Part shown: piece by piece, positions 1-64,000 of the stretch
How positions within the stretch are numbered: position 1 is the stretch's first letter
Layout of the letters: each line of letters starts with the position of its first letter
Origin: Eledone cirrhosa
Taxonomy: Eukaryota
Assembly (NCBI GenBank): GCA_964016885.1
Contig: OZ024742.1
Coordinates: 31,434,001 to 31,498,000 of the forward strand
Direction of reading: 5' to 3'
Length of the DNA: 64,000 nucleotides
Position numbers and translations under genes: made by a program
Notes under the pieces: model-generated
Database searches by the model: none
The model's input: the letters and a program-made list of their open reading frames with translations, nothing else
What the model was told of the DNA's origin: nothing

Positions 1-384
1 CAGACGCTGGAAGAAGTCGGCTCTTTCCGCCCCGAAGGGGGCATAAAGACCGACCAGTCTGAAAGCCCCGCCTTCACCGCCTCCGACGTCCAGCACCAGT
101 AATCGACCCCCCGGGTCCGAGTGAACAATCTGTACGTCGAGAGCCAGACGTTTATCCAGCAGTACGGCAACCCCCCCCCCCCCCCGCCTCCGGGTTGACA
201 GAGAGATGCGTGCATCTCAAAGTCATCGAAGGCGGGCGCCAGCTGTCTCACGCTGCTGATCCGACTCTCGCAAACAACCATCACATCTATACTTTGTGAC
301 CTGAGGTCACTTAGAAGCTTTGCTTGCTTCCAAGCTGAGCCCAGGCCACGCGCGTTCAAACAGCCAACTCTCAATTGATCTATT
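1..384 (-). pseudogene. LINE ORF2 N-terminal apurinic-like endonuclease domain (partial)
   Basis: Manual translation gives IDQLRVGCLNARGLGSAWKQ...DVMVVCESR...GVAVLL...DPGGRLLVLD...RLVGLYAP, matching APE/EEP motifs; reading frame uncertain across the C-run at about 171-185; not in the ORF track. Confidence 0.85.
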
Positions 385-2218
385 TTGGTGTTGAAAGTGA
401 AGAAAGAAAAGCACCTACCTCTCCGGGTTGTGTAATTTCCATGGCATCAGGTGTGTTGGGTGGAGGGATGTTTTGTGGTGGTGTGGGGGTACACGTGTGT
501 GGTGGGGTTGGGGTATTTGGAGTTGTGTCAGGGAGAGGGGCGGTTATGGGGAAATCTTTCAAGAGGACGCGATTTAACGGTTTTAAACAGGGGGGGGGCT
601 CACGTCCTGTCTAAATTGTTCTTTTAAGGAACGATAAAGGTCCAGAGGGACCTTTATCATTTTTAAATGGGTGAAGTTCTCTGTTGAGATAAAGTTTGGC
701 CCTTCGGTCTGCACCATAGGGTTATTGTTTATTAATTTAACCAGTTTTTTGTTTTCTTTATTTATATATGTGTATTGCAACGTCTTTTTTTGTGATGCTG
801 TCAATGTTTCGGAGAGGGGAGGCGCAGATTTATTTTTGTTTGTTGAGGCTGAGGTGTTTTTGATTGGAGTTGGTGTTTGTGTGTGGGTTATTTGTGGTGT
901 GCTGGGTGTGTGTTTTCTTTTTTTTCTTTTAACTTGTCTGAAGGCTTCGCCTCCTTCTTCTTCAGAAGTTGGGGGAAACTCTTCAGCGCTAGGTGGGAGG
1001 GACGTGTTGTGTGGTTGTTTTTTTTTTGCGGGAGGGGTAAATTTGTTACTGTTTTTTTAATTATTTGTTTGGAATGGGTTTTGTGGTGGTGGTGGTGGTG
1101 GTAATGTTTGTCGTGCTTGTGGTTGGTGATGGTGGTGGTGATGTTTGTGTTGTGGTGGTGATTTTTGTGTCGTGCTTGTGTTTGGTGCTGGTGGTGGTGA
1201 TGTTTGTGTTGTGTTTGTGGTTGGTGGTGTCTGTATTTTGTTTGCTGTGTGTGGTATTAGTGTATTTTTGGAGGTGGGTGGTGTTGGTGTACTGTTTGTG
1301 GTGGGTGTGGGCAATAGTCCTTTTTGGGGGATACGTTTCGGGCAGTTAGCCTTAACGTGTCCCCTTTCCGTGCATAAATAGCATGCTGGTCTTCTCCCCT
1401 CTACAATTATATCTATTGGGGTGAGGTCATCCAGCCAGATGTGATCCGGGATTTGTGCTATTCTTTCGGGCCTCATTTGGACTAGTATGTCGAGGCCCAT
1501 TCCCAGGAACGCATCTCCAGTTGCCTTCCCCATTGACAGCATTGTGTCTTCGCCCATGTCTATGAAGCCAGCAATAGACCACCAGAAGTCCATTGTGGGC
1601 AGCATTGTTTTTACTTTTACTCTCTGTGTTCTTCTACCCATGTAGGAGGGATAGAAGCTGTATGTTGTCAATGAGAGTGGGCTTAGGGAAAGCTTCTGTG
1701 CCGTTTCCTTGTCTTTTGTTAAGACCGAAATGCTGCCATAGAGTCGGTCCTTTCGTATGAAGAGAATATTCTTCATATAGTCTTTTAGGACCAACTCTAT
1801 ATCCATTTGGCTGGGCTGTGCTGGCTTTCTTGTTTGGTTCAATATAGTTCTGAAGAGAACTGTGCTCTCTGTTCTCGCTTTCTTGAATTCTGGGGGGGGG
1901 GGGGGAGTTAATGGAAAACATTCCGTTCTCCCCCAAGACTATTTGTTTTTTCGCTTCGGCCAGTTTTTCTCTGGCGGCAGTTAAGTCAATTGGTGTATAT
2001 GTTATGGACTGTTTTGTTTTCTGGGCGAAAGTTGCCCTGTTGTTATTTGTATTATTTTCTGTTTGTTTGTTTTCCGTTTGCTCATTTTCCTTAACATTTG
2101 TTTTTTCCTTTTCCTTGTTTGTTTCGTTGTCTAATTTTGTTGTAATTATTTTTTGTTCTTCAGACTTGGGGGGCGTGGCAGAGCTAATGGCAGACATGTC
2201 TGCCATCTTTTCCGCCAT
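380..2218 (-). pseudogene. LINE ORF1 (gag-like nucleic-acid chaperone), frameshifted
   Basis: ORFs 1634..2245, 1057..1842, 583..804 and 380..562 are collinear; CCHC knuckle CYLCTERGHVKANC; Pro/Thr-rich tail; breaks fall at or near homopolymers such as the G-run at 1892-1906. Confidence 0.8.
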
Positions 2219-2440
2219 GCTGCCAAGAAAGAAATTTTTCGGCAAAAAAATAGATATTTATTTTAGCCCCTAAAAAGGGGGTAAATGCAAAAATGTTTCC
2301 CTAAATAACAGGGGTTAGTGTTCCAAATGTGTTGCACTGAAAAATTTATCTGGTACTTACTATAGTAAGGGTAAATCCCGATGGAATAGCGGAGCCGATG
2401 TGAAGCGTGTCTTACTCTATCAAGAGAGATAGATAAATAG

Positions 2441-2471
<31 letters not shown>

Positions 2472-2477
2472 GATAGA

Positions 2478-3190
2478 TATAAATGAGAGGTATAGAGATT
2501 GTTTTAGCGATAAGCTAATAGTATTCTATAACATATATGCGACTATAACGTCAAGATGGGAAAAGTAGTTAACGTAAGATTTAGGAATAATAATTCAAAC
2601 TCATCTCAAAAGAGAATCAGGATATAAATTCATCCACAGAATTTAGTGAAATCCATGGAAAAATCAATAGACCTTTAACTCATGATAAAATAAAGTTTAA
2701 ACACTTATCCTTCAATTTGGAATAACATCAAATGCTCTGTATAGTCTTAAAAGACTATTTCATGAAAACTTTCAGTGGAGATGGTCACGGTTGGATTTCA
2801 ATCGTCAGCAGAGCTCTCACAGTATTATAATCCGAAAAAGGGAATTCTAAAACTGGCTAGTTCGCCATCATGTGTAATTATGAAAAAGCACATGAGGAAA
2901 AACAGGGCTAGTGACGTCAGGATGAAAGTGAATGTTTATTTACAAGAAATAGCAGTCAAATACATTCTGAAAAAAACTCTACAAAGGGAGTTCAGCAAAT
3001 AGCAATAATTATCACAGTTTTTATAAAAAAAACCGGGATTAGTCACAGATAGTTTAAGCACTCTAGGAAAAGAATCCGAGTATAAGTATAAATGAGAGGT
3101 ATAGAGATTGTTTTAGCGAGAAGCTAATAGTATTCTATAACATATATGCGACTATAACGTCAAGATGGGAAAAGTAGTTAACGTAAGATA
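2478..3190 (-). mobile_element. Non-coding HHR element, family Y: about 609-bp monomer plus about 100-bp terminal direct repeat
   Basis: 2481-2580 is repeated at 3090-3190; homologous copies at about 12975-13400 and 17330-17785. Confidence 0.7.
2734..2814 (-). ncRNA. Type I hammerhead ribozyme with full stem III
   Basis: Minus strand reads gctctg CTGACGA ttgaaa...tttcat GAAA tagtc-ttttaa-gacta TA cagagc; stem I 6 bp, stem III at least 5 bp. Confidence 0.8.
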
Positions 3191-4329
3191 TAGATTGATA
3201 GATAGATAGATTGAAACTATAATGCAACAAATTAATTAAAACACTCATATATATATATATATGACTTTTAATTAATTTGTTGCATTATAGTTTACCAACC
3301 TGAACCACCGGTTCTACCTATTGGTAAATAGCCTAACATAAATGGTATATATATATATGTATATATATAATGGTATATATATATGTATATATATATATGT
3401 GTGTGTGTTTAATTTTGACAGCCATGAAACTTATGTTTGTCATTTCAAACTAAGAAACAGTACTTTGTTTATTTCAATACATATTTCCAATAACAATAAT
3501 ATCACAAAACAACCTTATTTCGTTTACTGACGAATACATGATGAACAGATACCGGTACAAGGACAAAACAGAGCCGAAAATCTGCGTCTCCCTCACCATC
3601 CTCCGGGGAAACACTTTCTCTATTCTGTCCGCCGGGGCCAGCCAGCGTGCGGACCCCCATTTGCTCATAATAGTGAGGAGAGGAGAGCCGGAGACAGCGA
3701 CAGTGGGAGTTTGTTCTTTTGTGTTCAGACGTGGTGTATATGTATATGTTTCACACACGCACACACTCACAATAACCATCTAACCCACCAACAAACCACA
3801 ATTAAATACATAACAAAGGTTAATAACAACAGCACAGATATATTCTAGCAAATATTAGTGAAACTTATTCATTCATTAGATATCTAGAACGATAAAATTT
3901 ACTTTTAGAATTAGTTAATTCAACCCCATGACTTACCGTTAAATATGTCCTATAACGACAACCAAAAGTAACAGCAACGTGCGGGAATAATTAAATAAAC
4001 TTTGTCATAGGCTTCAATCAAACGATTCGAATTATTAATGATAACGAGATTAAAAACAGATCCGAGTGAAAAAATTCCTTTACATTTTTTCTTGTTTTTT
4101 TTTTATGGAATATAAAGTTTGGTTAACAAAATATATTTAATGAGATCAATAGCAACAGGAGCAGCAGACTTTACACATTGAAGTCGTGTGGAGGCGTTAA
4201 TTTTACCTTTTCAAACCCCACCAGTAAGAAAACCTGACCTCATTTGTGTATGTATATATATATATATATATCAACAGAGAAAAAGAAAACAATTTGTCAT
4301 TGATATACGAGTTTGGCATATGTTAAACT

Positions 4330-4378
<49 letters not shown>

Positions 4379-4495
4379 ATACATTATATATATATATATT
4401 ATATATATATTTTATACATAAAATTTTGCTCTGTTACTTACATAGAGCACTCTTCACTTCTATGACCTTTTCTGTTTCCAACGGAAATTTCAATA

Positions 4496-4568
<73 letters not shown>

Positions 4569-4758
4569 ATGGAGGCAGTAAAAACGAGTTAAACCATTAC
4601 TCACCAGAGTACTCGACACTTGAGGTAGTAGAGTGTGCAATATGAAAAGGTTCGGATCTAACTGTTGAAACGGCTACACACACATATATATATATTATAT
4701 TTAGAGTTATAAACTCAAACAGTCCTTTACAATTAATTAGCTCAAAGAAAGAAACATT

Positions 4759-4824
<66 letters not shown>

Positions 4825-4837
4825 AGATTGGCTAGTT

Positions 4838-5473
4838 CGGCGATATCCAATTTTAGGGGACTAAATGCTGCTTACGTGCTGTAGTTGCTGCTTACTTGTA
4901 TGAGGCTATTCCAACAAATTTACATTCCCTTTTTTTTAGCCGTTAAAAGAAATATAGATTTATTTATTGTTTTTTTTTGCGATTTATTTGCCACTGGGAA
5001 AAGAAACCCCTTGGAAAAGAAATGACCCAGATGCGTTTGCAACGAGGAAACTGTGGGGATATGTAGCCGGCCAACAAATGGTCCTCTTCTTCCGATACCA
5101 CTTCGAAAGAAGGATCAAGGTGGAGTGAAAGTAGCAATAATGGCCCGTGTAAGTGGGCCATCTCTCTATATCGGCTTGTACAGGTAAGAGAAGAAGGGAG
5201 CACCCCCCTCTCTCTCTGTGCTCCCTGGCAGAAAGGTCGCACACTTTCTACGGGGGTGTGTGTGACCCCAAAAGGCTGCCTAACGTGGCAAATAAAGAAA
5301 TCTATGCCCAGTGGCAAATAAATCGCAAAAAAAAACCAATAAATAAATCTATATTTCTTTTAACGGCTAAAAAAAAGGGAATGTAAATTTGTTGGAATAC
5401 ATTGAAGTAAGCAGCAACTACAGCACGTAAGCAGCATCAGCAGCATTTAGTCCACTAAAATTGGATATCGCCG
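4838..5473. mobile_element. Fold-back element with about 160-bp inverted arms enclosing an internally deleted Tx1 3' fragment
   Basis: 4838-4998 is the reverse complement of 5307-5473; 5000-5305 aligns in pieces to 15790-16490. Confidence 0.7.
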
Positions 5474-6049
5474 TTAGTTCTATCTATAATTATTGTTTGT
5501 TTACTCGAATAATGCAAAATACGCCCAGATTTCTGAATTTGTACGAACGTGATTTCGTTTTATTGATTTCTTTACTTCGATAAATTATATTGGGAGATAT
5601 TGTAGATTATTTCAGTCTAATTTGTATTATGTTGCTTGGTTTGCTAATTAAATAACAATGTCTTTCGAGGCTGACATGTTAAATGTAAACAACAGTTGCC
5701 TTCGTCAAATTTTTAATTTGTTCATTGTTGATAACAAAAGTTATCTCCCCTGACAGAACATTATTACCGGTAATTGTTTAACCCAAGGCCATCATTAATC
5801 TAGCAGACCTATGATTAAATACGTTCCTGTTGTAACCATCCTGTCTTCTTTTTGTTTTTCTTTTCTTTATTTTAAAGACATAGTATACTCGTATCTATAA
5901 TGTGATCAGCCACTTATACGTTAATATCACAAGGAGGGAGCTGTTCCGTTGATCGAACAGCTCGAACACTCATCGTCGAAAGCGAAGACGGCTCATCGAT
6001 TTCGAATGATTTTAAATGATAAACATAATAAATACAATGATAAACATAA

Positions 6050-6260
6050 TAAATCTCTCCTCGCTGACCTCGATACTTGTATCCGAGCAGCAGCCGAAGA
6101 GATATGCAACGTCAAGTTTGACGACATTGGATGGCAACAGGCCACTTTACCTGTCAGGTATGGCGGCCTTGGTCTCCGGTCCCCGATCTCACTGGCTTTA
6201 CCAGCGTTTCTTTCGTCGGTAACCTCATGCCGCGTCCTCGTTACCAGGGTTCTTCAAAAC
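6050..6260 (+). pseudogene. CRE-like (restriction-like endonuclease clade) non-LTR RT fragment
   Basis: WQQATLPVRYGGLGLRS...ALPAFLSS resembles the post-RT motif of CRE/R2-type elements. Confidence 0.6.
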
Positions 6261-6747
6261 ACAATAGAATAAATGATTAGTTGCCCAGCTGTGGCTGAAG
6301 TAACTAATATATTTTATTATATTATAGACACATAAATCTTTAGAGTCGATGGATCACAGGACTCAATTTCTTTGTGGTATTCAGTTTCCTACATATAATT
6401 TCTAATTACTACTACTAATACTACTGCTAACGTTACTCCACTGCTGCTGCTATTACCATAAATATGTAAACATAGATTTCACTTCACCCAATGACGTTGA
6501 TCCAAATAGACAAGAGAGAGGCATACTAAGATATATTCAGGATACTAAGTTATTATTATTATACTATTACTACTAATATCATCATAGCTTTTACTTCTCT
6601 CTTCACCCCCATTTCCATCTCGCCAAGTTTTTGGCAGGGGGGAGGTGAAAAGATCAATATTTTTATCAAATAAAATTAATTTAAAATATTTTAAGGGGGG
6701 TAACTATGTAGTTGCATTTAAGAGTTTTGTCCCCTGTTATTTCTTAC

Positions 6748-6835
<88 letters not shown>

Positions 6836-6992
6836 TCTCTCTCTCTCTCACGCACACAAATATAGCTTCGAAATGACCAGAGCCCAGCTGTCGGGCCTCG
6901 ACTCTTTCTAATATAGCCACACTCAGCTATCCCAATTATCAAGTATTCTGTTGAATAATGGACTGACTAGTTTAACACTGGTTTAAACCTGA

Positions 6993-7024
<32 letters not shown>

Positions 7025-7039
7025 AATAAAAGGGAAGAG

Positions 7040-7690
7040 ATCCATAACTCATCACCGGTGATGATTGTCCCTAGCAAGTCTGGTTCGGTTTCAAAACACT
7101 CGAGGATGTCCTGGCACACTTGCATGCGTCGAGCCTTCTGGTCATCGTTCAGTAATTTTGGCACCATCTTCGCGCAGACTTTCCGCATGTCCAAATCTTC
7201 AGTGAGAATCTTCCAGACGCTGTGCCGATTCATGCCCAGCTGATTTGCCATCAGTCGAACAGTCAGCCGACGATCGCTATGCACCATCTGCCGGACGCGC
7301 TGAACGTTGACCTCAGTCCTGGTTGTTGAGGGCCTTCCTCTCCTGGGGTCATCTTCCACGTCCTCGCGCCCTTTTTTAAACCTCTTGCACCAGTCAAAAC
7401 ACGTGAGCGTGACATCGTCTCATCTTCATACACTTGTTGCAGTAATCCCAGTGCTTCAGACGGAGTTTTCAAGTTTGTTCGTTGCTCTGTGCTCATTGCT
7501 TGACGACCTGAAACAGAGAACATGTATATAAAATTATGAAGAAAAGAGTTTGATCGCTGCAGAGAGCTAATATTACAGTTACATACCCCAGGGAGATTAC
7601 TTTGAAGGAGAAAACTCTTAGTGTGAAGTTTTGGTTTGAAATAAATCTTTTGTGACATCAGTCCTGGAACTTTTCTGACACACCTCGTAT
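7040..7690 (-). mobile_element. Mariner transposon, 5' half (left TIR, HTH domain and start of the catalytic domain), frameshifted and truncated
   Basis: EDDPRRGRPST...SDRRLTVR...RKVCAKMVPKLL...IITGDELWI; terminus TA-CGAGGTGTGTCAGAAAAGTTCC at about 7665-7690. Confidence 0.9.
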
Positions 7691-7747
7691 ATATATATAT
7701 ATAAATTCAAGTGAGAAAACAAAGATGATACTTCAAATCATTTTGTT

Positions 7748-7810
7748 AACATCTACACACGTTTCAATTTAAATGTTAACAGGTAGCATTAAAATATCTT
7801 CAGGGCATCC
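7748..7810 (-). ncRNA. Degenerate minimal type I HHR
   Basis: CTGAAGA-(attttaatg/catttaaat)-GAAA-cgtgtg-TA; weak stem I. Confidence 0.45.
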
Positions 7811-7902
7811 ATGTAAGATCTGGAAAATGTAAGTCGCAAAGTAAAACAAGAATTCATGGGTAATAAAGTATATATTCATCTCTTATATATACATACATAC
7901 AT

Positions 7903-8598
7903 TTGCAATACCATCTTTGTTTGTTTACATGTCTCACTCGCTTCACGCTATATTACTTGTCCCAATAGCTTTATTTAGCTATTGCTCGCACCAACCAGAA
8001 GTATATGATTTTTAAAGCGATGAAATACCAATGACGGTTGGAAAATCACTGATGAAGGACTAATTTTATTTATATGTAACCCATGTGCAACCACGCAGCT
8101 CTCCATTCTTCCCAGATTTATATTTTTTCCTCAGCTACGATTGTCTGTTTCTTTCTTACTGCTTCCCCCTCTCTCTGTATCTTTCATCTTATTTTACCCC
8201 CTCTGTCGGTCACACTCTCTCTCTCGACTAGACTCTTCCTCACACTTCCACTCGCTCACTCTCTGCTTCTCCCCCTCTCTCACTTCCTCCCGTTTGACCT
8301 GTGTGAAATCCTTTTTCTTGCTCACATCTCACCCATGTCAGATGATCTGTATATCTCACGTCCATGAATTCACCAAGCTTAAACTTAATAGATATCATGT
8401 ACTTGTTTCTTTCTTTCTATCTTTCCGTTGCAATACCATCTTTGTTTGTTTACATGAATCGCTCGCTTCACGCTATATTACTTGTCCCAATAGCTTTATT
8501 TAGCTATTGCTCGCACCAACTAGAGGTATATGATTTTTAAAGCGATGAAATACCAATGACGGTTGGAAAATCACTGATGAAGGACTGATTTTATTTAT
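7903..8598 (+). mobile_element. Non-coding partial-tandem element, family X (about 525-bp monomer, 1.3 copies)
   Basis: 7903-8070 is repeated at 8428-8598; relatives at 20045-20745, 25740-26125 and 27530-27610. Confidence 0.7.
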
Positions 8599-8659
8599 AT
8601 ATATATATAAATGTAATCTGAGCTTTTCGAATATTAATAATAATATTTGATTCGTTTGC

Positions 8660-8710
<51 letters not shown>

Positions 8711-8989
8711 GTGTTTCCGTGGGAAAGGTAAAGGAAAAGAGAGTAGTCTATGTGAGCTACAGAGCTTTTTAGTTATGTAATAAACTAAACCGAAGTCAGA
8801 CGTCTGTGTCAGGCTCGTCTTTCTTCGTGAAACCTTTGGTAAATGAAATAATTATCTTATGTTGTTTATTACATAACTATATATATATATATATATAATG
8901 TAGGAGGTGAGTTTTATTGTAGTACAATAAAGCAATGCAGATATCGGATAAGAAGCACTCTACAGTTTGTAGGACTGGAGTATACATAA

Positions 8990-9318
8990 TATAAGATCAA
9001 AAGATGGTTAAAGGAGTTCCATGTATTTTATTATGCGCATTTCAAAAACAAACATCATCATGCAATAATATTTGTGTTTTCATCAGATAAAACAGGAGAA
9101 CATGATATGAAGGCTAAAAAACACTTGTGGATAGTGCAGTTTTAAATCAACATATCATATGTTGATTTAAAACTGCACTATCCACAAGTGTTTTTTAGCC
9201 TTCATATCATGTCTTCATGTTTTATCTGATGAAAACACAAATATTATTGCACGATGATGTTTGTTTTTGAAATGCGCATAATAAAATACATGGAACTCCT
9301 TTAATCATCTTTTGTTCT

Positions 9319-9323
<5 letters not shown>
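8990..9323. mobile_element. About 330-bp near-perfect hairpin carrying one HHR per arm
   Basis: Arms are reverse complements about a centre near 9156; flanked by (TA)n. Confidence 0.8.
9216..9292 (+). ncRNA. Minimal type I HHR (mirror copy at 9020-9094, minus strand)
   Basis: ttttat CTGATGA [long stem II] GAAA tgcgca TA ataaaa; palindromic ATGCGCAT in place of stem III. Confidence 0.8.
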
Positions 9324-9396
<73 letters not shown>

Positions 9397-9692
9397 ACAA
9401 AGGAATTGTGGTAAGGAACCAGATGGACCATAACGCACCAGAGTACTCAATAGTTAGTCCAGAAATAGCCGTCGAAACGGCTTGAGCTCTGCCGTCGGAG
9501 TCATACTTTTTCCTATGTATATATATATATATATATATATTCAACATATTCCTCTCTCAGATTCACACTTATTGCAGTGGTCCTTCAGGTTTTCTAAGCC
9601 CTGTTAAAGGAACTCGGAAGGTTGGGCATCCAGCCAGGCCTCTCTGTACCTGTGAAGCCAGGGACTTTTCTGCAACTCCTCATATAATATAT

Positions 9693-9798
<106 letters not shown>

Positions 9799-10156
9799 TG
9801 GTGATTTACGGCTGTAAGACGGCTAAACTATTTGGTAGACTGATATGTGTCTGTGTGTATGTATATGTATGTATACATATAAGTATGTATGTATGTAGGT
9901 ATGTGCACAGCTAGGTAGATGAACATATAGGCATATAGGTGTATATATATATATATATATATAAAGAGAGAGAGAGAGAGAGAGAGAGAGATGAGCAGAT
10001 AGGTAGATAAATAGATAAGCAGATAGGTAGATAAATAGATAGGCAAATGGATAGACAGACAAGTAGACAGATAGATAGACAAACAAACAAATAGGTAGAT
10101 AGATATATATCTAGTTAGCTAGTTAGCTAGTTATCTAGCTAGATAGATAGATAGAT

Positions 10157-10255
10157 ATGTTTCTTTATTAGCCACAGGGGCACAAAAGAAGGGGACAAAT
10201 ACAAAGGGGGAAGTTTACATACAATAAAAACGTGTAAAATGTTATCACAAATGCA
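10157..10255 (-). mobile_element. Tx1-family 3' terminal fragment within (GATA)n
   Basis: Minus strand ends ttgtccccttcttttgtgcccctgtggctaataaagaaaca, as at 16544-16584; GATA repeats on both sides. Confidence 0.75.
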
Positions 10256-10283
10256 TAGATAGATAGATAGATAGATAGATAGA

Positions 10284-10890
10284 TTTCTTTATTAGCCACA
10301 AGGGCGCAACAAGAAAGGGGACAATACAAAGACATGCCGGGGATTTTACATACAGTCGTGTAAAAAATATAAAAACAAACAATTTCAACAATCGAAATCC
10401 CCAATAGGGGGGAGGCGCCACAAATGGGTTGTTTAATACCCCGTCGATAGAACAACCCTCAACTCAAGGAGCGTGTTGTGCAAGTGCTCCTTTCTTCCTT
10501 TTGCTCTCTTCCTCAACCTACAGGCTTATAAACAGAGAAGGCCCAATCACTCGGGCCATTTTCGCTTCATTCACCCACCTTTCAGTAAATTTACTGGGGT
10601 GCAGTGCCTCTCTCTCCACCCTGATTCTCCTTCTAAAGTGATACTTAAAGAATGGAATCAATTGTTGTCCGGAGAGAAAGGCATCTGTCCTCAGTCCTCT
10701 CAACCTCGTCCACCATATAACTTCTTTCACCATAGCCACCGTACAGAGGAAAACCGCCTCTCTTTCGTTTTTGAAAGAGTCTGGCGGTTTGATCCTTACT
10801 ATGGACTCGGCAGACAACTGTATTTGTCCCATACGCGACAGCAGTTGTTCTGCATAGTTCCACAGGTCGCTTACGCCCGGGCAGTGTACA

Positions 10891-10891
<1 letters not shown>
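10284..10891 (-). mobile_element. 5'-truncated Tx1 copy (ORF2 C-terminus and 3'UTR) within (GATA)n
   Basis: ORF 10518..10832 (IKPPDSFKNEREAVFLC...EVIWWTRLRGL...ARVIGPSLFISL) is homologous to the end of ORF 15285..16220. Confidence 0.9.
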
Positions 10892-10969
<78 letters not shown>

Positions 10970-11727
10970 TGAAGAAAAAGAGATACTATGAACGAGAGTT
11001 GTGTTGGCATCTGTTGAGCAACAAGTCAAACCATCTGGTAGAAAAGAATTAAAATACCAAAATGAAGTCTTGGGGGATTTTTGTTTTACTCTCGGGATTT
11101 AAGCCTTACCTTCTCATTCTGTAGTTTTGCCCGTGTGCTTAACAGATTCCTTATACTGCTTCCAAACATACCAACGTATGTCAGGGTCAACGTGAATGGA
11201 GCCTCTACCTGGTCGCTCTATTTGCTAGAAATACTAACGAAATCACAATCAATCTCAACAATTTGGATACCAACCCATGTAAAACCTTCCTGGTTCTAAG
11301 CTATTTATTTCAAAATGTTTATTGAATACATTACGTTAAAGCAGCCAAATGCCGTCAAAAGACAGCGATGGGAAAAAATGCCCCAGAGGACAGAGACCAG
11401 CGGCCAGTGGTCAACAGAGAGACAATCCACAAGGTGGGTGACAGGTAGATGAAATATAGAAAAGATTGAGAGAGGATGAGGACAAGGAGAAACCCACCAT
11501 CATAATTTTATGTAAAAAAATGTTCCAAACACCAGCTTAAAATGAAATTGTCAGGTTTATTACTAAAACTCTCCAAATTCTGTTAGTTTGGACAGAAGGT
11601 CCTCACAGTTTTCCAAATTTCTATTGACTTTGGCGTTTTTTGAATCGCCATAATTTGCGATTTCAAGTATTTTGTTATGAACATAATATACACACACTAT
11701 TGGATGTCCATTCTTTTTTAAATATAT

Positions 11728-12420
11728 AATTGTTTCTACTTTTGGCACAAAAGCAATTATCCCAGTGTATTACTGGTACTTTATTTTATCGACCCCGTAA
11801 GGATGAAAGGCAAAGTTAACCTCGGCCGGATTTGAACTCAATCCGTAAAGGGATAACTGTGCTGCAAAGCATGGCGTCCGACCCTCTACCGATACTGCCA
11901 ATCCACCAAATATATAATAGTGGGAAATTGGTGGGAAAATTCATCTATGTTAGAAGTAAATGTGAAAACTGAAGAGATGTTTTCCTCTTATTAAGCCTTA
12001 TCGGCGAAACATAGTCTTCACTGGCTCGTTCGATGTGTAGAAAGAGTATTAAGAATTTAATTAGAAAAACAGTGTGTTAAGGGAAACCGGCTTGTAAAAG
12101 ACTTAGAAAGTATATGGTGTGGTAATGTTATAAAATACAACCAAACGCCGACAAACTGTGAAATAATTGTTTCTACTTTTGGCACAAGGCCAGCAATTAC
12201 CCAGTGCATTACTGGTACTTTATTTTATCGACCCCGTAAGGATGAAAGGCAAAGTTAACCTCGGCGGGATTTGAACTCAGAATGGCAAGGACCATGAAAT
12301 AAACTGTGAAATCATTGTTTCTACTTTTGGCACAAGGCCAGCAATTACCCAGTGTATTACTGGTACTTTATTTTATCGACCCCGTAAGGATGAAAGGCAA
12401 AGTTAACCTCGGCGGGATGT
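11728..12420 (-). mobile_element. Cluster of three tRNA-derived SINE copies (family 1)
   Basis: Shared body (sense) gagttcaaatcccgccgaggttaactttgcctttcatccttacggggtcgataaaataaagtaccag with a B-box; copies at about 11728-11908, 12163-12285 and 12312-12420. Confidence 0.8.
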
Positions 12421-12520
12421 GAAATAATGATGACAAATATATCATAGAAGATTTTGCTGTTGCTGCTTGTTGACTGAATATCCAGCTGGAGATTTGTCTT
12501 TGTAAATCATTAGGATGTAC

Positions 12521-12554
<34 letters not shown>

Positions 12555-12633
12555 GCATGCATACATATACACACATGCAGATTACAGTCAAATATAATGT
12601 GTGTATATAAATATGAATATGTATATATGTAAG

Positions 12634-12698
<65 letters not shown>

Positions 12699-12807
12699 AA
12701 TTAGTATATCTACCAACATATGTATACAGATGCATACCTAAGCTAGCAAATATATATGTTATGTCTTAGTAACTTTGTGATTCTATGCAAGGGGATGCAC
12801 AACAATT

Positions 12808-12920
12808 ATATGAAAGACGTAAACAAGAAAATTATGAAAATCGACTTACTTACTAAAATTTCACTCCAGGAGTGAAATTTTAGTAAGTAAGTCGATTTTC
12901 ATAATTTTCTTATTTACGTC

Positions 12921-12928
<8 letters not shown>
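12808..12928. repeat. About 120-bp near-perfect palindrome
   Basis: atatgaaagacgtaaa...tttcactcc a ggagtgaaa...tttacgtctttcatat; the arm resembles 17225-17283. Confidence 0.85.
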
Positions 12929-12980
<52 letters not shown>

Positions 12981-13228
12981 GAAAGGTATAGAAAACATTG
13001 TAGCGAAAAGCCAACAGTATTCCATAATATATAAGTGACTATATCGTCAAAATGGGAAAAATAGTTAACGTAAGATGTAGGAAAAATAATTCAAACTCAT
13101 CTCAAAGAGAATCAGGATATAGATTCGTCCACAGAATTTAGTGAAATCCAGGGAAAATCAATAGAGCCTTAACTCATGATAAAATAAAGTTTAAAATACT
13201 CATCCTTCAATTTGGAAAAACTTCAAAT

Positions 13229-13308
13229 GCTCTGTATAGTCTTAAAGACTATTTCACGAAAACTTTCAGTGGAGATAGTCACGGTTGGAATTCATTCCTC
13301 AGCAGAGC
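13229..13308 (-). ncRNA. Type I HHR, family Y copy 2
   Basis: gctctg CTGAGGA atgaa...ttcgt GAAA tagtc-tttaa-gacta TA cagagc. Confidence 0.8.
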
Positions 13309-13405
13309 TCAACTCGATAACCAATATTCTCACAGATTAATATGCCAAAAAGGGATTTTAAAACAGGGTAGTTCACCATCATGCGTGATTATGAAAAATA
13401 AAACG

Positions 13406-13471
<66 letters not shown>

Positions 13472-13473
<2 letters not shown>

Positions 13474-13548
13474 GGGTGTCCTAAAAAATGTATACACATT
13501 TCAACAACATTCTAATAAATATGTGTATACATTTTTTGGACACCCTGT
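13472..13548. mobile_element. About 77-bp Tc1/mariner-type MITE
   Basis: TIRs cagggtgtcc(t)aaaaaatgtatacaca / tgtgtatacattttttggacaccctg in a TA-rich context. Confidence 0.7.
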
Positions 13549-13645
13549 GTATATATAGAATATTAGAGAGAGTCGGGGACAAACTATCTGTAAATAGTTA
13601 CACTACTATTCCAAATTTTACTAGTTTAAAACTGGTAAAATCCTG

Positions 13646-13676
<31 letters not shown>

Positions 13677-13678
<2 letters not shown>

Positions 13679-16488
13679 AGCCTCCAATAGAAATAGGAAG
13701 GAAAGGGAGTTGGTAGATAGTGTAGAAGAGGCAATTAGAAGCGGCGACGTGGCCAGAGTGCTAGCGTCGAGAACGGCCCTGGGCCAGTTCTTCGACGCGA
13801 AACACGAAGGCTGCATCGTCCGAAGCAAAATACGTGCTCTGGGAAACGAGGGGACCAAAGCTGTTAGCTGGGCCCGCGTGACAGAAGCCAAAAGAGGGAG
13901 CAGATCCACTATCCGGTCTTTGCGAGACCAGGATGGACGGGTGATCCTTGAACCTAAGCAGATGTGCGAGGCTTTTCAAAAGCACTTTGCCGGATTGTTC
14001 GGAAGGGGCGGGGGGCCGGTTGGGGACGTGGACTTCGGTCCATACCTCGACGGCCTGCCGCGTCTCTCGGACAGGGAGGCGAAGTCCTGCGAGGAGCCGA
14101 TTTCAGCCGCTGAGATAGAGGACGTGCTGAGCCAATGCGGCAAACGCAAATCCCCGGGTCTCGATGGTCTTCCATACGAACTATATCTAGCTATGCCGGA
14201 CTTGTTCCCCGAACTCCTCGAGGCGGTCTACTGCAACTGGCAACAGAACGGGAGAATTCCCTGTGCTGTGACCAAGGGCGTAGTCACGCTAGTGAGGAAG
14301 GACGAGAACAAGGGGGACGATATAAATAATTTCAGGCCCATAACTCTGCTAAATACAGAGTTACAGATTTTGGCCAAGGTGCTAGCAAAGAGGTTGGCGC
14401 TTGTCGTGGGCAACCTGGTGGGAGATGCGCAGACATGTGCTATCCCGTCCAGGTCCATCCACGATAACCTCCACCTCATGCGATACATCATAGAGAGGGT
14501 TGGGAACGAACCCGGCTTTGGTGGGGCCCTGATCAACTTGGATCAATCTAAGGCATTCGATAGGGTCGACCATGGCTACCTGGATGCGGTGCTAGCGGCG
14601 GCAGGCTTCGGACCCGTTTTCAGGGGCTGGATCAATGCCATGCACAGCAGCCACATCTGCTCTAGGGTCAAGGTGAACGGCTACCTCTCGGAGCCGTTCG
14701 AAATCGCGCGGTCGATCCGACAGGGGTGCCCTCTCTCCTCCCTTCTGTATGTAATGACTCTAGAGCCACTGCTGCGGAAGTTGGAGTTGTTGCAGGGCAT
14801 CCCGTTGGAACCGGGATTGCGGAAAGCGGTGTCAGCCTACGCCGATGACGTAACAGTAATGGTGTCGACGGCCTCGGAAATCGGGGCGATCGGCACCTTA
14901 CTGGAGGAGTACGAAAGGTTTACAGGGGCTAAGCTGAACCGGGACAAGTCGATCGGTCTGCAACTCGGCACGTGGAGGGGCAGATCGATGCCCTCCGATG
15001 GCGTCGTCGGGCGCTGGACGGAGGGCCCGGTGAAGTTACTCGGGGTCTGGTTCGGACCAGACCTCCAGGTGGAGAAGAACTGGGGTGAGGTGACGAACAG
15101 GGTGTTTGCACTGACCCAGAAGTGGGCCGAGTGCAAACTGTCCCTGAAAGGTCGGGCGGAGGTGGTGAACACTTATATAGCGTCCGTCATCTACTACCGC
15201 CTGACCGTTGTGCCTTGCCCAAGGGAAACGCTCGCCAAAATGGAGCGCGCACTCTTCCAATTCCTTTGAAAGAAGCGGGCTCCTATGGTGAGGAGATCCA
15301 TCTGCTGTCAACACCCTTCGAAAGGAGGGCTGGGGATGCCGTGGCTAATGATACGTAAACACGCATTAAGGCTACGGCACCTTCAGGTATTCCTCTCCGG
15401 TCAACCGGTGTGGGCCCCGTTTGTGAGGCGAGCCTTTCCCAGACTCGTCTCACTCACCGAGCTGCAATCCTGGGTCAAGCAAAGACCGAGAAAACTGGGC
15501 GCCTGGCACACCGCGTGTGCCCAGGCGCTCACGGCTCTCTGGCAGGCGGACCCGGCTGTCAGTGGAGAATCCACCTCGTCATTCTATAGAGGGCTGGTGG
15601 TTAGCAGGTGCGACGACGCCCTCGGAGAAGCCCTAGGCATGGAGGAAGACGAACTGGCCAACCTGTTCGGTAGGACATTCAGCCCGGGACCCATGGATAA
15701 CTTCCAGAGGTCCCTGGCCTGGCAATGCTACAGTAGGGCTCTGCCCGTTCGAGAAAGGCTCTACAGACACGGGCGCCCGGGTAGGGACCCATCGAAAAAG
15801 ATCTGTCCCAGATGCGTGTGCGACGAGGAAACCGTTGCACACGCATTGGTACACTGCTCGGGCATTGCCGATCTGTGGGGCTATGTCGAACAACTGCTGT
15901 CAAGGGTGGAACCGATCCGGTTGACCACCGAATCTATTGTAACGATCAAGCCGCCTCCCCTCTTCAAAAACGAAGGAGAGGCGGTGTTTCTGTGCGTAAT
16001 AGCCATGGCGAAAGAGGTTGTATGGTGGACGCGTCTGAAAGGACTGAGCTCAGACACTTTTCTCTCTGGCCAACAACTGGTCCGTTTCTTCCGATATCAT
16101 TTCGGAAGAAGGATCAGGATGGAGAGAGAGGTGCTGCACCCCAGCCGTTTCTATGAAAGATGGGTGAAAGTGGCGAGAATGGCCCGTGTGAATGGGCCTT
16201 CACTCTACATCAGACTATAGGTGAGGAAGATGAAAGACCAAGGGAGCACCCCTTCTCTGTGCTCCTGAGGAGAAGGGTTGCACACTTTTTTCGCGGGTGT
16301 GTGCGACCCCCAAGGCGCCTCCTCTCTATTGAGGACTTTGTTATAAATTTTATTTTTTGTTATATTTTATTTTATTTTATTTTTATATATTGTTATTGCC
16401 TCCTCCTTATTGAGGACGCCTTGTTTTGTAAACTCTCCCCATTGTACTTGTCCCACTTTTTGATGCCCTGGTGGCAAATAAAAAGAAA

Positions 16489-16490
<2 letters not shown>
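13677..16490 (+). mobile_element. 5'-truncated Tx1/L1-clade LINE (RT, C-terminal zinc finger, 3'UTR)
   Basis: GC-rich island flanked on both sides by (TATC)n; AATAAA and an A-rich end at about 16477-16490. Confidence 0.95.
13710..16220 (+). pseudogene. ORF2 reverse transcriptase with one in-frame stop
   Basis: KSPGLDGLP, NFRPITLLN, LDQSKAFDRV, QGCPLS, YADD and CPRC...HALVHC; ORFs 13710..15269 and 15285..16220 share a frame, split by TGA at 15267. Confidence 0.93.
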
Positions 16491-16532
<42 letters not shown>

Positions 16533-16543
16533 ACTATCAATAT

Positions 16544-16584
16544 TTGTCCCCTTCTTTTGTGCCCCTGTGGCTAATAAAGAAACA
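16544..16584 (+). mobile_element. About 40-bp Tx1 3' end with an approximately 21-bp target-site duplication
   Basis: tatctatctaactatcaatat occurs at 16523-16543 and 16585-16605. Confidence 0.75.
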
Positions 16585-16692
16585 TATCTATCTAACTATC
16601 AATATATATGGTTAAGATTTAATCAAGGTAGTAATCACTACCTTGATTAAATCTTAACCATTTAACATCTCAGGGTATGTCATGTATCATTA

Positions 16693-16747
16693 TATTTTGT
16701 CTGATGAGGACGTACTGTTGTACATCCGAAATATGTATAATGAAATG
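16693..16747 (+). ncRNA. Minimal type I HHR preceded by a 50-bp palindrome (16608-16661)
   Basis: tattttgt CTGATGA ggacgtac-tgtt-gtacatcc GAAA tatgta TA atgaaatg. Confidence 0.75.
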
Positions 16748-17278
16748 TAATTGATCAAAAGAACATCTATTTTATTAATAGTTATATTTTAATATTAATA
16801 ACTCCAGAAAATTATTTTCACGTTGAGTGCTTCCAATCTACTGTAAAACTCATTCTTTAACATAATCATTGAATATTGTTTAACAATTTTATATATATAT
16901 ATATATATATATATTGGCCATGACTGCTGCTACGGTTGTAGGCAGGCCGCTGTCTTATTAGCAAACCACTTTCCACTGATTGACCTCGATGTCACGTGTT
17001 CGATTCTTTTTGAATTTGCCACAGACGTAGAGGCAGTGATTTTCTCAATGGCTTGGAATTCAGTCCACGCTTCGCTATTTCCTATCCACTGAATTATTTT
17101 TTAGTTTCCAGTGTCCTCGCTTTGCCTGGAAACTTACATGAGAATAGACTTTCCTGACGACGGAATGCTTCTCAATATTATTCTTCGGAAAATATATTTA
17201 CTCCATTCCAGAAACTAATTAGTTGGAAGTGATATTTTAGTAAGTAAGTTAATTTTATAATTTTCTTATTTTACGTCT

Positions 17279-17327
<49 letters not shown>

Positions 17328-17779
17328 GTCTCATTCTGACGTCACCAGCCGTGTCTCTCCATGTGCGTTTATTTTCATATTTACGCATGAGTTGAACTAG
17401 CCTGATTTTAAATTCCCTTTTTCCCTTTTTGACATATTGTGGCAGTGGGATTTGGGTTATCGTGTTGAGCTCTTCTGATTAACGATTCCAACCGTGACCA
17501 TCCCCACTGAAAGTTTCGTGAAACAGTCTTTTTAAGACTATATAGAGCATTTGTAGTTTTTCCAAATTGAAGGATGAGTATTTAAGCTTTATTTTATTCA
17601 GAGTTAAGGCTCTATTGATTTTTCCCTGGATTTCACAAAATTCTGTCTTGATTTTTTTTTAATTGAGTTTGAATTATTTTCCCACATCTTACGTTAATTA
17701 TTTTCCATTTTGACGTTATAGTCACTTATATATTATGAAATACTGTTTGCTTCACGCTCACAATAATTTCTATACTTTC

Positions 17780-17817
<38 letters not shown>

Positions 17818-18337
17818 ATGGAGGCGGTAAAAACCAGTTAGGCCATTACTCAACAGAGTGCTCAATACTTGAAACGGCCGGAGCTCAGCCGTCGGGGTCA
17901 GAAAGAGAAAAAGAGAGAAAGAAAGAGGGAGAGAGAGAGAGGGAGAGATATTAAATTATCGATACAATACTAATTACAAACAAAATATAGTTCCCCATCC
18001 CCACACTCTACTAAATAGATCTTCATAAATGACAGGAAAACATTGAATTGTCCCTGGTTATAATCCTTTGTCATCATCAAGGACTACTCTTATCACCTGA
18101 CTTCCATTTTTACATTCACTTACGGTTTAGCCTTTGAAGATAGATATATAAGGGGAGATAATTGATACGTAAAGGGAGGTAATTGATATGTGTGGGAGGA
18201 GGAAGTACATATGTGAGGGGAGGGGAGGTAGATATGTGAGGGGGAGGGCGGAATGAAAGTTAGAGAAATGGAGAAAAATAAAGATGAAAGAAAAACGGAA
18301 GGAAGGAAATTACGAAAGACTGAGAGAGAGACTGTGA

Positions 18338-18392
<55 letters not shown>

Positions 18393-18681
18393 TGTGTGTG
18401 AGACTGAGAGAGAGAGAGAGAGAGAGAGTGTGGAAGACTGTGAGAGAGAGAGACAGAGAGAGAGAGAGTGTGTGTGAGATTGAGAGAGAGAGAGAGAGAG
18501 AGACAGTGAGAGAGAGAGTGTGTGTGAGACTGTGTGAGAGAGAGAGAGAGAGTGTGTGAGACTGTGACAGAGAGAGAGAGAGAGACAGAGAGAGTGTATG
18601 AGACTGTGAGAGAGAGAGAAAGACAGAGAGAGTGTGTGAGACTGTGAGAGAGAGAGAAAGACAGAGAGAGTGTGTGACTGT

Positions 18682-18738
<57 letters not shown>

Positions 18739-18753
18739 TGTGTGTGAGACTGT

Positions 18754-18785
<32 letters not shown>

Positions 18786-18796
18786 GTGTGTGAGAC

Positions 18797-18839
<43 letters not shown>

Positions 18840-19008
18840 GAGTGTGTGAGAGTGAGGGAGAAAGAGAGAGACTGTGTATGTGAGAGAGAGAGAGAGAGAG
18901 AGTGTGTGTGTGAGAGAGCGTATATGCGTGTGTGTGTGGGAGGGGTGGGGGTGGGGATAGAGAGTGTGTGCGCGTGAGAGTGTGTGTATGTATGTGTGTG
19001 TGTGTGTA

Positions 19009-19101
<93 letters not shown>

Positions 19102-19920
19102 AAGATAGAGAAGCCATACCAAGTTTCTCTCTTCCATTGATCACTTTAGAAAACCGCCATTAAACGACGTTCGATTTAAATCGAATTTTATTTTGTTTTT
19201 ATCTTGTTTTCAGTATTTTTACTTTTTCAGGATTTTATTGGAAAACAGGAAACAAAACGTATTTTATTGATGTAGAGTATTATAGAGTGATGGGGGGAGA
19301 GAGTGGGGAGTGGCAGGAGGAATCGGGAGTAGGAGGAGAACATGAAGAGTGGGGGAGAGATAGGAAGTAGGAGGAGGAATCGGGAGTAGAAGGGGAGAGA
19401 TAGGGAGTATGAGGAGAGAGTAATGGGGGTGTGGGAGCGGAGGTATGGGAGAGGAGTAGGAGGAGGGATATGGAGAGTAGGTCACCCTCAACGCTGTTGG
19501 CGGCACATTTCAGCTGCACTCGGCGGAGTAGATGGTGGCACTCTGTCAGTTTGCCTCAGAGTGTGTACAGGGTCTACTTAGGTACATACCTAAACATTAA
19601 TACATTAATAGATAGATAAATAGATAGACAGATAGATAGATAGATAGATACATACATATACATACATACATACATATACATACATACCAACAGTAACAAA
19701 CATACAGATAAACACACCAATGTACACACGTCAACAGGTCCATACACACACCAGCACACATATGAACAGACATACACACCAACACGCGCACACAACTCAC
19801 CAACATATACACACATACCAGCAAAATACAGCAACACACACACACACATACATACATAGTAACACGAACAAACATACACATACACACCGACACACACATT
19901 CACACCTCCTCCACACAGAC

Positions 19921-20005
<85 letters not shown>

Positions 20006-20044
20006 CGGACACACACACAGACAGACACACACATATACATATAT

Positions 20045-20745
20045 ATGAAAAAATGGCGTGCTGGGTGGTTGCAAATGGGTTACATATGAATAAAATTAGT
20101 CCTTCATCAGTGATCTTCCAGCCTTCATTGGTATTTCATCGCTTTAAAGACCATATACCTCTGGTTGGTGTGAGCAACGGCTAAAGAAAGTCGTTGGGAC
20201 ACGTAAATAGGGGGAACGAGCGAGACAGTAAACAAACAAAGATGGTAATGCAACGAAAAGTGAGGAAGAAGGAGTCAAGTCCCTGAAATCGATGAACGTA
20301 AGTTCTGTGAAATCGTAGACTAGAGAATAAAGACCATCAAACCTGGTCGAAATGTGAGTGAGGAAAGAATTTCGCACAGGTCAAACGGGAGGAAGTGATG
20401 GAGAGGGAGTAGCAGAGAGTGAGTGAGTGAAAGTGTGAGGAAGAGGCTAACAGAGAGAGTGACTGGCAGAGGGGGTAAAAAGAAAGTGAGAGATACAGAG
20501 AAAGGGGAAGCAGTAAGAAAGAAAGAGACGGGCCACAGCGGAGGAATATATATAAATATATGAAAAAATGACGTGCTGGGTGGTTGCAAATGGGTTACAT
20601 ATGAATAAAATGAGTCCTTCATCAGTGATCTTCAAGCCTTCATTGATATTTCATCGCTCGCACCAACCAGAGCTATATGGTCTTTAAAGCGATGAAATAC
20701 CAATGAAGGCTGGAAGATCACTGATGAAGGACTAATTTTATTCAT
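20045..20745 (-). mobile_element. Family X element: about 514-bp monomer, partial tandem plus an inverted segment
   Basis: 20047-20145 is repeated at 20561-20657; 20657-20745 is an inverted copy. Confidence 0.7.
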
Positions 20746-20829
20746 ATATATATATATATATATATACAATAATGTCCGTATGTGTATAGACATTATTGTG
20801 TATATATGTATATACATATATAAAGGAAC

Positions 20830-21040
20830 GATCGACTTTCGTCAAATCGGACCGAGGAAACAATGTTTCCTTTGGTCTTTCCAATTGCTAATAATATCTA
20901 TCGGTCGCAACTCCAGGTAGAAGGAGCAACGTGAAATAAAGTGTCTTGCTCAAGGACATAACGCATCGCCCTGTCCAGGAATCGAACTCACAATCTTACG
21001 ATTGCGAATCCAATTCTCTAACCACTCAGCCACACGCCTT
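20830..21040 (-). mobile_element. tRNA-derived SINE (family 2)
   Basis: Minus-strand head tggctgagtggttagagaa...gagttcgattcc (A and B boxes), then ccttgagcaagacac; other copies near 47280-47420, 47730-47866, 53140-53363 and 54660-54780. Confidence 0.8.
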
Positions 21041-21067
<27 letters not shown>

Positions 21068-21072
<5 letters not shown>

Positions 21073-22090
21073 AGTATGTATACGTACATACATATATGTA
21101 TACAGACGTACAGTAGTATGTATATATATATATACATACATGCACACATATATATATGTACGTATGGATTCACCGAACATTTATTATAATGCTCGGTGTG
21201 TTTGTAAACAAACATCCCGAATTAAGCCGTACAGTGTCTAGCAACCATCGTTGCTCATTTGTTCAACCCTGACAAAGGAACGCTGTACTAGTTTCAAGCT
21301 TATTAGCTATCTTCAGCAACGTATACCTTCCTGCCAGATGATTGAACGTCTGAAAGTATATACTTTCCTTATGCATATTAACGGCTGAGCAGCCTAATTT
21401 GCATATCGAGTGAGTTAATCGGCCGGGGTACCGAAAACGATAAACGGAAAAAATGAAACGAAATTTCATTTCTCACCCTTAGTACAGCTGTTACTTAAAT
21501 ATAAGTATGTATACGTACATACATATATGTATACAGACGTACAGTAGTATGTATATATTTCATTTCCCACACTTGATACGGGATGTTTGTTTACAAACAC
21601 ACCGAGCATTATAATAAATGTTCGGTGAATCCATACGTACATATATATATATGTGTGCATGTATGTATATATATATACATACTACTGTACGTCTGTATAC
21701 ATATGTGTATGTACGTGTACATACTTATATTTAAGTAACAGCCGTACTAAAAGTGGGAAATGAAATTTCGTTTCATTTTTTTCCGTTTATCGTTTTCGGT
21801 GCACCCGGCCGATTAACCCACTCGATATGCAAATTGGGCTACTCAGCCGTTAATATGCATAAGGAAAGTATATACTTTCAGACGTTCAACAATTTGGCAG
21901 GAAGGTATACGTTGCTGACGATAGTTAATAAGCTTGAAACTAGCACAGCGTTCCTTTGTCAGTGTTGAACAAACGAGCAACGATGGTTGCTAGACACTAC
22001 GGCTTAATACGGGATGTTTGTTTACAAACACACCGAGCATTATAATAAATGTTCGGTGAATCCATACGTACATATTTATATGTGTGCATA
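21068..22090. mobile_element. Family Z HHR element: two opposed partial tandems of an approximately 431-bp monomer
   Basis: Period 431 in both arms; HHRs at 21280-21322 (minus) and 21909-21951 (plus, cleavage-site U mutated to C). Confidence 0.8.
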
Positions 22091-22295
22091 TTTATATGTG
22101 TGCATCTCAAAATTATTTTTGAAAAGCATTAGAAATGCGCAACCGGTAAAAACTTAAAACTAAAACTGAATACTAACCAATACTTATTACTAATTTCTAC
22201 TTATTCCTAATTAAACTATTTTTCACTGGGAACAATTTGTCAGCATTTTCTTTTCCTTTTACTAATATATCACAACTCGTGTGTTACACCTCTAT

Positions 22296-22352
<57 letters not shown>

Positions 22353-22508
22353 ATAATGTCCGCATGTATATAGACATTATTATTTTGCCTTTCATCTTTA
22401 CAGGGTCGATAAAATAAAGTACCAGTAATACACTGGCTAATTGCTGGCCTTGTGCCAAAAGTAGAAACAATTATGTATATATATAACGTCCGTATGTATA
22501 TAGACATT

Positions 22509-22548
<40 letters not shown>

Positions 22549-22707
22549 GTCCGTATCTATTATAATTTATAAAATCTCTATTTCTGCTTCTTTCCTCCAT
22601 ATTGGTCCTGTTAATCACATCAAATATTTGTCTTTTGTTTCGCTTTAACACATATATTATTGTCGTCGTCGTCGTCGTCGTCGTCGTCGTTGTTGTTGTT
22701 GTTGTTG

Positions 22708-22746
<39 letters not shown>

Positions 22747-22899
22747 TTGTTGTCTTTCTACGTCGTTTTATCACTTTTGTCCGGATATGTTCCCAGCATC
22801 ACACATTTCCCGAATATATAATGCATTATTCTTTTGTAATTGTATTGCACTGGTAATGTCGAAATGGCTGTACTGCTGCTTCCGTCTTTCTTTCTTTCT

Positions 22900-23007
<108 letters not shown>

Positions 23008-23179
23008 GATAATTGTTTCTACTTTTGGCACAAGGCCAGCAATTATTCCAGTGTATTACTGGTACTTTATTTTATCGTCCCCGTAAGGATGAAAGGCAAA
23101 GTTAACCTCGGCGGGATTTGAACTCAATAATAGATACACACTAATGTATCTAGGTAGCAGTACAATATTAGATCATGTA

Positions 23180-24270
23180 AGAGGTTTACTTTCGAATATT
23201 TTTCATCTGTTTGTGTAATTCCTTGTAACAGTTGTACCTACTTGTTATTAACCTGTTTACTTTTGACCTTCTCTCTCTCTCCCTGAGGTTCTGTTTCGAG
23301 GGGAAAATGGCCATAGTTTATGTAAAACCTGGAAGCTCTAAGACAAATCTTTAGTTATTACAATTCATGGTGGTTTCCCCACTCTCACCATATTCATCAC
23401 CATCACTACGGTGTTGTTTCATCTCTCCTCATTCTCACCATCTTTATCATCGTCGTTATAATGTTGTTTCACCTCCATGGGATCCTCATTAAATATATCT
23501 TCACCATGTGATTCAACTAACTCCCCTACATCATCATCATTTATTTCATTAAATACAACTTACCCTACCAGTCTAACAGTCTCATTAATATCTTTTATTG
23601 GCTCCTCAAAACCCAGGAAGTCTGCAATACTGTCTGGGTAGATTGTATTGCAGACATACCCCAGTAAAACTCTCAATATAATTCATGATATCGTATCCAC
23701 ACCAAAACTCTTTTATATTGTTTGATTAGGTTCATAACTGGTTGTATTTGGAGGTAGAAACGCTACCTAAACATTAACTATCATGCTATCCAGGTATCCA
23801 GGTAAGGTAAGTAATCCAAAGTATTGTCCTCAAGAAAGGTTCAAAATGTGAAAATATTCTTGGACAACTGAGCAAGAAACACGAAGTAGGCCTATGTTTG
23901 ATCCCTGTTCTGGTGATCCACCCCTTTTTGTTTGATCGTTAGGTAACAGAGTGCGACCTCAAATGAGCCCTCTCCATTTACCCTCTCATTCACCTCTCGT
24001 ACGGAAGACACAGCTTACTCATGGCCGCTGACAACAGGGTTACTGCCTTTAAATATTTGTTGTTGCGATGAGTTTCCTCTTTCGTCAATAATATTTTTTT
24101 TAAATAAGATGGAAAGTTAGCTGTGGTTTCCTTGTTGTCACCTGGAGATTCATCTGATGCCTGAAATTATGAGCTACTTCTACATACACCATAACCACAC
24201 CAGTTTTTCATTTGCACTTCATTAACCTAAACATTACCCCAGAACTGAGATAAACACTAAAAAAGGAAAC
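23180..24270 (-). pseudogene. Decayed pogo/Tigger transposase
   Basis: Manual translation fragments FPSYLKKIIDERG..QQIF, FLPPNTTS, IKEFWCGYDIM, DFLGFEE and DDVGELVESHGEDIFNED. Confidence 0.7.
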
Positions 24271-24299
24271 AGCTGGCATAGGTTAACAGGATAATTCTG

Positions 24300-24890
24300 C
24301 CGTGATAATATGATATTTGATAATGCTATTGTGATAATGTGGTATTTGATAATGCTTTTGAGATAATGTGGTATCTGATAATGTTGATGTGATAATGTGG
24401 TATTTGATAATGCTGTTGTGATAATGTGGTATTTGATAATGTTGTAAAAATGTGGATAATGTATCTGATAATGTGGTGTCTGATAATGCTGCTCTGATAA
24501 TGCTGTTGTGATAATGTGGTATCTGATAATGCTGCTCTGATAATCCTTTTGTGATAATGCTGTTGTGATAATGTGGTGTCTGATAATGCTTTTGAGATAA
24601 TGTGGTATCTAATAATGCTGTTGTGATAAGGTGGAAACTGTGGTATCTGATAATGCTGCTCTGATAATGTGGTATCTGATAATATGGTATCTGATAATGT
24701 GGTATCTGATAATATGGTATCTGATAATGTGGTATCTGATAATGCTGTTGTGATAATATAGTATCTGATAATGTGGTATCTGATAATATGGTATCTGATA
24801 ATGTGGTATCTGATAATGCTGTTGTGATAATATAGTATCTGATAATGTGGTATCTGATAATGTGGTATCTGCTCTGATAATGTGGTATTT
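24300..24890. repeat. Minisatellite with about 15-bp unit tgataatgtggtatc and variants
   Basis: Direct inspection. Confidence 0.9.
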
Positions 24891-25001
24891 AAGAACAATT
24901 CTAGTCTCCTCAGCCATTCCAGTCGTGTTCACTATTATCGGAGAGATCAAATAACCGTACGGAATTTTATCAGAGAATCTAATGTCTAGTCTCTCTCTCT
25001 T

Positions 25002-25066
<65 letters not shown>

Positions 25067-25128
25067 CACACACACACACATAATACTCTCTTTCTCTATA
25101 GGCCCTCTCTCTCTCTCTCTCTCTCTCT

Positions 25129-25180
<52 letters not shown>

Positions 25181-25270
25181 CTTTCTGCTTTATTGGAATA
25201 TGAAGAGATTCTAATACAGAAATTGAAACCGGAAAGTAGTCATGGCTTCAACAACAACACACACAAACAA

Positions 25271-25362
<92 letters not shown>

Positions 25363-25668
25363 GTGTGTGTGTGTGTGTTTGTGTGTGTGTGTATGTGTGT
25401 GTGTATGCATGTGTATGTGTGTATGTTTAAGTTTGTGTATAAGTGTGCATATATAAGTTCCAACGATATATAACAGGATATATCAAGTGTGTGTAGCTAG
25501 TATTGTGTACATGTACACAGAACTAATAATAGGAAATACTTCAAGATGTTATAATGGTCTACAATGCAAACCTTTGATCTCAATAATTAGTATCAATCAC
25601 CAATTATAGATTTTGGTAATAATCATTCTAAGACCATGATTTCTTTCATCGATATGATTTGCTCTTGG

Positions 25669-25734
<66 letters not shown>

Positions 25735-26130
25735 CGTGCTGCGTTGTTGCGAGTGTGATACATATGAATGAAAATAGAGCGAGAAACGGGACTGTCCATC
25801 ATCAGTGATCTGCTGACTATCATTGGTATTACTTCGCATTAAAGACCAGATACCTCAAAATCAGTGCGAGCAATAACTAAAATAAATTATTAGGACAGAG
25901 CGAATTGGATGGGGAAAGAGGGACTGTAAAGAAACAACATAGTAGTAATGCAATGTAAAAAGAGGAAAAGAGAGACAAGTCAATGATACTTGTGAACTTA
26001 AGTTCGAACAAATCAATCGACGAGAAGAACCATGCAAAATGTGAGCGAGAAAAGAATTTCACAGAGGTCAGACGGGAGAAAGTGAGAGAGGGGGAGTAGC
26101 AGAAAGTGAGTGAGTGAAAGTGTGCTCACA

Positions 26131-26259
<129 letters not shown>

Positions 26260-26846
26260 AATTTTAGTACAGCATTAACGAAGCTTTAGGCTGCGGCTAA
26301 GCTAACGAATGCAAATTCGGTATGTAGATTTAGCACTCGATGGAGAATAATACCCCAGAGTTATAACAATACGTTTAGACAGCTTTGCAGTCCATAGCAA
26401 CGAAAAACACTGGACTCAGGAAAAGATTTTTGACTGACCTGGACCATCACGCGGAGACCGAATGCAACACAAAATGCATATCGTATAGCATACGATATAC
26501 ATCACATATAACATACAACATCCACGCTAGGTTTCTGTAAATCCGAGATCGACTAATTCCGCTTGCAGGGGTCTGCAAGTTAATGGCTTTTGACGACAGA
26601 ACAAAGGATTTACTTCGTCAACAGTCTTGCGTTCTATAGCCTCAGCGGGTGTGTTCTAGCAGTAAATTTCGCTATAGACACGTGGTTTTCTCAAAGGGAG
26701 GTAACCCCCGTTTTGGCGGTGAATTCGAAATTTGAGACAAATGAATGAAATTCCCGTAGACAAACCGAATTAAGCACTCAACCAGAAGTTATCAAACAAA
26801 CATAAACAATTAATCAATCAATAGAATTGTCTAATTAAATTAATCA

Positions 26847-26906
<60 letters not shown>

Positions 26907-26982
26907 GTGGAACACTGGAAGGTAATATCCGTAGTGGTAGAGCACTCAGTCCAAGGACGAGTTAGGTAGAAGTGGTAACCAC

Positions 26983-27070
<88 letters not shown>

Positions 27071-27237
27071 GTGAGGTTTCTTTTACAAAATGAAAAATAA
27101 CCGAGGTGTCCTACACGAGTGAAAGTATAAAGAAAAAAAGATGAAATCGAAAATGCAACTGGAGTCTTATTTTAAAAAAAAATATATATATTTCTCACAG
27201 ATGTGAGAAAAACCACAGACCCTCCATCTCAACTCTA

Positions 27238-27273
27238 CTTTTGAAAAGCAGAAGAACTGCGAAACCGGTAAAG
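27238..27273 (+). ncRNA. Minimal HHR with U3:A8 core variant, between 57-bp inverted arms
   Basis: ctt TTGAAAA gcag-aagaa-ctgc GAAA ccgg TA aag; arms at 27137-27193 and 27283-27340. Confidence 0.55.
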
Positions 27274-27336
27274 GAACCAAATAAATATATATATTTTTTT
27301 AAAAAATAAGACTCCAGTTGCATTTTCGATTTCATC

Positions 27337-27403
<67 letters not shown>

Positions 27404-27440
27404 TTATTTATACATATATATATATATTTATTTATACATA

Positions 27441-27532
<92 letters not shown>

Positions 27533-28070
27533 TTGGCAAATCACTGACGAAGGACTAATTTTATCATATGTAACCCATGTGCAACCACGCAGTATTCTTC
27601 TTTCTTCTCATGTTTTATATATGGACCACCTGTAACTCCTGGTAGAGTCGTATGGGCGCAGTAGTAACATATGGACACTTTTGGGAGCACTTTGTTTAAA
27701 CCAGCAGGAACCCAGCGTTTCTCCAGATCTGTATACGGCTATTGAGAGAGGGGGGGGGGGTGAGAATGGGAGTGAGAAAGAAAGAGAGAGAGAGTGAGAG
27801 AGAGAAAGAGAATGGGAGTGAGAAAGAGAGAGAGAGAGTGAGAGAGAGAAAGAGAATGGGAGTGAGAAAGAAAGAGAGAGAGAGAGTGAGAGAGAGAAAG
27901 AGAATGGGAGTGAGAAAGAGATATAAAGGAAGAATCTACCTCTGTACTTTACAGGTACTTTTTTTATCGACCCTGAGAGAAGAAAAGCAAAGTTGACCGC
28001 AAAGAACCGGAACGAATACCACAAAGCATTCCATCAAAGGTTCTAACTTCTCCACCAATTTGTCGCCTAT

Positions 28071-28172
<102 letters not shown>

Positions 28173-28323
28173 ACACATATACATGTAAGTAGAAGTTATA
28201 TTTAATTTGTTGGAAGTCCGACAACTATAAATGTTTATAACTGATTTAGAGCACTGAACAGTTTACTGGAGTAAATATTCGATGATATTTAATAAATGGA
28301 AACTATATTTATAAAACCATATT

Positions 28324-28388
28324 TATTTTATTATATATATTTCAAGGGCAACCAAGACAACATTGGTGCGCTTTCATCAGATAAAATA
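28324..28388 (-). ncRNA. Minimal type I HHR, family W
   Basis: tattttat CTGATGA aagcgcacca...tggttgccctt GAAA tatata TA ataaaata. Confidence 0.8.
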
Positions 28389-28593
28389 CAAAGTTTGTTT
28401 TATAAATAGAGACATACCCATGAAAACCATACCTTATCGGCTGGAAATTCATTGGATAGTCATGTATACATGTATATATGTATATATGTATATGAATATA
28501 AATATATTTGTATATATACATATATATATGTGTATATATATATTGATATTAACACGCAAACACACACAGGCATATATATACACATACATAAAC

Positions 28594-28749
<156 letters not shown>

Positions 28750-29141
28750 AGTGACATTCATGAATGGCACTGATTGGATTCCAACGATAAAACAACAACA
28801 TTAAACAGCAGTAGTGTTCTGTTGGTTTTTACACTGGAAAACACCAGGGGGGCTCTTAGTACCACCACCAGCACCACCACCCCACCACTACTACTAGCAC
28901 CACCACCACTACCACCACTACCACCTCTACCACCACCACCACCACTACCACCTCTACCACCACCACCATTACCACCACCACCACCTACAGCACCATATAC
29001 AGCACCACCATAACACATTCACCCTTTCAACAACAGGGAGCTAAATTAAGGCATCTTCTGCTAGCTTAGTGCTGATGAACATTCTAGACATATTTATAAT
29101 CTTATTTATACATGTATATATATATAAATGTATATATATAT

Positions 29142-29228
<87 letters not shown>

Positions 29229-29369
29229 CATATATGTGTGTATATATATATTAGCTAGGAGACCTAAATAGATGAAGCAAGGTGTCATTGAAACGTGATT
29301 CTCGCTATACTTCGTTCTGGATGTTTGAGAAGTCAATGTCATCTGTGTTGGGAGACTGACATTGGATTT

Positions 29370-29429
<60 letters not shown>

Positions 29430-29431
<2 letters not shown>

Positions 29432-29505
29432 CGGTCCCTTGGCTTAATTGTTTAAAGCGACTAACCGGTATCTGGCAGATATAGGGTTCGATTCCTCAAA
29501 GCAAC
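29430..29505 (+). other. tRNA-like SINE head or tRNA pseudogene (related fragment at 61342-61384, minus strand)
   Basis: tggcttaattg (A-box-like) and gggttcgattcc (B box); ccggtatctgg.agata..gggttcgattcctc is shared by both copies. Confidence 0.5.
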
Positions 29506-29591
29506 CAATGGTAATTTCTTTTTCTATCTTTAAGTCTTCACTCTATTTTATAAGTTATTTTACAGCATCTCGGCGCATTAGCATACCATTC

Positions 29592-29649
<58 letters not shown>

Positions 29650-29864
29650 ATATTTTAAATCGAACTTTAGCTGCAGTACACCAAGTTCTATCCGATTTGT
29701 CTGAGGCAATTACAAAGTATTCAATGGATCGAAAGTTAAAAGCAAACATATAAGTCCAGAGGTAAGACCGTAGTTATAAAGTGTGACACCAAGAATATAT
29801 ATATATATATAGGGAAATAAGATAACAAGGACGATTGGTTACTCCTTCATTACGTTTATTGGTT

Positions 29865-29943
29865 GGTGACGCGCGTTTCGCCACTGATCAGCTCGATCTG
29901 TATCGATCTGACCCGACTCTGTAATCCGCGGCTCGTCAGACCC
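29865..29943 (-). ncRNA. Minimal type I HHR with GUC cleavage triplet
   Basis: ggt CTGACGA gccgc...gtggc GAAA cgcgcg TC acc. Confidence 0.78.
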
Positions 29944-30318
29944 CTTGTAATGGCTTGATTTGACACCTTGGACTATTCTCTCAGGTTGACAGTGTCTTGT
30001 GTGTGGAATTTGGTGGACGGAATCTCTGTGGAAGCCCGTTATGTATTGGATAATTTCTCCATTTTTTTTTCGAGATATGTTGTCTGTTGACACTGATGTA
30101 TCGATGAAAAATCAATTCCATTCTTTGGTTGCCTTTGACTACAAAGTATGGACGATTATTTAGCTTCGATTTCCCCGTCAATCATCATCATCATCATCAC
30201 CATCATCATCAGCATCATTGTCATCATCAACATCATCATCAATATCATCATCGTCCTCATCAACATCATCATTCTCACCATCATCATTATCATCATCAAT
30301 ACCATCAACACCATCATT

Positions 30319-30387
<69 letters not shown>

Positions 30388-31097
30388 ACCATTATTATTA
30401 TCATCATCACCACCATTATCGCCATCATCATCATCATTATCATCACCTTCATCGTCGTCATCATTCTCCTCCTCCTCCTCCTCCTCCTCCTCCTCCTCCT
30501 CCGGAAATTTTAGTCCCGCTGATGTCTCGGACAATCTCGTTTTTCTGATGGCTGCCACATCTAAATTTAGGCTGTCTTTGTTTCCATGCCACCTCAAGAC
30601 CATCTTTAATAACGTAAAGATGGGAAAAGCCACTTCTTTGTTCTAAACGCTAGTAACGCTAGTAACGTTAGTAACGCTAGTAACGTTAGTAACGCTAGTA
30701 ACGCTAGGAGCCCAGGGCTTTAGGACAGTTTAGCCGGGGAAAGCGGGTGGTTTGGTGGTTAGGGTGTTGTGGGTTCGATTCCTGGAGCAAGTTTTCTTTA
30801 GTAAAATATTTTATTTCACGTTGTTTTTTCTATCAGGAGTTGTGACCAACAGATAGTATCAGCAAAGGAAAGACCAATGGAAACATTACATCCCTGGTCC
30901 GTTCTGACGATCAGTTCTTTTCTTCTGCCTGCAGTTGTTGTACTAACAGATAGTATCAGCAATGGAAAGACTAATGGAAAGACCAATGGAAACATTACAT
31001 CCCTGGTCCGTTCTGACGATCAGTTCTTTTCCTGGCTTTTCTTTAACCAGGGAAATAATAAAAAAAAAATACAAAAGATAATGACGAAGAAGACTGT

Positions 31098-31156
<59 letters not shown>

Positions 31157-31968
31157 GGTGGTGGTGGCAAACTCTGATGATAAATAGGAGTGAGGTGGGT
31201 GGGGAGGAAGAACGAGGAGGAGGAAGGTGTGTGTGATGATGGGGGGGGGCATGTGATGGTAGAAGGGAATGAGGAAGGGTAGGAGGTGGAGGAGTATGTG
31301 ATGATGGACGGGAAGGAGGGCGGGGGGGGGGGGGGGTATGTGATGATAGCGGGGGAAGAGGGGGAGAAGAACGCCGAAGAATTCACACTTCAGAAGGAAT
31401 TGCAAGGAATGGGGCGAAGCATATCCAACATATTTCTCATAACACTGTAATGAATAAAGGGTTAAACACATATGTGTGTATGCATGTATGTGTATGTGTG
31501 TATGTGTATGTGTGTATGTATGTATGTATGTATGTATGTATGTATGTATGTATGTATGTATGTGTGTGTATGTATGTGTGTGTGTGTGTGTATGTATGTG
31601 TGTGTGTATGTATGTATGTATGTATGTATGTATGTATGTGTGTGTGTATGTATGTGTGTATGTATGTATGTATGCATGTATGTGTGTGTATGTATGTATG
31701 TATATGTGTGTATGTATGTATATATGTGTGTATGTATGTATGCGTATGTATGTATGTATGTATGTATGTATGTATGTATGTATGTATGTATGTATGTATG
31801 TGTGTGTATGTATGTATGTATGTGTGTATGTATGTATGTATGTATGTATGTGTGTGTATGTATGTATGTATGTGTGTGTGTATGTATGTGTGTGTGTGTA
31901 TGTATATATGTATGTATGTATGTGTGTGTGTATATATGTATGTATATACATGTATATGTAATGTATAT

Positions 31969-32086
<118 letters not shown>

Positions 32087-32099
32087 ACATACATACACA

Positions 32100-32710
32100 C
32101 ATGGTGGCTGCCAACTCGTTTTCGAGTACGGCCACTACTTTATATCCATGTAGGAGAACCCCTACCGATGCGCTGAACGAGTGTGACTTTTTAGTCCAGC
32201 CAGCGACTTGAAAACTCTGGTACAAACACTACACTTGTGACAATTATTGACACACAGTGCTGAGCCCATGGTACCATGTGACGACAAGTGCAGAGAGATC
32301 TCCAGATATAAAGCAATGCCTGTGCCGTGAAGCTTTTATACTGAGCAAAGGCACTGCACAAAGCCAGTCCCACTCTCTTAACCAAGATGATATTTACCAA
32401 AAAGAAGAACAAGTCAACATCATTGGATACCATCAGGGCTGCAGGTGTTATATCAGAGTTTTCCTTCTCCTAGAATTCTGCCTTGACAAAGGCTAAGGAG
32501 TCATCTCTCCCGGTGATTTTGGATGGCCATTGACTCTTAAGAGCTCCTTTGCCCTTTGACAGGTTTTGTTTTTAGTCCTGCAGGATGTCCAAAGTCACCC
32601 TCCTCACCAAGAAACCTTGGTGGGGTTGCCAGTTTAGTCGCCAACGACCCGACCATGAGATAGGTTGTACTGGAATACATGTTACAAGTAGCACCAAGTG
32701 GTGACCTGAC
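32100..32710 (-). mobile_element. Probable RTE-type LINE 5' region remnant
   Basis: Minus-strand ttagcctttgtcaaggcagaattctaggagaaggaaaactctg and ggtcgggtcgttggcgactaaactggcaacc resemble RTE leader sequences as I recall them; not verified. Confidence 0.4.
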
Positions 32711-33114
32711 ATATACACACATACATACATACATACATACATACATACATACATACATACATACACACATACATACACACATACACACATACATACACAC
32801 ACATACATACATTCATACATACATTCATACATACATATATATATATATATACATATATATATACATATATATATATATATGTGTTTGTGTCTGTATGTGA
32901 TTGAGAATAATTTATATATATATATATATATGTTGAATAGCTGACAATCCCACAGATCTAACCTGAAATATACTACCACTAACTTCTTGAGACATAGTTA
33001 TCATTATGTTGGCATCAGGTACCATAGAAGATTATATGATAAATATAGTGGGATATAAATCTATCTGATAGATATTTTGGTATATAAGTCTATATGATAA
33101 ATATATTAGGATAT

Positions 33115-33992
33115 ATATGTCTGAGATATATATGTTGTGATATAAGTCTATGAGATATATATGTTGTGATATAAGTCTATGAGATATATATGTTGTGATG
33201 TAAGTCTATGAGATATATATGTTGTGATATAAGTCTATGTGATATATATATTGTGATATAAGTCTATGTGATATATATGTTGTGATATAAGTCTATGAGA
33301 TATATATGTTGTGATATAAGTCTATGAGATATATATGTTGTGATATAAGTCTATGAGATATATATGTTGTGATATAAGTCTATGAGATATATATGTTGTG
33401 ATATAAGTCTATGAGATATATATGTTGTGATATAAGTCTATGTGATATATATGTTGTGATATAAGTCTATGAGATATATATGTTGTGATATAAGTCTATG
33501 TGATATATATGTTGTGATATAAGTCTATATGATATATATGTTGTGATATAAGTCTATGAGATATATATGTTGTGATATAAGTCTATGTGATATATATGTT
33601 GTGATATAAGTCTATGTGATATATATGTTGTGATATAAGTCTATGTGATATATATGTTGTGATATAAGTCTATGTGATATATATATTGTGATATAAGTCT
33701 ATGTGATATATATATTGTGATATAAGTCTATGAGATATATATGTTGTGATATAAGTCTATGTGATATATATGTTGTGATATAAGTCTATGTGATATATAT
33801 GTTGTGATATAAGTCTATGTGATATATATGTTGTGATATAAGTCTATGAGATATATATGTTGTGATATAAGTCTATATGATATATATGTTGTGATATAAG
33901 TCTATGAGATATATATGTTGTGATATAAGTCTATGTGATATATATGTTGTGATATATGTCTGAGATATATATGTTGTGATATAAGTCTATGT
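33115..33992. repeat. 29-bp minisatellite g(a/t)gatatatatgttgtgatataagtctat, about 30 copies
   Basis: Direct inspection. Confidence 0.95.
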
Positions 33993-34382
33993 AATAAATT
34001 GTTAATCTTTTGATAATTTATGTAAATATATAAACTAAACCAAATATAATAAATAAACTGTTACTAACTTTTCTGACACTAAAAACAAACAAACAAAAAC
34101 TCTGCACGTGACTGTCTCGTAAGTAAGACGAGGTTTTGTTTGACCAGCGTCTCGGACGAATCTAGATATGAATCGGATGAAATGAACGAAAAACCATTTT
34201 GGATTTGATAAACTTTTTAAGGTAAAAAATACCTCTAGGGAACGTAACTGAGTTAAAAAATCTTTATATTGTCTAGTATGGACATTTTTATACTCGCAGT
34301 TACGCTTGCCTCGATGTAACTTTAGATTGTATACACCGATTACTTACAGTATTTTCCTAACACATTATTATCGATAATTTTA

Positions 34383-34600
34383 GGGCGGTGGATTGGCAGT
34401 ATCGGAAGAGGGTCGGACGCCATGTTTTGCAGCATAGTTACGGTCCTTTACGATCTGAGCTTAAATCCCGCCGAGGTTAACTTTCCCTTTCATCCTTAGG
34501 GGGTCGATAAAATAAAGCACCAGTAACGTACTGGGGTCGATTTAATCGACCCCGTCCCCCAAATTACTGGCCTTGTGCCTATACTAGAAATCATTATTAT
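34383..34600 (+). mobile_element. Near full-length SINE of family 1
   Basis: tggcagtatcgg A box, B-box-like motif and conserved body; more copies at about 23010-23127, 36860-37245 (two), 37390-37512, 47022-47227 and 61090-61175. Confidence 0.85.
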
Positions 34601-34659
34601 CGATAATTTTAATAACATTATCACAATAGAAAAGCGAAGAGAAGTGAACCAGTATTTTT

Positions 34660-34815
34660 GAAGGACAATTGTATGATATGGAAAGATTTTACTAGCAAAG
34701 CCAACCAGTAGGAGACTCAGGAATAGACCTCGAGCAAGATGGTTGGATAACATCCATGAGCTTGGTTGGTCTCGCTTGGGGGGATCCAACCAGATCAGTT
34801 GCAGATAGTTGCTTA
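34660..34815 (+). pseudogene. RTE-like LINE ORF C-terminal fragment (second copy at about 55590-55800)
   Basis: Translates RLRNRPRARWLDNIHELGWSRLG, similar to the GRPRxRWxD motif. Confidence 0.55.
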
Positions 34816-35099
34816 TGACAAGAAGAAGACAATTGTATGTAGACATTTATGGAACACATTCTCTCTATGACATAAAGAGAAAACTAAGGGGTAAACTAAT
34901 TTGAATAAGTAATCACAAACTAAGCCAAAATCAAAGATTTCCTCGCAGGGTTGTCGCGTACGGTTTTTATTTTCACTTTTAATGTTAGACCACTTATTAA
35001 CAATTTGCAGTAAGAAAGTAATCAGAGAAAAGAAGAAGGAAAAAATCAAGCTGTACCCCTCCCCCCACAAAATGGAGGAGACATGTACTGAATTGCACG

Positions 35100-35270
35100 C
35101 CACACCAGGAGGCGCTCGAGTTTCCCTCTGTTTTAGTCTTGCAAAGACACTTGCGGCATTGTCACAGGCGATAGCGAGGCTAAGACGCTGGAATAACAAA
35201 GTTTCCTCACGAGTATCACAAGATACTTCAGTAAAGTCAGGTGATAACGTGGCTAAGACGATGGAATAGC
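35100..35270 (-). pseudogene. CRE-like non-LTR C-terminal endonuclease fragment
   Basis: TREETLLFQRLSLAIACDNAASV resembles the FQRLSxAxQRGNA terminal motif. Confidence 0.55.
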
Positions 35271-38219
35271 TAAGTACCATTGCGAATTCCTTACCATTTT
35301 ATTCTGGTTTCTCATGATCTGAGTTCAATTCTCACCGAAACTAACTGTTTAGGGCGGTGGAGAGGCGGACTCGTTAGAGCGGCAGATGGGATGCCTTGTG
35401 ATATTTGTTGAGGTTCTTTGATTTCTGAGTTCGTACTCAACCTAGTCCCTCGTCTGGTTTAACCCCATCACCTGGGCAGTGGCTGTCTGTAGTCTTTAGC
35501 GGGCTCCACTCTAATGCAAGATTTCGAATCAGGTTTCATGTTTAAGAGTTCCCCTCTGTCTGCCTGCCTCCATTCTTTACACCGGTTGCAGAGGCCAGGA
35601 AAAGGCAATGAAACACACACATACACAGACATACACATACACACACACAGACAGACAGACACACATACACACATACAGACAGACACAGACACAGACACAC
35701 ACACATGCGCTCATACACAGAGAGGCCCACACACACAAGCACCCATACACATACATACACATACATACACATACATACACATACATACACACATACACAC
35801 AGAGAGCCACATGCACATATACACATAAACACACATACACAGAGACACACGCACACACACACGCACATACACACATGTACACACATACATACAATATTTC
35901 TATAGTAAGTTGCTATTAATTGCAGCGTACCATTCTACCTTTTAAGTTTGATAAAATAAAAAAAGCCCAAATCCTAAAGAACTCTAGCCACAACTACGTG
36001 TCGATGTAGGCTGAATATAAAACATAAATCTTTATCCCAGAATGCTAAACAAGCGGAACAACTGGCAAGCTAACATACTCTCTGCACCATTTACTCTAAC
36101 TACAGCAGGCTGTTAAATATACCTCCCACTACATAACTACTTCTTACTGAACTTATTTAACCTATTTAGAAGAGAAATTCTAATGAAACAAACAAATAAA
36201 TAAGCAAAACAGAACTCTGTATAAATAAACGAACAGGACGAGATTCACTCTTCACTTTATTTTCTTGTTTGTTGTTGAATTGTAAACTATCTACCAGATG
36301 TCTAGATGACCTGATCACCAGATGATTTGATCACTGGATGACCTGAATACCAGATGATCAGATCACCAGATGATCAGTTAATACAGGTGGCCAACAAGAC
36401 AAAATACCACATATAACTGTCACATACGTAGATCGTATCATCTTATGATAAATAGAGCAATAGAGTGAGTGCATACAACTACAGGCTTTCACGGTTAATG
36501 GATATCACCAAAATAATATTTACTTAACATTTAGTAAGTGTGCAAGATCTACATGTATCGCGGCGCACACGTGTGTGTGTGTATGTGGTTGATGGAATTT
36601 AGGGCTGCAATTAAGAGTGCAAACAGTTCGTTAAGAGTTACTTAGAACACTTTATCTACAAATGTTGTTTGTCAATGTTGTAGTTGGACCAACTTTAAAA
36701 ACAAAATTAAGAGCAACGGAACTTCCACGCATCCTAATTTTTACTGAAATAAAAACAACAACAATAAAATATATAAATAAAAACATAAAAAGGAAAGGAA
36801 CCTATCGTCAGACCAAGGAAACTATATTTCCATTTGTCTTTCCATTATTGATACTATCTTTACGGCCCTTTACGGTCTGAGTTCAAATCCCGCTGAGGTT
36901 AGCTTAACCTTTCATCCTTACGGGGATCGATAAAATAAAGCACCAGTAATGCACTGGGGTCGATTTAATCGACTTTCCCCACCCCCAAAATTGTTGGCCT
37001 TATGCCTATAGTAGAAATCATTATTCATACTATCTAGGGCAGTAGAGCATCGAACAACAGGCTTTGCAGCATAGAGGTACGGCCCTTTATGTTTTGAGTT
37101 CAAATCCCATCGACGAGGTTAGCTTTGTCTTTCATCCTTATAGGGTCAATAAAATAAAGTACCAGTAATGCACTCGGGTCGATTTCATCGACTTTCCCTC
37201 CCACCAAAATTGTTGGCCTTGTGCCAGAATCAGAAACCATTATCGATAGTATCTACCTATCACAACTTTTGGCAGAAGCGTCAGAGCTTCTCTGGTAACA
37301 GGGGGTAGGATTTGATCTCACAACGCTCAGAGCTGGAACAGAAATTGCAATTAATCCTCACCAATTCGCCAATCCTGGATTGTTGTTTTTTATCGACCCT
37401 GAAAGGATGAAATGTAAAGTTGAGCTCGGCTAGATTTAAACTCAGGGTTCAGAGAGCTTCAATATATACCAAGGTATTTCATCCGACGCTCTAACAACTC
37501 TGCCAATTCACCATTAAATAAATTGCAAGTATTCCTTATTTCTGATTCTGTACACCGCATTCTTTTGTCGGCGCCATGCCGTGTGTAAATATCCAGGTAG
37601 ACAGTAGGCAATAATTAATCAGGTAAATTATCAACGAATGACCTTATCACTATCACACAATATGTAATACATACTTTGCCAACAAAAATTATTTTCATGC
37701 ATATAATTAACTGTAGTAGAAAGGCGGCATATATTAAGAATTGAAATTATATAACTAGGGTTACAATCATATGTTTTAGAAAGATATTTTAGCCATGCTG
37801 TGGAAATAGACCCCGTGATTAAACCACAGAGTTCTCAGCAGTCATGGAGAGAAAGCGAATTGACTAATCAAATAATTTCGACTTTCGTCAAAGCCATCGT
37901 CATGATTCGCTGACTTTACTCGAGAGATCGTAGAGAGTAATATACTCCATGAAAGATATAAACTTGATAGGGTTCAAAGTTGGTCAGGCGTATCAATTAT
38001 CTGGAACACTGACACAGCGTGATTCAGGTTAAATTCGTAAACCAAGTTACTGTCATAGGTGTGTTTAACAAATATATTTTGAGTCTCATTGTCAAAACTG
38101 ATCACATATTTAGTACTAAATACGTTATATCGATGGTCCAGTTAACTAGAGAGCAATGCATTCACTACACGTTGAAACGCGCACGAGCGTGCATATATGT
38201 TAATACACATATAGATATG

Positions 38220-38277
<58 letters not shown>

Positions 38278-38345
38278 GCTGTGTGAATGTGTGTGTTTAT
38301 ATATATGTATATATATATGCATGTGTATGTGTATGTGTGTGTGTT

Positions 38346-38378
<33 letters not shown>

Positions 38379-38810
38379 ATGTGTGTGTTTATATATATGT
38401 ATATATATGTGTGTGTGTGTATGTGTGTGTTTTTATATATGTATATATATATGTGTGTGTATGTGTATGTGTTGTGTGTTTATATATATGTATATATGTG
38501 TGTGTGTATGTGTGTGTTTATATATATGTATATATATATATGTGTGTGTGTGTGTCTGTGTGTGTTTTTATATATGTATATATTATCAACGAATGACCTT
38601 ATCACTATCACACAATATGTAATACATACTTTGCCAACAAAAATTATTTGTGGGTGTATGTGTGTGTTTTTATATATGTATATATATGTGTGTGTATGTG
38701 TGTGTTTATATATATGTATATATATGTGTGTATGTGTGTGTTTATATATATGTATATATATATATATGTGTGTGTGTGTATGTGTGTGTTTATATATATG
38801 TATATATATA

Positions 38811-38843
<33 letters not shown>

Positions 38844-38958
38844 GTATGTGTTTATATATATGTATATATATGTGTGTGTGTGTGTGTGTATGTGTGTATT
38901 TATATATATGTTTATATATATGTGTGTGTGTGTGTGTATGTGTGTGTTTTTATATATG

Positions 38959-38995
<37 letters not shown>

Positions 38996-39107
38996 ATGTG
39001 TGTGTTTATATATATGTATATATGTGTGTGTGTTAGGTATTTCTGTAGAAAAGGTAAAGGAAAGAGGAGTGCTCTATATATAGTACAGAGCTATTTAATT
39101 ATGTAAT

Positions 39108-39252
39108 AAACAACACAATAATTATTCCATTTCCTAAGGTCTCATGAAACTAGACGATCTTAATGCTCATCAAATGAAATATTTCATTTGATGAGTATTA
39201 AGATCGTCTAGTTTCATGAAACCTTAGGAAATGGAATAATTATTGTGTTGTT

Positions 39253-39258
<6 letters not shown>
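39108..39258. repeat. About 150-bp hairpin with a degenerate HHR
   Basis: Palindrome centred near 39180; catt-TGATGA...GAAA-ccttagg-aaatg; related to 8710-8880. Confidence 0.65.
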
Positions 39259-39291
<33 letters not shown>

Positions 39292-39318
39292 TGTGTGTAT
39301 GCATGTTTTTATATATTT

Positions 39319-39379
<61 letters not shown>

Positions 39380-39412
39380 AATATATATATATACACACAT
39401 ACATATATATAA

Positions 39413-39444
<32 letters not shown>

Positions 39445-39446
<2 letters not shown>

Positions 39447-40054
39447 GGAAATCCGCTTGGATTTTCCGTTTATTCTGGAGCTTGAAACCGCGGTAAAGGC
39501 ACATATAGTAAGTACAGCGAATTTTTTAAAATTTATTTTAAAACTTTTTCTCTATTTGCTAGACCTTGATTTTATATGTTCTGGCTTGTTAATTTATTAA
39601 CCTGTCGTAGAACCACATTGGCATACGGTTGGATAATACTTGTTTCCCTATATGTATTTTTTACACGTAGGAATTCATACTTTATTATAATTGATCTCCC
39701 CTAAGATAGAGATAAAATTTTGGCCGTTTGGACTGCTGCTATTTCTAGTAGCAGGACATTGACCTGTCCACCCTGCCTTTTGTCTTTGCACACATCACCA
39801 GACAGAATTATTTCTTTCATCATTCGCTCTCATTTGGGAATGGTTTTGTATGGCGTCAGTTTGTGATTTGAACTCGGGAATTTTATATTCTTCGAGGGAG
39901 AAGAGCCTTCTGAAGATTGGTCCCTTCTCAATGGAAATCCGCTTGGATTTTCCGTTTATTCTGGAGCTTGAAACCGCGGTAAAAGCACATATAGTAAGTA
40001 CAGCGAATATTTAAAAATTTATTTAAAAACTTTTTCTCTATTTGCTAGACCTTG

Positions 40055-40062
<8 letters not shown>
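39445..40062 (+). mobile_element. Non-coding HHR element, about 486-bp monomer plus 130-bp direct repeat
   Basis: 39445-39575 is repeated at 39931-40060; HHR at 39905-39986 reads gcctt CTGAAGA...GAAA ccgcgg TA aa(a/g)gc. Confidence 0.72.
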
Positions 40063-40095
<33 letters not shown>

Positions 40096-40511
40096 AAGAG
40101 TGTGTGTGGGGGGGATGTGTGTATGTGTGTGTGTCAACAAAGAGGATAGGGGTGGGGGCGAACATGCCTGAATGTTTATTAAGTCGATATACACAAATAG
40201 AGTCTAATTATCTCAATATGGCGTCTGGGGTCGAATCTCCAGCTAGCCGTGACCACCCACACATTATCTGAATATAGCGTCTGGGGCTGCAGCTCCAGCA
40301 AGCCGTGACCACCCACTCATTATCTAAATATAGCGTCTGGGGTCGGAACTCCAGCCAGCCGTGACCATTCTCGTGGTTTCATGACTGAAGTGACTAAATG
40401 TTCATCGTTGAAAGCGGTGGAGGACCCGCTTGTAGAAATAGAAGACAGGATCGCCACAGATGGAACGAAATTGATCATACGGTTGATTGAACAGGGCTAA
40501 ACAGCAGCAAC

Positions 40512-40711
40512 NNNNNNNNNNNNNNNNNNNNNNNNNNNNNNNNNNNNNNNNNNNNNNNNNNNNNNNNNNNNNNNNNNNNNNNNNNNNNNNNNNNNNNNNN
40601 NNNNNNNNNNNNNNNNNNNNNNNNNNNNNNNNNNNNNNNNNNNNNNNNNNNNNNNNNNNNNNNNNNNNNNNNNNNNNNNNNNNNNNNNNNNNNNNNNNNN
40701 NNNNNNNNNNN
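40512..40711. other. Assembly gap (200 N)
   Basis: Run of N. Confidence 1.
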
Positions 40712-41532
40712 TGTGTGTGTGTGTGTGTGTTATCTATAGGGGCCTACATCTTACGACCGATTTTCATGAAACTTTACAGGCTCATATATTAGTCATCAGG
40801 GAGTGTTTTCTATATATCAGCGTATCGTTTTTTTTTTTATTCCGGGGTCATTCTGCAGATGAAAATCGACAGGGGGGGGGGGGTCACCTTTTTTTGGGGT
40901 ATCGAAAAATAAGATTTTTGGCTCTAGCTCCCACATTTTGCCACCGATTTCGTTCAAATTTTAAAGCAAAATAGAATTTATCATTGCACATCCTGTAATG
41001 GCTTTATATTTTACATTTGTTGTTCAGGAACGGCGTAGCAGCCGCTTAAATATTCGAAAATACCACCTTTTCGCTCAAATTTCCGTCTTTTCGGCTCTAG
41101 CTCCCACATTTTTTCAACCAATTTCGTTCAAATTCGAAACTTCAGCTCCACCCCACACATAAATCAATTTATTTGGTTCAACTTTTATACTACGATAGAA
41201 CCTATCATTGCACATCTTATAGATGGTCAAAGGCAAAACGATGGCCACTGACGTCGTCTGAGCTTTTAGTTGTGTATTTGAGAATTCATCGGTTTCCAAT
41301 CATGTAGCGTGAGGAAATTTGGCTTAGTGTTAGAGGTCATTACCTCCCTCCCCCAGCATGCCCCTTCGTCAGTCACTCGCGTTACTCAGTGTTAGAGGTC
41401 ATCACCACCCTCCCCCGCATGGTAAGTGTGTGGCCATAGATGAGTCATCGAGAAGCAGTCGCTAAGATCAACACCTTTTCATCAAAGCAGATATTATTTT
41501 ACCTACCCAGGAACGCTGGGTACTGCTGCTAG
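40712..41532 (+). mobile_element. Non-autonomous Helitron (5' end probably in the gap)
   Basis: 3' hairpin acccag-gaacg-ctgggt followed by CTAG|T at 41529-41533; (GT)n then accgattttcatgaaactt near the 5' side. Confidence 0.7.
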
Positions 41533-41878
41533 TATATATATATATATATATATTTGTAGTAAGGTTGCTTGGATGCGTCCATAGGCGGTATGCCGGTTGA
41601 GCACTCTATGCTCCTTCGGAGCAGAGTATAATAATATAGAAAACGAAGAATCCGTGATGCATCATTGTTTCTCCGGAGAACAGCTCGAGGTGCGAACTAT
41701 TTGTGGATCGAACCTGACTCTGAACAGACAGAGGATTTGCTTCGAAGTCACTAGACGTATCTGAGGAACTTGTGAATCCAGGGCCACAAATAGATCGCAC
41801 CTCGAGCTGTTCGCCGGAGAAACAATTTTAATACGTTATTAAATTGTGTTCCGATGCATCACTGATTCTTCGTTTTCC

Positions 41879-41972
<94 letters not shown>

Positions 41973-42076
41973 CGCATGTCGATGCTTTGGGATTGCAGGC
42001 ATAGGGTGACCCCGGCCTAGTTGAGCAAGAGCAAGGAGAAGTAGACACACACACATATATATAAATATATATATAT

Positions 42077-42174
<98 letters not shown>

Positions 42175-42869
42175 ATGTATGTATATATATATATATATGT
42201 AAAAGAAATCAAAGAACGCCTACATACTCATACAATTTTTATTTGCTGACAATATTTCATCCATACCATTGGGCAGGGAACATCAGAGCTTTATAAACAA
42301 AAATACAGTGCTGAGTCTAAGCTCTACCGAGCTTAGTCACATGAACATTAGAAATACAATAGAGGGCAACAAGAAGGAGATCGTGAATGGCGAGTATGGA
42401 GAGTGCATAGTGGGGTTGTTATTCAGCACTACAGCTAAATGCAATGGTACAGGCAGATATTTTCACAAGATGCAGAAGCACGTGAGGGCACCTAAATGCA
42501 AAGAGTATAAACAATAGTTAAAACATATAATAAAAAGTAAAAGGAAAATAATAATATAAAGAGATAAAAAAAAAAAAAAAAAAAAAAGTAAAAACAAAAA
42601 GTTTTAAAGCACACAAAAAACAGGAAGCTATGCGTTGGGCACTATATATAACAGGTGATTTAGCTCTCCATAACTTAAAGTTATAGAAATACTAAAAGGC
42701 TCCCAAGGTATCTTCAGAAAGCCCAAATGGGATTTTATTCGTCCCCATAGTATACATAATCAAGGTATACTAGTAAGTTACGGAATTATGTGGACCATGG
42801 GTGCTAAACCTGTATATAGACAGGTACCACATAAATACAAGCCAAACACAAGCAAAGCGGGGTTAATGC

Positions 42870-42916
<47 letters not shown>

Positions 42917-42917
<1 letters not shown>

Positions 42918-45122
42918 TAGCAGAGGTACCCGGCGTTGCTCGGATATTAAATAGCAGTTGTGTATATCATTTATGTCAATACTTCAGTGCTGCTTCAAAA
43001 ACTATACTTTTACAAAATCATCGGCTTTTTCCAAAAGGGGGTTCCTGCCCCCAGGAGTCCCCTACCCAATATGTGCCAATTCTGAGAGTTCACATTCATC
43101 TATAGGACAAACGTAGCCCATGTGTCAAGTTTTGTAAAAATCGGTTGCGAACTCCAGAAGTTATGACGTTTTGTTGCATTGCACTGCAGTGCTTCAGTCG
43201 ACTCCAAGGAAGTGGTAAAAGTGGTTAAAGGGGTTATCTGCCGGGAGGCCCTATAATCAATATCTGGAAAAATTTGCCCATGACCATCCGGAGTACATAA
43301 GTAACCTATGTCTTAAGTTTGGTGAGAATACTGTAGAAATGCATAAGGTTTATACATACGCGCGTGCGTTCGTGTGTGTGTGTGTGTGTGTGCGTGTGTG
43401 TGTTTGTGTGTATGTGTGTGTTTGTGTGTGTTTGTGTTTGTGTGTGTGGGGTGGGGTATGTATTTGTGTGTGCGTATGTATGTGTGTGTGTGTGTGTGTG
43501 TGTATGTGTGTGTTTGTGTGTGTTTGTGTGTGTTTGTGTTTGTGTGTGTGTGGGGGGGTATGTATTTGTGTGTGCGTATGTATGTGTGTGTGTGTGAGTG
43601 TGTATGTATTTGTGTGTGCGTATGTATGTGTATGTCCGTCGGGGCATACGTATCTACTGGCCTAAATCTTCACTATTTACTTTTACTATTTTAATTTACA
43701 TCATTTTCGTTTACAATTTTATTTACATCATTCTTAAACTCCGGGGCTGGAAATCATTCTGTTATGTTAAATAGAATATTAGTCTAACGACTCCATTTAT
43801 ACCATAAACTTGGTCTTGTCTTTGCATGAAATTGTTCTTCACGATCCACAAAGCGACGCATTATCCTCGCTTTTTTCCCGTTCATTGCCATGGAACGTCT
43901 TCACGAACCAAAATATCGTCTTCCTGTTTTCGTTCGGTTGCAACGTTTCTCGAAATATTTACTTTTGCGTTCACAGATTACTCTCAGTTCAATTTGAATG
44001 GGAAATTCCCGTTTCATCGATTTTCTCCGTAACCATGGAAGCTTGTAGTAGCCAAAAGTTTATTAACAGCGAAATAACGTTGTCTTTGATATGTTATTTT
44101 AAATAAGACAATGATTTGAAAAATACTACTTACTGTTAGTGGTGGTTAACATGTATTAGAAATAAAATGAAAATGATATCTAAAAAAACGTGCTTGAGAA
44201 CATGATTCCCTTCTTCGCAATTTAAGGGTTTTATTTCTTTTGATGGAAAACAGTAACTGTTTTCGGTTTGGCATTTCGTAAAATGGTACTGCAGAATTGA
44301 TTTCATAAAACGGTACTGTATGATAGTTTACACTTTGATTGCCCTGGTCAGCAAGAGGGGCCTCTATATATTAGATATTTATTAGAAGAGGGGGAAATAA
44401 CTAACCCCAGTATTAGAACAGGGCGTTCGCAATGTAAGGGTTTTATTTCTTTTGTTAGAAAACAGTTACCTTTTTCGTTTTGGCATTTCGTAAAATTCTA
44501 CTGCAGAATCGATTTTATAAAACAGTACTGTATGATCGTTATAGAATTATTTAAATTTAATATCGAGCAATTGTATTTTAAAAATGAAAATGAAACGTAC
44601 TGTAGTAGCCAAAAGTTTATTAACAGCGAAATAACGTTGTCTTTGATATGTTATTTTAAATAAGACAATGAATCGAAAAATACTACTTACTGTTAGTGGT
44701 GGTTAACATGTATTAGAAATAAAATGAAAATGATATCTGAAAAAACGTACTTGAGAATATGACTCCCTTCTTCGAATTTTAAGGGTTTTAGATATTTTAA
44801 TGGAAAACAGTGACCGGTTTCGGATTGGTATTTCGTAAAATGGTACTGTATGTTAACAGCGAAAGAATGCTGCGAAAGAACGCAGCGAAATAAATTGATG
44901 AGTTAGTATTAGAACAGGGGGAAATAACTCACCGAACGCGATAGTTTTGTGGCCCCAGGGACCACATTTTTCAAGTTAGAGATTTGAAACCTAGTCTATT
45001 TGCTTCCTTGGCAGTTTTTACATAGGTGTGTAAATTTCCATGTCAGTCCGACCACGTCTACAACCATTTAACCGTGCACATCTGAATTCCAACCACCACC
45101 CATTTCACAAATATATATTAGA
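42917..45122 (-). mobile_element. Non-autonomous Helitron with an internal duplication of about 560 bp period
   Basis: Minus strand begins A|TCTAATATATAT and ends ccgagcaacgccgggtacctctgCTAG|T; 44045-44325 is repeated at 44602-44850. Confidence 0.7.
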
Positions 45123-45257
45123 TATATTGTTATGTTGCCAATAAGAAAGCATAACAATATCGGTTTCAACACACGTTTTCAGATAAAGAATCTTGCTAAA
45201 CAAATTCAGAAACGAAATATATACATATATATATATATATGTATATATCATATATAT

Positions 45258-46527
45258 ATAAACGGAAAAAATGAAACGAAATTTCATTTCCCACTCTTAG
45301 TACGGCTGTTACTTAAATATAAGTATGTACACGTACATACACATATGTATACAGACGTACAGTAGTATGTATATATATATACATACATGCACACATATAA
45401 ATATGTACGTATGGATTCACCGAACATTTATTATAATGCTCGGTGTGTTTGTAAACAAACATCCCGTATTAAGCCGTAGTGTCCAGCAACCATCGTTGCT
45501 CGTTTGCTCAACACTGACAAAGGAACGCTGTACTAGTTTCAAGCTTATTAGGTATCGTCAGCAACGTATACCTTCTTGCCAGATTGTTGAACGTATATAC
45601 TTACCTTATGCATATTAACAGCTGAGAAGCCCAATTTGCATATCGAGTGGATTAATCGGCCGGGTGCACCGAAAACGATAAACGGAAAAAAATGAAACGA
45701 AATTTCATTTCCCACTCATAGTACGGCTGTTACTTAAATATAAGTATGTACACGTACATACATATAAGTATACAGACGTACAGTAGTATGTATATATATA
45801 TACATACATGCACACATATATATATGTACGTATGGATTCACCGAACATTTATTATAATGCTCAGTGTGTTTGTAAACAAAAATCCCGTATTAAGCCGTAG
45901 TGTCCCGTATTAAGCCGTAGTGTCCAGTGTTGCTGGACACTACGGCTTAATACGGGATGTTTGTTTACAAACACACCGAGCATTATAATAAATGTTCGGT
46001 GAATCCATACGTACATATATATATGTGTGCATGTATGTATATATATATACATACTACTGTACGTCTGTATACATATGTGTATGTACGTGTACATACTTAT
46101 ATTTAAGTAACAGCCGTACTAAGAGTGGGAAATGAAATTTCGTTTCATTTTTTCCGTTTATCGTTTTCGGTGCACTCGGCCGATTAACCCACTCGATATG
46201 CAAATTGGGCTTCTCAGCTGTTAATATGCATAAGGTAAGTATATACGTTCAACAATCTGGCAGGAAGGTATACGTTGCTGACGATAGCTAATAAGCTTGA
46301 AACTAGTACAGCGTTCCTTTGTCAGTGTTGAACAAACGAGCAACGATGGTTGCTGGACACTACGGCTTAATACGGGATGTTTGTTTACAAACACACCGAG
46401 CATTATAATAAATGTTCAGTGAATCCATACGTACATATATAATATATGTGTGCATGAATGTATATATATATATATATACATACTACTGTACGTCTGTATA
46501 CATATGTGTATGTACGTGTACATACTT

Positions 46528-46530
<3 letters not shown>
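45258..46530. mobile_element. Family Z HHR element: fold-back of about 1.6 and 1.4 copies of a 420-bp monomer
   Basis: Period 420 and 419; inversion centre near 45929; HHRs at 45525-45567 (minus) and 46272-46314 (plus). Confidence 0.85.
46272..46314 (+). ncRNA. Minimal type I HHR
   Basis: acgttg CTGACGA t-agct-aata-agct-t GAAA ctag TA cagcgt; ACTAGT palindrome and GUA triplet. Confidence 0.8.
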
Positions 46531-46623
<93 letters not shown>

Positions 46624-46824
46624 AAACATATACTAGAAAACAATAGCACAGTGTAAGGCTGTTCTTTACTTTGTTTTTTTCTTCTTTATATGTTGGTCAA
46701 ATGGTTTACACTTAACTTCTAGAGTGACAATTTCCCAGTTTCCTTGTTCTGAACTGTTATAAAAGATATCTATGTAATAAACACCAACCTTCACACACAT
46801 ACACACGTACAGAAACACATGCAT

Positions 46825-46896
<72 letters not shown>

Positions 46897-47941
46897 GTAT
46901 AAAAGGATCGATCGATTTTCGTCAAATCGGACCGAGGAAACAATGTTTTTCATCAGTCTTTCCAGTTGCTAATACTATCTATCGGTCGCAACTCCAGGTA
47001 GAAGGAGCAACGTGAAATATCATATTGGTTTCTTATATGGGCACAAGGCCAGCAATTTTGGGGGAGGGGAAAGTCGATTAAATCGACCCCAGTGTGTGAC
47101 TGGTACTTTATTTTATCGACCCCGTAAGGATGAAAGGCAAAGTTAACCTCGGCGAGATTTGAACTCAGATCATAAAGGGCCGTAACTCTATGTTGCAAAG
47201 TATCTTGCGTATACTGCCAATCCACTCATTTGGCTCATTTGGCCGGTGTTTATCCTGGTTTCCTGCCGTGTACTATTGCTGGTACTCATTTTCAGCTGTG
47301 TATACTGGGGCAACGTTAAATGAAGTGTTTTACTCAAGAACACAACACGCACCCCAGAAATCGAACCTACAACATTATGATCGTAAGCCCAACTCCCTTA
47401 CCACTAGGCCATGTGCCTCCACGTGATATATATCATCATCATCATCATCACCGTTTTACGTCCGTTCTTCCACGCTAGCATGGGTTAGACGGGTTGTCCT
47501 GTTGTGGGCAGAGTCAGGTCGGCTGACCTTGTCTTGCTCATACGGGAACTGATTCTGACTTGATTTCTACAGCTGGATGCCCTTCCTAACACCAACCTCA
47601 TTTACAGTGAGTGCTGGGTGCTTTTTTCCGTGGCGCCTACACGTCCACTTTAAAGTGTGGGCTGGGTGCTTTTTTGCCTTTACGACCACTTTGCAGTGGA
47701 ATGATAGGGACCCCAGTCTTATCATCTCATTTCTACAGCTGATTAAATTGGAGCAATGTGAAATAAAATGTCTTGCTCAAGGAAACAACACATCACCCAG
47801 TCCGAGAATTGAACTCACAACCTTTCAATTGCAGGGCCAATGCTCTAACCACTAAGCCATGCGCCTATATATATATATATATATACACATATATGTATGA
47901 GTGTGTGTGTGCATCTATGTGTGAATGCACGTAGGTATCTA

Positions 47942-48029
<88 letters not shown>

Positions 48030-48369
48030 CACATATAGATATACAGCCATACATATATGTATGGCTGTATATCTATATATGTATATATACACGCACATTA
48101 TCTACATCTGTTATAACCTAACTACAGAGAAATGTTACTACTGTATCAACACTACACCCCCACCACCACCCGCAGCAGCAAAACAAACAACAGCAGCAAC
48201 AACAACAACAACAACAGTAACTGGTGTACCCGAGGAGGGGTGGGGGAGACGTATGCAATGAAATTCCGTCATGCAGTTCTGAAATACGACGCTATAATAC
48301 ATTTAACATGGCGTCACTTCATTGAACAACAGCTACGTGAGATATATCTCTGTTGCTTTACCTACTGAC

Positions 48370-49030
48370 TGGCCGGTTACCTGGCTGGCTGGTTGATTAC
48401 CTGGCTTGTTACCTGGCTGGTTACCTGGCTGGTTACCTGGCTGGCTGGTTGATTACCTGGCTTGTTACCTGGCTGGTTACCTGGCTGGTTACCTGGCTGG
48501 CTGGTTGATTACCTGGCTTGTTACCTGGCTGGTTACCTGGCTGGCTGGTTGATTACCTGGTCGGTTACCTGGCTGGCTGGTTGATTACCTGGTCGGTTAC
48601 CTGGTCGGTTTCCTGGCTGGTTACCTGGCTGGCTGGTTGATTACCTGGTCGGTTACCTGGTCGGTTTCCTGGCTGGTTACCTGGCTGGCTGGTTGATTAC
48701 CTGGTCGGTTACCTGGTCGGTTTCCTGGCTGGTTACCTGGCTGGCTGGTTGATTACCTGGTCGGTTACCTGGTCGGTTTCCTGGCTGGTTACCTGGCTGG
48801 CTGGTTGATTACCTGGTCGGTTACCTGGTCGGTTTCCTGGCTGGTTACCTGGCTGGCTGGTTGATTACCTGGTCGGTTACCTGGTCGGTTTCCTGGCTGG
48901 TTACCTGGCTGGCTGGTTGATTACCTGGCTTGTTACCTGGCTGGTTACCTGGCTGATAACCTGTCTGATTACCTGGCTGGCTGGTTGATTGCCTGGCTGG
49001 TTACCTGGTTAGTTACCTGGCTGGTTAATT
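48370..49030. repeat. Minisatellite of 12-bp ggttacctggct units with a 56-bp higher-order repeat
   Basis: The tttcc variant recurs every 56 bp (48609, 48665, 48721 and onward). Confidence 0.9.
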
Positions 49031-49231
49031 GGCTGGCTGGCAGGTTGGTTGGTTGGCTGGGTAGTGGTTGGGTGGTTAGTTGGGTGGTTGGTTGGTTTAG
49101 GTGGTCGGCTGATTATTTTCTTATCATAAGTTTCAGAGCCAAATGTGACAGTTTCGTGTTATACGGAATATATATATAAATATATATAAGTAGAAGGGAT
49201 ATTTAATTTGATATTTAATTTAATATCATTG

Positions 49232-49274
<43 letters not shown>

Positions 49275-49276
49275 CG

Positions 49277-49709
49277 CCCTGTCTGCCGAAAATTTAAGTA
49301 AGGGACAATGTCGCTACTTTAAAACATAGCGTATGGTCTTCAAAATGCTTTTAATTAAGCATACAGTGTATTGCAAAATACACTGTGCATACATTCATAT
49401 ATATATCGCTATTTCAGAGCAGCAATTCTAATTTTCAATTTCTGCTGGGCCGGCGACCGCTCTGTAAAATCAGTTCCTGATTGTTACTGGAATTCTATAA
49501 GAATCCAACACACATAATTTTTGGCAGACGGGGAGAGTAGTGAGTTTTGATAAGTACCAAACAGTACGAAACAACGCTGTCAACTTATCTCCCCCTGTCT
49601 GCCAAAAATTTAAATAAGCGACAATGTCGCTACTTTAAAACATAGCGCATGGTCTTCAAAATGCTTTTAATTAAGCATACAGTGTATTGCAAAATACACT
49701 ATATATACA

Positions 49710-49715
<6 letters not shown>
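49277..49715. mobile_element. Hairpin-rich partial tandem (316-bp period) within (TA)n
   Basis: 49277-49400 is repeated at 49593-49715. Confidence 0.6.
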
Positions 49716-49783
<68 letters not shown>

Positions 49784-49784
49784 C

Positions 49785-49811
<27 letters not shown>

Positions 49812-49816
<5 letters not shown>

Positions 49817-50040
49817 AAAAGGTAAACAGAAATAACAACACAATCGGTACAGTATATGGAAGGGATATATTAGGTTAACGCTTGATATAGCAGGAGGAGG
49901 GTCTTAACGTTTCGGACGCTAGTCTTTTATCAGAAGAAAGAATGAGAAAAAAGATAGATTGAGGAGACGGGCGGGTTAGAATTGGAAAAAATGTCTTTAG
50001 ATAAAAATAACAGGTCCATTCATGTTGACATCTCTTGCAA
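49812..50040 (-). mobile_element. Penelope-type terminal-repeat fragment with a degenerate HHR (49902-49937); paralogue at 53097-53555
   Basis: Two-copy consensus tctt CTGATGA a ggac-tagc-gtcc GAAA cg TT aaga. Confidence 0.6.
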
Positions 50041-50082
50041 AACTGTTGGTGCTGGCGTTTTGTGTATGATTTGTTTTTTAGA

Positions 50083-50153
<71 letters not shown>

Positions 50154-50178
50154 TGTGTGTAAGTGTATGTGTGTGTGT

Positions 50179-50210
<32 letters not shown>

Positions 50211-50498
50211 ATTTGTGTGTGTGTGTGTGTGTGTGGGTGAGTGTGTGTGTGTGTGGGTGAGTGTGTGTGTGTGTAACAAAGAAGGTGTGGTAAGAAACCA
50301 GGTGAACCATAACGCACCAGAGTACTTAGGGTAGTAGAGTGTGTAATAGGAAAAGAGTCAGGACCCCGACGGCTGAGCTCCGGCCGTTTCGACAGCTAGA
50401 TCTGAACAGTTCGGATCTAGCTGTCGAAACTCAGCCGTCGGAGCTCAGCCGTTGGAGCTCAGCCGTCGGAGCTCAGCCGTCGGGGTCATGACTCTTTT

Positions 50499-50670
<172 letters not shown>

Positions 50671-51306
50671 CGGAGAAAGCTAATAGCGATACTCCGACCA
50701 AATTCCAACTCACTCAACAAACATTAGGAAATACCTGAGTATATTCCTAATTAAACGTTCGGGATGCTAACTAATTGTATTGTGTGGAAAATTGGCTGTA
50801 TCATTTCATATGAGATATATCAAATATATCACTTCCCAGACGACTCGTTTCATTATAAGATTTCTACAAGTTGGTTGAAATTATACCAAATTATGTAGAA
50901 GCCTGTATAAGATCAACAGATACTTATTCAAGTGGGCTCTTATAATTCTTCAGTGGGTGCCCAATAATATTAATATTGATAACCAAATCAACATCAATAT
51001 TTAGCGATAATCACCATCAGTGCTTGAGGGAGCTGCTAGGTTGTTAGTCCAGCAGTTCTAAAGAAAATCTCACACTGTCTCGAAAATAGGAGGAAGGAAA
51101 CTACCGCCAAAAAACAATACATGCGCAGGTCAATGAACTCTGAAAAGAATTCAAGCCACGTGCTAGAACTCAATTGGATATGAAAAAATAACCATATGTG
51201 CGCATCGCTTGATGACACATATAGATATTTTCTCGGGCAAAATAACAGAATGAGATACAAGAACAAACAATCAATATTCATATAAAAAATAAACAAAGAG
51301 AGTCAC

Positions 51307-51384
<78 letters not shown>

Positions 51385-51573
51385 ATTTAATTTGTTGGGA
51401 TACAACAAGCAAAATATTTTTATAACTGATATAAAGCACTCAACAAATTATTGGAGTAAATATACAATATATGAACAAATGGAAACTATATTTATTATCC
51501 AGGAGATTCTAACCAGAATGGTTGCATTTTTTCAGGGTATGTCAATATTTATTTATAAAACTAACCTATATTA

Positions 51574-51639
51574 TATTTTATCTGATGAAAGCGCACCATA
51601 GTTTGCTCTGGTGGCCCTTGAAATATGTATAATGAAATA
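51574..51639 (+). ncRNA. Minimal type I HHR, family W
   Basis: tattttat CTGATGA aagcgcacca...tggtggccctt GAAA tatgta TA atgaaata. Confidence 0.78.
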
Positions 51640-51673
51640 AATATGGTTTTATAAATATAGTTTCCATTTGTTA

Positions 51674-51759
<86 letters not shown>

Positions 51760-52835
51760 TCTATATATATACACACACATATATATAAAACTACGAAGTA
51801 AACTGCATATGTATATGCAGACGTAGAACAATCTGTATGGTTATGTATATATATGTATATGAAATAAACTATATTGATGTCTGATGGCTGATGGTTAATA
51901 TTTAATGTTTGATGGTTAATGTTTAATGTCTGGTGGTTAATGTTTGATATTTGATGGTTAATGTTTGATGTTTGATGGTTAATTTTTAATGTCTGACGGT
52001 TAATGTTTGATGTTTGATGGTGAATGTTTAATGTCTGATGGTTAATGTTTGATGTTTGGTGGTTGTTATATAACAACGGAAATAGAAATGATAACAAGAA
52101 CAAAGTGAAAATAAACTCTTCCTTCTTCTCTTCTTCCTCCTCCTCCTCATCCTCCTCCTCCTTTTCATCATCTTCATCATCAACAACAACAACCACAGCA
52201 ACAACCACAAAAATAACGACAATAACAACAACCACAACGACAACAGTAAGAAGAACGCAGTAACATCAACAAAAACAAGAACAACAAAACATCAACAACA
52301 ACACTAAGAACAACAACAACATCAGCTACAACAACAACAACACCCACAACGATAACAACAACAACAACAACCACAACAACCACAACAACAACCACAACAA
52401 CAACACCCACAACGGTAACAACAACAACAACCACAACAACCACCACAACAACAACCACCACAACAACAACAACGACCAGAACAATAACAGCAACAACCAC
52501 AACAGTAACAACAACGATAACATCAACAACAATTACATCAACAGCAATGAAGAAGAATGCAGCAACAACAAAAGCTAAAACAACAGCAAAACCAACAGCA
52601 ATAACGATAAGATAATCAACAGCAAGAAGAAGAAGAAGAAGAAGAAGAAGAAGAAGAAGAAGAACAACAACAACAACACCACCACCACCAACAACAACAA
52701 CAGTACATTCTTTCGCTCTTGTTGATATTCAATTAGAATTTCAGAAAGATGTGAGAGAGGAGAAGAGATAGAGTTTGGTGTTTAAATCATCTGGGGAATT
52801 TCACAGAACATAGAAAACTATGATTGGTGAATAAC

Positions 52836-52931
<96 letters not shown>

Positions 52932-53139
52932 TATATAATTTAGGATGGTATTCCGAAGGGGATCGGAAAAAAAAATACCAGAGTTAAAAAAAGGTACCCA
53001 ATACGTTAGAAGAGTATAGTCATTTTATATAGAAATAACTTCTACAGGACTAGAACTGTTTCATTCGTGCGATGTCGTATATATATATATATATGTGTGT
53101 AAAAGGTAAACAGAAATAAAAAGACAAACGGTACAGTAT

Positions 53140-53363
53140 TTTTTTTTGGGGTCGATCGACTTTCGTCAAATCGGACCGAGGAAACAATGTTTCCATTGGC
53201 CTTTCCAATTGCTAATAATATCTATCGGTCGCAACACCAGGTAGAAAGAGCAACGTGAAATAAAATGTCTTGCTCAAGGACATAACGCAACGCCCTGTTC
53301 AGGAATCGAACTCATAACCTCGCAATTGTGAATCCAGTTCTCTAACCACTCAGCCATACGTGT
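53140..53363 (-). mobile_element. Family 2 SINE with poly(A) tail and 10-bp TSD
   Basis: ggtacagtat at 53130-53139 and 53364-53373; the empty site is visible at about 49846-49855. Confidence 0.85.
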
Positions 53364-54049
53364 GGTACAGTATATGGAAGGGATATATTAGGTTAACGCT
53401 TGATATAGCAGGAAGAGGGTCTTAACGTTTCAGACGCCAGTCCTTCACCAGAAGAAAAATGAGAAATAAGATAGATTGAGAGGGCGGGCGGGTTGGAATT
53501 GGAAAAAAAGTCTTTAGATAAAAAATAACAGGTCCATTGATGTTGACATCTCTTGAAAATATATATATAACAGATAGGGAACATATATATATATATATAT
53601 ATATTACTCTATTACTCTCGCGCTCTCTCTCGCTCTCCCGCTCTCGATATATATATATAAAGAGAGGGAGCGAGAGAGGGGAGAGAGAGATTATATTATT
53701 ATTTACTTATTTATGTTCATACACAGAACAAAAGCGCTACCTAAGGTTTCAATGCTTAATATTGAGCACACTTCCAGAATGTAAGAGAGATCAACATTGT
53801 GACCTAATCTGCAAGCGCTAATAGGAGTTTATATGTAGATATCATACAGAAGTTTATTTGTCACTGATATACAGATAATCTCAGTGTAAAGATAGCTGAA
53901 ATTATCTACTCAGATTTTCAGTTATCAAAGTTAGTGTGGGGTAGATTCCTAGTAAACCAACCTAAAATAAGAGCACTTCATCATTAATGAGGCGTTGTTA
54001 TTTTAGGTTACTTTACTGGGAATCTATCCATCGCTAACTATTTAAAAGT

Positions 54050-54098
<49 letters not shown>

Positions 54099-54154
54099 TA
54101 TAGTTTCCATTTATTTAATATCATTGTATATATATATATATATATATATAATCA

Positions 54155-54290
<136 letters not shown>

Positions 54291-54889
54291 CCCTACACAC
54301 TGGCAGCTCTGGCTTTCCAGTGTTGATACATTCTTGGAAATGTGACATAAAATGAAACGACGTAACTGGAAACCACTTTTACGATAGGTTCAATGCTAGA
54401 AATAGCAATTATATCCCTACGGTATAGTTTATATTCTTAGTCACAAAAACATCAGCAAATTTCTACATAAGAACTGAAAACCTCTCATATAAAACAATGA
54501 AATATAAACTAACCAGTATAAATATAAAACTGAAATATGTGTGTGTACTCTACATATATTTAAGATAAACTAACCAATATTAATATAAAACAATGAAATA
54601 TTGTGTGTATTCTACATATATTTGTTTAAGAAAGACTAATATAACCAAGTGAAGGTGTTTGACTTTGAGATTAGAGAGTTGGATTCACAATCATGAGATT
54701 GCGAGTTCGATTCCCGGACACTTTATTTCCCGTAGCCCTTTCTGCAAGGAGTTGCGACCAGTAGATAGTATCAGTTATGGAAAGTTCAATTGGTTAGAAT
54801 TTACGAGTCGCACCCCACTAGGTAAGCGAACGACATTTGGGATATACATAACCATTGAGTTAATTATAAAAAATAAAAAAACCATTTCC

Positions 54890-55560
54890 GAGGTTTACTT
54901 TCGAATATTTTTCATCTGTTTGTGTAATTCCTTGTAACAGTTGTACCTACTTGTTATTAACCTGTTTACTTTTGAACTTCTCTCTCTCCCCCAGGTTCTG
55001 TTTCGGGAGGAAAATGGCCATAGTTTATGTAAAACCTGGAAGCTCTAAGACAAATCTTTAGTTATTACAATTCATGGTGGTTTCCCCACTCTCACCAACT
55101 TCATCACCATCACTACGGTGTTGTTTCATCTCTCCTCTTTCTCACCATCTTTATCATCGTCGTTATAATGTTGTTTCACCTCCATGGGGTCCTCATTAAA
55201 TATATCTTCACCATGTGATTCAACTAACTCCCCTACATCATCATCATTTATTTCATTAAATACAACTTACCCTACCAGTCTAACAGTCTCATTAATATCT
55301 TTTATTGGCTCCTCAAAACCCAGGAAGTCTGCAATACTGTCTGGGTAGATTGTATTGCAGACATACCCCAGTAAAACTCTCAATATAATTCATGATATCG
55401 TATCCACACCAAAATACTTTTATAATAGGCTTACGTTTCCCATCTAAGAACTTAAAGAATTGTTTGAAGGTGCACTGAAAAACAGAATTTAAATGTAGCA
55501 TTAACTCCCTAGTCCAAAGGTTGAAATAAACTGGTTGTCTTTGAAGGTTCTGGTACATTA
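54890..55560 (-). pseudogene. Second decayed pogo/Tigger transposase fragment
   Basis: Near-identical to 23180-23718; upstream reads TSLFQPLD*GVNATFK (QPLDQG motif). Confidence 0.72.
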
Positions 55561-56175
55561 GGCATGTCGTTAGAATGTCTCAGGAAAGAATCGTTGGACA
55601 GATATTACGGGCAAAGCCAACAGGTAGGAGACCTAGAGGTAGACCTCGAGCAAGATTGTTGGATAACATCCATGAGCTTGGTTGGTCACGTTTTGGGATC
55701 CAGCCGGATCAGTTGGAGACGGTTGCTTGCGACAGGACCCGCTGAAGGGAATGTTTGAGGACTCTTCCCCCACGATTCTCTCAGGAATAGGTGGGTGAAG
55801 AAGAAGTGTTTGGAGGCAGAAAAGTTGCTTTCACATTACTTCTTTGCAAGGCTGGATTTCGAACATGGCGGATAGAATAGAAAAGGCAGATTATATCTTA
55901 GTTGACGATACCTAAATTATAGATTAGTGAATAGCATAATTATTCATATTTTTTGTTGTTTATTGATTTCTATTGATTAGTTTCTATTTTAATGACCTGA
56001 AAAAGGTAAAAGGTTATAATACGAAAAAAAGTGTAGGAAAAACGAAGAAATTAAAAAAAAATTCAATGTTAGAGAACATTTCACGATTTCTATATTTTTA
56101 CAGTATTTACTATAAACATATATATACCCCCCAGTGTCAAAGTGACGGCGTAAAATGAGGACTGCCTACACTCAC

Positions 56176-56221
<46 letters not shown>

Positions 56222-56245
56222 GTGTGTGTGTGTGTATAGAATGTT

Positions 56246-56352
<107 letters not shown>

Positions 56353-56700
56353 ATATGTATGGATCGATGTATATATGTGTATGTATGTATGTACGTATGT
56401 ATGTATATGTATGTATGCATATATATATGTAAGTATGTATGTATATATGTATGTATATATGTATATATGTATGTATATATGTATGTATATATGTATATAT
56501 AGAGGAGTCGGTATATAGGCTGAATAATTATTAGTATAAACTTGACGACCTTGATTTTCCATGTCAGTGAGTTGTAGCCGTCAGTTCAACTGTGTTGTAT
56601 ATCTGGACAAGGAAGTTCATTTAACACACTCAACGTCTCATTCTGCCACTAAGTAATTTACAATATTTCGAATATGGCTTCTGAAAACATTCCTACACGT

Positions 56701-56852
<152 letters not shown>

Positions 56853-58108
56853 TATAGATATGCCCTAACGTCTTCATTATATATATATTGATGGCCTTGT
56901 GTCAAAAGTGGAAATAATTATATATATATATATATATATATATTTCGTTTCTGAATTTGTTTAGCAAGATTCTTTATCTGAAATCGTGTGTTGAAACCGA
57001 TATTGTTATACTTTGGGAGGGTCATGTTGCCAATAAGAAACACACGCACCAGATGCTTTCACTTCAATTTATTATTATAATAAATTTATAATAAATTTAT
57101 AAATTTATAAATTTCTGGCTGGTTGGTTGGTTCCACAACCAGATAGTTGTTTATATATTGTCATAGTTCTTTCGTCACACACTCTGTGACCTCTTCAGTG
57201 ACTGGGGATTCCTTTCTTTGTTTCTGTACCTCTCTTTTGTTCTGTCCTACGCCATTTTGTTTCTGTGTGTGTGTTGTGTGCTCAGTCTGCGCATGCGCCA
57301 CATCCGGGTGTCTGTGTGTGTTTATGTTCATTTATTTATTTGTTTATTTACATGTTACTGGTTGGTTGTTTGTTCTATGTGTGTGTGTGTTTTCATTTTG
57401 TCCTTAATTGTAAGTTGTGATGTTGCTGTTCCACTCATATTTTCTATTTAATTTTGGTTGTAATTTCGTTTCTGAATTTGTTTAGCAAGATTCTTTATCT
57501 GAAATCGTGTGTTGAAACCGATATTGTTATACTTTGGGAGGGTCATGTTGCCAATAAGAAACACACGCACCAGTTGCTTTCACTTCAATTTATTATATAT
57601 TTATAAATTTACAAATTTACAAACTTATAAATTTCTGGTTGGTTGGTTGGTTCCACAACCAGATAGTTGTTTATATATATAGTCATAGTCCTTTCGTCAC
57701 ACACTCTGTGACCTCTTCAGTGACTGGGGATTCCTTTCTTCGTTTCTGTGCCTTTCCTTTCTTCTATCCTACGCCATTTTGTTTCTGTGTGTGTGTTGTG
57801 TGCTCAGTTTGCGCATGCGCCACATCCGGGTGTCTGTGTGTGTTTGTGTTCATTTTTCTATTTTTCTATTTATATTTTTCTATTTGTTTAGTTATTTATT
57901 TATTTATTGTTGGTTGGTTGTTTGTTCTATGTGTGTGTGTGTTTTCATTTTGTCCTGTGTGTGTTTTCATTTTGTGTGTGTTTTCAATTGTAAGTTGTTT
58001 GTTCTATGTGTGTGTGTGTTTTCATTTTGTCCTTAGTTGTAAGTTGTGATGTTGCTGTTCCACTCATATTTTCTATTTAATTTTGGTTTTAATTCTTTTA
58101 TGCTTACT

Positions 58109-58700
58109 GGAATAGAATAGAAAGAACTAGGAACAAGGCCAATAGAATAAACTCATGGTATGATAGCAATAAATACCAGAGTGTAATGTTCATCAATACA
58201 ACCCCTAGAGGCGAACTAGCCTACAAATTTAGAAGGGCTCTAAATAAACATAATCTCAATATTAAGATAGTAGAAAGACCTGGTACCTCCGTAAAAACAC
58301 TTATTAGCAAGACATACCCGTTCCAAAGACCCTCATGTATAGATAAGAAATGTATAACCTGTAAAATAAGCCTCCATATTAACTGTAAAACTAGAAATGT
58401 AGTGTATAGCATAAGATGTACTGAAGGACAATGTAGAAACAAAAATATAGTGTACATAGGTGAGACAGCTCGTAGTATAGGGGAACGAATAAATGAACAC
58501 TGGCGAGACCTCCAAGATAATAAAGAATCATCTGTGCTCTACCAACATGCTAAGATAGAACACAGGGGTAGATTAGAGAGCATAGAAATAAAAAAAAATA
58601 GAATCCACACACAGAAAAGACGCAATGTTTGGGCAAATTACAGAGGCAGTAAGCATAAAAGAATTAAAACCAAAATTAAATAGAAAATATGAGTGGAACA
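58109..58700 (+). pseudogene. Penelope C-terminal GIY-YIG endonuclease (copy B)
   Basis: NVVYSIRCTEGQCRNKNIVYIGETARSIGERINEH; frameshift at the A-run near 58590. Confidence 0.9.
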
Positions 58701-59030
58701 GCAACATCACAACTTACAACTAAGGACAAAATGAAAACACACACACACATAGAACAAACAACTTACAATTGAAAACACACACAAAATGAAAACACACACA
58801 GGACAAAATGAAAACACACACACACATAGAACAAACAACCAACCAACAATAAATAAATAAATAACTAAACAAATAGAAAAATATAAATAGAAAAATAGAA
58901 AAATGAACACAAACACACACAGACACCCGGATGTGGCGCATGCGCAAACTGAGCACACAACACACACACAGAAACAAAATGGCGTAGGATAGAAGAAAGG
59001 AAAGGCACAGAAACGAAGAAAGGAATCCCC

Positions 59031-59075
59031 AGTCACTGAAGAGGTCACAGAGTGTGTGACGAAAGGACTATGACT
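59031..59075 (+). ncRNA. pLTR hammerhead ribozyme (minus-strand copies at 57681-57725 and 57160-57203)
   Basis: agtca CTGAAGA g gtcac-agagtgt-gtgac GAAA ggac TA tgact. Confidence 0.8.
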
Positions 59076-59235
59076 ATATATATAAACAACTATCTGGTTG
59101 TGGAACCAACCAACCAACCAGAAATTTATAAGTTTGTAAATTTGTAAATTTATAAATATATAATAAATTGAAGTGAAAGCAACTGGTGCGTGTGTTTCTT
59201 ATTGGCAACATGACCCTCCCAAAGTATAACAATAT

Positions 59236-60023
<788 letters not shown>

Positions 60024-60051
60024 TGTATAGATATACACTACCGTCTTCATT

Positions 60052-60091
<40 letters not shown>

Positions 60092-60158
60092 TTACTAGTC
60101 TACACTTGATATATACACTAGACTTAACACTTTATATATAAACAATAAACTTTATATA

Positions 60159-60244
<86 letters not shown>

Positions 60245-60502
60245 AGAAGGTAGTCCAGCATAATCGGAGCTCTGGCTGCGGGCAAGCTAACGAATGCAGT
60301 CGGAAAGTGCAGCTAAAGCACTCAATAAGGAATGTTACCTTAGAGTTATAACATCACCTTTAGACAGCTATGCAAATTGAAGGCAGCGACCGATAAGCGA
60401 GCCGCTAGGACCAGAACAACACATATATATATATATATATACGTGGAGAAATATATACAGGAGAACAAACCGTTAAAACATGTTTATTTAAAATATATAT
60501 AT

Positions 60503-60845
60503 ATACACAATATATTAATAAATGGAAACTATATTTATAAAACCATATTTATTTTATTATATATATTTCAAGGGCAACCAAGGCAAATTATGGTGCGCTT
60601 TCATCAGATAAAATACAGATTTGTTTTATAAAGAAATATTGACATACCCGGAAAATGACTATCCAGGAAGCTCCAACCGTTAAGGTTGTCTTTTTTCCGG
60701 GTATGTCAATATTTATTTATAAAACAAATCTGTATTTTATCTGATGAAAGCGCACCATAATTTGCCTTGGTTGCCCTTGAAATATATATAATAAAATAAA
60801 TATGGTTTTATAAATATAGTTTCCATTTATTAATATATTGTGTAT
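60503..60845. mobile_element. Family W fold-back with two HHRs (60550-60615 minus, 60733-60798 plus)
   Basis: About 150-bp near-perfect arms; tattttat CTGATGA...GAAA tatata TA ataaaata with 8-bp stem I. Confidence 0.85.
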
Positions 60846-60927
60846 TTACTCCACTGTTGAGTGCTTTATATCAGTTATAAAAATTGTTAACCTTGTTGAA
60901 TCCCAACAAATTAAATATAACCTCTGC

Positions 60928-60998
<71 letters not shown>

Positions 60999-61906
60999 AG
61001 AATAAATGAAGTGAAAAGGCTCAACTTGTAATTTAAATGCGGTTTAGTCCCCTGAGTTAGAACGAAAGATATTCGTTTCGGTTCTCTGCTCTCTGAGTTC
61101 AAATCCTGCTGAGGTCAACTTTGCCTTTCATCCGTTCGAGGTCGATAAAAAATGCCAGTCTAGTACTGGGGCTGATTTGTCTTCTGTATCTCTTTCTCAC
61201 TTCCATTCTCTGACTATCTAACCTTCTGTGAAAGAAATATATATATATTATTTAACAAAAATGTCTTTTATAGCATCGCTGCGCATTAGAACACGACAAT
61301 AAGGTGAATACTCTTAAAGATGGAATAAGAAAGTTGCCATCAACCGCTACGAGGAATCGAACCCCGTATCTCCCAGATACCGGCTATATATAGTACCTAC
61401 TCTCACTTATAAAGCCTGAGCCGAAGGAAAATTATGATAAACGACACTTGCACGACAAGCTGCCACACAGTAGGATCGAACACGAGACTTAATTATCGTG
61501 AAATAAAATCCTTAAGAATTCTGTCATGCTAAGTCCACTGTTTACCTGTACATGTTTAGCGTTTACCTGTAGTTTCTGTGAGGTTTTTCTTGGCACGGTT
61601 TCCGCCATCATCACTTTAAAGAATGTTACCACCCAGAGAAAAATTACACCTTACCCACCAACCCAGATGAAATCGGCTCACACATACCCGTCACACGTGC
61701 ACACAACCACAGAAAAACAACTTGTACACATACAAAAAAATAACAAAGACCCAACACAAAATACATACACGCAAACTCATCTGATATATATATATACATA
61801 CATCTATTATATATATAAAATATATATACATCTATTATATATATATACATATATACACCTACATCTATATATGTACATATATATATATATACTACACACA
61901 CACACG

Positions 61907-62057
<151 letters not shown>

Positions 62058-62167
62058 GTATATATATATATATATATACATACATCTATTATATATATAT
62101 ACATATATACACCTACATCTATATATGTACATATATATATATATACTACACACACACACGCACACAT

Positions 62168-62338
<171 letters not shown>

Positions 62339-62580
62339 CATCTATTATATATATATATATACATATATACACCTGCATCTATATATGTACATATATATAT
62401 ATATACTACACACACACCTATATATATATATGTGTGTGTGCGCGCTTAAACAAAAACAACTGTGGTATTTCAGGAGATAAACGAAAAAATAACAATGACG
62501 AAAAAATGCAATAAAAAAGAAAGGAAAGAAAAGCAAAAGTATAGAAATGGAAGAAGAAGAAGAAGAAGAAGAAGAAGAAG

Positions 62581-62612
<32 letters not shown>

Positions 62613-62731
62613 GAAAGAGGAGCAGGAGGACCCCCAAAGGTCACAGCTGCAACAAAATAACATCACAAAAACAAACATATTGAAAAGTAAATTAAAAAAA
62701 TGAATACATACATACATATATATATATACCG

Positions 62732-62777
<46 letters not shown>

Positions 62778-62799
62778 TAGATAGATATAGATATACATA

Positions 62800-63352
62800 T
62801 ACTCTTTTACTCTTTTACCTGTTCCAGCCATCCGACTGAGGCCATGCTAGGGCACCGCCCTTGTTGCTACACATTTTATCTCCAGCCTGTATTGGTTGGC
62901 CACTGGTGTAAGAGGGAGTTTGTTGCTGCTGCCTTTAGGTTTCCCTCGTGTCTTGCTGTGGGCTCATCCGGGAACCTGGATAGCAAGGTGTCGAGATGTT
63001 TCTTGAAAACATGCGTCCACACCATGCAGATCTCTCAGATCTTTCGGCAGCTTGTTGAAGAGTTGAGGGCCCTTGAACCCCAGGCTATTGCAATATGTGC
63101 CCCTTATTCTAGATGTGGAAGACGGGACCCTTGGCACCACACAGTGACGTCCTGTTCGGGGGTTGGTCCAGCTCCCAATGCGAAAGTTTGCTGCTAGTCC
63201 CTCCAGGATTTTCCACATGTAGATCACTGCGTATCTCTCCCGTCTTCGTTCCAAGGAGTAGAGGTTCAGTTCTTTTAGCCCCTCCCAGTAGCTTGTCTCC
63301 TTCATCGTTGCAATCCTCTTGATGTAGCTTCGCTCGATTGCCTCAAGCTCCG
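62800..63352 (-). mobile_element. CR1-group LINE 3' end
   Basis: SYWEGLKELNLYSLERRRERY...WKIL...GPQLFNKLPKDLR; short tandem tail tactctttt. Confidence 0.8.
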
Positions 63353-63577
63353 TATATATATATGTATATAGTATTAGTTATACTATTTATGGTTATGTAA
63401 ATACAAAACCTTATGCAATTATAAGTATTTTTTTATACACACCCTAAATAGTGGTAGGCAGTAATGTATTACTACCTTATTACCAGTAAGTTAAGTAGCT
63501 CAATGTAAAAACATCAGATGATTTACAGAGCAGTTATATGAAATATAAGAATCAAAGAACTGTTCAAAACATTATTG

Positions 63578-63624
63578 TGCTTACAGCTGTTTCCTCCAAA
63601 CCGAGGTTTGGATTCTTCGGAGCA
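63578..63624 (-). ncRNA. Minimal type I HHR with a U4C core change
   Basis: tgct CCGAAGA a-tccaaacc-tc-ggtttgga-g GAAA cagctg TA agca. Confidence 0.65.
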
Positions 63625-64000
63625 ATTTATTAATGCATGGACAGTTATATGACCTCCTTTTCAGCCAAGAGACATACCGATACATATGCAAATATTGTGG
63701 GTCAACATTCATTACAGAATTTAGAGTGGCAGTACACACTTCGAGATTACATTCATATTAAGAGGTACAATCAAAAATCAAAAATACAGGTTAAAATACA
63801 ACATGAAGATAAGCGGTTATATAGTGCAAATGTTATATGTGTGGCACGCATGTGCGTCTTGTTTATATAGTGTGGCAGAGAGATATGTGTGGTAGAGGCA
63901 CTTAGGTAGGTAAACAAGAGTGTTAGGTTGGTAGATCTGGTGACAACATCCACCCACTTGAACTGCACTACACCGCTCTATAGGTAATTTGAGCATGAAT

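Follow-up and report, generated by a model that had tools for sequence, protein, structure and literature searches.

Near the start of the window (the whole 64,000-nt stretch of Eledone cirrhosa DNA that was analysed) lies a non-coding repeat element with a type I hammerhead ribozyme (HHR) motif. Two further copies, both 5'-truncated, occur within the window; coordinates are collected in Table 1. Copy 1 comprises one 609-nt period plus 107 nt, or 1.18 units. The period is confirmed by the 107-nt direct repeats A and A', which have two mismatches, and an (ATAG)n tract continues past 3193, beyond the copy. GC content is 0.335 over 2001-4000. The longest stop-free stretch in six frames of the doubled unit measures 78 aa, with no ORF above this length; nor does the unit hold an ORF with reverse transcriptase (RT) and GIY-YIG, and the 26 ORFs scanned of the window's 137 gave no GIY-YIG match. 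The unit folds better than its shuffles (z -4.7, 0/20 reach it).

Table 1. Features of the repeat family and other hammerhead motifs in the window
Feature	Position	Strand	Basis or remark
Copy 1 element, A'-B-HHR-A, 716 nt, non-coding	2478..3193	minus	direct repeats, copy comparison
3' terminal repeat A	2478..2584	minus	3' end common to all three copies
5' repeat A'	3087..3193	minus	105/107 identical to A
(AGAT)n microsatellite	2423..2479		3' side of copy 1
Site of 19-nt loss in copy 1	2816..2817	minus	copy comparison, loose ends in public runs
Type I hammerhead, copy 1	2814-2734	minus	pattern scan, folding, RNAalifold
Stem III, copy 1	2741..2758	minus	7 bp including A15.1-U16.1, U-rich loop; P 0.98
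Stem II and loop II, copy 1	2762..2801	minus	U.U at base, then 5 A/U-rich pairs
Copy 2, 5'-truncated, 3' end in (AT)n	12968..13398	minus	copy comparison
Type I hammerhead, copy 2, intact core, A10.1-U11.1	13229..13308	minus	scan and folding
5' flank, copy 2, complementary to loop II	13310..13336	minus	12/12 proximal pairs at 13323-13310, about 8 distal
Copy 3, 5'-truncated, (TA)n both sides	17331..17792	plus	copy comparison
Damaged hammerhead, copy 3	17469..17548	plus	folding
5' flank, copy 3, complementary to loop II	17443..17467	plus	11/12 proximal, 7-9 distal pairs
Inverted HHR pair	9024-9094 / 9218-9288	minus / plus	looser scan; typical of PLE insertions
Inverted HHR pair	60550-60615 / 60733-60798	minus / plus	looser scan; typical of PLE insertions
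Short-palindromic HHR motifs	28324-28388; 51574-51639; 16689-16751	minus; plus; plus	looser scan
Short-palindromic HHR motifs, one family	21280-21322; 46272-46314	minus; plus	U.U at stem II base

All three copies share a 3' end about 262 nt past the predicted cut site, and their 5' ends vary. A microsatellite, (TA)n or (ATAG)n, stands at the 3' end in 3/3 copies and abuts both ends in two of them; in copy 2 it lies within about 10 nt. The combination of partial tandem duplication, fixed 3' end and variable 5' truncation typical of Penelope-like elements (PLEs) is thus seen here, in three copies only. No fourth copy was found in the 64-kb window with nhmmer, and exact-pattern scans returned no further family members from metagenome contigs, viral contigs or prokaryote genomes.

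One unit was compared with four of the 11 listed public DNA runs, 8 of the 11 containing the stretch and none of the listed holders being an RNA run, which says nothing about expression. The head-to-tail joint (3085/3086 to 2478) is present in all four, and contigs extend past it for 170 nt (run X4) and 147 nt (run X5), against 107 nt in copy 1. No listed piece spans two HHRs; the joint contigs end 87 and 110 nt before the next one. The observed anatomy of the family comprises the HHR, the unit and its joint, a 3' end that is fixed, 5' ends that differ, and insertion sites in (TA)n or (ATAG)n.

Directly 5' of stem I, 19 nt that are present in copies 2 and 3 are missing from copy 1, and loose ends at 2816 occur in X1 (17 contigs) and X9 (163 reads). 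Over 2766-3085, record 16 of X5 is longer by a net 19 letters. The family unit is accordingly about 628 nt, and 609 nt is the length of copy 1 after the loss. The first-pass annotation had copy 1 releasing a unit of about 609 nt. This length is therefore not that of the family unit, and since the locus holds a single HHR, no unit can be released there by double cleavage.

Two side observations concern short motifs. Positions 2541-2547 in repeat A form a perfect 7-nt complement of the cut-site strand GACUAUA, unchanged in 3/3 copies, which may be chance. The only two TGACGTCA palindromes in the window (2912-2919 and 17337-17344) both lie inside this element family, about 100-130 nt upstream of the HHR; the motif, which we take to be CRE-like, could be part of an internal promoter.

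Anatomy and predicted fold of the hammerhead

On the minus strand of copy 1, a 6-bp stem I (2814-2809 with 2739-2734) encloses the core segments CUGACGA (2808-2802) and GAAA (2761-2758). The latter is followed by UAGUC-UUUUAA-GACUA at 2757-2742 and by U16.1 and A17 at 2741 and 2740, which places the predicted cut at 2740|2739, after an AUA triplet. Stem III thereby consists of A15.1-U16.1, five further pairs and a U-A pair; its loop length is variable, with indels at 2748/2749 in public runs. Loop II spans 27 nt (2795-2769). The type I arrangement, with CUGANGA, GAAA and NUH in order and stem I open, is found in copies 1 and 2. Missing is the G10.1-C11.1 pair that is conserved, though not absolutely, in metazoan PLE HHRs (PMC4209133): copy 1 has U.U, copies 2 and 3 have A-U. 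Public reads show that both forms are common, 2801 A>T occurring in 86/173 and 60/129 X9 reads.

A strict descriptor (stem I of at least 6, stem II of at least 4 of 5, stem III of at least 5 pairs) recovers two motifs in the window, against none in 200/200 local doublet shuffles. RNAalifold returned all three stems from the alignment of the three copies, in which the pair 10.2-11.2 reads U-A, U.G and C-G; 94.7% of cells are paired in the three-stem model, compared with 29-47% when it is slid. The motif, with its unusually long third stem, is genuine. No Rfam hammerhead model is among the matches at E<=10 (0/2 and 0/2), nor among the 150 of 266 matches listed in another search. Single folds also allow a canonical extension of stem I that contains an internal loop; it was rejected because the consensus fold lacks it.

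Copy 2 differs from copy 1 at N7 (G), 10.1, 10.6, 11.2 and a single position of loop II, and its loop III differs in length by one U. The HHR of copy 3 is damaged: it carries G8>U, and pairs are broken both at the foot of stem I (U.U) and within stem III (C.A). Thus scanning and folding bore out the first-pass annotation where it recognised a real HHR in copy 1, a conserved copy 2 with changes at N7 and in stem II, and a damaged copy 3. Its view that stem III is stable, unlike the minimal type, likewise agrees with our data. Minimal HHRs have a helix III that is absent or small and palindromic; here it is a 7-bp hairpin with P 0.95-0.98, whereas a looser scan found 12 HHR motifs in the window, of which nine have a short palindromic stem III, two belong to the present family and one (17148-17230) is a probable chance match.

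Family variants listed inside the HHR fall at tolerated places, namely N7, 10.1 and 11.2 (U-A to U.G). Among the 40 of 133 variant rows listed, none affects the 12 core positions (0.8 expected, P 0.44), and none affects core, stem III and loop II together (P 0.007-0.02); we place no weight on this test, since the positions were selected with the data in view and reads that diverge are clipped close to the HHR. The change 2812 A>G was not retained as a stem I variant and is attributed to the way the 19-nt segment aligns. Loose ends in X9 at 2749 and 2795 suggest a subfamily with A-U replacing G-C at the first stem I pair, the two changes appearing on separate consensuses.

When the HHR by itself is folded with a nearest-neighbour model, stems I and III come out stable (P 0.95-1.0). 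Stem II does not (P 0.07 in copy 1, 0.00 in copy 2), owing to mispairing of loop II with either the core or the 3' strand of stem II. As modelled, stem II is the limiting element of the ribozyme. For engineered hammerheads AUA is a slow triplet (PMC3138052), and the axolotl HHR_Amex2, which has U.U at the base of stem II as well, showed modest monomer cleavage of 22% in one hour (PMC7229834). Self-cleavage may occur; the expectation of an efficient ribozyme sits poorly with the weak stem II, the U.U or A-U at 10.1-11.1 and the slow triplet.

The proposal that a full stem III permits cleavage as a monomer is half sustained. In its favour, the HHRs of fungal and protist PLEs have a large helix III and are active as monomers (Cervera & de la Pena 2014, PMC4209133). 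Against it, the stem III arm is near-palindromic and its self-duplex is predicted at -18.0 kcal/mol versus -10.6 kcal/mol for two hairpins, so that dimers are compatible with a full stem III.

Predicted pairing between the 5' flank and loop II

The 14 nt that immediately precede stem I in copies 2 and 3 are complementary, apart from two single bulges, to the 5' portion of loop II, and a distal block lengthens the potential helix to about 20 pairs. The helix uses no base of the core or stems; its links to stem I and stem II would measure 1 nt and 2-3 nt, respectively. By sequence, at least 4 bp between loop II and the stem I flank are thus available in copies 2 and 3, not in copy 1. The geometry is that of a candidate pseudoknot clamping stems I and II. 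Such pseudoknots are a known activating contact, which in one tested HHR sped cleavage 20- to over 100-fold (PMC3088659). The same proximal flank, read by eye, is present in loose-end consensuses of X1 (17 contigs), X5 (2) and X9 (163 reads); one X4 contig has a weaker flank with about 10/12 pairs.

Predicted duplex energies are -15.6 for copy 2, -24.4 for copy 3 and -7.0 for copy 1. Shuffled flanks reach these values in 137/5000 (copy 2) and 86/5000 cases (copy 3), modestly more than chance with p of only 0.02-0.04, whereas copy 1 is at chance level (1676/5000); random window stretches do so in 139/5000 and 19/5000, and shuffled loops in 225/2000 and 191/2000 cases (copies 2 and 3, which are not independent in these statistics). 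Covariation between flank and loop II is not significant, as 335/500 shuffles reach it in the three copies; one U-A/C-G change was read by eye in the distal part. It might therefore be argued that the complementarity is incidental and that the HHR is weak or protein-assisted in all copies, as the anole PLE HHR indeed needs protein (PMC11167929). We regard this as rather unlikely: in 2/2 copies that retain the flank, no other part of the unit pairs better with loop II (although the margin is just 0.1 kcal/mol in copy 2), the flank position that varies (A/T) is bulged, and a G.U pair survives the loop change in copy 2.

The consequences for the fold depend on how much of loop II is engaged. When the proximal 12 loop bases are held, stem II is not rescued (P 0.00-0.20). 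With all 21 held, the hammerhead becomes the minimum free energy (MFE) structure in 3/3 copies (P 0.47-0.82), although masking loop bases favours stem II almost by construction. A rough energy sum, which includes no pseudoknot loop penalties, favours this hammerhead fold in copy 2 (-27.8 vs -24.6) and copy 3 (-31.4 vs -25.7), though not in copy 1 (-17.6 vs -19.5). If all 21 nt were paired, a return linker of just 5-6 nt would have to span about 20 bp, and the complete form is for this reason geometrically borderline.

The same helix could act in the opposite direction, as an OFF switch that forms first during transcription, traps the 5' half of the HHR and protects the template. Copy 1, lacking the helix, would then cut better, in line with its ranking by the first-pass annotation as the best candidate. 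For the co-transcriptional intermediate of copies 2 and 3, the MFE structure is the flank:loop II helix. In copy 3 the hairpin it forms is the MFE structure with stems I and II open, which suits an OFF role no less than an ON role, and with 35 nt on either side the helix prevails over the nested HHR fold (-31.2 vs -19.2). The tight return linker, which the 20-bp form may exceed, and the derivation of integrated copies from uncut templates point the same way. Nevertheless, the helix pairs no core or stem base, the expected target of an inhibitor, and in copy 1 loop II mispairs with the core in the absence of the helix. A switch of this kind thus appears quite unlikely.

With the flank as a clamp, these predictions suggest that copy 1 is a poor cutter owing to the loss of its neighbouring flank and, as it also has a single HHR, most likely a dead-end insertion with a slow ribozyme. 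Copy 2, which retains the flank that pairs with loop II, is therefore the better construct for an assay, in place of copy 1.

Relation to known mobile elements

The window is rich in microsatellites (204 tandem-repeat rows). LINE-type elements at 1-2418 (minus) and 13647-16490 (plus) end in (ATCT)n tracts and presumably resemble microsatellite-targeting Tx1-type LINEs; the second includes a LINE remnant with RVT_1 and zf-RVT at 13647-16217. A dispersed repeat at 12153-12436 may be an octopus SINE, which it resembles. Inverted repeats, several centred on (TA)n beside mobile elements, occur at 3214-3293, 12807-12929, 13462-13557, 16605-16664 and 4838-5473. The nine short-palindromic motifs are of type I and fall into about four families; long inverted repeats accompany the 46272/21280 family (45318-46530, 95% over 1.2 kb; 21130-22097, 89% over 1 kb).

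The HHR might process the 5' end of a neighbouring LINE, the ORF1 of which begins about 220 nt downstream of copy 1 and in the same orientation. The ORF in question (1060-2257, minus) has a zinc knuckle with a weak zf-CCHC match (E 0.004). However, the RT-bearing LINE at 13647-16220 lies on the strand opposite copy 2 and ends more than 800 nt before copy 3, and both kinds of element simply sit in the same microsatellites. With no such arrangement at copies 2 and 3, the link was rejected and is very improbable.

The HHR is instead probably carried by a PLE derivative that is abundant, non-coding and non-autonomous, in broad terms a non-LTR retrozyme, whose head-to-tail unit measures about 628 nt. 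Since HHRs are common in PLE-related repeats, this type of element is to be expected. Animal non-LTR retrozymes share the non-coding, low-GC head-to-tail unit with one type I HHR (PMC7229834; 10.64898/2026.07.22.740005), commonly occur as dispersed monomers and have been put forward as non-autonomous derivatives of PLEs (Cervera & de la Pena 2020, PMC7229834; Li, Clavereau & Pollet 2026 preprint). As noted, axolotl HHR_Amex2 shares the U.U, and mussel HHRs lack the usual loop-loop nucleotides (PMC7229834). Differences are found in helix III, which has 1-2 bp in retrozymes against 7 bp here (PMC7229834), and in the unit, which exceeds the 170-400 nt of invertebrate retrozymes but falls inside the preprint's range of 51-972. 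Moreover, retrozymes form multi-HHR arrays and circles, whereas this element is known here from its DNA anatomy. The microsatellite insertion bias reported for PLEs (PMC8557442) counts for a PLE derivative of this kind; counting against it, 8/9 predicted Xenopus retrozyme dimers did not cleave when tested (10.64898/2026.07.22.740005).

The HHRs in the pLTRs of PLEs are similar as well: they too are of type I and precede an internal 3' end that is fixed (PMC4209133; PMC8557442; PMC11167929), and they come with partial tandem duplication, 5' truncation and microsatellite targets (Craig et al. 2021, PMC8557442; Frangieh et al. 2024, PMC11167929). Metazoan PLE HHRs, however, have a minimal or small palindromic helix III of 1-2 bp (PMC4209133, PMC6765202) and G10.1-C11.1, neither of which applies here, and in PLEs an ORF follows the HHR, whereas none does in this element.

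This raises the question whether the copies are mostly 5'-truncated ends (pLTR and tail) of an autonomous PLE, in which HHR cleavage is not needed for spread and the 609-628-nt unit arose through internal deletion, as a by-product of copying tandem transcripts that had not been cut. Depth in run X1 bears on both readings. Its 1254 contigs sum to a depth of 8k-127k, against 8-30 for its listed single contigs; as this sum is not a copy number, we describe the repeat only as abundant. The higher depth over the 3' part, 49k-127k over 2478-2792 and 8k-39k over 2793-3086, fits the retrozyme-like PLE derivative; the lack of a fall around the cut site (76k, 79k and 100k in adjacent bins) fits both readings; and the small depth at the joint, about 2300 as compared with 21k-65k at the two ends, fits the truncated ends. 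Inverted pairs in the style of PLEs are seen among other HHR families of the window, and the HHR of an anole PLE was dispensable for insertion in vitro, with unprocessed RNA as the main template (PMC11167929). All three copies run through the HHR, and integrated copies were hence made from uncut or re-ligated RNA; among the 22 of 248 loose-end rows listed there is no excess of copy ends at the cut site. On the other hand, in both X4 and X5 the listed long contig that covers B crosses the joint and enters A, the sole loose end listed at 3085 is again A-type sequence, none of the 22 listed leaves B into other sequence, and no ORF remnant is evident in the unit. On balance such an origin seems possible, though not likely.

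Under the retrozyme reading, source arrays would be transcribed as multimers, which the HHR would cut to unit length, and the units may circularise. A PLE reverse transcriptase would prime at a nicked microsatellite and start at the fixed site 2478 on a template that is uncut or re-ligated. An early stop would yield copies 2 and 3, and going 1.18 times round would give copy 1. The long stem III would make dimerisation unnecessary, while activity would hang on stem II, probably requiring the pairing of 5' flank and loop II; the pseudoknot would join the far ends of stems I and II and block misfolds.

Pseudoknotted HHRs, including that of human C10orf118, share the Watson-Crick pairing of loop II with sequence adjacent to stem I (Perreault et al. 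2011, PMC3088659), and make up about 40% of the HHRs in that paper, in all three types. The examples given there have 4-6 bp, whereas the present sequences would by prediction allow 12 bp, or as many as about 20, and unlike them the present candidate sits in a high-copy mobile repeat. In the literature covered, mostly open papers and including PMC6155905, we found no account of this family or of a pseudoknotted HHR with long stem III in an animal repeat; supplementary HHR drawings of PMC4209133 and PMC7229834 could show such variants. For the Octopus vulgaris repeat paper (PMC13282606), the accessible text has no instance of 'ribozyme', and one supplement has none of 'hammerhead' or 'retrozyme' and neither loop II motif.

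Summarizing, the element departs from described HHRs in its long stem III, weak A/U stem II, 27-nt loop II and complementary 5' flank, a build that Rfam models miss. We tentatively raise the possibility of an animal retrozyme family whose type I HHR acts as a monomer through the 7-bp stem III and a long (12-20 bp) activating pseudoknot formed during transcription. Equally tentatively, this would place a bacterial or C10orf118-style architecture in a high-copy animal mobile element, with copy 1 as a natural loss-of-clamp control. If the flank does control cleavage, the family would offer a simple test of how RNAs can be cut at one stage and yet serve as intact RT templates, and it would be a plausible mobile source for the solitary pseudoknotted HHRs of animal genomes.

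Follow-up and report, generated by a model that had tools for sequence, protein, structure and literature searches.

A non-coding hammerhead repeat of Eledone cirrhosa that carries the insertion pattern of Penelope-like elements

Family Z is a non-coding repeat with a type I hammerhead motif, and it is most probably (about 0.85) a non-autonomous Penelope-like element (PLE) of the kind described as animal non-LTR retrozymes, copied in trans by the reverse transcriptase (RT) and GIY-YIG endonuclease of a PLE. The anatomy of its copies, the rule that governs their ends, their target, their copy number and the precise way in which they cross the predicted cut site can be read directly from the genome. 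Two copies lie in the window, which here means the whole 64,000-nt stretch that was analysed. As an element class Z has already been described; its PLE signature is unusually clean.

Anatomy of the two loci in the window

Monomer positions are counted over 420 nt in the sense of the hammerhead strand, position 1 being the base after the predicted cut (window 46309). A preliminary description of the window had proposed a monomer of 420-431 nt, and periods of 420 nt at locus 2 and 431 nt at locus 1 bear this out. Each locus likewise holds, as had been reported, more than one unit in each orientation, and at both loci the arms meet head-to-head at their 5′ ends. The features of the two loci are as follows.

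45217..45257: (TA)n-rich target left of locus 2
45258..45905, minus strand: left arm of locus 2, 1.54 units (monomer 47 through 420 to 273), with the tail at its 3′ end (45258)
45258..45316, minus strand: 59-nt tail in the left arm of locus 2, monomer 215-273, between the two fixed 3′ ends
45514..45582, minus strand: left-arm type I hammerhead motif of locus 2, with one broken pair in helix II; the cut is predicted between 45531 and 45530
45906..45928: central junction of both 5′ ends of locus 2, where some 21 nt from the 5′ end of the left arm recur
45929..46530, plus strand: right arm of locus 2, 1.41 units (monomer 41 through 420 to 213), without a tail at its 3′ end
46257..46325, plus strand: right-arm type I hammerhead motif of locus 2, whose core starts at 46278 and whose cut is predicted after 46308
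46531..46599: (TA)n target right of locus 2
21068..21558, minus strand: left arm of locus 1, 1.14 units of a 431-nt subfamily (monomer 155 to 214), hammerhead at 21269-21337; the 3′ end lacks the tail and abuts (TA)n
21559..21571: central junction of locus 1, a short piece resembling another monomer part (read by eye)
21572..22089, plus strand: right arm of locus 1, a different 431-nt subfamily from the left arm, monomer 58 to 144, 1.21 units, hammerhead 21894-21962
22104..22310, plus strand: PLE piece beside the right arm of locus 1, namely the tailed 3′-terminal 207 nt of a PLE family that has an ORF (other members at L199, L210 and L159), ending at (TA)n

The claim of one hammerhead per arm stands for all four window arms, two of which carry damaging changes in the motif; in the right arm of locus 1, GCA replaces GUA at the cut site. 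In all four arms, as at 46257..46325, the motif has an extended, bulged helix I, helix II has 4 bp, and helix III is a palindrome of 2 bp. The monomer also lacks a credible ORF, as was first thought: sense frames reach at most 51 aa, the lone antisense frame of 105 aa is without a Pfam match, and Z units hold no RT plus GIY-YIG ORF.

Elsewhere in the window, further hammerhead motifs of unrelated families are encountered at 9032-9280, 16701-16739, 28332-28380, 51582-51631 and 60558-60790, two of them as short inverted pairs. A non-LTR retrotransposon RT gene (13647-16220; RVT_1, E 8e-26) is interrupted by one stop codon, and an assembly gap (a run of N) spans 40511-40713.

The hammerhead motif

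Rfam gives no hammerhead match in the window at the gathering threshold, nor at E up to 1, where only hairpin-type matches well below threshold appear, mostly to microRNA models on a TA-rich segment; the hammerhead call therefore rests on motif, pairing and covariation. Among eight aligned copies of Z and its relatives, 97% of 176 cells are paired and two helix I pairs change on both sides. The covariation score was equalled by 3 of 500 shuffles, in a set of related sequences whose structure was drawn from one among them, and lends modest support to the hammerhead structure. Core and cut-site letters are undamaged in 150 of 176 motif matches. The hammerhead fragment alone folds no better than its shuffles (z = -1.2). 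Folded as a circle, the monomer reaches -140.5 kcal/mol versus -95.2 +/- 5.8 kcal/mol in shuffles, with none of 60 shuffles as good.

At the base of helix II the Z hammerhead has U opposite U, instead of the G10.1-C11.1 pair that PMC4209133 gives for most hammerheads, so that cleavage may be weak, and by analogy with the hammerheads discussed in the same source the 2-bp helix III suggests dimer-dependent cutting. The U opposite U is common to Z, its sister family Z′, a 310-nt repeat and one ORF-bearing PLE family; besides Z itself, it was seen at L196:3336 (-) and L176. Two PLE families possess, as read by eye, a hammerhead-shaped motif with an altered core (window 22117-22152; 3′ regions of L193, L199 and L210). 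The alteration looks like a U3-A8 swap of the C3-G8 pair.

Two fixed 3′ ends, one per arm

The preliminary description noted start and end points that differ between arms and loci, and proposed that endpoints be mapped onto the monomer. The resulting map covers 178 arms at 107 loci, comprising 30 best-match loci (both window loci included), 47 tail-pattern loci and 30 hammerhead-pattern loci, the latter two sets chosen by position. Three loci of two long arrays and arms touching a locus edge were left out; the best-match and hammerhead-pattern sets favour arms that cross the hammerhead, and the tail-pattern set favours arms that hold the tail. The inner 5′ ends are scattered over the whole monomer, as the earlier claim implies, but the outer 3′ ends are not variable: 83 arms end at 273 (264-274) and 58 at 214 (208-218), 59 nt apart, which places 141 of 178 at a canonical site and leaves 37 elsewhere. 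Of the four arms in the window, all but one have their 3′ end at 214 or 273. A (TA)n run lies next to the 3′ end in 72 of 83 arms ending at 273 and 47 of 58 ending at 214 (119 of 141 in total), and in 13 of the 37 others. Several non-canonical ends, though not all of the 37, reflect internal deletions or expanded TA runs in arms that still finish near a canonical end. Target-site duplications are unreadable inside (TA)n runs.

The two ends are apportioned between the arms of a pair. Among 55 inverted pairs, 38 combine 214 with 273, two are 273 with 273, none is 214 with 214, and 15 include a non-canonical end; when two duplicated pairs are counted once, the mixed type makes up 36 of the 38 pairs with two canonical ends (P about 3e-9 if half were expected). 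Genome searches for each end plus (TA)n gave 2,340 and 3,471 exact matches, and among the matches listed (62 and 100 places, in the first 86 Mb of C1) diverging neighbours no more than 5 kb apart are mixed in 17 of 17 cases, 11 of these pairs being new and 6 overlapping the first sample. A few pairs (L061, L084 and L091) fold back at palindromes. A tail on one arm only, as in PLEs, supports the Penelope-type integration that had been proposed for the inversions.

Head-to-head inversions can also be produced by twin priming, which predicts one fixed and one variable outer end. Z could on this basis be a SINE-like element moved by a LINE (RTE, CR1 or L1-Tx1), and LINE RT genes are indeed present in the window (13647-15269); however, both outer ends are fixed in Z, which has neither poly(A) nor a LINE-type 3′ end, and this origin is very improbable.

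Copy number, relatives and arrays

Within the 3.0-Gb host assembly, exact matches number 6,640 for a tail-derived 30-mer and 8,684 for the core of the hammerhead, an abundance that is not due to chance because the reversed controls give 0. Three contig sets (from another or the same organism) also contain Z pieces. Sequences diverge by 1.8% inside an arm, by 2.2% from arm to arm and by 4.8% from locus to locus. Z is a real, abundant and fairly young family.

The sister family Z′ (about 460-500 nt; L099:7598-8652, L163-L192, L203) has 11,786 exact matches to its own 26-mer. It shares the hammerhead scaffold of Z, keeps both fixed ends and includes inverted pairs; double changes between the two families preserve helix I pairing, and Z′ positions 29-117 are remodelled with similar hairpins retained. 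Older, intermediate forms are seen at L204 and L013. A third non-coding hammerhead repeat, of 310 nt, occurs as inverted partial multimers ending at (TA)n (L176:1900-3026; L120:560-1190).

The median length of the 178 arms is 1.06 units, and 18 exceed 2 units. At least two consecutive hammerhead-bearing units occur at L061, L091, L093, L096 and others, although not at the two window loci. Satellite-like arrays of about 50 units (G000:C1:51772400-51793800) and more than 43 units (G000:C28:36065100-36083400) were described from the spacings of anchor motifs, and the former has a higher-order period of 1,713 nt (four units). At L091 an ABAB array has alternate units that are identical across the first seven. 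A heterodimer circle was considered as its origin and rejected, as the opposite arm has private changes and misses some of the rare alleles. Both this ABAB array and the four-unit period of 1,713 nt on C1 indicate that growth took place later, at the DNA level.

Arrays of more than 40 units with higher-order periods are what would be expected if Z were a satellite or minisatellite spread at the DNA level, by rolling-circle DNA or unequal exchange, with a vestigial hammerhead. Growth of this type accounts for the arrays but not for dispersal: most copies are short and lie apart from one another, their ends are polar, their 5′ ends vary in position and they obey the tail rule strictly, and helix I covaries between families. 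For the dispersed copies the two-end rule refutes a satellite origin, which as a general account of Z is highly improbable.

The template: circle or multimer

The predicted cut site is crossed by 135 of 178 arms, with exact spacing in 158 of 159 crossings, and 5′ ends fall at positions 1-3 in 1 of 178 arms and at positions 1-20 in 13 of 178 (P = 0.08). Because arms cross the cut site precisely and 5′ ends are not piled there, we reject the idea that the main template is a cut linear monomer; support goes to a template that exceeds one cut monomer in length, as was initially supposed. Circular permutation of the arms had been put forward as a sign of a circle, and this argument does not hold: the 3′ ends are fixed at two sites, and partial tandems of 1.x units with an inverted 5′-truncated arm are an ordinary PLE pattern in the accounts given by PMC8557442 and PMC3846280. 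A circular RNA is not required by the insertion pattern.

The two arms of a pair agree at 278 of 316 subfamily sites versus 183 expected, and pairs therefore usually come from one source. Subfamily switches inside an arm are seen at L076 and L063.

If Z is indeed a PLE-mobilized retrozyme, its template may be a monomer that the hammerhead has cut out and ligated into a covalently closed circle, around which the RT rolls. This version, to which somewhat less than an even chance is given, would explain the exact crossing of the cut site and would suit a monomer that folds so much better than its shuffles as a circle. At L093 the opposite arms hold 3.7 and 5.0 units whose nine passes are nearly identical, with three rare alleles common to both arms, and at eight loci one rare allele is found in every pass of an arm; identical units can also be explained by young uniform arrays or by assembly polishing. 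Comparable repeats yield circles in coral, mussel and axolotl, according to PMC7229834. On the other hand, the same partial tandems are made by ORF-bearing PLEs, the L091 ABAB array looks like later DNA duplication, and alleles at L116 and L063 stand in unit-specific phase, as expected of a mixed multimer. In vitro, the insertion reported in PMC11167929 did not need hammerhead cutting, and only 1 of 9 frog retrozyme dimers treated in bioRxiv 10.64898/2026.07.22.740005 was cleaved. The evidence on circle versus linear multimer is mixed, and the circle of the preliminary description, which predicted an RNA of about 420-430 nt, is possible.

PLEs of the genome and the search for a helper

The GIY-YIG search returned 10,597 candidates, of which 150 were scored, and 20 long-ORF loci yielded several families with RT plus GIY-YIG. 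Most of these appear Neptune-like by a motif noted in PMC8557442, an assignment made without a tree. Open frames of 938, 844 and 1,096 aa that end in a GIY-YIG domain mark L193, L194 and L195 as candidate intact PLEs. ORF-bearing PLEs of this genome have (TA)n ends at two sites about 35-61 nt apart, their inverted copies (L207, L198 and L210) consist of one tailed and one tailless arm, and they also make partial tandems with an inverted 5′-truncated arm.

One such element, at window 57400-59900, is 5′-truncated, with GIY-YIG ORF pieces at 58093-58680 (+) and 59393-59890 (-), inverted pLTRs, a hammerhead at about 59036 and a tail on one arm. Directly left of locus 2 (45130-45220) there is also a tiny stub of this element, in inverted orientation. 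The element's tail matches that of Z in length (56 by one rule) and the two have no sequence in common; as a helper of Z it is a weak lead only. No ORF-bearing PLE with sequence common to Z or Z′ was found in 65 PLE-bearing loci, which are a small part of the 10,597 candidates and many of which have incomplete 3′ regions.

Z copies could alternatively be the broken-off pLTR ends of an undiscovered autonomous PLE, so that no independent non-coding family would exist. Short inverted pLTR stubs of ORF-bearing PLEs, such as that beside locus 2, are common in this genome, and just 150 candidates of the GIY-YIG search were scored. Yet in 27 of 45 tailed arms, from a sample not selected for the junction, 273 continues through 274-420 into position 1, leaving no room for an ORF. 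Copies joined to a Penelope ORF at a fixed boundary, which the preliminary description regarded as contrary to its proposal, were looked for in the 5′ flanks of 68 single Z arms, and none of the flanks enters a shared ORF. A derivation from pLTR ends is largely refuted and very improbable. Shared flank sequence was also considered as a parent PLE and rejected, the three pairs found representing a Z relative and two other repeats, all without an ORF.

The chimera at locus 1

The right arm of locus 1 halts at 144 and then, via a short duplication, enters the last 207 nt of an ORF-bearing PLE. The PLE piece is up to 97% identical to other copies and finishes at the tailed site of that PLE family, and the left arm is tailless. 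This arrangement fits a single event with template switches, which would name the helper PLE; it also fits a later deletion between adjacent insertions, as L071 seems to show. Subfamily alleles of the two arms agree at 3 of 13 sites, so not every pair derives from one RNA. Being one of 37 non-canonical ends, the chimera is a lead to the mobiliser only.

A model for Z insertion

From the pattern of the insertions we infer transcription, ribozyme activity, priming, the form of the template and a helper PLE, in the following manner. A multi-unit Z locus would be transcribed, and the PLE protein would bind the structured Z RNA and nick both strands of a (TA)n run. One 3′-OH would then prime at 273 and the other at 214, on RNA whose hammerheads are uncut, be it a multimer made by read-through or a circle closed again by ligation. 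Synthesis of each cDNA would stop at a random point, and the two stops would be joined, mostly with an overlap of a few bases or filler. The outcome would be either a single arm or two arms joined head-to-head, only one of them with the tail, and at least some long arrays would grow afterwards via DNA-level duplication. A purified PLE protein, in the experiments described in PMC11167929, extends both strands; its two start sites lie inside the RNA and delimit the genomic tail. PMC3846280 offers another explanation of inversions, namely self-priming on an antisense template.

Comparison with known systems

Z conforms to the description of a retrozyme, being a non-coding tandem unit in the range of about 150-450 nt with low GC and no LTR. 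It resembles the animal non-LTR retrozymes presented by Cervera and de la Pena in 2020 (PMC7229834) and by Li, Clavereau and Pollet in 2026 (bioRxiv 10.64898/2026.07.22.740005), which are low-GC non-coding repeats of a few hundred nt with thousands of copies, a type I hammerhead with a short palindromic helix III, a range from monomers to long arrays, and PLEs in the same genome. In contrast to these, most Z copies span 0.3-2 units and have a single hammerhead in each arm, Z gave no match in sequence to a PLE pLTR, and its RNA and circle are predicted. The available text of those two sources describes neither a two-end tail rule nor inverted pairs.

With the insertions of endonuclease-bearing PLEs, as portrayed in PMC8557442 and PMC3846280, Z has in common 5′ truncation, partial tandems, head-to-head inversion, a tail on one arm and an AT-rich or (TA)n target, and like Poseidon of Anolis in vitro (PMC11167929) it has two start sites downstream of the hammerhead. 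Unlike these PLEs, Z is without an ORF, and its tail is 59 nt long versus the 30-40 nt given in those sources (about 35-61 nt in the PLEs of this genome). Non-autonomous Chlamys elements, for example MRC1 of Chlamydomonas, are also non-coding dependants of PLEs, with pLTRs and multicopy head-to-tail insertions; unlike Z, they generally have 3′ sequence in common with an autonomous family, and their clade is without canonical hammerheads, as far as the account in PMC8557442 extends. The literature search, which covered few subscription journals and did not extend to Repbase, found no paper on family Z or on a retrozyme with a tail rule; this does not prove that none exists.

Published links between animal retrozymes and PLEs, in the sources named above, consist of shared hammerheads, co-occurrence and pLTR similarity. 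Z is a retrozyme-type repeat that bears the mechanical fingerprint of PLEs itself, in the form of two internal start sites, one per arm. A more speculative scheme, which is possible but doubtful, is that one PLE complex grips a single hammerhead-made circle at two sites and primes on both nicked (TA)n strands, rolling in parallel, and that the locus 1 chimera names the helper PLE, its RT having switched from its own RNA to Z RNA. If this were true, thousands of Z insertions would be a record of circle-templated, double-primed retrotransposition. Since its RNA would be 420 nt long, priming is predicted at two sites and the target is known, Z would offer a compact test substrate for inverted PLE insertion and for the circle as template.
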